Positions 1 through 64,000 of a stretch of 64,000 nt of DNA are shown here, piece after piece; positions within the stretch are counted from its first letter, which is position 1; each line of letters opens with the position of its first letter. Source of the DNA: Podarcis filfolensis (taxonomy: Eukaryota); assembly GCA_964270895.1 (NCBI GenBank), contig OZ185441.1; one strand, given 5' to 3'. Position numbers and translations under genes: made by a program. Under the pieces are notes generated by a model. It was not told the DNA's origin. It was given only the letters and a program-made list of their open reading frames with translations, and did no database searches.

Positions 1-825
1 CTATCTCTCCCAAGCAGCAAAACCAAAGGCAAACAATGTCGCTCAGAATCAGAAGAGGTAAGCCCAATGCCACCAAAGGCTTTTCTATGGCAGGCAGGCC
101 GTGCAGCAAGTTACCGTTGCTACCACAATATCCACCTTCTGTATAACATTTTAAAAAAATAAATAAATAAAAGTGTTTAGGGGTTATATGCACGTACATA
201 GGGATTTGTATGTCTTTACTGCAAAGGGCAAATGGAAAGATGATCTGAATTAATTTAAGGGAGAATGATGCAATTAATATTCAATAAAGTAAACACATAA
301 ATAAATGAGAAGGATCTCAGAGATTCTTGGTGGCAAGTTTCAGGCTCACTATTTGCTCAAACATCTTTGAAGTGAGATATCTCTAGTGCTGTGGAATGTT
401 TGAGAAACTCTGTGTCATCTTAGCAGAAACAGCTGAAAAATGGGTCATGTAGCATAAGAGCATCCAAGCAAGTTACTCAGCTGGAAAATGGAAAGAATGG
501 GAACAATTAAGGCCCTAAAGGCAGGCATAGGCATGGTGTTGGGTAACTGTCTCATGGACATTGCAATAAATTAGGGGCTAATATTAATTCATCTTTTATG
601 TCTTGAGAGAGATCTAATAACCCCCGTTTTACTTGGGTATAAGCCCTGTTGAATTCAGTACAGCTTACTAGATATGATTAGCATGGCACTGTAAAGTATG
701 TGCTTTGAAGAGCCATTCCATTTTTTAGGCTATGAGATTAACCCCACCCAATGGACCAGAATGTGGTCTAAACCTCCCTATAATCCATATCAGTGAAAAT
801 AAAAGAACGCACTCTTAAACTCACT

Positions 826-1065
826 TACAGGTGGTACCTAACACCATGGAAACTAACGCTAATTCGCCTAGGAACCTGACCAAAATGTTGGAGAAGATGC
901 ACCTCCACAGGCACATACCTCCACATGTGGTGGGAATGTCCTAAAATCCAACACATCTGGACATCAATCATACAAAAAATATGCAAAAGAACTAAGCAAG
1001 TATTAGAAGTCATCCTAGAACTGGCCCTACTAAACATCTTCAAAGATAATCTATGGTGCTTTTAA
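826..1065 (+). mobile_element. Degenerate L1-clade LINE ORF2 C-terminal fragment
   Basis: Plus strand reads roughly RWYLTPWKL...KCWRRCTSTGTYLHMWWECPKIQHIW, the L1 C-terminal Cys/His motif; ends approximate. Confidence 0.75.
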
Positions 1066-4044
1066 ATCATAATTTATTTTCCTTTGTAATTGGCCAATGA
1101 CTCTCCAAGTCTGGTGGTCAGGCTCACTGGAGGTTTTTAAGAAAGAGGTTGGATGGCCATCTGTCGTGATTCTTTAGCTGTGATTCCTGCATTGCAGGGG
1201 GTTGGAATAGACAACACTTGTGATCCCTCTCAACTCTACAATTCTATGATTCATTGTGCCAGCACTGGTTCACATGACACAGTAAACCAAACTATGGCAT
1301 ACTGGGACTGCACAAATCTGCCGACTTCTGGGGAGGTCTTAACTGACTGTCTCCTCCCTGGTCCTTTTTAGTACCATATTGAGCTCAGCAAAGGTTTGGA
1401 TTAGTGTGTCATCCAAACTTGGACTCATAGTTAAGTTCTCTCACCACCAACCATGAACAGTAGCAAAGAACAAACCTTGGCTACGGCTTGTGTTTAGTGA
1501 GGACAGACCTTAACCACAAATCCCAGTTTGGATGGCATGCTAAGCCAAACCTTATCTCAGCATGGCAGCAAAGGGACTGGGAGGAGCAAAGCAGCTATGA
1601 ATTCCTCTCCACTTGCTGTGCAAACCAAGCCAATGTGAAATCATGGGGAAAATCTTAGCTGCAGCAGAACCTCCCATCAATATATAAAAAAAGGGTAACA
1701 GGCTTATGCTTTCAAGAAATATACGGAAAGGTACATTGACTTTGCTAAATGCATTGGCACACATGTGGAGGTTTATCTGACCTGGAGATATTTAAATTGT
1801 CTTCTAAAGAATGACAGCAGGTGGAGAAGTACAGAAGTGTTCACCATGTTTTGCTATAGAAATCAAACAGCGCCTCTTTCAATAGATGCTCTTTCTCTCC
1901 AGTGACTTCACTCTGCCAGAATGCTATGGTGATAAAGGCAATACAAACAAAACAACCTTGGAGCAGTTTACCACCTGCAGCTTATTGAGGGCCTGCCCCA
2001 AATCATTTGGCTTGTGTAGGTGTTTTCACTTCTGATCTTACAATTACTCTGTTTGAAACCAGAAGTGAGTGGACGCTGCTGACAGGCAAAGCAATTCAGA
2101 GTAGGCAAGAAACCTGTCCTACCCAGCTAGGTAAGGGGATTGTTTTTGTCAGCTACTTTGAGTATCTCTAGCTGTCATACATACAGACTTAAAGGGGGGA
2201 TGGGGACGTGTGAAATCACCAGCTGTTCAAAAGGAAGGAGAACCAAGTTGTTTGTATAAACTGAATTCTTATTGATTATGCATACATGATTAATCAGGAT
2301 AAAGATGCACAGAGATCCTTGGTAAGAATAAAATAAGGTATGTAAGAACCCAGTAACTAAAGGCATATGCTCCTTTCTGCTTCATTGCAAACAGATACAC
2401 CTGTTGTGGTAGGGTAGCAGTAAGTGACTCAGTTTCACCACCTGTTGAGAGATGTTAATGTGCTGTTTTAAAGATTTGGTGCACTGGAGAGTTCTATTCA
2501 GCCTCCACTTTTTATTATGTCATGAAACTGTTGTTGTATCCACAGTTATGCTTGCCCATCATCAACAGCCATTCCAGTTGCCTCCAAGCTCCATCAGCTC
2601 AAGACCAGCTAACTTTCAAATTAGAAAGCATCATACAATGAAAAAGAAATTGGATGGATTCTTGGATTCTCTGGTATCTACTGCCATGCTGAATGTACTA
2701 TCCACTAGGGAATGAATCAATACTCCTGTGCAAATCTACCACACCAAAGATGTCATACCAAACAATGAAATATTTCAGAGCAGCCGATGAGACCTTCACT
2801 AAATTTGCTTCTAATGACCCATCACTATCTCAGGCTCCAAAATGTATGACCTTTCAGCAAGTTGTACACACGCACACAGGCCTCTGAGCCCCAATGTGGC
2901 ATTCTGGAAAAATTAAGATGGCATTGGCTGCGCTTTTCTTACAAGTCGCAGGCAACCCACTGCCATTATTTATTTAGTTGCTCAAAATATTTTTTACCCA
3001 AAGGTTCCAACAACAGAATGCACAATTATGAAAACAGATAAAACCATTGCAATTATAAAACAAGCAAAACTGTTCCAAATGTTCTAAACAGAATAAAATA
3101 TAAATTCAGCAAGAGAGATGGGTCCTACAAAACATGTACCCCACCCATCCTACCTCCCTACCATGCTGTTATCAGGATATCATGGGTGGTGGGCCCAGAG
3201 GGTCTCTTACATTTAGGTAGCAAAATCCTGGTGTTCCAGGTACACTGTAAAATAGGTCAATTTTATTAGCTCCCTAATATAGACTGGAAACTGAAAGCTG
3301 AGGAAAGCTTTGTGGCCAAGCTGAGATTTCAACTGGGAACTGCAGCTTGTAGCACATGAGCTAAACCACCAAAAGGTTCATTGAACTTCGTGCAGATCCT
3401 AACATTATACAACACAAGAAAAGCTGGGACAGGATAGCATAAACAATGATAGACAGATAAATCATTCTCTGTTGCTTTCACAGTTTTATCCAGCTGAAAA
3501 TGGCTGTCAGGCGGTTGCAATACTCTTTGCTTCTGGAGATGTGGAGACCTGATCTACAACTGCTTAAGCCAGCCAAGCCGCACTGAAGTTGATTTTTACT
3601 TGCATATTAAAAATTACATCAGTAGGAGTTGCAAATGTTTATGCACATGTGTAAGGGCAACCACTTTAGTGACATGCAACCTGCAACTATAGATTTAGTG
3701 TTATAGTTTTCTATAGCTTTTCTATGCATATTTGGTAGGGTGTAAATCCCTAACTCTACTTGTGAGTAAGCGTGCATCAGACTAGGGCTGCAGGACTAGC
3801 TTAAAGCCTACTGCCCTCTTTTGCAGTAAGCTTTCTCTGTAACTAATATGAATCTCATTCATTATATCACACCCACAATGCCTTTTTATTTAAGAGGAGA
3901 AAGGCATCCCTTTGTGGTGTGTTTTCATCCCTGCAGCTTCCTGACTCTTCAAGAACGCTTGATCCTTTAAGAAATATAATGTGGACACCCTATCTTCAAC
4001 ATGTGACGGCAAAAGCAGCAGCAGCTTTGTTAGAGATCATTTAC

Positions 4045-4114
4045 CTTCACAGAAGATATCATCTGCTTCATCAGAGACAGCCAGATCCTCCTCTTCCACG
4101 TGCATCTTGGGCAT
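4045..4114 (-). CDS. RIPOR2: RIPOR2 (FAM65B) long-isoform first coding exon
   Basis: ATG at 4114 gives MPKMHVEEEDLAVSDEADDIFCE plus G, then a GTAAAT donor (70 nt, phase 1). Resembles the recalled human N-terminus MQFFDAEELLVDEEDDVFGEG; lies downstream of CMAH on the same strand, as in mammals. Confidence 0.8.
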
Positions 4115-4531
4115 GAGCTTGCCAAACAACTACTGAATTGAATGATAAAGCTGCTTTTAGTACCACAGCAGGGCTGTTTCCGTTCACCGGTGACAGCGGC
4201 TTCCGCATCTGCACAACTCAAAACAGCCTCATTTACATGAACATGATAGCCTGTCTTGTTTCTCTCCCTGCCCCACCTTGGGTGTTGCTTTTGGAGATCT
4301 GAAGCAGGGTATTTCTTAATGGGTGCAGGAAGTTGAAAAAAGAGAGGCAAAGTGTAAGAAAACACATGGTGAATTCACTTCACCACATCAGTCTACTCTT
4401 AAAAGGGCTCTGAAGAAAAGAGTTGACTTACGTGCATTGTTTAAAGGAAGGAAGTGTGGCTAGGTTAATTCTGTAAAGTTCTGTAATGTTAAGAAGCTTG
4501 CACATACAAAGAGAAAATGATCAAGTGTATT

Positions 4532-4883
4532 CAGCAGCGGAGCAAGCAGATCCGGCGCCTGGGGTGGTGCGCGTGCCCTGCTCCCAGGGGTGGGGCCAGC
4601 CACCTGTGGGGTGGGGCAAGCTGGGGCAGGATGCTTTGTGGGGCCTCCGAGGAGTCTGCCTGCCTCCTTCCACTCAGCTACCCTAAGCTGGGGGGGGGAG
4701 GCAATGGGCGGACTGTTTGTGGCAGCGCGGAGCCTGCGGGCGCCCAAGCCACCACATCACTCCCAGGCATGGCTCAGGCGCACTGCAGGCCCCGAGGTGA
4801 GTAGTGCCTGGCATTTTGTCACTCCCCTCAGTGGCGACACCTGGGGCGGCTGCCCCCACCACACCCCCTTCATCCAGCCCCTG
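4532..4883. mobile_element. GC-rich non-autonomous hAT-like element
   Basis: Exact 8-bp TSD AGTGTATT (4524-4531, 4884-4891); imperfect CAG...CTG termini. Confidence 0.75.
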
Positions 4884-5361
4884 AGTGTATTACCTTATGT
4901 AAGGCCATTTCCATGCTATGGATTTCCCACATGGAAGGCATCCCATTGTATGAAATGGCATGCAATGTGTACCTGCCCTTTTTGTGGCATGTAATTATGC
5001 TGGGAAACTACATGGACTTTTCATGGACTTGCCATGAAAAAAACTAAGCATGCCATTGTCAAGTGACAATCTACATTTGACTTGCAACTTATTTACTACA
5101 TTGTTACAGAGCCCAGTTCTTATCAAAGAAAATAAACATGCAAGCTCCAGCAAACAGAATATTATTTAGCATAATTGTCTGCTCTATTAAGCAGGTTCTT
5201 TTGCAAGAACTACCTTGCAGAGTAAATCCAAATTCCAGCTTCTCCAACTAGATGCCTCTTGTTTTTCCAGAATAACCCGGAGCAAAATGTAAGCTACACC
5301 TCTGAGAGTCACAGTTACTTTCCATTTAGCTATCATAATCTGTTGCAATTTATTGCCTAGA

Positions 5362-5500
5362 GGCTGGATAGCAAAGTTGGCTGCAGCACGGTGCTGACAA
5401 TGTCAAGGTTGCAGGTTTGATCCCTGTATGGGACAGCTGCATGGCCTAGACAATCTTCAGGGTCCCTTCCAACTCTACAGTTCTATATTGTATTATGATT
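5362..5500 (+). mobile_element. tRNA-head SINE with CR1-like 3' tail
   Basis: A/B-box-like head and tail cccttccaactctacagttcta; similar to the copy at 63392-63541. Confidence 0.7.
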
Positions 5501-8500
5501 TTTGTAAATTGCCCTGGAAGCGCTGCTGAACTACAACCCTACTTCTGTTTCACCTACCAATTGTAAATCATGGTCTGTCCATCTAGACATTACACTAAAG
5601 CACAGTTTAGCTTCTATAACCTTGGTTTAGTGTATTATCTGAATTGGGTCTGCAAGTCATAGCTGTGGCAAAATTTGAATCAAGGTTTTCCAGTACACTG
5701 TCCACTGGCCTTAACTTATGCCTTTGCATTTCTGATTAATGCTACAGAAACTGTACTTTAAAATTGCCATGGTGACACAGAAGAGCAATGAAAGCATATT
5801 CCTTCTTTGTTCAGCACTGTGCAATGCACAGACAGTGCACATCATTTACAAATGTAGTATAAGAGATATATTGCGCTTAGCCATATAACACTGTTTCTGA
5901 AGCATTAAAGAATGGCTCAACAGTGTTCTTGTTGGCTCTTTCCTTCTTATGCCACTCAGTTTTTTCCTTGGATTTAAATTTGTTTCCTTGCACACTGCTT
6001 TCAAAGCACTACATCCGGATGCCTTGACAGTCCTTGTTTCTTTTATTTTCAGGAATTAAAAAGCATCAAGAGGCTGTTTTCTTTCGAGAAAACAACTGTC
6101 ACCTAAATGAGCACACAAACTAGCCTGGTGATGAATAATAATGATTCAACCTTCACTTCAAAGGCCCCTAAGAGAAGTTTCTCTGATTGCCACCCTTTCA
6201 CCACTTAAATGGCATCCTACGAAGTATATTCCAAAAATACACGGGGAGGATGCGGGATGTCTTTATTTGAGATGAAACATGGTTTCCCATTTGAAAATTA
6301 TAAATAGATTGGTTAATGCTGGCCCCTTTTTTATCCTTGGTCTGCTCATTTCATTAGTGACTAATTTGAATCCTAGCAACTTTCTCTTTTGTCTGCAGCA
6401 ACAAGTACTATGAGGTTGTAAACTCAAAGTAAGGGGGGGCGGTCCCAGATACAAGGCTCTTAGTGCTCTCTGACAGTGGCTTTTCCTCTTTTTTCTTGCA
6501 TCAGGAATGGCAGCAGAACATTTTCACTTAGGTGTGTTTATGTATTCTGTTATAGCCTACCCATGCAACAGGCATGGGTCTCTTCTCCTTTCTCCCAACC
6601 TCTTGCAGGTGCTTAACCATTGCTACAAGGTGAGCCAGCAAAGGGGCTTACGCTCAGTGACTTTTCCTCTGGTTGCATGTTGTTCACGCTGCCCTAGGAA
6701 AGTTCAGTCCCCTCCTCTTGCAGCCTGATTAATTGAACACACACACAATGGGAAACGATATGTCTCTAATTACAGGGGGAGGGGCAATTATATTAGCAGA
6801 AGTAAAAAAGAGGAAGTAATTAATCAGGCAGAAACCAGGGGGAGGAACCTTTTAAAAAGAAGAGAAAACAGTGAAAAGAAACTCCCAAACCTGTGGAGTA
6901 TTTTCTAATGTTTCATACTTTTTTTAAAAAAAGAAAGAGAAGTTGAGTTTTCTGTAGCAGAGGAAAAATATAGAACCATCACTGGGAAAACAAAGCCTGA
7001 TTATATAAAGATGGTGGTTTCTTAGGTGAAAAGTACTTGGGGAAAGTGATGGGAAGACGCCCCCTTGGCTCCTGTATCCTGTGCAAGGCAACCAGTCGTG
7101 CTGCCCTAAATCTACCTCTGACAGTACCCTAAACAAAAAGAAGTCATCATAAGGCTCTTAAGAACTAGGTTGCACATTAGATTTACTAACAGTCATAAGA
7201 GCAACCCTGTTCTTCATGGATGCTCTTCAACCTATAAGCTGAGAAAGCTGGAGGAGAATCACAATCACATGTGCAAAGAAAGAAGAGCTGCTGGCATGCA
7301 CACACACCCCCAGCACCTGTTCTTTAGCTCCTCTTATTTATTTTTAATTGCTATTTCGCCCCCTAAAAGTTGGAAAGGGAAAGTCAAGGAAATTGGCCTC
7401 TAAAGGGAAAGAGGGGGGAGGTGAAGAATGGATGGAGAAAGATCAGTGGGTCTTCCTTCCTTATGTATGTGGACATGGTCCCTTCTGGCTTTCTCTGCCT
7501 CTAGGGAAAATAGCTTCCAGAACAGGCAGAATGACATCATCACTTCATTCCTAACAGTCAGAAAATTCCCAAGACTCACGTCAATTTGCTTGGGTAGCTG
7601 GAACAAAATTTTCTATCTCAATGCACTCTGCATGTACACGCATTGTATACATTTAGAGAAATCTAAGGACAAATGCAATTATATTCCCAATGGCACATGA
7701 CATAAATAAGCACGGTGCCTCGGGGGGGGGGGGGAACTGATTGGTCATTAAAAAAAATATATGCTTAGATGCTTCAAAATATGCTTCCATTTAAACGTTT
7801 TAAGACAACATCACTCCATTTTATACATATTCTGAATATTTTGCCCCAGTGTCTCCAGGACCTATACTTTGTTACTATGTATTATTTCTTTAGAAAATGT
7901 ATAGTTGCTATGTATTATTTATTTTTAAAATGTTTACTCAGCTTTTCCATTTGCAAGGGTTCTATGGGGGGGGGGAGAGAATGATTAAAAACATCAAAGC
8001 AATAATAAAATATGACAGTTGCTGTATCTAAAGTTTATTCTCAAATCACAAAAAAACAGATGCAGCTCAGGTAAACTCCCAGCCTGTAAAAAAAGGGACA
8101 AACAATGCAATCCTATACTGTACACACATACTCAGAAGTAACTCCCCTTATTTTCAGTGTAGCTTACTCCTGGGTAAGAGGGTATACAATAGAAGTCTAA
8201 ATATTTATAAAAACAATTTTTTAAAGTTTCAAAAGCACACTTCTGAGAAGACCACATTCTTACCCAGATGGTAAGAAACGTTATAGATGTGAGACCACAA
8301 CTGAAAATTCTCTATCAGCCTTACAGACAATTCAACTTCTGTTAAAGAGACTTGTGACTGGGCCTCAATGGTTGGAGAGGTTCATATTGGGGCAACACAT
8401 ACACTGGAGCTGTAAACGACTTCAAAAGTAAGAACCAGCAACATGACAGTCTAGAAACCAATATAATTCTTACAGTATTCCAGTTATTCCCAGCAGCGAA

Positions 8501-10917
8501 TATCTGCCTCATGAGTTCTGCATCAACTGAAGCTTCTGAACTGGCTCCAAGGGCAGACACACATAAAGTTCAACGCAGTATTTCAGGGTCTCACATTTTC
8601 AGGAACGTGGAAAGCTGGGGCAAAAAGCTGACAGATCATGTCCCCAACCACTTCTTCCACCTAAAAATCTAGATGTTGACTTGGCTCAAGGAGATGAATC
8701 TCGCCCAGAACAGGTAATTGTCTAGTTTTAAGACTACCCACCATGAACTACTCCATTTTGTCTGGATTAAGTTTCAAAGCTGCTAATTCCAGCCCTCATG
8801 CTGTCATTCAAGGATGACACCACCACATCTGGTACAAAAGAAAAGTAGAAATAGAGATCCCACTCAAAAACTGCAAGTGACCTCTCATGGTGGCTTATAT
8901 AGATATGATGTCCCACAAGAAAGTTAATACAAGATCTTTACTACAAGTACCAATACATTCTGGAATCTTCAGGAAAGGTAGGAACCATAGAGCCACAGCA
9001 AAACACTGCCAACCAAGGATGTCATACGAGTAAGTATCAAAAGCTGGTAAGAAGTCCCAGATAGTCAACAGAATCACTCTTCCTATCTATTTCCTAGTGA
9101 AAATAAACAAGGACAACAGCTCAGTGGCAGAGAAGATTTGCTGTATGCAGAAGTTCCCAGGTCCAGCCCTCAGCATCTACAAGTAAGCTTGGTGTGCTAA
9201 CCCTCACTGCTGGACAAAAAACTAAAACTCCCAGCTTTGTTTTAACTCCCAAAGGCTTTAATGCATCAATCAGACTGGTACATGGGCAAAATATAAGACA
9301 AGGTGCAGGCAATACTCAAGAGGTTTAGACTCATGGCTGAGCACATGTTAAGACAACGATGCAACAAGTGATGTTCCCCTGCACCTTCCTTTCAAAAAGC
9401 AGAGTTAGCACAACACTTAGTGCAAGCAGGAGAAGTGAATGGGCACTCATTTGAGAGGGTTGGGTCTGCAAGGTTTGTCCACACCCATGTCTCCATGTCC
9501 TTGGAAATGGAGGAGGTATCAGTGCAGGCTCAACACCTGATTTCCAGTCACAGTCACCTCCTCAGAAGAAGGCTTCTCACTGACAAGAGGAGAGGTGGTC
9601 CTTGTAGTCTTTGCCCCATTCCCACATTTGTACTTGACTTCCAGGTAGTTCTTAGGCAAAATGTTATTTCCCTATACTTGCCAATACTTGCTACACCCAA
9701 TGTCAGCTTTGTACAGAAACTTCTGAACAATTTCAACAGCAAAGTTTCCTTCCTTTTTCTCAAACCACAAGATAAAGAGGGCACATGGGAACGGAACCCG
9801 CGGGGAGGAAAAGCTGACCACAAGCAATGCCCACCCAGCTCAACTTCCACTCTGATAATATGGCCACGGTGCATCACATAAGCAGGAAATAGCTAACATC
9901 CAAGGTCACAGCAGAGTTGCTAAAGCAGGATTGCTCCACTTTCAAGGGTATGAGTAGCAAAACCGCTTCTTAAATATATACTGCAAAATACTATTTTGAA
10001 ATATTGTGAAGTAAAGGGAAATTCAGAAATGGCATGGTCATCCCCACAAATGAAAGTTGAAAACAGGGAAGTGTTCATATTGTGGTTCTTTTCACACCTA
10101 GCCCTTCTTTACCTCAAAGAGGTGAGAGGTTTTACCTTTAACTAAGTACAATGATGCAGGAATGTGTTGGTTTGGTGCCCACAAAAGAGAAACTGGTACT
10201 GATTTATTGAAGGGAAATAAAGTTCATAGATTTCTGGACAATGAGCCCATTTCCCTTCACATTCTTTGATTTCCTTATTTGTAGTCTCCTCAACCTTGGC
10301 ACTTTCAGCTCCACACTCTAACCAACCAAGTTACTGACATTTCTACACCTTTAAGGATGGTAATTCAAAAAACAACAACAGGAACACAGCGTCAAACTGG
10401 AATTACACCTGTTTAGGTCCATCAGGTCTTTTCTACTGTTTCAATCTTAGCATTAGCCACAAAGCATTAGAAACAAATACTATAGCCTGTTCAAAGAATG
10501 GCTGGTCATGCAATCTTCCTTTGAACTTGACCATAAAAACTCTCAAAATGGCTCTCAAGCTGCGGTTGGGGATAGGTGCAAGCTTTGCAAAGAAGGCAGG
10601 GGTCACAATTGCGGAGACTCTGACAGAGATCATTTGCTACAGAAGGGAAGCACCCACTGTTCCTCATCTCTCTCCCCAAGTACTTATATGGTGGGCGCAA
10701 GTCCAGATAGACACTACAGGGCTTATCACCATTTATCTCCTGAATGCTCTTCCATTCAAACAAGTTGCCACTGCCTGGTTTCTGCCTCTGGCACTACTGC
10801 TACTATACTCCCTCAAGGCACAATGGAAGGAAGAAAAACTCTTGGGGACAGGGTTGTAGCCACCTGTGTTGGACATTGTTAGGAGTCATGGACAGCATCT
10901 CAAAATGGAACCTATGG

Positions 10918-11111
10918 GAAGAGCCATAGCTCAGTGACAGAGCATCTGTTTTGAACACAGAGAGTCCCAGATTCATTCCTGGGCATCTCCAGGTAGAGTT
11001 GGGAGAGTTCCCTGCCTGAAACCCTGGAGAGCCACTGCCAGTCAGTGTAGACAGTATTGAGCTAGACGGACCTATGATCTGATTCCATACAGGACAGCTT
11101 CCTATGTTCCC
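10918..11111 (+). mobile_element. tRNA-derived squamate SINE
   Basis: gagccatagctcagtgacagagcat head and cagcttcctatgttcc tail; related copies near 27650-27790 (-), 29608-29762 (-), 39660-39780 and 48415-48530. Confidence 0.7.
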
Positions 11112-12309
11112 AGCTCTATAAAGTCATTAACATTCTGTCTGTGGCGGCCATGTTTCAATGACGTGATACTACTGTCTCATCCATTAGGACAGCTGCAAAA
11201 GAACCTGCAGTGGCCCAGTCTTTTCCTGGCTTTGCATGACTGATATAATGCAGTAGCAGTAATAGTAACAACAGCAGCAATCCCAAACATACCAACAATT
11301 GCTTTCCCCTCCCCTAAACAATATTTACTTAAGTGCTATTATTTCATACTCTTGAAAATTCTCAACCCAGTTCCCTCCAAGGCCTATTAGCAAAGGGATT
11401 ATTCTCATATTACATGCCTATCAACAACATGTACAGTAAGAAAAATGTGAGCCAGAGATCTTACAGCCTGTTACTTCACAAATAATTAACAAGTTGTTAT
11501 AGCTGCAGCGCCACAGGATTTCTAAATTGACATGTAACCAGAGCCTGGCTACATTGCAAGGATTTCACAGTGACAGCTAAACTGATTGAGAACATTTTTT
11601 CTTAATCATCCTCTCCCCCCTCCCCCACTAAGAATCATGAATCCAACAGTTTGGGTAGCTGTCCAACATCAGCTGTCTGGTATAAGCTGTCAGTCTCATA
11701 ATTAGGGATGGAGGGGATATATACACATACCAAACAAAATTTGGATGACCAGTCTTGAAGGCAGCTTACAAGGGTTTTCACTGGATTTTGAAAATATTTG
11801 AAATAAATTAAATCTAGCATCAAATTGTTTTACTGTAATAACCCTAACTTTAAAAGGAAGCCTGAAGTAGCAGAAGTAGACACAATGTAAGAAATATGGG
11901 ACAGATACAGTATGAAAACAGTTGAACATTTTGTACCCAACACATGAAATACATAGCATTTTTAAACACTGGAAATGCAGATGTGATTGCAAAGAAGAAA
12001 TGAAGAAACAAAAAAGTTGAAGCAGACTTTATGAACAGGAAGTTACACTTTTCCATTTCAAAACAGCTGTCATGATGAGAGCTGAAATGAATTCAATGAA
12101 ATGTTTCACAACAGCATCTCACAACAGGAAAGAGATATTGGGGTTGAGCCAGATGCAGTCAATGAAAATGTCGGCTTGGACCAGCCAGTGAAAAATGCAA
12201 ACTCCAAAATGGGGGTTAGGTAAGAGTCAAAATGGAACGTTCAGCACGGCAATGCCCTCATCTATGGCGCAACCACATTTGAATTTTTGCATACCATTCT
12301 AGTTGCCCC

Positions 12310-12780
12310 ATCTCAAAAAAGATATTGTAGAGGCATATGGTACAGAAAAGGGCAAGTAAAATGATCAGGGAGTTGGAGCACCTTCCCTATTAGAAGAGAC
12401 TGCAGTTTATATCCCCAAAGAAGAACGTAATAGTGGTTTATAAAAGTGGGCATCATGTGTGGAAATGGCAGACAAAAGAAAATACATATAATCAACTTAG
12501 GGAAATGAGTTTACAATCCTAGACACACTTACCTGGAGAACGGCCCAATGGAACTTACTACTGAACAGACAAGCACAGGATTGTGCCATCTCTGCTGCAA
12601 TTTGTGGCAATGACCACTAGCTTAGATGGTTTTAAAGGGGATTAGACACATTCATAAAGAGCAAGTCTATCAACAGCTATTAATCATGAGCATTTTCCTG
12701 GAGGCAGCTGGCTGGTCACAGGTGTGGGAAACAGAATGCTAGACTCGTTGGATCTCTGGGACTCTTACGTTCTTATGCTC
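12310..12780 (+). mobile_element. Old CR1 LINE 3' fragment
   Basis: Degenerate RT C-terminus (cagaaaagggcaagtaaaatgatcagggagttggagcaccttccc) and CR1-type 3' UTR ending ttcttatg. Confidence 0.6.
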
Positions 12781-15700
12781 ATAATTAAATTTTGGAATAA
12801 TATTGGTTCATGGCATATGGGTGAATTCAAACATACATTTTATCTCTTGATAGTTGCAACAATAAGGGATAACTTCCAGATGTAAAACAACTGCCACAGA
12901 CCAGAATACCCCAAACAAGTTTTTATATTATTTAAAGGAAAGAGTTTTGAATTAATGCAGTTTATATGTTCGTATGTGATCCATTGAGAAGGCAATCCTA
13001 TACCCAGTTACCCAACAGTTAAGTCTCATTGTGTTCACTACGACTTAGTTCTGAACAGAAGGATTGAACTTCATGTTAATTAATATCAGGTAGAGCAAGT
13101 GAGGAACCTGTGGACCTGTCAGTGGTCAGGGACAACAAGAATTGCAGTCCAGTAACATCTGGAGGGTCTGTTTCACCTACCAATTGTGAACCATGGTCTT
13201 TCCATCTAGACTTTACACTAAAGCACAGTTTAGCTTCTATAACCATGGTTTAGTGTGTAATCTGAATTGAATCAGCGAGTCAAAACTGTGGCAAAATTTA
13301 ATCAAGGTTTTCCAACACACTATCCACTGGCCTAAACTTACCCACTTAGAAAGCAGAGAATCATCAACAAATATACAAGCACATCTGAATCAATGTAACA
13401 CTTTGTTCATTTTGATAGCTAATGGAAAGAGAGCACAGACACTTATTTTAATTCTGCATGACCTGGAAACACCAAATATGGCTACACCACCAGAATTCTA
13501 AGTTTCGTTATGAAAATAGAAAAGGACTGCTTGTAATCTTGCCATAATGGATTTTTTTCTTTAAAAAAAAATACAGATCTTTAATTAGTCCTTTTAAACA
13601 TTAAGCTCATTTAGAAACTTAAGAGCTACAATTCTCTATCAAACTTGACATGCATGCAATTATGTTCTCAGCGGATAAAAATGTGCCAGCAGGAAGATCC
13701 GTTCTCCTAATGCAATGCATCCCTACCACCCAGGAATCTGAAGCTCTCATCAGAATTCATAATCCCCAAACATGAAGCCCATGTTTTCATAGTTTCAGAT
13801 TTGGAGCTCTTGCGAGGATTTGAATAAAAAAACAGCTACTTCCGAAACATGACATCAAGCTCAGACCATGAATATGTGACATCTGCATTTTCTCTCAGTT
13901 GCTCATAGGTTTATATTTCTTATTAAGCCTTAGCTAAGATTAGAGAAAGCTGGCTCATATTTCTAACCTGACTAAATAATGTCCTAGTTGCAATAAGAAC
14001 CACAGTTCTACATTCCTTTATTATTGTTCCATTGCCATCTTTTTTGCTTTTTGAAGCTAGTGTGGCGTGCAAATCTATGGACTGCACCTTACAAAATGCC
14101 TCTTTCATCATAATTCTACAGCTGTTTGTAATAGCAAAGGACCAAATTCTAAACATGAATATAAGTGCCATCTATCTCAACAATATTCAGTGCAAACAAC
14201 TGGTTGATGAGGTAATGGTTTATTGACTATTCAAATGATTTACTTCCATTCACCAGATTCAGATTGGTACAGTAAGGGTATGTGTGAAGCATAATCTAAT
14301 TTGGGGGAGGAGACACTGTCTTATCCATATCCTTAATAGGTTTCAAACAAGAACTGGCATGCCTCTTACCCACGTTCTATATCCACAAATTATTCTGAAA
14401 CTTGTTCAGAATTTATCTTGAACCCTTTTGTATTTCACTAATCTTCTTTTCAGTAAAAGTTAAGACCTTGGTGAGAGCTCATTCATTCATATTTTACATT
14501 TCCCCTTTCCTGTCTGATAAATGAATGATACAATGTTGACCCCATTATGTATTTGATTCTGTTGGGGGCTGAGTTTGAATTGCAGGGGATAGAACTGTCG
14601 GTATTGTTATATTTATTCTTTTACAGAGCAATAAATGCTACTTAATTAAGGAGCAGAGAATTCTCATATTGTGGAACAGTTGTAGTCTTTGAAATGTTAA
14701 CCATCAAAAGACTCCACACACCAGAAGTTGTGCTGATCTTCATGGCACTACACCCCTAACACAGCTCCACCATCCTCCATATATAGGATTTTATTACTGG
14801 ACAGACTAAATATTTAAGTCAGATAACTTTAAAAAAAAAATCTCGTTTCAGAAATTTAAATTTTGCTATTTTTCAGAAATTAGAAAACTTCAGGCTAATG
14901 TGTACACATTAGCGGTTTAACACACAGTGCGGTTGTTTCCTTCCATTACGTTCCTAGTCACATTCTTACCTTGCTGTACACACCTGAGAGGGAGCAAGTG
15001 TCTCTTCAAGCAATGTGCACTACCTGATTTGTTTCATCACACCCACAACCTCCCCAACTCCTATTCAATGAAGCTGTGGCTGGCACATTTTCTGCCATGC
15101 GTGCCTGCACAATGGCTGTTTGAAGTGGCCCCCACCTCAGCTTAACTGGGGCTTATGTTTTCAAATCGCATGGAAGCTGGCTGGGAAAATGCATCAAAAA
15201 GGGGTATTGATCAAAAAATGGCAGGATCTCTACAGATTGTGCCTAACACCATGTGAACTCAGTTTCAAACACCAGTGGTGGGAGCACACTGGAGACGTTG
15301 TAGACAGTAATGTGTACATAGCCTAAAACAACGTTGTCAGTGTAAAGTGTTATTCTTCCCACAAACTATTCTTGTCATTGCATGGCTAGCTGTAACTCAT
15401 TGGATACTGCTTATGATGTCACCAACAATCAGTAGGCCAACATCCATGTCCAGGGTCTGCTATTTTTAAAGGAAGGGGGGGAAAGGCTATCTCCATTGAT
15501 TGTATGTCTTGATTTCACTTCTGACTACACCTCTAATTATCCCCATAACCGGAACCATTTTAAAGCTACCTCCACAGACCCTAATTCACAGGAGGCTTAA
15601 GAACTGGCTACCTGCCAGTCTTAGGCATCTAAGCTGCCCATGACAACTCCTGGTTTGAGTTGCAGCCAACTGGTTTGGTTTAACCCTGACCAGCTATTTT

Positions 15701-17129
15701 TCCCACAGAGATCCATTTGTACTGAGACATTTCTTCATTCAAATGATGGAGCATTAGAACATTTGCTGTACAACTTTCATCTAACCACTCCTGGCGACAA
15801 AAGGTATACACATATAAGAAGAGAAGTCACCTTATGATGTTCCGACAAAGAAGAATAGAATAGAATGTATGCCATTTGTGTTCCCATACTTCTGAAATGC
15901 ACTTTACTGTAGAATAAAGCAAGGTTCTTTCTTTGTCTTCTTTTATAGTAAAAACAACCTTTTTCTCCATGGTGTCAAGGCAATGTTTTGAGTGGGGCTG
16001 AGATTACTTTTAAAGGGGTGATTGAGGGTGGCAAAATGTCTTGGAAAGAAGGTCCTTAACTCTTTCCCACCCACTGCTTCCTTGCTCAGGTTGCCGCCTA
16101 GCTTTCAACTGCATGCTTATGCTTTTCTTATAATGCTCCATTTTATTAGCTTAAAGTAACTAATAATATTTTTTCTATTAAGGAGCAATAACATGCCCAT
16201 CATATAAATGATAAAAATAACTTTGATTTCTTTTACATAGCCTTGTAAAACCTTTTTTTAAAAAAACCAAACCATCTCATTGTCTCCAAAATAAGGCTTT
16301 TAGAGCTACAACAATATCCCCCCCCCCCGATAGTTTGAATGGTGCCAGACGTGGATCTTGAACAAGCCCCCCTGGAATTTAGCTTTCAGTTCTACAAATG
16401 CAAAGCCATGACTTCATACTCCCAAAGAGATAATCAGAATGTTGTGTTGCTCACCAGATGAAATGTTCCTGACCAATGCTACAGCTCTATGGAAACTTTT
16501 CTGGAAGTTAAGGTCCACTAAAATTATGAGACTTGCTTCTGAGCAGCTATGCACTGCACTGTGAGATCTAAATGCCTGTCTACTCTGCATTTTCGAAGCC
16601 CAAATATTTTCTTTTAGCAGACTATCCAGTTGTTGCTATTCTTCATTCCTGAAGCAGCTACATTTCAGCAAGGAAATGTGTATACATACCCTGAAATGTT
16701 CAGTATGTATTCCCGTTACTATATTAGAAGTGGGGCTCCACAACAAAATGTTGCAGTGCATCCTTGGTGTGCATGTGTTACCTGAGCCTGTGGCTGAGGG
16801 GGCTGTTGCCTCAGGATTGTGGAGGAGGTTCTCCCTCTGTACAGGAGCAGTGACACCCAGCAGTTCCCTCCTGTATGTGATAAGTGTGCCTTCTCAATGG
16901 GTTGCTCAAAATTTGTTTTCATTAAGAGAACCACAAGTCCCCTCACTATCCACTTCGCCAGCTCTCTTCCCATCTTCTCTGACACTCATCCAATCTTCTT
17001 TCTCCACTCTGCTCTTGCCTCCCACTTTCTAGCATGTCATCTAAATCGGGGCTTGTGGGCAAGCTCTTTCTTTGCTAGGCATGAATGGAAACAAATGCTT
17101 GTTCTTGGTTATAGTTCATCATCACAAAG

Positions 17130-17295
17130 CAGTGCCACCACCCATAACTCAGATGGCAGCTCCAGAAGGATACCATGGTTGATGGTATCAAAAGCTGCTG
17201 AGAGGTCAATGAGAATTAACAAGCATGCATTTCCCCTATCTCTCTCCCAGCAGAGGTCATTATACAGGGTGTCCAAAAGGGCTCCATGTAGAGAG
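17130..17295 (-). mobile_element. L2 LINE reverse-transcriptase remnant
   Basis: Minus strand reads ...LYNDLCWERDRG... and ...LLILIDLSAAFDTINHGILL, an L2 RT signature. Confidence 0.7.
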
Positions 17296-18770
17296 GAAGG
17301 GTGCTAAAGGGTGATTGTGTCAATGGCCCAAGCCATTTGGATGTTCCAGAGGTTGGCCAGGGCTTTGACAAGAGTGCCAGTCATATTAGCTGGAAAATTC
17401 ATGAAAGCCATCTGGAAACCCATTGGATCCCTCAGCCTCTGAGATTAGACCATCCTAATAGATTCCCCACCTCTGCAGAGGGGGGAAATGTGCTGAAAGC
17501 TTTGGCTTAGCTCAGTGTGGTGTGGTGTGGCAGCAAAAAGGATCTGGTAGGAGCAAGCTCTTATCTCGGAGCCTTCACATGGTTCTGCTAAGCCATAGTT
17601 TGGCACAATGTGAACATGTAAACCAGGCTTATATAGCTACTTCCACTAAAAAGGATCTCCACACACCTAGTTTAGCATTCCTTGTCCATGGAAGCAGTTA
17701 TGTGTGGTCTTATTCTCCTTTAACACCACACTATTCACATTAGCTAAAACAAACACATCAAATGCATAAATTAGCTTCAAGAGTTTATTTTCCTCTCTGG
17801 CTGAAAGTGCAAAGGCCCACCATAAATGGATTAGTGAATGTATGGCCTTGCACTCCCCCCCCAATATCTTAAGATAAAACAGTACATTGGGTAAGCATGT
17901 TGTATTATATATGTGCTTTCTTATATGTTTGATTTAATATTCTCTTCCATTTCCCTTCTTTCAGATTATTCATGAGATTTGCCTTAGGCTACTCAAAAGC
18001 AATAGCCTAAACCCCCATCAGTGTAAAAATGTTGGGTTCTGCACCTAAGAAAACTAGTCACTAAAAGGACAATGGTAGAGTTGGAAAGGTGTTTTGTCAC
18101 ATAAGAAAGGGGACTATAAGCCAAACTAGAAATTCCTATCGATCTGGATATAAATAAATGAGCTCCAAGAAGGTTGACAGCTATCCTAAGTGAAGTTTCA
18201 CTGTGAAAGAACCAGAAATTTTGGGGGGAGGGATTGAAATATACATTATACCTACTTAAAAAAATTAAATGAAACCTAAACTTATTTTACACCTTTAATA
18301 AACATAAAAGGGAGCATTTCTAATTTAGGATATAAAATTGTCCTTTTGGTATATAAACGAAAACTATAGATGCCTAGTTTTGTATCAACAAAAGTATGAA
18401 TATATCCCGACAATACATCTTTCTTCTGTGGGTACAGTGGTACCTCGGGTTACATATGCTTCAGGTTACATACACTTCAGGTTACAGACTCCACTAATCC
18501 AGAAATAGTACCTCGGGTTAAGAACTTTTCTTCAGGATAAGAACAGAAATCGGGCTCCGGCGGTGCGGCGGCAGCAGGAGGCCCCATTAGCTAAAGTGAT
18601 GCTTTAGGTTAAGAACAGTTTCAGGTTAAGAACGGACCTCTGGAACGAATTAAGTACTTAATAATAAATAATAATAATAATAAATTTTATTTACCGGTAT
18701 ATCCCGCCCTCCCCAGCCGAAGCTGGGCTCAAGGCGGCTAACAACAATCAAAATAATCCAACATTCTAAA

Positions 18771-19039
18771 CAAAAAAAAATTTCCTTCCAGTAGCACCTT
18801 AAAGACCAACTAAGTTAGTTCTTGGTATGAGCTTTCGTGTGCATGCACACTTCTTCAGATACACTGAAACAGAAGTTGCCAGATCCTTCTGGCAACTTCT
18901 GTTTCAGTGTATCTGAAGAAGTGTGCATGCACACGAAAGCTCATACCAAGAACTAACTTAGTTGGTCTTTAAGGTGCTACTGGAAGGAAATTTTTTTTTT
19001 TTTTTTTGACTATGGCAGACCAACACGGCTACCTATCTG
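18771..19039. mobile_element. Penelope-like element remnant with inverted pLTR (perfect hairpin)
   Basis: Arms 18772-18883 and 18888-18999, 4-nt loop; 12-bp TSD CAACATTCTAAA (18759-18770, 19040-19051); hammerhead core typical of Penelope-like elements. Confidence 0.8.
18909..18946 (+). ncRNA. Minimal type I hammerhead ribozyme motif (mirror copy at 18825-18862 on minus)
   Basis: GUAU-CUGAAGA-A-GUGUGCAUGCACAC-GAAA-GCUC-AUAC: catalytic core, palindromic helix II, AGCU palindrome as helix III, GUAU/AUAC helix I. Confidence 0.7.
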
Positions 19040-22000
19040 CAACATTCTAAAAACATTCATTATAAAATTAATTAAAATCAAATTAAAATCAAATTGATGG
19101 CAACCATTAAGCAAAATTCTGTGCAGATTGCCAGAGGAGGGGGTCAGGCTGCGCCCTGACCAAAGGCCTGGTGGAACAGCTCTGTCTTGCAGGCCCTGCG
19201 GAAAGATGTCAGGTCCCGCAGGGCCCTAGTCTCTTGTGACAGAGCGTTCCACCAGATTGGAGCTGCGGCCGAGAAAGCCCTGGCTCTAGTTGAGGCTTAA
19301 CCCGAGGTACCACTGTATTTGTTAGACCTCAATTCTCACCCAACATTTCAGATTTTTCCTCTTAAGCTTTGGCATACACAACAGTTCTTTTGCAGTTTCT
19401 GCTCTAACACCTTCTGATATTTTTATTCTCCAGCAAGGCTGGGCAATAAGCTGCTTAAAAAAACGACAACCCACAGAAGGGTATCTGTGCCAATGAGGAG
19501 TAGGTGATAGGTTTGACCAGAAGGGAGGACCAAAGCCAGAATGACAGCAGAAGCAGAATATTTGGCTTGACTGGTCTTTGGAAGAAGACAAGCAGCAATT
19601 CATGCTCTTCTTATGAAAATGGCCACATCCTCTAGGTGGAGAAATCAATCTTCATTCTGACAGTTGCATATGTTACAATTACCATTCTCTATTGTTTTGA
19701 CTGATTAAAAAAAAACTTTAACAGCATCTCAATCATTCTAAAAACAGTTTGCTTTTCATAGACACTTTTCCCAGTTTCCCCCAATATTTTTCCACTGGAA
19801 AACATGTTATAAAGTAGTTGGAAATAAACAAGGAGGCAAAGTTCACCTGTTTCTTTTTTTACCCTTCCCCTGTCCTGGCTACCACATCTCTACTGATAAG
19901 TATGCTGGCTCATCTATAACAATCTGTCAGGTCTATGACCTATGTAATAGCTAGTAAACATAAATAAGAAGCCAGACCACAAAGAATATAAAATCTTAAA
20001 ATTAAATAGCAGACGCGTGCTAGCTTTTTCTCCTCTCAATAAAACCTTCTGGAGATGAAAGAAGATGACATGTCCTAAATTATATCAGTGAAGAACAAAG
20101 GCAGCAGACACAGATGCTACACCACAGCAACTTTTGTTTCCTTCAGGCATTTGAAGCTCCTAGGCTTCCAAGCAGATGCTGTTTATAGCACAGCTGAAAA
20201 TTGCTGAAAGTTTATATGAATGGAAGCTGAGATGCCAAACCACCAACTTGGAATGTGAAACATTTCCCACCACTGGGGAAAGCAGTCACCCTGTCAACCT
20301 CAGTTACTTATTGCACCATATATGTACTCCAGGAAAAGGCAAATGAATCCCAACTCAACAGGTTTCTTCAGAAATTTAGGAAATCTATAGCAAACTCCCA
20401 ATTGATCAGGCTAACTGATGTACATACTACATCCACGATCACAGGCACCATGTCTCCTAATACCATTTGCTGATGAGAAACAAAGGAAATGCCTATTGCC
20501 ATCATGTACTGCCTGAGGGTTTCCCATAGGCAGCTGGTTGCCCATTGCAGAAAACACGATGCTGGATTACTGATAGACCTCTGATCTGATCCATCACAAC
20601 GTTCATGCAAGCCACTGAACTGAAACTGTTCTTTCTGCATAGCCCAGCCACTTCACCAACATAACTTCACCTTAGGCTCTGTTTCTTGGTCACATTAAAT
20701 TGTAACAGGACCTAGGAATTTTCATACAGTTGCCTCTGTTGCCATTTTGCTGTATATTTTTGGAACAAACACATAATGAGTGCAAATGAAACCTGACTCA
20801 ACACTGGCCTTTCTCCCATTCACAAAGTTTTACTATCATTTCAAGAACAAAGCGCTGTCTTCAGTAGCTTGTAAACCTTATATATCTACAGATTCTTCAA
20901 GGCATATAGATGTTCAGCAATGAAACAACTGCTTTAGTGATCTTTATTCACATCCATGGCTCATATTTTATTGGAATTCCCCTATTGCTTTCATCTGTCA
21001 CAGCAAAAAAGAGATCTTGCAGCAGAATGCAGGATTGCCTCAAACCAAGTGGGATGGCAGAGAAATTTTGCATAGCACAGTAGCCATTTTCTTTCAAGAC
21101 AAAAGTTTTGGAAAGTGTTCCAAAAACTATGGAAAGAGGTACATAAGCGAACAGGTAGAAATGGCAGAATATTATTCTTTATCCATTTTATTTATATACC
21201 ACCCTTCCTATCAATGGAGCCAAGGGCAGTGAACAATGTAAATAACAGCACTTGTACACAATGATTAGAAAACTAAAATAACAAAACGTGATACAGCAGC
21301 ACAACAAAACTGCTAAGACCCAGAGGAAAAAATATGTCTCAAAAGCCCAAACGAACAAAAATGTTTTCAGTTGACATCTAAAACATGACAACATAGGGGA
21401 TGATCACACAGGAAATTCCACAGTTGAGGTGCTTGCTGCCACCAAGAAGCACCCATCTCAAGTCATCACACACCACGGGTCATGCCCATTGCCAGGATCT
21501 TAAGCAGGATCTCCTTGGCTGATCTCAAAGCATTGATCTATTGGTATTGGAGGAGGCTGTCAATTAAGCACATGGGTTCTGGACCAATTATAGGGCATTG
21601 TACACTTGTATCAATGGTTCGAAGTGGACCCAGTAACTCACAGACAGAGAGTGCAGTGTTTTAAGAATTGGGGTTATATGATCCCGCCTAGCTGCCTGCA
21701 ACAAGTAACCAATGGGAAAAGTTTGATTCAAATCTTTCTCACCTAGGTCTCAGTAATACACACCAGTTTACAGGTAGCTCTTTCATCAGCAGTCATGCTG
21801 CAACAGAGTGTTGTTTTGTTGTAGACTGACCTGGTGTTCACTAACAGCACCATCAGGTGGGAGGGTAGGTTGGCCTGACTACCCAAGGCTTGCTGGTTGG
21901 GGAAAGACAGAGTTTCCAGTGTCTTGTAGTGCTACTCCTGAGATGACTAAATATAAAATCCTTGGCCATTGGCCATGCTGGCTAGGCCTGATGGAAACTG

Positions 22001-22795
22001 TACCCAAAACATCTGGAGGGCTACAGATTCCCTATCCCTGATCTAGAACTTCAGTGCTGCTTGAAGTGTGGTTACTGCTGGTGAAGTTCCTGTGTCATCC
22101 TTAACAAAGCAAGCAGGGAACGTCTTGCAGTACCACCTCTTAAACGAAAGCACATTGCAGCCTGATGCTATTGTATTTCAGGAGTATAGAGTTGCATTAC
22201 TGTAGATCACTGGCACAGTGGTGGCCAAAAGGCATTTACAGCAACATGAAACTGAATCATTGCGAGTCCTGTCTTGGTCCACCTCTCCATGCATCTTCTC
22301 TGCCTACATTTCAAGGCTGTGTGTGGTGCGAACATTGTGGGGGGCCAGCTCAGTGCCACTAGCACGTCCTGCTGTAATGGGAAAAGGTTTTTGGATGCTA
22401 CTGCAGCAATCATTGTGTTGGGATTTTTGCTATGCACTGAAAATTCTACCTCAGGACACCCTCATGAAACTGGGAGCCCTGCTGTAGTGCAATCACAGTC
22501 GTTCTCTGTGCCAGACAGACTTATTTTCTTTTTTTGCTGGACTCAGGGCATAGCAAATGTTTTATCGCTGCATGACAGGGGAGCAGTGACTATGTTCCCA
22601 CTATATTCCACTACATCAATCACCTTTTCCTCCCATTGTGTAGCCCTTATTCTTTGCTTCTCACTTTTGGCATGCCATGTCAGATACAAAAGAACTCATT
22701 TCTGGAGCCTAGTCACACTGCCACTTAGTGGACAGTGTAGATTAAAAAATATTAAAGCTTCCTTCTTCCTCTGCCCTAGTTTATTTTTCTTCATG

Positions 22796-22796
<1 letters not shown>

Positions 22797-22830
<34 letters not shown>
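22797..22830. repeat. (CA)n microsatellite
   Basis: Direct reading. Confidence 0.95.
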
Positions 22831-22834
<4 letters not shown>

Positions 22835-24309
22835 TTGAATCTAACAAATAGAACCAACACATTATTACAAAAGCACCATCTAAATAGATGTCATCATCAC
22901 AATAACACCCTGGTGTGCAAGTTCATTTGCAATGGGAAGGAACTCAGCCTCTATCTGCAGGGAGCTCTAAAGCGTGTCCACTGCCTGGCTCACGAACCAC
23001 AGTAGTGCTAACAGCAGTTTTCTTTGTTCAATTAGTTTTGTGTGTGTGCTGGTGCAGTCACTTCATGGGGCCGTTCTGCTATCACCATGTGTTCCTTGGT
23101 TCCACATGTGCATGTCTAATGTACAAACACTGTTAGTGTGCACCACCATGAATGATACCACATATGCTATAGGGGTGTCTGCTGGTGTTGGTATCTTTTT
23201 TCCTGCTTAAAATGCTATCGTTTTACTGATCATTTTATTGCAGGAAGTACATAGGATCCTAACTACATTATGCTGCTTTTTGGCATAGCAGGGCGTCAGG
23301 AATGCCCCTTAAGCCTTTGGCATTAAACAGACCTCAATGGTTTTGGGTTTTAAATTGCCCTTGTTCTTTGCCTTCTGAAATATCTGAACTTAATACTTCG
23401 GAAGATTTGCTACATGTATATATAGCCGTCCTTGAATATAGATGTTTTGGCATCTACTGTATAACGGAGGCACCACATCAAAGCTTGTGCCATCACTTTT
23501 TTCCTGTTCTGAATGTAATCTACTTAACTAGGTCAAATATATATGGCAGAAAAATATGTCACCCATTTTACAGAAGAGTGAGCTAGCCACTGGAGATTTC
23601 AGCAAAAGAGCAAATGTCACGCTATCCAGTTGACTGGGTGGAGAATGCACTGAGTCAATTTACATACTGCTGTTTTTGTTTGTTTCTAAAAGATATTAAA
23701 ATAGATCAGCAATGCACTTTTTCACCGTGGGTGAACTAAATTAAAAGCACCAGCCTAGAATTTAAGTGACAGCTGTGTAAACCCAGCAGTTCTCCATAAT
23801 TAGATTCTTTAGTGACCTGAATTCTATATGATCTGAATATAGCACAGGGGCTGCCTGTGACATGCAAATGCTGTAAAAATATATCATAATGATATTTCCT
23901 GTACCATTTATAAAACCGAGCTTATGTGTAACATGATAAAACATTAATAGAAGTGATTTAAAATGAAGAATGATTATCTGAATTTTAAATGCCAAAATTT
24001 ATCACTACAGATGGTTCCTCTACAGTTTCACTCAATCTCATCTGCAACTGAGCCATTCACTAATTTAAGCCTCCTAGACCCAACTTCAAACAATATTATA
24101 TCTCTGGTTAATTTTCTTTTTGTTGGATGCTGACATTTAATGTTCTATTTGGTTCTCTGGTACATTAACTTTGATTGTGTTAGAAGAGCATTTCGGTCAT
24201 CATGTCTCTGCTGTGTACCACAATTTGTATAAAATCCTACAATTCTAATGAATTCATAAAAGAAAGAAAGAAAAAAGAAAAAACATTTTTTCTAGCATAG
24301 GAAGCTGCA

Positions 24310-24695
24310 CGATGCCAGCTTAGACTGTGGTCTGATTTTGCACATAATGCTAAGCTATGGATTCTTCAGACTAACTATGGTTTGTTTGAATGTGAAAATC
24401 CAGCCCACCAGAGTAACAATACCAACAAACTATGATGTGGTTTGTTGCTGGCTTATGAAACATGACTTGCTTTAACCATGGTTTGGCAGTATGTCTGAGC
24501 CCAACAGCTTTGCTTAACCATGGTTTGTTTGTCCACCCCACAACAGGCACCTATCAAGCTACAGAGACATATAGCAAGAGGATTGTGAAAACAAATCAAG
24601 ATTTGAATAAACAAGTCATGCTTGCTCATCTGTCAGATGACTCACAGTTTGTGAAGCAAACCATGGTTGCAACAAATCATGGATTAGCATAATAT
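24310..24695. repeat. Old interspersed repeat rich in AACCATGGTT palindromes
   Basis: Alignable by eye to ~50680-51010; family not assigned. Confidence 0.55.
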
Positions 24696-24997
24696 GTTAA
24701 TATAAATTAACATATCTCTAACATATATATGAAGTAAATAAATAAAGCATGGCAATCCAAGACCCATACCAGCAGGATACCATGATCAGGGATACTGGAA
24801 GTCACAAAACATGTGGCAGAACCAACAGAGACAAGCTCTTCCTGTCCACCTCCTGGTATAAGCATCTTTAACAGAGCAAACAATGCTATCTCTGCCCTGT
24901 TAAAAGACTTGTGCGGGCTCTATACTAGCACATAAGTTCATTCAGGCACCTCCTCAGACTTGAAAGAGCTGGGAAAAGCACAGCCCTTTTCCTAGTA

Positions 24998-25212
24998 CAG
25001 TGGTACCTCGGGTTACATACGCTTCAGGTTACAGACTCCGCTAACCCAGAAATATTACCTCGGGTTAAGAACTTTGCTTCAGGATGAGAACAGAAATTGT
25101 GCAGCGGCAGCAGGAGGCCCCATTAGCTAAAGTGGTGCTTTAAGTTAAGAACAGTTTCAGGTTAAGAATGGACCTCCAGAATGAATTAAGCTCTTAACCC
25201 GAGGTACCACTG
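24998..25212 (+). mobile_element. Tc1/mariner-type MITE, intact (215 bp)
   Basis: TA-CAGTGGTACCTCGGGTT...AACCCGAGGTACCACTG-TA. Confidence 0.9.
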
Positions 25213-25677
25213 TACTTTAAGGCCATACAGTTGCAACAGATCAGCATTTGGACCCCATTACAGCTGGCTCTCCTTCCCCAGCCTATCAAGGCTGCAAGAG
25301 AGAGCAGAGGTAGTATGTCTCCTGAAAGAGACAGACAAGTATTCTAGCACAATCAAACCCTTGCAGAGGGTTCTATCCAATGTAGCCCTATGCAACTGTT
25401 CCATCAGCACACAAGGATTTCTGCTTGTGCAATGAGCCCTGCTTTCTCTCTCCTTCCCCTAAACCTGATCTGGGGGTTCCCTCAACCCTCTAGTGAAGGT
25501 GTGCAGAAGGAGACCCAGAAATGTGTTGTTGCACAAGAGGAAATTCCTGAACGGATGGAGCGTGGTAGTTGAATACTGCCCATACTTTCCAGTTTATTTT
25601 AAATAATGGAATCTCTCCCCACCACTCCCCATCCTCCCTGCCTTACTGCTGCAACACTATAGCCTAAAAGCACGATG

Positions 25678-26142
25678 CGGTCCTGGAGGTTCTGCTGAAT
25701 ATGATTAGAAGGGACCGGTTGGTTAAAGGTATACAGGTCGGAGCCAAACAGTACAAATTGAGAGCATTTGCAGATGATTTAGTATTAACGTTACAGGAGC
25801 CAGAATCTAGTACTAAAAGGGTTTTAGAACTAATTCAAGAATTTGGTCAAGTGGCAGGATTTAAACAGAACAAGTCAAAAACTAAGGTTTTAGAGAAAAA
25901 TTTAACACCGATTGAAAGAGAGAGGTTTCAGAATGAGACAGGTTTGAATGTGGTCAAGAAAGTGAAATACTTGGGGATTAACATGACAGCAAAAAATGGG
26001 AACTTATTTAAAGATAATTATGAAAAATGTTGGATGGAAGTGAAAAAAGATTTAGAAATTTGGTCAAATTTGAAGCTTTCCTTGTTGGGTCGAATTGCAG
26101 TTATAAAGATGAATATATTGCCTAGAATGTTGTTTTTGTTTT
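25678..26142 (+). mobile_element. Internal L1 ORF2 (RT core) fragment with TSD
   Basis: Encodes KLRAFADDLVLTLQEPESSTKRVLELIQEFG; highly similar to 34790-35250 (-); 13-bp TSD TAAAAGCACGATG. Confidence 0.9.
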
Positions 26143-28901
26143 TAAAAGCACGATGGGATGATTTATTTGGAAGGTATTCGTATATCTTCATTCGCAACTG
26201 TAGCTGGGGAGTTGTGTGAGTTGAAACAAAGTAAAGGCAATTTGGAAGAGAAGAACAAGAAAGCAGGAAGGCTAGCTGGTTTTCCAGTCATTTAAATGCA
26301 CCAGGGAACAAAATGCAAGTACTGTACATGAGGAAAGTGAAGCTTGTAGTAAGACTCAAAAAGGAAATGACTGATAATTTAGGTGTGTTGCAACATTTAG
26401 CTACACACCAAGTTCTCCCCATATTGCATACTAAATATCACTTCAGGGAAGCCAACACCATATTGCAGGAATATATGAGAAATTCTTATTGAGCTGCTAC
26501 TCTTGTCAATGAGTTTCCCTTTAGCTACACGGCATATTCATCCTGTTAGCTACCCAAAAAGCTGTTAGTCTGTGCTGTCATAGCAACCACCCTATGCACT
26601 ACATTGGGTTCAAGAGAATCTAAAGTAACAAAGCCTATTCAACGGAGGCTGAATGCAATGTGAGCAGCCTTGTCAGAGGAAGGAATGCTTCCAGGGAAAA
26701 AGAGAGTGATAATGGCAGAATCTGCAAAGTCAAATGCACACTTTAAAAGGAGCCCAACAGAAATTATGACTCGCCAAACTGACCACAGTCCATCCAGCCC
26801 TGCAATTTGGCCTGCCATTTCATAGTCCTAGGCAGAAAGTCCATTGTGACTTGCCATACATTGCTAATGGGCTGCATTTGGCTTGATGGGGCAAAGGAAG
26901 ATGATATACAGACCCATTTTAAAGTCTCCATTTTGTTTATTCGGAAATAGTTAAAAGGGGAGAGCCTGAACAACAATGAACAGTCAATGTGCATTATTTT
27001 AGAAGTTGATGACAACTCATATAGGTCTAAAGGATCTAACTCATCAACAAAAACTGCGCCTGTCCAGGCTCTTGCTGCAATATGAAAATTTGCAACTCCC
27101 AGCTCGAGTTCTGCTAAAGGCGATAATGCTCAAATCAGATTGGTGCATAAGGCATAGTACAGGTTACAAGGTTCAGCAGGTACACAACTAACAAATACAT
27201 TGATCCAACAAGCAACATGCCCCCTGCAGCTTCATTTTAAAGTAGGGGGCAGACACAGCTATTTGCGCAGCAAGCATCCTGAGTCCTGGGACTGGGCAAT
27301 CAAATGGGCACTCCTCTGAGCAGCTATGCAAGGCTTGTTCATGTTGCCGCTGCTGGCATTGGAGATGGGGTGGATCAGACTCCCCCCCCCCGATGCCCAA
27401 TCAAGCTCCTCCATCATGCTAGGAACCTCCCCTGGGTCCTCTGACTGCAATTCTCCAAGCTCCTCCCTTTCCTCCTTGGCATCTGACCATCCCCACAGGG
27501 CTCATGACAACGCAGATGAAATTTGATGGTTGGAGAGTTCATCTGTGAGCTTGGTCCATCCTAAGTAGCTTCTATATTAAAATAAGTTTAAAAGGGCACA
27601 TAGGGAAAGCTGCTATATACCAGGCCAGGTTTTTACTGTCTGTTCTGCTTGGCATCAGATTCTTCAAACTTTCAGGCTTGGACCTTTCCCCATCAACTGA
27701 TACCTGACATTTTCAGCTGGAGGCACCAGGGACTGAACCTGCAACTTAACTGCATTCAAAGCATGTGCTGTGGTCCCTCCCCAGCCTACATTTGTCACAA
27801 GAACACAAGAAACACAAGCAATTACAGGGAACCCAAAGCACATTTGCATTCTTCTTAGAAGTCTTCTATTACAGGTTTGTCTGACGTTTCTGGGTTACAT
27901 GTTTGGAAATCAATGAAATTGCAGCCAGCGCTGTGGTTCCAAACAATTGAGGCTTTCTTTATAAAGCAGCCAATCCACACCCATCCACCCACCTCGCTGC
28001 CCTTCCATCTCAAGGTTTGCAAGACCCCAAAGTCTTTTCAGCATCACATTTAACCGTGGATAAGTAGGTTAATGCTGGTTCTTGCAATTATTGTATATTT
28101 CACAGTATCAACTCAAATGATTGCCTCAGGCTTAAGCCAGGCTGTCATGGCAAATAACCTGCTTTCGCCCATCAGCTACTGCTTCATTTACAGTTTTTCA
28201 CTTGTTGTGTGCATTAACCAGCTTCTCAAATCAAAGGTGCTGATGTACCTCTCCACAAATCTTGTTCCAATATTGAAGAAAACAACAAAAACAAAAACAT
28301 TTGGCTTGTTCTCTTCATCAGGGTTTAAGACTGTCATGCAGCATACAAACTGATCTAAAGTAGCCATCCTTTGATATAAAAAACATTACAGCCTAAGTCA
28401 CTGTCCCCTTGCCAGAGGGGCAGGAAGGATGACAGGTTATCCATTTATTAAACATGCACATAGCTGCCTGTCTAAAGAGTTTGAAGAACCTGTGTATCTT
28501 CATCAAGTTAAGGCAAAAGGAGGGGGGGAATTGTGCCTTGAATAATAGTTTTGTGCTGAAGCACTGCTACTGACTTCACTGGGATGTGGGTCACTCATTT
28601 TCAGCTCATCCCTACCCAACTTGGTAATACATTTTACAGGGCTTTTGCCATGACTTGAGGCTTGATCCAGTCACCCTTCACAACCTCCCCATCACCTCTA
28701 TGCATGCATGAGAATTTTATGCCACCAGCCCTTCTCTCAGCAGCCCTAAGAGAAGGGTAGCTGGCTGCACATACATACATACATACATATTATCCATTTG
28801 GATAAGCAATGATCTGCACCAGACCAGCACAGGCCACCTGTGTATTGTGGGTACCCACTGATAAAAGTGGGCCTGGTGCAGAATGCCCTTCTATCTAAAA
28901 T

Positions 28902-29040
28902 TGGGCTGTGGAACCTGTTGCCCTGCAGGTGTTGTTGGACTATAACTCCTATCACCTCCCCATACAGTTGTCCATAAGGGTTGGGGCTGATGGGATTTAG
29001 AGTCCAGCAACATCTGAAGGGCCACACTTTCCTCTTCTGC
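28902..29040. mobile_element. hAT-type MITE remnant (ggaacctgt...ccagatgtt...gactacaactccc family)
   Basis: Shares the core with degraded copies near 13090-13170, 21895-22040 and 48530-48690; ends approximate. Confidence 0.55.
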
Positions 29041-30428
29041 TTCACAGCTTCCCATTTCCTATTTTGCAAGGAAATAAGAAAATAAGGAAGCATGCATCTT
29101 CCAGCATCTTCTCATCTCTTGAGAGCATCAACCATGATGTGGCATGTTTTACACTGCTGCTAAACTTGGTTAGCAAACTGAATTTGAAGCTAATTGTATT
29201 AGTTTTCCCCAGTGAAGGATGTGTGGGGGAGAGGAGAGGAGCCCTGGTTTAAGAGATCAGTGATCAGTGTGATGTGACATTTGCACCAGGCCTGGAAATA
29301 TATTTTGTTAGCAAAGAGAGAAAAAAAACTCCACTGAATTGAAGTATCAGTGCAGTGCTAAAAGCAGAGAGGTCTTCACCTTTTGGTGAAGTGTAGCAGC
29401 GCTGTTGCTACTGTTATTTTGCTTTCTGATGGAAACTTCAAGTGCCATCAGCAGACTTTGGCAGTGGGTTTGGTGGGGAAAGAGCACTGCAAGCATTAGG
29501 AGTAAGCCAGAGGAACACCAAGGGGCTTACTTCTGAGTAAGCATGCATAGAATCAGCCTTGCTATGATCCAAGCAAGAACCACAGGTTTCCATTTCCTCC
29601 TACTTTTGATAGGAATATAGGAAACTGCCTTATATGGAGTGAGACCAATGGTCCATCTAGATCAGTATTGATAACACTGACTCTCCAGGGTTTCAGGCAA
29701 GAGTATCTCCCAACCCTATCTGCATGCAAAGCAGATGCTCTGTCAATGAGCTACAGTCCTCCCCAAACTTTTTTGACCACAAAAATCCAGGGGGCCTGTA
29801 TTATATGAGGGTTGCAATTAAATTCTATGCAGAGTTAGCCAAACCTACTGTAATTCTCCATAGGACTAAGGTGGTGGCTTGTTTCCATTGGAATATAAAT
29901 TATTGGCCTCAGAGAGCCCGATCTGCAAAATGGGTACATGTTTCCATGCTTGATTCCTTAATAATATGTAGCATATATTTGTGTTTGTGCATGTGACTTA
30001 ACCTGCACACTACAGCTGTAGTCAGCTAGTTGTCATATGCCCCTTTCCTTGCGCTTGTGTCCCAACTGAAGTCTGAACTGTGTAAGGATTATCTGTGTTA
30101 CCTAAGCATTATGGATGGATGGATGGATTTGGTAGCAGGGACTTTCTAAGCACATCAAATGCCATACACCTCAACATAGCTTTCTCTGTAAGCTCCACAC
30201 TCAGGCACATGGGCTCTACCCCTTTACTGCTCACCTGTGTTTTGGGTGCATGGCTTTTAAATGGGTTCCATGCTGTGGAACCTCAACCTGGATAAGTTCT
30301 TGACAAGCAAAAGAACACTCTGCTAGAGAATCCTAACTAGTCTTTGAAATATCACACAAGGCTTGCAAAAGCATGAATCCAGCAACTTATTTACTAGAAT
30401 TACAGCCTAACAGTCCAGGCCTAATCAT

Positions 30429-30723
30429 CAGGGGCAGCCCGACCTGTTTCACTGCCTAAGGTGAAAGGGAAAGGTGTAGCTGGGGTTGTGTGCCTTAGGT
30501 TTTTTGCATGGCTTCCAGGTTCAGGTGGCACCCATGAGGAGAAGTGGTGGCAGCAGCAAGATTTCACAAGAGCTTGCCAGAACCTTCCGCTGCGCCTTCT
30601 CCTTGCTTCTCTGGAGCCAGATGGGGTGGCAGTGGGTGGGGGCGCCCATGGTGGCACTGCCCCAGTGAGGTTCTGCCACCTCCGGCAGCTGTTTCAACGT
30701 GCCTCATGGGTGGGCCAGCCCTG
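30429..30723. mobile_element. Non-autonomous hAT-like element
   Basis: Exact 8-bp TSD CTAATCAT; termini CAGGGGCAGCCC / GGGCCAGCCCTG. Confidence 0.75.
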
Positions 30724-31146
30724 CTAATCATTCATCGGTTTAGACTACTTAAGCACATTGAAATCATCTGAAAATGTTTCCCTGATTCGATTGTCTTCCT
30801 TGTAAAGTTAGTGAGGGGCAGGGAATTGGCATTTAATTAATAGATATTCAATTAATTGTGTGACTACTCAGCATGTTCTTCCATGCTGTAAAGAAGCTGA
30901 GCCACTTCATCAAGTTAGCTAATGGAATTAAATTCCATTGTGCAGACAAAAAGGCAGTCAGTAATGGGGGTTGATCAGGGAGGATGTGCTATGAAACTAA
31001 TGAAGTTGAAGTTTCAGGACCCATAATCCTGGAAGGGGCCCAGTCACAAGTGACTTCAGCCCACATTGCTTTTAAAAAATTGCTTTAAAAAGTGCATTGT
31101 GCATGCATATAGCATTTCCCTAATTTTCATCCCCCCTTTCACGGAA

Positions 31147-31270
31147 TCACAGAATAGTTCAAACGGACCACAAGGATCATCCGGTTCAAATATTTCACCC
31201 CACATGGGATTTGAACCCATGATCATGATCCTGAGATTAAGAGTCTCATGCTCTACCAACCGAGCTATAC
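31147..31270 (-). mobile_element. tRNA-Lys-like SINE with CR1-type tail
   Basis: Minus strand gctcggttggtagagcatgagactcttaatctcagg resembles tRNA-Lys(CTT); related copies at 38410-38530, 39455-39612 and 42163-42295. Confidence 0.7.
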
Positions 31271-31379
31271 TGTAACTCAAAAACTATAAGGCGTTGGAAA
31301 CTTTCGTTCACGCCAGTGACTTTGACATGTGAGATAATCCAGTACTGTATAGCAATTTAAAGATGTACAGTAGTAGCTA

Positions 31380-31447
31380 TTTAAAATAAAATAAAATAAA
31401 ATAAAATAAAATAAAATAAAATAAAATAAAATAAAATAAAATAAAAT
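31380..31447. repeat. (TAAAA)n microsatellite
   Basis: Direct reading. Confidence 0.95.
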
Positions 31448-31479
31448 AGTGGTGATCTTCCTGGAGCAAACCCCCTGAA

Positions 31480-32170
31480 GAAGATAACAGTGGTTTACAG
31501 GTCTCTGGTAGAGAGGGAGGCAGAGAGAGGAAAGGCAGCAGAAGAGGAAGGAGCAAGCCAAGCCCAATCCAAAGCGCCCGCCTCGCAGGCGCACTTACTC
31601 CTGAAAGGCCCCCGCTTGGTCCTGCGCCTCCAAGGCCGGTTCCTCAGCAGGCAGCGGCAGTTCAGGCGCGGAGGGAGCTCCATGGTCACCAGAGGCTGCA
31701 GCTCGAAGCGGCGGCGGCGGTTTCCAAAGCGGCGCGCGAAGCGCTGCGTAAATCCACGCGCCCAGGGGACGCGGGCCCAGCGGGAAGCGAGGACACCCAG
31801 TTTCCTCTCTGGCCGGTGGGGCGTGGGGCCCACCACCAGCAGCAGCGGCAGCTCTGGGGAAGCCCGGCGACGCGGGACAGGCGGCTGTGCTGCTGGGCTC
31901 CGCGCGGTCGCCCGCCGCCTCCCCCTCCTCCCGCGCCATGTTTTATGCATGAGGGCGAGAGGCGCGTAATTTCATCCAGCCCGGAGGCTCGGCGTGTGGG
32001 CGCGAGGGCAGGTTCTAGGTTACCTGCCGTGGCGGGGAGAGGCGCGCGCCCGCCCCGCTCACCTGGCGCGCGCCTCTCCGAAGCCAAGCTCCTGGGAATG
32101 GGGGCTCTTTTTCCTCAGAAGGGTCTCTTGGAGAAGGGCGCGCAGCTCCACTGTGCATGCAGACTTTTTG
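31480..32170 (-). promoter_or_regulatory. CpG island, probable distal RIPOR2 promoter
   Basis: Very GC- and CpG-rich block in an AT-rich background; contains a Kozak ATG and splice donors on the minus strand. Confidence 0.75.
31599..31683 (-). CDS. RIPOR2: Probable alternative first coding exon of RIPOR2
   Basis: ACC-ATG-G Kozak; MELPPRLNCRCLLRNRPWRRRTKRGPFR plus A, then GTAAGT; 85 nt, phase 1 like the 4045-4114 exon. Gene assignment is by position and phase only. Confidence 0.55.
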
Positions 32171-33084
32171 CACCAGACACAGGAAAGAAAACCTCTCTCT
32201 CTCACGCACGCACACATATTTGTGCCTTGTGATGTTATAGTTACTGAGGGATGGACTGGGGGCTGAAATCTTTCTTCAATAAATAAATATTTATTTTAAA
32301 ACGAAGAAGAAATGGAAGGGCTGCTTCCACATGTGAAGCGAGATTATTGTAGTATTGGTGCTTCTCGTGCATGCCACTTCGCGCTTGTAATGTTTCTGGG
32401 CCCAATAACAAGCACCAACAAACCTTTGGCCAACACCCGATTTGCAGTATCTCGACAACCCTTTTTTGTAAACTGAGCCCCCGTCGCCCCCTCTGTCTGG
32501 AAGCACCCTAAGTCTGTGGCAGCAAAAACAGCCAAAGGTCCCTTGCAGACTGTTGCTTTTTTTGGGTAGGATTCACATATAGCAAATGCCGGTTGTGCCA
32601 TTAAAGTTGATTTAGCACTCCACCAAAATTAGAGCTTTTTGCAATAAGGAAAGTGATTGAAAATTACACTGGGAAGTATCATTTTGCTTGACAAACAATT
32701 GCTAATGGCTGTGTACACAGGACATTTTATTAAAATCAATGGAGACGGTGTACTTGTTTTTTTGTACCTAGCAAAAGCAGCATATTGCAGACTAGCACAA
32801 ATGATTCCCTATTGAGAAGTACTATATTTTTGTACTACGATCAGGTTAATGTGCACTTAGCCAGTGTTCTCTAACTTTCCTGCAAACCTTGTGAGAACAA
32901 ATTCGGAGGAATGCTCACCAAACAAATAATCTGGAAGTGACCTAACATGGCCAGCCCACTGGAAATTGAAAAAACAACAATCTCTAACCAATGCAGGGTT
33001 TATCATAGACTGATCTGAGCACAAATCTGCTTAAGCCTCACATGTGAAAATGCTTCTAGCCAGTGTTGATTTTACATCCATTAT

Positions 33085-35889
33085 TATTATTATTTTTATA
33101 ATATTTATTGAAATTTTACAAAAACATAGGTTTACAGAATACAAAAAAAAACCCATAGGAAAAGAAAAAGATAAAAAAAGAAAACATACAGAAATACATA
33201 AAAAAATAAAAAAAATAAAAATACAAAATACAAAAAACAGATAGATAAAAAAGAATTAAAAACAAATCCATTTTTGTAACTTTAAACTCATAAGCTTGTT
33301 TCCTTGACCTCCTCACACCTCCCCTTTTTGTATTCCCATTTAAATAATCAAATCAGCAAATCCTTACCCTCTTTGGTTTATCTTAACTCTATATCTTAAC
33401 ATATTATAACTCTATATTTTCATCCATTATCAATTCATTTTTGCATAATCTCATTAACTTTGTTGCTAATGCCACTTATTTTCAATCCAACATCATTTTT
33501 AACATTCATTAATTTTACAGTGTTTCTGCAGATAGTCTTTAAATTTCTTCCAATCTTCTTCCACCAACTCTTCTCCCAGGTCTCGGATTCTGCCAGTCAT
33601 TTCCGCTAATTCCATATAGTCCAACAGCTTCATCTGCCACTCTTCCAGGGTGGGTAAATCTTGTGTCTTCCAATACTTTGCAATGAGTATTCTTGCTGCT
33701 GTTGTTGCATACATGAAGAAAGTTCTATCCTTCTTTGGCACCAATTGGCCGACTATGCCCAGGAGAAAGGCCTCTGGTTTCTTCAGGAAGGTATATTTAA
33801 ATACCTTTTTCATTTCATTATAGATCATCTCCCAGAAAGCCTTAATCTTTGGGCACGTCCACCAAAGGTGAAAGAATGTGCCTTCATTTTCTTTACATTT
33901 CCAACATTTGTTATCGGGCAAATGATATATTTTTGCAAGCTTGACTGGTGTCATATACCACCTGTATATCATTTTCATAATATTCTCTCTTAAGGCATTA
34001 CATGCCGTAAATTTCATACCGGTGGTCCACAACTGTTCCCAGTCAGCAAACATAATGTTATGACCAATATCTTGTGCCCATTTAATCATAGCAGATTTAA
34101 CCGTTTCATCCTGCGTATTCCATTTTAACAGCAAGTTATACATTCTTGAAAGTATCTTAGTTTTGGGATCTAACAATTCTGTTTCCAATTTTGATTTTCC
34201 ACCTGGAAGCCAATTTTTTTGTCCAAATTATAGGCCTCTCTTATTTGATAATAATGAAGCCAGTCTCGCACTTTATCTTTTAATTTCTCAAAACTCTGCA
34301 ATTTCAATTTATCTCCTTCTTGTTCCAATATTTCCCAATATTTCGGCCATTTGGCCTCCATATTGAGCTTTTTCTGAGCCTTCGCTTCCATTGGTGACAA
34401 CCACCTTGGGGTTTTATTTTCCAGTAAGTCTTTGTATCTTATCCAGACATTGAACAATGCTTTCCTGACAATATGGTTTTTAAATTCTTTATGTGCTTTA
34501 ACCTTGTCATACCACAAATATGCATGCCACCCAAAAACATTGTTAAAACCTTCTAGGTCCAAAATGTCCGTGTTCTCAAGAAGCAGCCAGTCTTTCAACC
34601 AGCAGAATGCTGCTGATTCATAGTAAAGTTTAAGGTCTGGCAGGGCAAATCTGCCTCTTTCCTTTGTATCAGTTAATATTTTAAATTTTATTCTGGGCTT
34701 CTTGCCCTGCCAGACAAATCTAGAAATATCTCTCTGCCACTTCTTGAAACAGTCCATCTTGTCCAAAATTTGCAATGATTGAAACCGAAATAACATTTTT
34801 GGCAATACATTCATCTTTATAGCTGCAATTCGACCCAACAAGGAAAGCTTCAAATTTGACCATATTTCTAAGTCTTTTTTCACTTCTGTCCAACATTTCT
34901 CATAGTTATCTTTAAATAGTTATCTTTAAATAGATTTAAGTTCTTAGCCGTCATATTAACCCCCAGATATTTTACTTTCTTAACTAATGTTAAACCTGTC
35001 TCCTTCTGAAACCTCTCTTTCTCAATCGATGTTAAATTTTTCTCAAGAACTTTAGTTTTTGACTTGTTCAGCTTAAATCCTGCCACATGACCAAATTCTT
35101 GAATTAGTTCTAATACTCTTTTCGTACTAGATTCTGGCTCCTGTAACGTCAAAACTAGGTCATCTGCAAAAGCTTTCAATTTGTATTGTTTGGCTCCGAC
35201 CTGAATACCCTTCTAATCATATTTAACAAAACCTCCAGGACCGAAATAAAAAGCAATGGGGAAATTGGGCAGCCTTGTCGTGTCCCTTTCTCTATCTTAA
35301 ATTCCTCTGTCATCACATTATTAACTATTAGCTTAGCCTTTTGTTCTGAATAAATTGCACTTATACCATTTTCAAACCCTTGACCCACCCCTATCCCCTG
35401 AAGATTTTTCTTCATAAAATTCCAAGAAATATTGTCAAAGGCTTTCTCCGCATCTATAAAAATTAAAATTGCTTTAGTATTAATGTTCACTTGCAACTTC
35501 TCCAAAATGTTAATTATGTTCCTCGTGTTGTCAGACAAGTGTCTACCTGGGAGAAAGCCAGCTTGGTCCTTATGTATCTCTTCCACTAATAGTTTTTTTA
35601 ATCTATTAGCCAAAATATCAGCAAATATTTTGTAATCCACATTGAGCAGGGATATGGGGCGGTAGTTCTTAAGTTGTGTCTTTTCAGACTCAGTTTTCGG
35701 TATAAGTGTAATATAGGCTTCCTTCCACAACTCTGGCACTTTTTCCCCCTCCAAAATTTCATTACAAACCTCCTTTAGTGGCTGAATTAACCAATCTTTC
35801 AAAGATCTATAGTATTTTGAGGTTAAGCCATCCGGCCCTGGAGATTTACCCAACTGCATATTCTGAATGGCACCTTCTACCTCCTGTTC
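33085..35889 (-). mobile_element. 5'-truncated L1 LINE (2.8 kb), ORF2 RT to C-terminus, frameshifted
   Basis: ORFs with KSPGPDG, YRPISLLNVDYK, DAEKAFD, GTRQGCPISP, FADD and CWKC..HLWWTC; (AAT)n tail; 10-bp TSD CATCCATTAT (33075-33084, 35890-35899). Confidence 0.95.
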
Positions 35890-37099
35890 CATCCATTATA
35901 CACCTGGTTAAATCTCACTGTTAAAATACTCCATGTGCATTAGCATCACCACTCACACCCATTAGCAGGCAAGTGCCGAAAGGAAGTGCCAAACAAGCAG
36001 ACTGCGGTCTGGGAAGTTTCCATTTGGACATGTCTCAAGTAGTCTATTACTGCAGACTTAACTTTGGATGGACAGCAATACATGTCATCACAGGCATTAA
36101 GTGGACTGAAAGCATGTCAGGTATGCCTTGGATGTGAAGTGTAGTGAAGGGTGGACAAAAAAGAAATCCCACTCTTCCCTCTGTCCTCTCAGTGCCATCT
36201 GATTTGGAACTGTAAACTCTTTGGGGCAAGGACCTTTTGCTTAGCTGATGTGAAGAGTGAAACTATAAAGCAATGAAAAGTTCTATATAAATTATTAGCT
36301 GTAAAGCAATGGGGCTATTTTAGGACTTTACTTACTGATGATGATGATGATGACGATCATTAGATTTATTACCTATCCACTTGTCCATTGAAATGCCATC
36401 TTGAGAGTATTATTATCAAAGTCCAACCTGGCACTTGCAGAATTTGGGGTGAGTTGTTTGTGCATAGTGAAAGAGCAATAATAAAACAACACGTTTCCAG
36501 TGGCACAAAATATGACCTATGAATAAAAGATCCCATCATGTCTATATCCAAGGCTCTTCCTTACCTATCTGCAATAAAATATTCCTTCCTGTCCACATCC
36601 AAGCCTCTCTCTAAAACCATGTGCAATAATTTTACTTGTATATTTATCTGGAAATGTAATTGTCAATCTCCTGCTCTAAAATGCAGCTAATTAAAAAAAA
36701 AAGTTCTCTCCCCTTTTGCAAAACCTGACTTCTGTGCATACCTAGGACAGAACTCAGACCATTTGCTATAAAATGCTTTCCAACATCCTGTTTCTCAGTT
36801 ATTTAAAAATGCAGTATAAACTGTTGAGCTGAGCAGAATGTTCACAGTGAAACTTGAGAGCATCACAGACTTGATTGGCTTCACTTTTCAATACTAGAAA
36901 CTCACACCAGGTTCATTAAAGGGTCCATTGTCCAATGGTTGTTTCTGTATTAAAGTCAGGTACATTTTGCATTTTCAGCATTAAGCTATAAGCCATGCAT
37001 TGATACACCTCCCAACAAGAACTGAGTGCAATCTTTAACATAGTAAGAACACACCAGCCTATTTAGTTATGTTGATTTAGACTTAAGCCAATTGATATC

Positions 37100-37262
37100 A
37101 ATTACAGTGTATAAGACTAGGTTTCCCCCCTTAAAAATATTGTCAAAAATTAGGGGGCGTCTTACACACGGGGCCATCTCCCTCCATTTTCTTAAATCTG
37201 AGCCCCCCAAAATAGGGGGCGTCTTATACATGGGGGCATCTTATAGCCAGAAAATATGGTAA
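37100..37262. mobile_element. pogo/Tigger-like MITE remnant
   Basis: Repeated gggggcgtcttata motif and gaaaatatggta terminus. Confidence 0.55.
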
Positions 37263-37267
37263 TATCT

Positions 37268-37524
37268 GCAGTGGCTCCCTGTCTATGGAATGCTCTCCCC
37301 AGGGAAGTTTGCGTGGCGCCTTCATTATACACCTTTATGCACCAGGCAAAAACGTTCCTTTTTAACCAGGCCTTTGGTTGATCTTATTGACATCCAACAC
37401 CCTTTTAGAATGTGGCTTTTGGGGGGAGGGTTATTGGATTACTGCTTTTGGTTTGATTTTGTATGTTGTGGTCTTGTTGCAAACTGCCCTGAGACCTCCG
37501 GGTATAAGGCGGTGTATAAGTTGA

Positions 37525-37566
<42 letters not shown>
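37268..37566 (+). mobile_element. L2 LINE 3' end with (AAT)n tail
   Basis: AVAPCLWNALPREV...QAFG-type ending followed by (AAT)n. Confidence 0.8.
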
Positions 37567-37567
<1 letters not shown>

Positions 37568-38089
37568 TCATGATCCTATACCTGCTATATGGAAGCAGCT
37601 TAATATAAACAGTGGAATCTTCTTTGTCAGTTCTGAATTTACCATATGCATAAGATCACATTAGACGTCTACCATTCTCAGATGCCTCCAATTTGTTTTC
37701 TTAATCCGTCCTTGGAAATTGCTAGATTCATTGCTACAGCATTTTTGCTCAGCTTTCCTCAAGCGAAGTATAATATATTCCCTCCGGAGGTATTGTGTCT
37801 TCTCATTTTGGATAGAATTTACTGATCCAAAGCATCTCGGTGGAGATGACTTTGGCTTTTATATTTTGCCCTTTTCACCCCCACATGCCTCTCAAAATAT
37901 TTTTACCCATTTCCTGAATTCCCTGCTGCTCCCTTCACACCCAACTTGTACCTTATTCCTACCCCCAAACCACCAGTTTCTTTCCTCCCTCCTCCTAGTT
38001 CCTTTTACATTCACTTCCTCCTGTAACAGCTTTCCTCTCCTTCACCTTCTTAGTTTTTGCTGCTGCAGCAGCAGCTGCTGCTATGAAAG

Positions 38090-38310
38090 CCTGTGTTGTG
38101 TAGTGGTTAGAGTGTCAGACTAGGCCCAGGGAGACCAGGATTCATATTCCTACTCAGCCATGAAGCTCACTGGGTGACCTTGGGCCAGCCAAGCCTAACG
38201 TACCTCACGGAAAGTGTTGCTGTAGAGACTGAAAGAGGAGGGGGATAATAACCATGAACACAGCCTTGAGCTCTTTGGAGAAATGGTGCGATATACATGC
38301 AATAAATAAA
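38090..38310 (+). mobile_element. CORE-type (MIR/Ther1-derived) SINE
   Basis: gtgtagtggttagagtg head, gggtgaccttgggccag CORE segment, aataaataaa tail. Confidence 0.7.
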
Positions 38311-39899
38311 GGATAGGTTAAAATATTAACCTTTTATCTTACTTTATAATTTCCTTCCACACTTTTTTCTGCTCCTCTCCCCTCAGAGGAAGTAAACTTT
38401 TCCTCTGTAGAGCATGGGTCTTAATCTCAGGGCTGTGGGTTCGAGTTCCACATTGGACAAAGGATTCCTGCATTGGAGAGGGTTGGACTAGATGACTCTC
38501 ATGCTGCTTTCCATTTATATGATTCCTTCCTTCCCTCCACTGGTGTAGTCAGTCCTGAGCTAGATGGTCTAGCTCAATATAAGGCAACTTTCCACATTCC
38601 CATTCTTCCCTTTCCGATATATCTGTCAAAAGTTAGATTTTAAGTGTGTCACCACAGGGGCCTGCCTTTTTGCTTATGTCGTCCCATACCATCATGACCA
38701 TTGATGATTCAGGATAAATAAACAGGCAATAATTTAACTGGTATGTGACAGACAGACCGCGTCCCTTTCTCTTTTCTCCCAGCTCGATATTCTTATTTTA
38801 CATCTCCCAACTTATATAAAGCGGGCTCCAAAGACCCCCACTGAAAGGCAAATAGGAACTTTGCATGAATGAAGCACTGCTTCTTTAATTAGAACAGGGG
38901 GGGAGCCACTTTCTCTTTTCATATTTCGCTCACGGTTGCTTTGAAAAACCAAATTTACATGAATAAGTGAGACATAGCAGCAGGCGTGGGGCTTGGGGCT
39001 GGGAACAAAAAACGGATCTGTAATTAGGATGGTTGACAGGTATCGTCCCTTTCTTTTGTTCGTGTTATAAACATTGCCGGCAATATTTTTAATAGGGTTG
39101 TCACAGGGAAGGAGAACGATGCAGATTAAGACAATGCTCAGGTTTGGCTTGTGTGTTTGTGTTACATATTTATCTGCAGGCCTCAGGTGCTCTGTGCCAT
39201 GAACTGGAGATTTTTCTTGGTTTATTCTCATTTCCCCCCAGCCTAACTACAATAATTCTTCTCCTTCTAGTCTGTCTCTTCAGCAGCTCCAGTTGCTGAA
39301 GGAGTTACTGTTGAGTTCATGTCTTCCTCCTGGGCTCCCAAAAGGCCTCTTGTTGGCCACTGTGGGAGCCGAATTCTGGACAAGATAAACCACCCAGGTG
39401 GCTCTCCAAGGTTGTCACACAGAGTTCTTTGCCAGACCTACCTGGAGATGCAAGGATTGTAGAATTGTAGAGTTGGAAGGGATGCTGAGGATCTTTCAAG
39501 TCCAACCTCCTGCAATGCAGGAATATGCAGCTATTCCATAGGGGGATCGAACCTGCAATCTTGGTGTTAACGCAAACCTTTTGTGTGCAAAGCTCATGAT
39601 CTACCATTGAGATGTGGGCCCTTGTGAACACATGCACTGCAGGGGGGGGGTACCTGCATCCCTAGGTAGGGTTGGGAAATATCCCTGTCTGAAAACCTCA
39701 GAGAGCTGTTGTCAGTCTGTTTAAGTACACAAGATGGGCCAACTGGTTGTTTTGGTATGAGGCAGATTCTGATGTTCCTATGAATACATTCTTAGATTTA
39801 AAAGGTAGTGGCTGATTTTCTCAAAACTGACCCGCTGTAATTGGTGGGCATGTTAAACTTAATTGCATTGATTTCAGTGCATTTACTCATGAGGGCGAT

Positions 39900-40090
39900 G
39901 GCTGTGTATACACTATCCCTTTAAAGGATTTTCAAAACACATTCTATCCCTCAAAGAATTCTGGGCACTGGAGTTTAGGCCTCACAGAGTTACAGTTCCC
40001 AGCAGCCCTTCACAAACTGCAGAGCCCAGAATTCTTTGAGGGAAATAATGCGTTTTGAATGTGCTTTAAAGGGATGGCGTGTGCACAGCC
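39900..40090. mobile_element. Palindromic MITE (ggctgtgta...tgcacagcc)
   Basis: Imperfect internal inverted symmetry; related pieces at 46040-46170 and 54390-54500. Confidence 0.7.
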
Positions 40091-43000
40091 TTACTTGATA
40101 CCACGCAAAATCCATAGTTATTCTGACAACCTTAAACAAACTACAGTATTCTGCTAAGCTTGGCAAAGGTTTTTACAAGCAAGTGTGTGCCTATGAAGCT
40201 CTCTGTGATGGTCGTGAGCCAGTAACAACTCTCCTCTTAACAAAGAAAATTATTTTAAAGTTGGAGTGACATTCAAACCCTCAGCAGGGGACAATCTTCC
40301 ATCTCAAGTTCCCTCTAACTGTCGAGAAATTTACATAAATCTCCAGTGTTAAGGCTTTCACTAGAAAAATAAATTGCACATTAAAGCTGCAATCCTATGC
40401 TCACTTTCCTGAGGAAACAGGAATAAGATAACGTTGTAAATAAACATGTTAACAGTTACCAAGCAGGCAGCCCCAGTTGCCACAAGGTTTATAGTTGATA
40501 ACAGTGTTACAGTGCATATCTCCTGCTATGGATTCAAATGTCAATAAAGAAGATTCTGATTAAACATTAGGAATAACTTGTTATTTACTATTATTATTTA
40601 ACTTGCTGACAGTAAGAGCTGTTTGACTGTGGCATGAACCACCTCAGAAGGTGGTGGACTCTCCTTCAGTGGAGATTTTAAAACAAAGGTCAGACAGCCA
40701 CGTGTCAGTGATTCTTTAGCTGTGATTCCTGCATTGCAGAAGATAGAATTACGGTAGATGGACTTTGGGGACGACCCTTTCAGCTCTATGAGTCTATGAT
40801 TCTGTTACCTGTCTCCACTCTGAGCCAGTGGCAGCCTCCACATAAATATAGCTTTCCTATTTTGTATAGACAGCTTTTCCAATGCCCAGGCAAGAACCAA
40901 GGTTAGAAGAATCTGACCAAACCCTTTCCCACGTGCGGATTTTACAATCAGGGTGAGTAAAAATGATAGAGAAGGCAGGTATTTTCATCCAGACATGACA
41001 CGATGTGTAGGTAATGGCAATGTTTTCTAGATATTTGCTGCCTGTTGGTGCCTTCGCTTTTTGTCTTCTTTAATACAAGCTCCTCAAGCTGCACTTCCAA
41101 CACATTTTACCTTTGTGTAGGCAGATGTCAGTGATTCTACGCTCAACTGGCTCCAAGCTATATATTTTTAAACATGTAACACAAAGGATTTCAGTGGGCC
41201 ATTTGCATTAAATAATCTGCATCCAGAGTGTGAAAGGAAATTTCAGAAAAGCTTAGCTGCGTGAGTCTACTTTCCCTTCCTATTTTTCACCAACTCATTT
41301 TTCCATAAAAGAATGCAAAGTGTCAGCATCAAAAGAAAGAATAGCAGCATGTCCTCTTGCCACCGTTTTACTTTGAAATATCACTGGGGTGAGCAAGTCT
41401 TTCAATAGCACAGTGAAGAACGCAAACTGCTGAGCCAAGTCACACCCAGCCACATTACTTTGAAACTCGAATCAGATACAGAAAACTTTGGATCATTAGG
41501 TAGCAAAGCTTTTAAAACCCCCGCAGGTGCTACTTCCCCTGCCCCTCTCCAGTTACTGTTAAAATGTTTTTTGAAATGTCCATCAGAATGCAACAGCAAG
41601 TGAAATAATCCTCTGTATAAAATAATCACTGATGGGCATAAAAGTAAACTGATACTTCAACCAGATGATAACATAGAAATTGCATTGATTGCCACAGTAA
41701 TGGTTAATATCCTTTCCCTTTGAACATCACTTTTAGCCCTTTTCCATCTTTCACATACTCTGCTATTGAGCTGTCTACTATCCCCCCCCCCAAAAAAACC
41801 CCTGTTTTCTCTTCCTTGAAATCTTATCTAATATTCCAGTCATTTCTTGAACATGACATGAGAGGGGAGTAAGTCTTGGCCCTTTCCAGATTATATCCAT
41901 ATAATCTGGTATAACGGTAGTCTTATCTGCATCCAAGACTCCCTGAATCAACTTTCCAGGCCCAAAGAGGAGTTTCTTGCAAGAGATGAAAGCAGCATGG
42001 GAAACCAACAGAGATGCTTTGTTGCTATAGAAACAGCTTCCCAGCAGCTCCCTGCAATCTGTACTGCCAAGGCCTGGTGCTCTCTGCTGCCACATAGTGG
42101 CCCCTGCTGGTACACTCCTGAGTCTGCTCATGTGTTCTCCTGCTTGTTGCTGAGTCTTAGAATCATAGAATTAGAGTTGGAAGGGACCACAAGGGTCATC
42201 TAGTCCAACCCCCTGCAATGTGGGAATCTTTCACCCAACGTGGGGCTTGAACCCACAATCCTGGAATTGAAAGTCTCATGCTGCACCGACTGAGTGGCAA
42301 AATGGTGCCACCAGAAGACCTCACAGCTGATATCAGCGGTGGTAATAACATCCGATCAACCTTAAACAGGAAGATTCCAAGAGTTTTGGTTGCGTTGCTT
42401 CACATTTCTGTGCACAGACACAAGTTATCAGCATTGCAGGACAGAAGTCAATAAATCATTCGCTGACTGCTAACAGCTGAGAAGCAATCTCATGGAATTG
42501 CTCCTAGAATGACAAGGAATGGGCAAGAGTTTTGCAGCTTCCCCACACCTTTTCATCTGGAGCTCAGACAAAAGATGTTAAGGGTATGTGGTTCTATCAT
42601 GTTCCCCATCCATCATGTTGAGTATCATCACCGAGAGTGCTTCCACACAAGGCTGCTTTCTCCAGCACTGACACCATTGTTCACTTATTTATTAAAACCC
42701 AGATGATGCTTTTCTCAAGCTATTCCCCTCCAGTGTTTTGTTTTCCCAGTTGTCATCTCAATGGTTTTTGAAAATGCTGCTCTGTGGCTGTTTCTAAGCT
42801 TTTGATCTAGTGCAATTGCGGCAAAATCCTTTCAGGCAACACTCCATAAATGCAGAATTTTCCATTCTGCCATTCTCCAAGTCTGCTGCTTTACAAACCT
42901 CTCAGAGGCCAGTGGGAGTCAGTTCTGGAAGAGCCCCAACCCTTCTCCTGGCTGGGGGAAAGAGCAGTGGGACTCTCTGACCTCCACGAGACTTCAGTCC

Positions 43001-46000
43001 CCATCCTTTCCCAGCTGGTGGGAGGGAGGAGGAGGTGGGGCCTTACTTCCACTGCACACCTTTCAGGGACAGTCCCAGATTTACAGAAGCCATCCCAGTT
43101 TCTGATTTGGTCCCCAAATGTCCTGCTTTTCCTTAGGATGTCCCTATTTTCATCAGAGAAATGTTGGAAGGTATGGAGTTATGCGACCCCTGAGCCATCT
43201 GAAGGCAGCCCTGTAGAGGGGAGCTTTTTAAATGTTTAATGCTTTATCATGTTTTTATATATGTTGGAAGCCACCCAAAGTGGCTGGAGCAACCCAGTCA
43301 GATGGGCGGAGTATAAATAATAAAATTATGATGCTGGTGGAATAGGAAGTCCCTCTTTTCATCGGAGGAATATTGGAAGGTATGCCACTGTTGTCATACT
43401 GGGCCTTGAGGCCAATGATGCTCAGTGTTTCTTGATTTAACAAAATTTATATACAAGGTGGAGGGAGAGGGAGAGGGAGAGAGAACAGAAAAGAGTTTGG
43501 CTCAGAATCAAGATTTCCTCCCTTTGCTCCATCTTTTCATTCCTCCCCCCCCCCCTTTCTCAGCCTTGGTTTGGAGAGAGCCCTTGAACTGTGCTAGCAG
43601 AATCTCTTTTCTTTTTCTGTCTTCTTTCTCCAACGCATATTGTGTGCAATTGGTAGCGGCTGTGATTTTTAGCACTGAAACTCAGAATTGGAGACCAGAA
43701 GAGCCAGAGGCTATTTTGGGGGACAGCGGGGGGCAGCTGTTCCCACATGTTGGATTTCTGGAAAAAATAATAATGTTATATTTCACATCTATGTTCCCAT
43801 CCTAAATACATTTTCTTTGAAATGTTGAATTTGATTGAGGAACTTGCACATAAACATGTTTAGGAATTGGCAGCTTATTTTATTTTTCAACCAAGAGTCT
43901 TGTAACACCATCATTCCCCAGTCTCCAATCACAATTTCTTGGAGCAGACAGAAGTGTGTTTTCCCCTGATTTAGCAACTCAATATATGTCTACTAAGAAG
44001 CAAGTCCCATTGAGTTCTGTTGGGTATAGAATTGTAGTCTATGTTTCACACATCCCTCATTTCCTGAGGGCGCATTTTGCACCCAGAACACCTTGAGAGG
44101 CATGTTTAAACCACAAATTCCATGACTTCCTGGCAGATTTGTAAGGCCAAAATTCGCACCTCATAACACACACTTTTATTTATTTATTTGAATATTTCAA
44201 CTCCACTTGCTCCCCAAAGATTGTAACAACAATCTTACCAAGCCAACCATCCTTCTTTCCATCCTTCCAGCATCTCAAAATGTAGTGGATTGTTCCTAAA
44301 TTAAACCCTGAAGGAAGCTTCAATAAAATTCAATAAAAATATGCCCCCTGTTCCCTTTGCCTGAATGTAAAAGAGGACATTGTTCCTGCATCTTTAATAG
44401 TTGTGTAGAAGAGGGAGTGTCGTGCAAGCTACGCCTGCTGAAATCATCTTACTTCCCTCTTTTTCATTCAACCACCATGCCCTAATGCCTCTGTTTGCCA
44501 TTGTCTGAATGACTCCATCTCCCTCAGATGCTCATGCACAGATTAAGTGCATAATAGAGGTGTGTAGGCCTTGGTGAGAGGCCTTCCAAAAAGGAAAAAG
44601 GAGGAGAGTTTGAGGAGGGAGTGCTACAGATCCTCACCCACAAAAACAGGGGGAGAAGGCTATGAGAACTCACTGTCACTGGCTTGGAAGAGAGCTTAGG
44701 TTCTCTTCCCCAAGCCAGGTCTATCAGCAGCTGAGCCCGTAGGGAACTGCCCTTTGTGACAATAAAGAAAGGCATTTTGAAAAATACCTTTCCTTCATGG
44801 GACCACAGGCGGGAGAGCTTAAGCTACCTGTAGGTTCTGGTGGCATCAACGGTTGTCAGGGGAACAGAAGATGGAGAACATGCGTGCCAGCAGAGCTTTG
44901 AACTCTTGAAATATGCTTGGAGTGATTAGCACTCAAATGGGTGATTAGCAGTCAACAGAGCTAGTGCATTAGTACAGTGCAAAAGGTGGACATGCTTGTT
45001 TTGTTGCTTCTACCATCAGAAAGCAGCCCGTGTTGCATCAGGGAAGGTACGTAGTCATGCCTAACAGAAGTCTCTTTTAGTCTCTGGTAGAATGGCAATA
45101 AATGTTATAATCCAGGCTCCTGGAGCTCTGGACCTGTCCAAGTATGGCTGCACATTGTAATACACTAATTATTATTATGTACCAGGCTTCAAGCACACAT
45201 TATTGGCGGGGGCGGGGGGGGGGGAGCTATGCCATCTTGGCATGCAGAAACCCAGTTTTTGACATGTTTTTCTTATGGAGCTTCATACAACGTTGTTCTT
45301 GTGCCACCTTCTGGCTAATACCTGCACTGCTATTTAATATATTTTTTCTGTGTCGACCTTAAAAATAAGTAAGCTGTATCCTCTGAAGATAATGTGATGC
45401 CGCCTCTGTGTTATTTTTCAGTGATCAGTGAGCACCGTAAATGGAAATGGCAAAATTCTGCACTTGGTTAAACTTTGAGATTTTTGCCGCCATTGGAGTA
45501 AGCGCCATCAGCGTGGGAAAGTTTAGCCTGCGCAAGTCTAGCCCATTTCAGCCCCACAGGTAAATTAGAAATAGGTCACATGCTGATTTTGTATTTTGAC
45601 ATGCTGCAAGTAACCCACTTGTAGGGTTTGATGCTCTGATATGTCTCAAAACTATATTCAGAATATGGAGACTGTTGCTCATGATTTGAAGCTGGTTCAT
45701 CATGGATTTGAAGTCTGTATAGGATCAATTTTTCTTGGGGTTGCCCCATGCTGAAATTGTTGGGTGAACAAACCTTTATTTTTGCCCCTCGCATCATTTT
45801 TTTCACAGGATAACTTGGATCATTCATGGCCTGCTCAGGGAATGTGGGTGGCAGTGAATACTTTTCATAAAGCAGGAGAATGGCCTAAAATCCCCTATGC
45901 CTCTTGAAATGACTATCCAGATGGCATCCTGGCATTTGCTTTCCAAAACAGCAATGTTGCTCTAGGATTGCTGTTAACTACTGTAACAGCCAACAAAGGC

Positions 46001-47177
46001 CGAATACACATTAACATATAAAGCAAACAAAAACACAAGCATCCCCCCAAAAAATCCTGGGAACTGTAGTTTAACCCTCCCGGAGCTACAATTTCCAACC
46101 CCTCTAACAAGTTCCCAGGATTCTTTTTCTGTGAGGGGCGTGTGCTTTAAATGTGTGGTGAGTACACAGCTACGGTGTCCACTCATAACCAGTTCTCAAG
46201 AATGGGCCATTTAATCCACACCCGCATTCAGCGGCCAGTGCCAAAGGCTCCCATTAAAGTTAATTACATAGTGTAGACTTCTCAGCTTAAAACAAGACCA
46301 ATAATTAGTTATTTTGAAATGACTTCCATGTGGTTTAACATCAAATGAGGCAAGTAAACTTAGTGAAGAGTCAGGGTTTTGGGGAATGGCAGAAAGGCCA
46401 GAAGGAGTTTGCGTCATTGCTGCATTATGTACAACAATGCACAATGACTCAAGTATTCTTACAAAATCTGAGGGGTGCCCATTACATGAATCACGCTTAG
46501 CTTGACTTCATAAAGAATGTAATCACATGTACCCTATCAAGCTGCACTTCTGTATGCCTATATATCTGGAAACTAATGAATGAGCAGTCACTCTCAGTGC
46601 TTTATTTCAATTATCCCAGCAGCTGAGCAGTGGTGAATGGCATGGTTGGATTCAGTCAGCCAGCTAGTGTGTGCATGGTGGGTGGGAGAGATAAATCAAA
46701 TGCAACACGTAGGTGCTCTGTTTTAATCTCCTGATTCATTGGAATGAAAACTATTATGATTTCAATGACTTTAGAGAACTCAGCAAACCCTGAGAACTTC
46801 CTTTCCAGAAGAATGCAATGTTCCTTCATTCCAACAAGTTTGGAAATAATGATTGCCTTCATTTGTTCAACTTTCCTCCCAACTTACCCTCTTACTAATT
46901 TTTCATAACCAATAATACAGAAAACATGAAGCATAACTCCTTCTCCTGCCAGAAAAATAACAGAAACAATTACCCCCCATGACTGCTCACTTTGATTTCG
47001 TCCCCCCCTCCCCTCCAAGGCCCTGGGCTTAAATAAACAACTAGACAAATAAATTATCAGAAAATGAGAGAAAAATGGGAAATCATTTTTAAATATAAAA
47101 GCTCAGCTTGATTTGGTTTTTTTAAAACATTGCTTTTATTAAAGATTTTAAAGTGAATCATGTCAATAAATTCTAAG

Positions 47178-47279
47178 AACAATCAAAATGGAAACAAGGG
47201 AATAAGAAACCATGTATTCAACACCATGTTATGTGTTGAATACATGGTTTCTTATTCCCTTGTTTCCATTTTGATTGTT
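47178..47279. repeat. Perfect inverted repeat, 47-bp arms and 8-nt loop
   Basis: 47178-47224 is the exact reverse complement of 47233-47279. Confidence 0.9.
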
Positions 47280-47550
47280 TGACAGCATTTAGAATTATCA
47301 TTTATAGAAAAGGTAAGATGGAATTCTTGGTGTCCATTCTCAACTCCTCAAGGAATGCAACACAGGGAAATGTTTTAATTGCACACACCTGGGATTCACC
47401 ATGCATAGAATAAATCTATGATTTTCAAGTTGGAGTACAGCTGGCTTGTGGAAAACCACATCAAAACACAGTATTTCAGAAGAAATTATGGGATACCTGT
47501 GGATTGTGGATAGCGTCATCTGCGTCTGGATTCAACAAATGGATGGAATC

Positions 47551-47815
47551 ACACAATTGTAGTGTTGGAAGGAACCCTGAGGATTATCTACTCCAGGGAT
47601 AGGCAAACTCAGCCCCCCCAGATGTTTTGGGACTACAACTCCCATCATCCCTGACTACTGGTCCTGTTAGCTAGGGATAATGGGAGTTGTAGCCCCAAAA
47701 CATCTGGAGGGCTGATCTAGTCCAACCCCCTGCAATGCAGGAATATGCAGCAGTCCCACATGGGGATCGAACCTGCAACCTTGGCGCTATCGGCACCATG
47801 CTCTAATCAGCTGAA
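47551..47815 (-). mobile_element. SINE interrupted by a truncated hAT MITE (47594-47714)
   Basis: MITE flanked by atctactc / atctagtc (8 bp, one mismatch) inside the SINE tail. Confidence 0.7.
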
Positions 47816-47862
47816 GTCCACTGGAGCTACAGTAAATGGTAAGGTGCACACAGCCTAGTTGA

Positions 47863-47877
47863 TTTATTGCTTTTATT
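47863..47877 (-). terminator. Two AATAAA hexamers, candidate CMAH polyadenylation signals
   Basis: Plus-strand TTTATT at 47863-47868 and 47872-47877, ~280 nt past the stop; use unverified. Confidence 0.35.
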
Positions 47878-48147
47878 TCATCACCCCATAAACCAAGGTT
47901 TTTCTAGGCAACAAGTAGTTAAAACAATTTTAGAATCCCAAAATTCCATACACCAACCAAACAGTTTCAGATTTTTCAAACCCGTGCTTCTAGGTAGTAC
48001 TTGCAAAGAAAATCAATGACGGAAGGGAGGGTGTGTGAATCTTAAATTGTTTTTAGAGGAAATTCACATAGTATAGGGACACGATTATTCAGTAAGCGTA
48101 GCAGAGTTTTTATCCATTTCACTTTTCCACAGAGGAAGCAGAGAAGA

Positions 48148-48286
48148 CTAAACCTTAGTAGGCAGGCACTTATCATCAACTTGGTTGGCTGCACAACAAT
48201 TTTCTTTCAATTCAGATTTTGTTTGCATTGTGCCAAGAAAGACTGGTGGGGTCAGAGGAAGTTTCATTTGGAAATGATTCCAAAAC
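48148..48286 (-). CDS. CMAH: CMAH last coding exon (frameshifted tail)
   Basis: aag|G TTT TGG AAT CAT gives FWNHFQMKLPLTPP, then VFLGTMQTKSELKENCCAANQVDDKCLPTKV*. Confidence 0.85.
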
Positions 48287-50229
48287 CTTTAAAAATATAA
48301 GAAAACAAAAACAGTTACACAGAGAAGGACAGTAGCTACTGGTACATTAAATTTGGATCAACTTGTTCACTATGTCCCAGTCCACAGGCTTGGGAACCCT
48401 TCATGGACTTGGGAAAAGGATTGTAACTCAGTGATAAAGCCCATGCATGCAAAACATCCTGGGTTCAATCCCCACCATCCATAGCAGGGCTGGGAAAGAC
48501 TCCTGAGACCTTAGAGAACAGCCAGTTACTGGACACAGCAGGGCTGGCCAATGTGTTGGTCAATATGTTGGTCAATATGTTGTTGGACTACAACTCCCAT
48601 AATCCATGTCCATGGTCCATGCTCTCTGGGGATTATGGGATTTGTAGTCCTACATCTGGATTCAACATGTTGGCCACTCCTGATGTACTGTGCAGACAAT
48701 ACAGAGCTCAATGAACCAATGGCCTCTAATCTATATGGCAGCTTCACATGCCTGGTTCCAGGGTGAAATAGCAACATACGTGGTGATAAGACCACACAGC
48801 TTTTCAGTAGCAATTTGTGAACACTTGTTTGTTTGTTTTGTTTTGTTTTTACTTAATATTATTATCTTTCTTTATATCCTGCATTTTCCCCTAAAAAGGA
48901 ACTCAAAGTGCTTCACAGATAAAATAGAAACAGCTAAGAAGATTGTGTGTGTGTGGAATCATTAAAGAAACAATTAAACATTAACAGAATTTAGAGCATC
49001 TATATGATCTATTAAAGCATCCAGATAATTACAATCTTATCCTTGTGCATAGCACCACTAGGAAGCTGCATGGTTGTATCAGCTCATCTGCTGAAATCAG
49101 TTTTGTTTACAGTTGAAGATATTTTGGTAACTTTAGGCTGGCTGCTGTCAAGGTTGGGTTATGGATAGCAACCTCTGTCTGGCATGAGAGAAGACGCAGG
49201 GGTTGTAGACCAAGCCAGTAGTCAGGACTGTAGAGCAAGTCAAAACCAAAGAATAAACTAGGATCAAGAAGACAGACAGGAGACAGGAGCAGAAGCCAAG
49301 CAGGACCAAGGAATACAGAAGCATGACCAAGCTCAGGAAGCCCTTGTTGCCGAAGCAGACTTGACTGGACCAGGAAGCCCTCTAAAACTTTTCTTCCTGT
49401 CCTGAAGGATCCTATAGCCCACCTAGGTGAGTGCAGTCAGTCCAATGTCTGAGCACACTGTACTGAACTATACAGTGTCTCACCAAAAAGGGGCAGCTGG
49501 ACACAAACCCCAAGGCTCTGAGTTCAAGACCCAGCAGCAGTGTACAAAATGAAGTAACATTTGGTAGAAAATGAATGATACATTGACAAACGGGATGTAC
49601 AAACTAGTGTCTAATGACACTGAGTCCTTTGTATTTATGAAGGAAAAAAGAATAGAATTTTCAAGACTCACTCTTAACTTTTGATTGCTATTAGGTATAG
49701 ATCCAAGTGTGTTAATTAGAAGTAAATCCGATTAGATTGTTTTGCTATAGGGATTAAGTAATTATTGGTTTTGCAAAGAGACAGAATAGATAAATGCATG
49801 CTTAATTAACATGCTTTCTGGACCACGTGATAATTGTTCAGCTGCAATTCTTTTTTAAAAAATGCTTTGAACATTTCTACCCCTCTCATTGCTTAAACCC
49901 CCCCCCCACAAAAATCCATGGACTTTCAAACTTGTATAATAATAGATGCAGTCACAGCTGCTTCTGTATCTTTCCCCTTTGGAACCGTTATGAGGGATAA
50001 AGTGACTTGTTTCAAGACAGGCTTCTGTTCACAACAGAATCCATTTCTTACATTGTATTCTAGAGGCATAAGGAATGGGAAAACTATAATCAACGAGGCT
50101 ATGCCAGTTGACACCAGCTTAATGATTTACACCTAGACGTATGCTTTCAAGGAACAATTTCAAAACAATTCTATATCAAATACTAGTGACTGGCATTAGC
50201 ATGGCAACAACAGAAACAAATGGGCTTAC

Positions 50230-50345
50230 TGGTGATGATATATGTCAGGGTCACGTTGTAGCCTGGTTTGGAATCCTATATACAGATCATCCCAGGGCAA
50301 TCCATGTTTCACTGTGTGCCTCATTACACTAACTCGGGCTTTTAT
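50230..50345 (-). CDS. CMAH: CMAH coding exon
   Basis: IKARVSVMRHTVKHGLPWDDLYIGFQTRLQRDPDIYHH; cag/gtaag; 116 nt. Confidence 0.95.
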
Positions 50346-51977
50346 CTGCAGAGAAGGACAAAGTACATGAAAATCTGGCATCAATTTTATTTGATACATT
50401 AATACAGCCAATAGGCAGAATCCAAAGACCACCTTCAGTTCTCATTTTCTTTCTTTCTGTCCTACTGAAAATTCTGAAAGTTCTGCTTCAATTTCAAAGG
50501 TAGCTTGCCTGGTGTTGGGGACACTGCTGTTCGTGAAGCACAAGTCCAAAACTCTCTTTGGCACACAGAGCTGGTTGTGTGGCTGTTTGGATGCCAGGCG
50601 CTGCTTCTGTTCTGGAAGATGCCCATGATATAACCACATTGTCCACAGTTCATACATATCACTAAGGGAGACATGGCTTGCTTAGCTTAACTATGGTTTG
50701 TTTGAATACGCAAATCCATCCCAGCAGACTTACCATGGTTTCTTTTCTGCCAAGAAACCATGGTGTGAAGCCATAGTTTGTTGTTGGCTTGTGAACCATG
50801 GCTTGCTTTAACTATGTTATATCTGAACCCAACAATGTTGCTTATGAAGATGCTTCCAAGACTGCTAAGCACAAGGTAACCACAGCCGGAAAACCAAGCT
50901 TTGAAAAAACAAGCCATGGTTTGTTTGCTCATCTGTGAGACAACTGATGGTTTGTTGAACAAGCCTTGATTAAAGAAATCATGGTTTAGTGTTAATGTGA
51001 GAACATAATTAGTATCTAATTCTGCTGCTGTGTTCTGGTGTGAACACAAATAATATCTTCTCATATTAAAAATGATTAGGCATGACTGTTTTTTACTCTT
51101 AGTGGCATCCTGAAATAACACAACAAAGAGAGAATAAGCAGGTCTCTGTCCCTTTTCCTAACACGCCCCCTCGAAATAAGGTTGTTGCTGTCCATATGTT
51201 TGGCCAGCTAACATTTCTAAGTGCTGGCTGTAACCAAAATGTAGTTCTTGTATGTTTCAAAATTACAAATACATTTCCTAAATTAAAATGAGAAGCTGCC
51301 TTGTGACTCTACTCATCAGCGGACATTTTGTGTGGAGTCAGCTAGAGCTAGAAGCAGGACTCTTAATGGTCTGGGAGGACACTTTATAATTGCCATATTG
51401 TATTTTCAGAAGGCCTAGTCTCATGCCCTCTGTTTTCCTGCCTTTTCCCATATTCCCTTTCTGCATTTCACTCAGTGCCCTCTTCTCCACCCTGCTTTTT
51501 ATCTTAGCCTTTGCTCAGGCCTTTTCCAGCAGCTAATGCCATATCCTTGGGGTGGTTCACATTAACCTTAAGATGACAGGAATTTCTCTGCTTGGGTCAA
51601 GAACTGAAGCCACAGCAAAACTGAAAGCAGATCCCAACACTGCTACAAAACTATTGAAAGAAGGCTGAGTGGTGGTATCATAAGCTGAACACTCTGAAAC
51701 AACAAGGGCATGGAAGTGTTGCATAAATAAGCTCAAAGGGATTCACTTCACACAATGAGAACCATGACAATATTTTAACAAACTATATATAAAAAGCATA
51801 AGAATTGTGCATTCTAAGTGCTAGTATACTGAATTAAACACACACAGCTTTATAGTCGTCCCCCCCAAATCCCTGTCACCAGAAATAAGTGAAAGTAAAT
51901 TGTTGTCCTTGAAGGAAATGTTATATATATATTTCTATATTTGAGAACATGAGAAGATATACATTTGTAATCCTTAC

Positions 51978-52094
51978 TTCCTCGAATGGACAGTCCCGGT
52001 TTGGTATTTCCATTGGAAAAGATAAGTCCAAAAAATCCACTAAGTAGTTGTACCCTCCAGGCAAAGGACTGAAATCATCATCAGTTTCTATTAC
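51978..52094 (-). CDS. CMAH: CMAH coding exon
   Basis: VIETDDDFSPLPGGYNYLVDFLDLSFPMEIPNRDCPFEE; tag/gtaagg; 117 nt. Confidence 0.95.
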
Positions 52095-52764
52095 CTAGTT
52101 ATGGGATATAAACAACAAGAGGAGGTTGTCATTTCAAATAGATGTTGTGCAATCCCCCAAACTATTTGGTTTTTGCCTGATTCTCCCATTTACTCTTGGT
52201 GCTCAACCGTGAAGTTCTTCTGAATTCAGTTGTGCTTACTTAGTTACAGGCATGCGACTTTAGGATTGCTGCCTTATATTTAATATATTATGTTCCAATT
52301 TTCAAGGTCTTTGTCCTCTCTGTGTAGTAGTTTATTTGTTTTGACTTTTTTAATCCAACTTTTTATGAGCTGAATTTGAGGTAGGAAGTCATAATTCTTT
52401 GAAGAGAAGGGCTCCTTTAAAATGAGAATAAAAGAAATTGTCTTGCTGTGTTAGAGAAAAACACACACAGAGAGAGATTTATAGTTCGAGAAGAAATATT
52501 GACTGTCACTTAAATATAATTGTCATCTTAATTGGTATATGTCCGAAAAGTTGAAATTTTTAAAAATTTTTATATCCCAAAATTAAATTTTAAATTGTTA
52601 ACAGCAACTGTATGTCCCAAACTGTCACCATCCATTTCATGTTGTTCTTTAAAAGGTGTTTGCTTTTCTTTGCTAAAGCAATTGAAAACAGATATTCTTT
52701 TAGAATTTGTCCCTGAAGTAAATAATATCTTGCATTTGATAAATGCTTGTATAGACCTACTCAC

Positions 52765-52939
52765 CCTTATCACAAGGTTATAGCCTTTAAATCCAGCCCA
52801 TTGATAATATTCTTTCACCCAGGAAGGATAGAGAAAAATATCATCATCAACTGCAGCTCCAAGAGTGTGTAAGTATGGCTTAAAATCCCATGAGTCCTTG
52901 AAAATTTTTGTCCCTTCTGGAGGATCAACAATTCCTAAA
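52765..52939 (-). CDS. CMAH: CMAH coding exon
   Basis: LGIVDPPEGTKIFKDSWDFKPYL...WAGFKGYNLVIR; tag/gtgagt; 175 nt. Confidence 0.95.
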
Positions 52940-53416
52940 CTAAGAGAGAGAAAATAGACAATTAATAACTGCATTGACTAACTGTAGTCAAAATCCATGC
53001 ATATCATATCTCTCTGATTCACAGAGCGAGTCTAACTGCAGATAAAACGAATAGCCCTACTTTCTATTTCTTATTTATCTGCTGACCCCAAACTTGCAAT
53101 AATTCAGATGACCCATCCTTCAGTGTTGTTGCAAGGTAGCATTTTATACCCATTTACATTTCTCCAGCGGTTTGACTTTACCCTTGGAAGCACACTCCAT
53201 TGTCTCAAGACAGACGAATGGCTACTAAACATTTAAGGGCAATCTGGATTCAACTCACAGAAAATTAGCATGGTAGATTTATTCAACACGGATAGAAGAA
53301 TGACACTTTGACTGTTTGGGGAAAAGATTTTGCTAAATTAGCAAGGGACCTTACAAATTGCTGGAATGTTTGAAACCTGCCGCATGGTTCAGATTATCAC
53401 TGGAATTTTGAAATCT

Positions 53417-53812
53417 NNNNNNNNNNNNNNNNNNNNNNNNNNNNNNNNNNNNNNNNNNNNNNNNNNNNNNNNNNNNNNNNNNNNNNNNNNNNNNNNNNNN
53501 NNNNNNNNNNNNNNNNNNNNNNNNNNNNNNNNNNNNNNNNNNNNNNNNNNNNNNNNNNNNNNNNNNNNNNNNNNNNNNNNNNNNNNNNNNNNNNNNNNNN
53601 NNNNNNNNNNNNNNNNNNNNNNNNNNNNNNNNNNNNNNNNNNNNNNNNNNNNNNNNNNNNNNNNNNNNNNNNNNNNNNNNNNNNNNNNNNNNNNNNNNNN
53701 NNNNNNNNNNNNNNNNNNNNNNNNNNNNNNNNNNNNNNNNNNNNNNNNNNNNNNNNNNNNNNNNNNNNNNNNNNNNNNNNNNNNNNNNNNNNNNNNNNNN
53801 NNNNNNNNNNNN
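53417..53812. other. Assembly gap (396 N) in a CMAH intron
   Basis: Run of N. Confidence 1.
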
Positions 53813-54103
53813 TGCTGGTGTCACAATAGCCCCTAACTTTGCCTTGTAAGAGCCCTTTCTTTACTGCTCTTCAAAGGCGAATGAGTAGTTTGGGTGCTTG
53901 TTAGCCCCATGAAATGGCACAGAGTTCTCAAATTCAATCTCAAGACTTCCTCTCCCTTCTCAACTTTATGAAGATGCTTCTCCTGCCCACACCAGTGAAG
54001 CACTTCAATAAAAACTGGTTAACAGATTTATTGGCATTACAAACATTCGAAACCTAATTATAGAAATTCAATAAATACTTAATTTGAAGTACATTAGGAT
54101 TAC

Positions 54104-54247
54104 CTGTCTGTTGGATCTCTGAGCATCCTTGCCAGGTCCAAAGTGGCTCCAGGTTTTGGTGTCCATGTTGAAACTTCTTCAGATTTTTTTTTAATTAGTC
54201 TGTTCAACTCCTCTGGGTCATTTTTGAGATTTGTTTCTTTGATGTAA
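54104..54247 (-). CDS. CMAH: CMAH coding exon
   Basis: YIKETNLKNDPEELNRLIKKKSEEVSTWTPKPGATLDLARMLRDPTD; tag/gtaatc; 144 nt. Confidence 0.95.
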
Positions 54248-54952
54248 CTAGGTTAAGGAAAGACACACAATTGGATGTTTCCATAGCACTGGAGACACAA
54301 TATCATGAGTGGAAGGAAAATAGCCACTAGCATTGTTTACTTGTACAAGAGAACAAGATTAAGTGGAAGATAGTTGAAGATAGATGGTGCAGATCTGCAC
54401 CATACACTTAAAGCACATGAATTTCCCCAAAGAATCATGGGAAGTGTAGTTTCCCCCTTACAGAACCATAGTTTCCAGCATCCTTAACAAACTATAGCTT
54501 TATCTCCCACAGTACCTTACTGATGAAGTGGTGTAGCAAGTTCAATAAAGCTATGGAACAGATGAAGAGTCCCTCTCTTCAGGTCAGAATGCTTAAGAAT
54601 CTGTAGTTATCCTCAACAAGAGGATGGATTTAGGGACAGGTAGTCTGGGTTCCAAAACTTTAAAAGCTCAGAGTGATCTCAACCCTACTCAGAGCAAGTT
54701 CTTCACTTGGAGCTGTCTGTGGTCCTGCCCTGCCTCACTGCTATCAGACCAGGACAAGACAACCTTGGATTTAATTTCACTTTTATTGGCAAGTCTCTCC
54801 TGCAATGATAAAATAATTTTTCTACTAGTGGAAGATTTATTCCACATTTAGAAGGGCATTTACCAATTGGTAATAAGCTAATACATTCTGTGCCATGGTA
54901 GAAATTATGAAAATAGGTTGGAAAGGAACACAGCACTGATTCCAGCATTATT

Positions 54953-55401
54953 ATTATTTTTTATAAAAGACATTTATTGAAGTTTTACAAAAACATAAGT
55001 TTACAAAACGAAAAAAAGTCATATAAAAAGAAAAAGATACAAAAAAGAGAACATAGAAAAATACATGAAAAAGAAAAAAGAGGAATAAAAATACAAAAGA
55101 CAAAAGACAAATAACTAAAAAAGAATTAAAAACAAATCCGTTTTTTGTAACTTTGAACTCATTATCTTATTTCCTTGGCCTCCTCACACCTCCCCTTTTT
55201 GTATTCCCATTTAAATAATCAAATCAGCAAATCCTTACCCTCTTTCATTTATCTTAACTCTGTATCTTAACATATTATAACTCTATATTTTCATCCATTA
55301 TCAATTCATTTTTGCATATTCTTATTAACTTTGTCGCTAATGCCACTTATTTTCAATCCAACATCATTTTAACATTCATTAATTTTACAGTGTTTCTGCA
55401 G
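54953..55401 (-). mobile_element. L1 3' end, same family as 33085-35889
   Basis: Near-identical 3' UTR; 17-bp TSD CTGATTCCAGCATTATT (54936-54952, 55402-55418). Confidence 0.9.
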
Positions 55402-56031
55402 CTGATTCCAGCATTATTTGATAGTCTTCTTCTTAGGCTTAAATGCTAATCACATTATTAGGTAGGAAAGGGCTAACCACACATTACACAGAAATGCCTA
55501 TAATAACCCCCACCTCCATTAAAAATTCAAAGCAGGTGGCATTTTAATTTATTTATTTGCAAAGGGGGGGGGGAATAAGAATGGAAGGATCTGTTAATTT
55601 CTATTCTCTCACTTTCTTATTTTTCCAGTCTGAAATTCAGTTCTCCACATTTTCCAGCAATTTGCAGTTTGTTTTTAAAATCATCCCGAAAAATCACCAG
55701 CATTTCAGTGCAAATTTCTCCTAATAGACACATTTTAATATGCAGTTTTGACTAATGTGCACATTTTCGCAAGCAATTTCCCTTACTATAATGCGTTTTT
55801 GTATGTTATTTTCACTAATATCTTTATTTTTATGTACACCTTTCCCCAATGTATGCATTTTTGCAAACACCGTTTGGCTGGAGAAATGCACTGCAAAATT
55901 TGGAGGAGTGCAAATCTTGCAGGCTAGCTCCATTTCAGTTCACACATTGCTTCACACATCGTCACTGATCACATTTGTGCAAAATTATTGTGATACAACT
56001 GGTGACTAAAGAGTGAACAGGAAGACAGTAC

Positions 56032-56167
56032 CTGTCAGAAGGATGAGCTTCGACAAAATATCCCGCAAAAGGACAGTAGATTTTGGGCTTCAGATCAGTA
56101 ACTAGCTGGGCCTTGTAATTCAACAGCTTCTTCCTTTCGATTTTAATAAACTGGGCTTTCTTCTCCT
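56032..56167 (-). CDS. CMAH: CMAH coding exon
   Basis: EKKAQFIKIERKKLLNYKAQLVTDLKPKIYCPFAGYFVEAHPSD; cag/gtactg; 136 nt. Confidence 0.95.
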
Positions 56168-56762
56168 CTGAAAAACAAAAGCACTTATTGGACCTAGGTT
56201 GTGCAATCCGGGGGGGCGGGAATCTTAATTGTCCCACAAAGATTTTAAGTTATGTTCTTCATTACTAATTATTATTATTGATCACATCCATCAGCATCAC
56301 CTTCACACTTGAAGCAGAGCAAGAGAAATCTAGAAGGGCCATCTGTCCAGTGGAAAGAAATCGGGGGAAGAGACTGCACAGAAGATCTGTCTCACTGCTA
56401 CAGGCATCCCTCCCTCCACTTGTGCACAATCGACTTGCATGCGGCTGCGTATATGCATGGCGCCGGGAAATAAATAAATAATTCAATTCTAACCTGAAAT
56501 GTCAGGAGAGACCTGGAAAGCCTTTGTGGTTCATGAGGAGACCCTTCCCAGAGGGACATCAGTGAGCCAAAAGTCCAGAAAATAAGACTCCCACGGCTCA
56601 AAAATGGTACGCGGAAGCTTTTGCTACTGCTGCGCTACCCCACTCAACAGCTGTTGGGCAGGAAGATGTATTTACTGCGGCAGGCCTCCCACTTATGTGC
56701 ATTTCACTCAAGTGTGCAGGGTCCCAGAATGCCTGTACATGATAACAGACAAGGGGGTATTC

Positions 56763-56896
56763 CAGGCATAGCAAACTCCGGCCCTCCAGAGTTTGGGACT
56801 ACAATTCCCATCATCTCTAGCTAACAGGACCAGTGGTCAAGGATGGTGCGAATTGTAGTCCCAAACATCTGGAGGGCCGGAGTTTGCCTATGCCTG
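56763..56896. mobile_element. hAT MITE
   Basis: TIR CAGGCATAG(G)CAAACTC; exact 8-bp TSD GGGTATTC. Confidence 0.9.
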
Positions 56897-57021
56897 GGGT
56901 ATTCCATAATTTTTTCAAGCTTTTAAATACTCTTCTGGGTTAATTGACATGGACCTTTTGCTGCTTTTGGTCACCAAGTGTTTGTGGTATGAGTTCTTCA
57001 TTGTGAGTCCAGGAACAGTGT

Positions 57022-57053
<32 letters not shown>

Positions 57054-57227
57054 ATACAAACAAACAAACATATACACACATGTACACACACATTTGATTG
57101 GGCAGATTTCAGTGGGACGGGGATGGATGTTGCCCAGGTATGCTTGAGTTGGGGGTGAGCGTTTTTTTGTTTGTTGCCTGGGTGGGTTTTAGTTTTGATG
57201 GTTAACGTTGCCTGGGTATGCTTATGT

Positions 57228-57363
57228 CAGGCATAGGCAAACTCCAGCCCTCCAGATGTTTGAGACTACAATTCCCACCATCCCTGACCACTGGTCCTGT
57301 TAGCTAGGGATGATGGGAATTGTAGTCCCAAACATCTGGAGGGCCGGAGTTTGCCAATGCCTG
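57228..57363. mobile_element. hAT MITE, opposite orientation to 56763-56896
   Basis: Same TIR; TSD GCTTATGT / GTTTATGT. Confidence 0.9.
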
Positions 57364-57441
57364 GTTTATGTTGTTGGGTTGGTATCTGACAACATAGAAA
57401 GAGCTCTTGCTTCTTCTCACGTTTCCTCCATGTTTTTCTTT

Positions 57442-57813
57442 TTTTTTATAAATATTTATTAGAGTTTTCAATTTTATACAAACAAAAAAGAAAAAGAAAA
57501 AAAATATTAAAAACAAATCAATTTCAATATCAATTTTCAATAACATGTTTCCTTGACTTCCTCATACCTCCCCTTCTTGTTTTCTAGTTCAAATTGTTTA
57601 TCCAGCAAATCCTAATCTCTTAACACTCCATTTAACTAACACCTTATTTTCCAATCAACTTCTTAAATTTTGTAACTTAAACAATATTTTTCCCAATTCT
57701 TTTTACCATAACAGCTAGAGACCACATAAATTCAATCCAGCATCTTTCAAAGTTCATTAATTTTGCAATGTTTCTGTAAATAGTCCTTAAATTTCTTCCA
57801 ATCTTCTTCTGCC
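57442..57813 (-). mobile_element. L1 3' end
   Basis: EEDWKKFKDYLQKH-type terminus, 3' UTR and poly(A); 17-bp TSD CCTCCATGTTTTTCTTT. Confidence 0.8.
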
Positions 57814-57851
57814 CCTCCATGTTTTTCTTTGGGGCAAATTAAAAAAAACAA

Positions 57852-57958
57852 ACAAACTAGCAAGCACACACAGCAACATAATTTTTTAAATTTGCCTCCA
57901 TGTTTTTCTTTGGGGCAAATTTAAAAAATTATGTTGCTGTGTGTGCTTGCTAGTTTGT
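57852..57958. repeat. Perfect inverted repeat, 45-bp arms and 17-nt spacer
   Basis: 57852-57896 is the reverse complement of 57914-57958. Confidence 0.9.
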
Positions 57959-58070
57959 CTCTCAAGAGATAAGGGAGGTGTTGGCTTGAAATAAAAGTGT
58001 TGGCTAATGGAGGCTTCAAAATATTATGAAAAATGGACATCTTATCTAGAAGAATGCATTGGTTCATTAC

Positions 58071-58208
58071 CAGTGAAATTTCCTCCGCTGTATACCATTG
58101 GGAATCCTGACGCTCCACCTGCAAAGTCACTCATCATGAGGTCAACCTTCTCAGGAAGCTTTCCACCATTGGGCCTGGTGCAGTCCACTGTATTCAGAAT
58201 TTTGTGCC
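58071..58208 (-). CDS. CMAH: CMAH coding exon
   Basis: GHKILNTVDCTRPNGGKLPEKVDLMMSDFAGGASGFPMVYSGGNFT; tag/gtaatg; 138 nt. Confidence 0.97.
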
Positions 58209-58545
58209 CTATGCGAAGATAAACTCTCAATTAAAATTGTGTCCCAACATCTTCCCAGAAAGACCAGGCCAGAACTGGCTGAGATTTCAGAGCAAGGTGA
58301 AAGGACCATATTTTAGGCACTGGGAGCTTTTGTTAGAAACCTGAAGTGTAAAGGAGCAAGAATGTTTTTTCTTTACTTTTGTACAATAATCTGAAGTTAC
58401 GAATAACCTCAAAGTAGGTCAAAGCTGGAAAACAGAAAAATTGCACTAATCATACAGAGTATCTGAATCATTCCACTGTTTTATTTGAAACACAGTACAA
58501 AAAAGTATCAAATGCAACATAGTAATTACTGTTACATTCAGGTAC

Positions 58546-58627
58546 CTTTATATTCAATAATGATGCAAGTATCCATTTCAGGATGAACACCATCCATCAG
58601 TATCATAAATCTAAGATTCCTGTCCAC
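58546..58627 (-). CDS. CMAH: CMAH coding exon
   Basis: VDRNLRFMILMDGVHPEMDTCIIIEYK; aag/gtacc; 82 nt. Confidence 0.97.
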
Positions 58628-58736
58628 CTTAAAAGAAATCAAAGCATATGTTACTATGAATTTTGACATGGACATTTTTATTTATAGAAAACAGTGTCTA
58701 TGATTGGCTGTAATCCCTTTAAAAAGTTATTGGAAT

Positions 58737-59814
58737 ACAGGGGGCCGCTAGGGGCACATTGGAAGATGGCCGACAATACCTCCGGCTCACACGAGGTAAT
58801 TAAGAGGCTGATATGGGAGTATGCAGCCTCCCTCGTTGCCCCAAGGATATGGGGAACGCTGCCTTGCCTGCTGTGGCCATAATCACCCCTGGATTCGAAA
58901 GAAGTGGGTGAGGGCACTAGGCACAAAGCCCTTGTGTGGGTCCGGCTCTCCCGGACGCTGTCTCTGATCGCGCACTGGTTGCAGCAGCTCGAAATAAACA
59001 ATTAGAAAGAAGCAAATGCACATATTTCAAGTGAAGAATGGGAGTGAAGACTGCTAATTGAAGAGACCTCTGTGAAAGTAGAGCGACGGGTTGGATTTAA
59101 CAGGAATATATCATGAAGAAGATACATCAAAGGTTCGGTATGTCAGGACTGGATGGGGGGGACTTTTTTTCTTTTCTTCTATGTGATTAACCAATAATCC
59201 CTCCCCAAGAAAGAACCGTTGCATAACTGACCTAAGCAGGATGATTAAAAACTGTGTTGAAATGAATTACTAACCAAAAGTCTGCCTTATGGAGATCGAG
59301 AAAAGAACAAGGGCTTTTGGAATGACACAGGAATAAAAAGAGGTCGCCATGTTGGCAGGTTCTGTCGAAAGATTGATGATCGGGAGGAGGAAGCTATGGA
59401 TTTGTTTTCATACTGGATTACTAGCAGAGCCTCCTCAGAGGACTGAGAAAGGGAGTGACAGGCCTGTGAAGATTAACGAGATATGACTCTTGGACGAATG
59501 GAAGAACCCACACAGGATTACAATTTTTTTCAATCTGCTTGTGGAGACTATCAGAGGTCACAAAGAGAAAGGAAAAATATATGAAAATAACAAGAAGAGA
59601 TATGGAAAACAACAAGAAAGGATTGGATAGAATTGTGAACATTATTTGGACAGATTTGTGGACATTAAAGCAGCAGCAATAAGATGATTGGATCCCCTTC
59701 GGAACTTGAAATATGGGTACCCCCAACAAAAATTTAAAATTCGGCTTTGTAATTTGGAATTTATGTGATTTGATTTGATTTGATTGGTCGGTTAATAAAA
59801 ATTATTTTTTTTAA
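58737..59814 (+). mobile_element. 1.08-kb ORF-less retroposon with L1-type ends
   Basis: 16-bp TSD AAAAAGTTATTGGAAT (58721-58736, 59815-59830); GC-rich head with AAGATGGCCG; AATAAAAA plus A-rich tail. Confidence 0.7.
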
Positions 59815-60649
59815 AAAAAGTTATTGGAATGCAATCTAGAATGGCATTGGTGTGCTATGGCTCCCTAAGGTGTATATTAGGGGAAATTGCATAGAAACAT
59901 GTGTATAATAGAATAAATTTGAATAAAATCCTGATCAACTTCCATGAACATGTTGTTGTTGTTGTGGTTGGTTGGTTGGTTTTTTAAATGCAAGGTTATG
60001 TAGAACTGTTGAGAACTGTGTTTAAGATCAGGATGGATAGAAACCAATAGAAATTGACATTGACAGATTTACCCAACCTTAATTGCAAGCAACAGTCTGC
60101 TGCATGGTTATTTATCCATAAGTATCTTGTTACTATTAAACTTATTGTTAGTAATGCACCCTCTGGTGTTATTGGTGTTAGTAATGCACCTCCTCCTCCT
60201 CAGAATACATTTCAGTAGCAACAAGGATAGGATATTTTTGAGGAACGCTGAGTAGTTCCTTGTGGATCAGATGATAGTCTGGTGATTAGGTCCACCAGTT
60301 GTCTCTGAACTGGTTGGACATGTCCAAGTAGCATGAGGTGGTGAGCTAGTGGTTGCTGTGGGAACCAGCAAAGAGCACTCATTCATGGCCCCCAACAAGA
60401 GTCAACATGAAGCAGAGTCAACTTGAGTCAGGAGTCTTGCTTCATCGGCTCACCTTATATGTTTACATTCCATCTTAGGATATATATGTGGCAACCCAGA
60501 AACATATTTCAAACTGCTTTGGTCATTAAGTGATAAGTACTGGGAGTATTGGGACCTCAATTCCCTAATTCTGTCAATATTGTTGGGGTGGGTGGGTATT
60601 AGGCTATATGTCTGAGTCCCTTCTAATTCCCGGATCCAGCAAGTATTCA

Positions 60650-61040
60650 ATTGTTAGAATAGCCAGGCCAGTTTCTTGGTAATGGCCCTAAGTGTGAGTT
60701 GTTAGGGTAACAAAGGAAGCAGCTATGCACCAGAGGGCAAATGGGTGGGCTCCCCTCCCTCAACTAGCAAAAACAAGAGTTGAGATGTGAAAGAAAGAAA
60801 GGGAGGGAGGGAGAGACATTCTTGATTTCTGTTTGAATGCAAGGTTGTGGCTATGGGAGAAGCAAGAGGTGTTAATGCCGTGAACCGCTCCATCGTAAAC
60901 TCAGGTTGTATGCGTAAATAAACCATATAGCCTAAAGATACCACAGTCTTCACTGTCTGTCGTTCCAAGGAAACTGAACCCTGCATAAGCATTTGGAAGC
61001 CCTGGAGTCTCAAGCTGCTTGGAAATTTGGGTGGCGTGCA
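60650..61040 (+). mobile_element. Solo-LTR-like element
   Basis: Internal AATAAA (60917-60922), 3' end near gtgca; 3' half homologous to 62420-62885; left end uncertain. Confidence 0.5.
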
Positions 61041-61195
61041 AGAATTGTGTGTTAGGGGATTTTTTTAATTAATTAATTAATTAATTAAAAAATATTGTTG
61101 CTTATTCATGGTCTGGTAGTGTTCTGATTAGAAACTTCTGGATTATTTCCAAACTTTAGAAAATATAAACTTCAGAAAATGTCAAGACATCAGAC

Positions 61196-61343
61196 CTGTT
61201 GCCAAACTCCAAATGGGACAATGTTAATATTGGTCAGCTTTACACCACTCTGTTTGAGGTACCAGAATACAGGCCGTTCTGTCTTCCCAACATAAATGGG
61301 CACATCTGGCCTCCTCTCCACAAGTTTCTTCAGTGTAGGGTAA
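61196..61343 (-). CDS. CMAH: CMAH coding exon
   Basis: YPTLKKLVERRPDVPIYVGKTERPVFWYLKQSGVKLTNINIVPFGVWQQ; cag/gtctga; 148 nt. Confidence 0.97.
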
Positions 61344-61389
61344 CTGGAGAATAGGAAAAGTAGGAGAGTAGGAAAGAAACAAACAAACA

Positions 61390-62278
61390 AATGACAATAA
61401 CATATTTATACCCTACCCATCTGGTTGGGTTTCCCCAGCCACTCTGGGCGGCTCCCAACAGAATATTGAGGGACACGGGTGGCGCTGTGGGTAAAACCTC
61501 AGCGCCTAGGGCTTGCCCATCGCATGGTCGGCAGTTCGTCACCCCGCGGTGGGGTGAGCTCCCGTCTTTCAGTCCCAGCTCCTGCCCACCTAGCAGTTCG
61601 AAAGCACTCTTAAGTGCAAGTAGATAAATAGGGACCGCTTTATAGCGGGAAGGTAAACGGCGTTTCCGTGTGCTGCGCTGGTGCTGGCTTGCCAGCTGCA
61701 GCTTTGTCATGCTAGCCACGTGACCCGGAAGTGTCTTCGGACGGCGCCGGCTCACGGCCTCTAGAGCGAGATGAGCACGCAACCCTAGAGTCGGACACGA
61801 CTGGCCCGTACGGGCAGGGGTACCTTTACCTACCCTACCCATCTGGTTGGGTTTCCCCAGCCACTCTGGGCGGCTCCCAACAGAATATTAAAAACAGGAA
61901 ATAACATCAAACATTAAAAACTTCCCTAAACAGGGTTGCCTTCAGATATCTTCTAAAAGCCAGATAGTTGTTTATTTCCTTGACATCTGATGGGTGGGTG
62001 TCCACAGGGAGGCCGCCACTACCAAGAAGGCCCCCTGCCTGGTTCCCTGTAGCTTTATGTCTCGCAGTGTGGGAACCACCAGAAGGCCCTTGGAACTGGA
62101 TCTCAGTGTCTGGGCTGGACAATGGGGGTGGAGAAGCTCCTTCAGGTATACAGGACCAAGGCCGCTTAGGGCTTTAAAGGTCAGCACCAACACTTTGAAT
62201 TGTGCTCAGAAACGTACTGGGAGCCAATGTAGGTCTTTCAGGACTGGTGTTATATGGTCTTGGTGGCCACTCTCAGTC
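61390..62278 (-). mobile_element. L2 LINE 3' fragment, interrupted by a SINE
   Basis: VLTFKALSGLGPVYLKELLHPHCPAQTLRSSSKGLLVVP, an L2 ORF2 C-terminus. Confidence 0.85.
61468..61830 (+). mobile_element. Sauria SINE (full length)
   Basis: gggacacgggtggcgctgtggg head, RTE/BovB-like 3' end gagtcggacacgact...tacctttacc; 59-bp flanking duplication. Confidence 0.85.
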
Positions 62279-62299
62279 AATCCTCAAGTCACTTTACTG

Positions 62300-62885
62300 G
62301 GGTGTGTGTCAGCTATATATAGTGAAAAGCACTAAAATAATGGGACCAGGATTCCTGGAGAGTGAGAAAGCCAAGTGAAGTTCATTTCAAGGCCACCCAT
62401 AGGCATATTGGATTCTGCTTGAATCCAAAGCTGTGGCTATGGACCAAGGCCCTCTTGGACCATTAATGTTGTGAGCTCCTCCATCGCAGGCTCAGGTTGT
62501 ATATATGTGTAAATACAGTGGTACCTCTGGTTAAGAACTTAATTTGTTCTGGAGGTCCGTTCTTCACCTGAAACTGTTCTTAACCTGAGGTACCACTTTA
62601 GCTAATGGGGCCTTCTGCTGCTGCCGCACTGCCTCCACACGATTTCTGTTCTCATCCTGAAGTAAAGTTCTTAACCTGAGGTACTACTTCCGGGTGAGTG
62701 GAGTCTGTAACCTGAAGCATCTGTAACCTGAAGCATTTGTAACCTGAGGTACCACTGTAAACCATATATTCTACAGACACCACAGTCTCCACTGCTCCTC
62801 ATTCCGAAGGAAACTGAACCCTGAGTAAGCGCCTGGAATCCCTGGAATCTCAAACCGCTTGGAGATTGGGGTGGCAGGCATCAGT
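62300..62885 (+). mobile_element. Second LTR-like copy containing a MITE
   Basis: Shares ctccatcg..ctcaggttgtat..aaccatat..ccacagtct..ggaaactgaaccctg with 60885-61035; left end uncertain. Confidence 0.5.
62516..62757 (-). mobile_element. Tc1/mariner-type MITE (reverse orientation)
   Basis: TA-CAGTGGTACCTC...GAGGTACCACTG-TA; same family as 24998-25212. Confidence 0.9.
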
Positions 62886-63114
62886 AACTATGCACAAGAA
62901 TGGCACGACTAATGATGTTCTTCCTTTCCTTATAAATGCCATCCAGGAAGCAGAACTTTGGCTTGTCCTACTTATATGCTTCCTTATATGCCTGTGTCAC
63001 CAGAGCAGCATGGGGCAAAGCCATACAGCTTGCACACCACCAGCCCCAGGTAAGAATGCTTAAGATGACAGCATAAGTAATTTCCCCTCTCTTTTTTATC
63101 ATATGCACAGATAC

Positions 63115-63305
63115 CTGAGATGATCAGAATGCATGTGGCTGATGTAAATTAGATCTGCATGACACAGTCTTTCCAACCAGTCGCCAGGAGGCTCATGAAG
63201 CAACCACCAGCCGCGTGCAAAAGCAGGGCCAACGAGCCACGGATCGAAGATCATTCTTCTGTCTCCAAGTTTCAGGTCCATACATGCATGAGTTATGTAA
63301 GTTAC
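63115..63305 (-). CDS. CMAH: CMAH coding exon (metallo-beta-lactamase-fold motif)
   Basis: VTYITHACMDLKLGDRRMIFDPWLVGPAFARGWWLLHEPPGDWLERLCHADLIYISHMHSDHL; tag/gtatct; 191 nt; HxHxDH motif. Confidence 0.97.
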
Positions 63306-63391
63306 CTAAGAGCAAACAGAAACCCAAGACTGAGGCAGATCAGTGTTGTCATGTTCTGTGTGCCTGAAAAGGAAAGAACTGTTTCCTAGTG

Positions 63392-63541
63392 TGGCTAGCT
63401 CAGTAGGCTAGAGCGTGGTGCTGATGACGCCAAGGTTGCAGGTTCGATCCCTGTATGGGGCAGCTGCATATTCCTGCATTGCAGGGAGTTGCACTAGGTG
63501 ATCTTCAGGGTCCCTTCCTTCTCTACAGTTCTATGATTCTA
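63392..63541 (+). mobile_element. tRNA-head SINE with CR1-like tail
   Basis: ctagctcagtaggctagagc...ggttcgatccc head and ctctacagttctatgattct tail. Confidence 0.75.
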
Positions 63542-64000
63542 TTATGTCCCCATGGTGCTATTTTGAGAGTGGATGTTAGAGAAGATTTCCACTTCCTTTC
63601 TGCAGAAGAAAATACAGCTTTGCTCTTTGGCTGCTATGCCCCAAAACATGCAGCTGGGCAGAGAGTGCCTCTTCCTTTGGCCACCCCCAGAGGAAAAAAA
63701 GAGACCAGGTGACCTTGCCCCACTGCCAAAAACATTTCCTCTGCTTTGTCTGCTTCCACTGTGCCCCCTCCCCAAAGGTCCACACATACTGCCACTTCTG
63801 TTTCACACATTCTGTACTTTTATGTTTACACAAGCACATCCGCTCCTGTTTCCCCACCTCCCCGCTTCTGGCTAACACTGAGTAGGGAGGGTGCCCAGTC
63901 AGATGGGTAGCTAGCATATCTAAACTTTGTGCAGAGGCCAGAGGCCAAATAGGAACTGCTAAGAGCATTCAGAATTGGTGTGGGTGGGAGACTTGCATTG

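Follow-up and report, generated by a model that had tools for sequence, protein, structure and literature searches.

An old 8-nt deletion shared among Podarcis wall lizards replaces the conserved C-terminus of CMAH and probably leaves a tolerated, possibly hypomorphic enzyme

Introduction

CMAH, the CMP-Neu5Ac hydroxylase, makes the sialic acid Neu5Gc and decides its display. Many viruses, toxins and parasites use or avoid Neu5Gc as a receptor, and CMAH, lost time and again, serves as a classic example of host-pathogen-driven gene loss. For a long time sauropsids were believed to be without CMAH; lizards are the exception. The present case also touches on last-exon frameshifts, a general class in which the stop lies in the last exon with no exon junction downstream, such that NMD is not expected. 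Most of the NMD-escaping last-exon frameshifts described to date are disease alleles.

Lineage-specific CMAH inactivations have been reported for human, where a 92-bp exon is deleted, and for ferret, platypus, hedgehog and Gekko japonicus (Peri et al. 2018, PMC5767959). Here we describe a further lineage-specific lesion of this same non-essential gene, again within Sauropsida, where CMAH has often been lost. It lies in a 64,000-nt stretch of Podarcis filfolensis DNA, hereafter the window. The Podarcis lesion is old and widely shared, and it takes away the conserved terminal helix alone, leaving selection in place on the remainder of the enzyme.

Results

The window carries exons 4-13 of a CMAH orthologue

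Exons 4-13 were placed by tblastn with the closest Podarcis CMAH, Podarcis sp. XP_077789353.1, as guide protein. All lie in order on the minus strand at 88-100% identity (Table 1), identifying the gene as the Podarcis CMAH orthologue, for which hydroxylation of CMP-Neu5Ac is predicted by homology. A scan of open segments on the same strand gave nine exons with clear CMAH peptides in addition to the last one, running from 63305 to 50230, and none of them is interrupted. All nine junctions are GT-AG, each with a single solution. The window, P. lilfordi, P. raffonei, Podarcis sp. and Lacerta agilis share the same lengths for exons 4-12 (191, 148, 82, 138, 136, 144, 175, 117 and 116 nt), and the exon phases in the window are those of the other four lacertid loci. 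A run of 396 N occupies 53417-53812 in intron 9. Exons 1-3, which encode the Rieske domain, fall beyond position 64000 and hence outside the window; the Rieske ligands C55, H57, C76 and H79 are present in the deletion-carrying relatives Podarcis sp. and P. raffonei, with PF00355 on record.

The window exons were also searched one by one. Exon 4 alone (63117-63305, minus strand) matches CMAH among proteins with a best E of 7e-36 and Pfam Lactamase_B_3 with 28.2 bits against a cutoff of 24. It reads ...YISHMHSDHL and contains an HxHxDH-type motif; H196, H198, D200 and H201 are all kept, in columns that are nearly invariant. Searches from full-length CMAHs returned named CMAHs of mammals, fishes, amphibians and numerous squamates, three Podarcis clusters among them. 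Cluster members brought in L. agilis, another P. muralis model and one more Podarcis species with two isoforms. The Camelus ferus CMAH used as a query has an aberrant annotated tail that makes it poor for C-terminal comparison; it still returned squamate CMAHs. A close second CMAH copy with an intact end was considered and rejected, as the window holds a single exon series and protein searches find one locus per Podarcis genome. No alternative allele of at least 90% likeness was seen over exon 13, where contig depth is single-copy.

Table 1. Coordinates of CMAH features in the window
Feature	Position	Strand	Evidence and remarks
CMAH exon 4	63115..63305	-	tblastn and GT-AG junction; carries HMHSDH metal-binding-type motif, metallo-beta-lactamase fold
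CMAH exon 5	61196..61343	-	tblastn and GT-AG junctions
CMAH exon 6	58546..58627	-	tblastn and GT-AG junctions
CMAH exon 7	58071..58208	-	tblastn and GT-AG junctions
CMAH exon 8	56032..56167	-	tblastn and GT-AG junctions
CMAH exon 9	54104..54247	-	tblastn and GT-AG junctions
CMAH exon 10	52765..52939	-	tblastn and GT-AG junctions
CMAH exon 11	51978..52094	-	tblastn and GT-AG junctions
CMAH exon 12	50230..50345	-	ends ...RLQRDPDIYHH plus split Q codon; covered by RNA contig and stranded RNA reads
Last coding exon (CMAH exon 13 of Podarcis models)	48148..48286	-	tblastn and unique GT-AG junction; RNA contig
Deletion junction	48244..48245	-	DNA alignments; no indel in any read or contig set
New 31-codon frameshift tail, VFLGTMQTK...PTKV	48151..48243	-	reading frame; same tail in P. 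raffonei and Podarcis sp.
Out-of-frame remnant of ancestral C-terminus, SFLAQCKQNLN plus TGA	48207..48242	-	identical to ends of P. lilfordi (CAI5779877.1) and L. agilis (XP_033010619.1)
CMAH proximal 3'UTR	47778..48147	-	RNA contig and stranded RNA read depth

An 8-nt deletion shifts the frame of the last coding exon

Inspection of exon 13 in the frame set by the upstream exons reveals FWNHFQMKLPLTPP, followed by VFLGTMQTK...PTKV and a TAG stop at 48150-48148. A polypyrimidine tract precedes the acceptor AG at 48288-48287. Read from 48242, a shifted frame gives SFLAQCKQNLN and then TGA at 48209-48207. An earlier note on this DNA had reported both frames, and translation confirms each of them. 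The proteins of P. lilfordi and L. agilis end ...TPPDWKSFLAQCKQNLN, which corresponds to the +1 frame of the window, and since this out-of-frame stretch matches the true C-terminus of two relatives residue for residue, chance resemblance is not an issue.

Alignment with P. lilfordi and L. agilis DNA shows that 8 nt (TGACTGGA) are missing from the window between 48245 and 48244 on the minus strand. Both of these species read CC-TGACTGGA-AGTCTTTCTTGGCA, whereas the window, P. raffonei and Podarcis sp. read CC-AGTCTTTCTTGGCA; at the junction itself, CC-TGACTGGA-AGTC contrasts with CC-AGTC. The placement is unique and the downstream sequence is otherwise collinear. An indel of 1 or 2 nt in place of the 8 nt was ruled out by the same alignment. 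The size of the loss is thus as the earlier note had proposed, while the junction it gave, between 48244 and 48243, is one base off because the ancestral proline codon is CCT and not CCA.

The deletion removes the codons for D-W-K and shifts the frame, with the last 14 of 583 residues replaced by a tail of 31 residues. The 14-residue ancestral lacertid end in P. lilfordi and L. agilis is DWKSFLAQCKQNLN, part of a longer C-terminus ...KLPLTPPDWKSFLAQCKQNLN, and it has DWK followed by SFL, bearing out the prediction that an (N/D)WK segment before SFL had been removed. In the new tail, 11 old-frame codons are now read out of frame and a further 20 codons come from what was 3'UTR. Its predicted length of 31 residues is upheld by the reading frame and by the occurrence of the same tail in P. 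raffonei and Podarcis sp.

Independent reads carry the deletion and the transcript is spliced

Reads and contigs were examined over 47400-50700 in four runs, namely same-species DNA, sister-species DNA, RNA contigs and stranded RNA reads, where the sister species is presumed to be P. muralis. Within 48148-48288, all four were free of inserted or deleted letters. For the same species, a contig from a different study spans 48097-48604 without gaps and without differences inside exon 13. The sister-species DNA, which is about 2.6% diverged, spans exon 13 with substitutions only, all of its indels lying in the 3'UTR at 47890-47981. Across 48235-48250, for which a check of raw and RNA reads had been suggested, the 8 nt are absent and an assembly error is excluded.

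A spliced RNA contig of 2181 nt joins 47778-48284 directly to 50228-50345, with a 2-nt GT ambiguity. This places the exon 12-exon 13 junction at the predicted sites and in frame (...YHH-Q-FWNHF...). Stranded raw RNA reads of the sister species fall only on these two exons and the 3'UTR, with first mates only on the plus strand, the orientation that the common stranded protocol gives for a gene on the minus strand. Alternative splicing that would restore the frame was rejected, since the RNA contig has the same acceptor and the same sequence as the DNA. The transcript should escape NMD because the new stop lies in the last exon.

Transcription continues to at least about 47400, through a high-copy repeat at about 47511-47843. 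The copy number of this 3'UTR repeat is very high (summed contig depth up to about 1.4 million in the DNA runs, and high in RNA too), and a related copy is found in intron 12 at 48510-48620; joints such as 47650>48578 connect the two. By eye, the repeat resembles a tRNA-derived SINE.

The deletion removes a nearly invariant terminal helix

Among 127 vertebrate-type CMAHs that extend past FWNHF, the pattern xW..[FL][LVM] is kept in 120. The Podarcis frameshift proteins make up five of the seven exceptions, and the remaining two are a conservative sturgeon variant and a truncated carp model. Column counts in vertebrate CMAHs are 71/71 for W571, 70/71 for F574 and 70/71 for L575. The Salvator C-terminus reads DWKSFLAKCKQNPN, the CMAHs of Anolis, Eublepharis, Sphaerodactylus, Tiliqua and Hemicordylus have DW(K/T/Q)(S/L)FLA..., and mammalian CMAH has NWKSFLM.... 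Comparison of squamate last exons and C-termini, as had been proposed, therefore separates non-carriers, with DW(K/Q/T)xFLA, from Podarcis carriers with the frameshift tail. The conserved C-terminal (D/N)W-x-x-F-L helix is absent from the window CMAH, with VFLGTM... in its place. Its loss lowers confidence in full activity, not in CMAH orthology.

AlphaFold2 models were obtained for the intact and frameshifted proteins. For L. agilis CMAH (118-row alignment, mean pLDDT 93.4), residues 571-582 (WKSFLAQCKQNL) form a terminal helix with pLDDT of about 96. In the frameshifted Podarcis CMAH the body is unchanged, and pLDDT over the last three 10-residue blocks is 61, 46 and 37, values that give model confidence and are no measure of stability. 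The lost segment would be a conserved amphipathic helix, packed on the catalytic body through its W, F and L anchors, and the new tail is probably floppy and free of constraint. No solved CMAH structure exists, and no structure covers the CMAH C-terminus (Foldseek against the PDB). Foldseek with the L. agilis model matched only metallo-beta-lactamase-fold proteins. Among its matches are the di-iron beta-hydroxylases CmlA (5kik, 5kil) and FrsH (8a90), at E of about 1e-8 to 1e-9, which hints that the modelled CMAH catalytic domain may resemble this hydroxylase class.

By position, the new tail has F at the former W site and M at the former L site; that this partial mimicry of W and L by F and M aids tolerance is speculation. 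The tail varies among carriers. Relative to P. raffonei, P. muralis and Podarcis sp., the window has N>K in the tail in addition to I562M upstream, while the P. raffonei tail has T>P. In the P. muralis-type allele, CAA has become TAA at 48183, which cuts the tail to 20 aa, and the P. muralis models accordingly stop 11 residues earlier. This change is present in the sister-species RNA contig and both P. muralis models and absent from the sister-species DNA run; tail length therefore appears polymorphic.

The rest of the coding sequence remains constrained

To understand how the gene has evolved, dN/dS was computed by the Nei-Gojobori method from counts added up over the individual exons 4-13 (424 in-frame codons, split codons skipped). 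Values among carriers are 0.30, 0.26 and 0.17, and the value for P. lilfordi versus L. agilis is 0.10. Each carrier pair has too few nonsynonymous changes for neutrality, which is rejected at P = 0.02, 0.003 and 2e-5. The coding sequence has diverged about a third as much as the introns. Exons 4-13 of the three carrier genomes show no additional stop, frameshift or splice defect.

The absence of such lesions was set against a neutral expectation calibrated on introns of the same locus, using 0.0035-0.0044 frameshifting small indels per site between carriers, a substitution length of 0.072 for the three-carrier tree and a coding stretch of 1291 nt. Neutral evolution would have produced about 7.6 frameshifts and 3.5 stops on this tree (about 11 in all) versus none observed (P about 2e-5), although genealogies differ along CMAH and parts of the gene may have been linked to an intact allele during some of the neutral time counted.

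The lineage of the window itself gives a different picture. Its private changes number 6 nonsynonymous to 1 synonymous (V143I, R188H, V276I, L465Q, L533P and I562M; window positions 50296 for codon 533, and 63296, 63160, 58558, 52802 and 48265). Neutrality could account for this ratio, which is above that of the other lineages (Fisher P = 0.012, post hoc). Residue 533 is L in 73 of 73 vertebrate CMAHs and P in most distant homologues, and the window has P; both P533 and M562 also occur in the independent same-species run. Pooled over all carriers, private changes amount to 12 nonsynonymous to 7 synonymous, and neutrality is not rejected (P = 0.087). The 6:1 ratio hints that the window's own lineage may be under somewhat relaxed constraint. 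Taken over the carriers, CMAH does not have the marks of a unitary pseudogene, as we found no further lesions, dN/dS of 0.17-0.30 and a spliced transcript, the 6:1 ratio in the window lineage alone being the exception.

The deletion is old, shared and set in a mosaic genealogy

The deletion and frameshift tail occur in P. raffonei (XP_053252710.1), P. muralis (XP_028594407.1) and Podarcis sp. (XP_077789353.1), which have the same gene and exon structure as the window. Absence of the 8 nt is seen at the DNA level in the window, P. raffonei and Podarcis sp., and the state of P. muralis rests on two protein models together with RNA and DNA contigs of the sister species. None of the database entries for the three relatives flags the frameshift. 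The earlier note had pointed to relatives of proven activity with the same tail as informative; relatives sharing the tail are thus at hand, none of them with proven activity. The 8 nt are kept in P. lilfordi and L. agilis. Of the proposal that the deletion is lineage- or allele-specific, the first part stands: the deletion belongs to a lineage and is common to at least four or five Podarcis taxa. Its spread over several taxa and old haplotypes speaks against a single allele.

In intron 12 and the 3'UTR, the three carrier haplotypes differ pairwise by 3.1-3.7%, and they differ by 4.1-4.6% from P. lilfordi and by 6.2-7.3% from L. agilis. Since the carrier haplotypes differ to this extent around the exon, the deletion is old, on the order of millions of years. 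A total of 12 sites at the 3' end match the deletion pattern, being derived in all carriers and ancestral in P. lilfordi. Together with the divergence values, these sites indicate a single origin on the local genealogy, soon after the split from the lilfordi-type haplotype and well before the carriers diverged.

This distribution does not follow the species tree. P. muralis and P. raffonei belong to two deep Podarcis clades that split more than 11 million years ago, with P. lilfordi on the P. raffonei side (Yang et al. 2021, PMC8114931). With carriers in both deep clades and P. lilfordi intact, either the allele is older than the crown of the genus and was incompletely sorted, or it was moved by ancient introgression. 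Different parts of CMAH also have different histories. In the middle of the gene (about 54-58.5 kb), Podarcis sp. groups with P. lilfordi at 90 derived sites and the window groups with P. raffonei. At the 3' end (46500-49500), in contrast, Podarcis sp. groups with the carriers (window and P. raffonei) through the deletion and the 12 derived sites. The mosaic CMAH genealogy fits the extensive ancient introgression and mosaic genomes reported genome-wide for Podarcis (PMC8114931), and the scatter of the allele across clades provides a clean marker of the mosaic ancestry of the genus.

Discussion

We favor a tolerated, possibly hypomorphic remodelling of the CMAH C-terminus over a pseudogene, and we place the probability of this reading at roughly 0.6. 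A single deletion of 8 nt in the last coding exon cost the enzyme its D-W-K codons and its frame, the transcript would escape NMD, and the product should be a full-length enzyme whose end is altered. The rest of CMAH appears to have been under purifying selection since the deletion, and for this reason the altered enzyme most likely retains its activity at least in part. An argument against this reading is that the lost W..FL is almost invariant in vertebrates, and its loss could abolish function or stability. No paper was found in the literature searched on CMAH or Neu5Gc in Podarcis or Lacertidae, or on the role of the CMAH C-terminus.

An artefact reading, with the 8-nt gap due to faulty assembly or consensus calling or else private to the animal sequenced, has in its favor only that indels are a common error type of long-read assemblies, and the recurrence of the same junction in short-read-derived contigs of the same species from another study, in sister-species DNA and RNA, and in three independently assembled Podarcis genomes renders it vanishingly improbable. 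A far more serious rival is early pseudogenisation, where the terminal helix was essential, its destruction made CMAH a loss-of-function allele in these Podarcis, and decay is only beginning. Loss of the near-invariant motif is what such a process would start from, the new tail has already gathered two nonsynonymous changes and one premature stop among carriers, and CMAH is a dispensable gene with repeated losses that include snakes and a gecko (PMC5767959). This alternative matters most for the window's own species, whose 6:1 private changes include L533P at a vertebrate-invariant site. Against it, haplotypes that are ~3% diverged have none of the ~11 frameshifts, stops or broken splice sites expected in exons 4-13, pairwise dN/dS and the low coding divergence speak for constraint, P. 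raffonei, P. muralis and Podarcis sp. all have full-length models, transcription and correct splicing persist, and the inactivating lesions listed by Peri et al. (PMC5767959) all fall upstream of this one, no later than residue 556. We regard slow decay after loss of function as a possibility to be taken seriously, albeit a rather unlikely one. The earlier note had left the choice between a tolerated change and an early step in gene decay, and of the two the intact reading frame and splice sites, the dN/dS values and expression fit tolerance better.

Selection may also have acted on the frameshift allele itself. Were the allele favored, for instance by lowering or removing Neu5Gc as a pathogen receptor, it could have been kept as a long-lived polymorphism or spread by introgression, and both the presence of carriers in the two deep clades alongside the ancestral allele in P. 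lilfordi and the mosaic genealogy of Podarcis sp. are in line with this. Mosaic genealogies and heavy introgression are, however, genome-wide in Podarcis (PMC8114931) and make selection unnecessary, both alleles were seen segregating in none of the four runs, and five haplotypes are too few to test selection on an indel, leaving adaptive or balanced maintenance with only a slim chance. The stronger version, in which the frameshift is a CMAH null or strong hypomorph kept across Podarcis as a long-lived or introgressed polymorphism under pathogen-driven selection, is likewise improbable. If it were true, neighbouring wall-lizard species would differ in Neu5Gc display and, with P. lilfordi still holding the intact allele, Podarcis would be the reptilian parallel to the CMAH histories of human, ferret and cat.

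The practical consequence is modest until Neu5Gc is measured. These lizards offer a natural experiment among matched close relatives, with P. lilfordi and L. agilis on one side and P. muralis, P. raffonei and the window species on the other, which can show whether the CMAH C-terminus is needed for activity. P. lilfordi (CAI5779877.1) and L. agilis (XP_033010619.1) are orthologues with exons 4-12 of equal lengths and 95-100% amino acid identity within individual exons; unlike the window, they have kept the 8 nt, the ancestral end and a confidently modelled terminal helix.

Comparison with described systems places the Podarcis allele apart from both of its nearest classes. Like the general class of NMD-escaping last-exon frameshifts, it gives a novel C-terminus with no downstream exon junction, and a stable, spliced Podarcis mRNA was seen. 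Unlike disease alleles, the Podarcis frameshift is fixed or common in several wild species. In contrast to the inactivations of Peri et al. (2018, PMC5767959), in which exons are removed or the protein ends no later than residue 556, with decay of the gene to follow, the Podarcis deletion exchanges only the last 14 of 583 residues in a gene that has stayed open, constrained and expressed.
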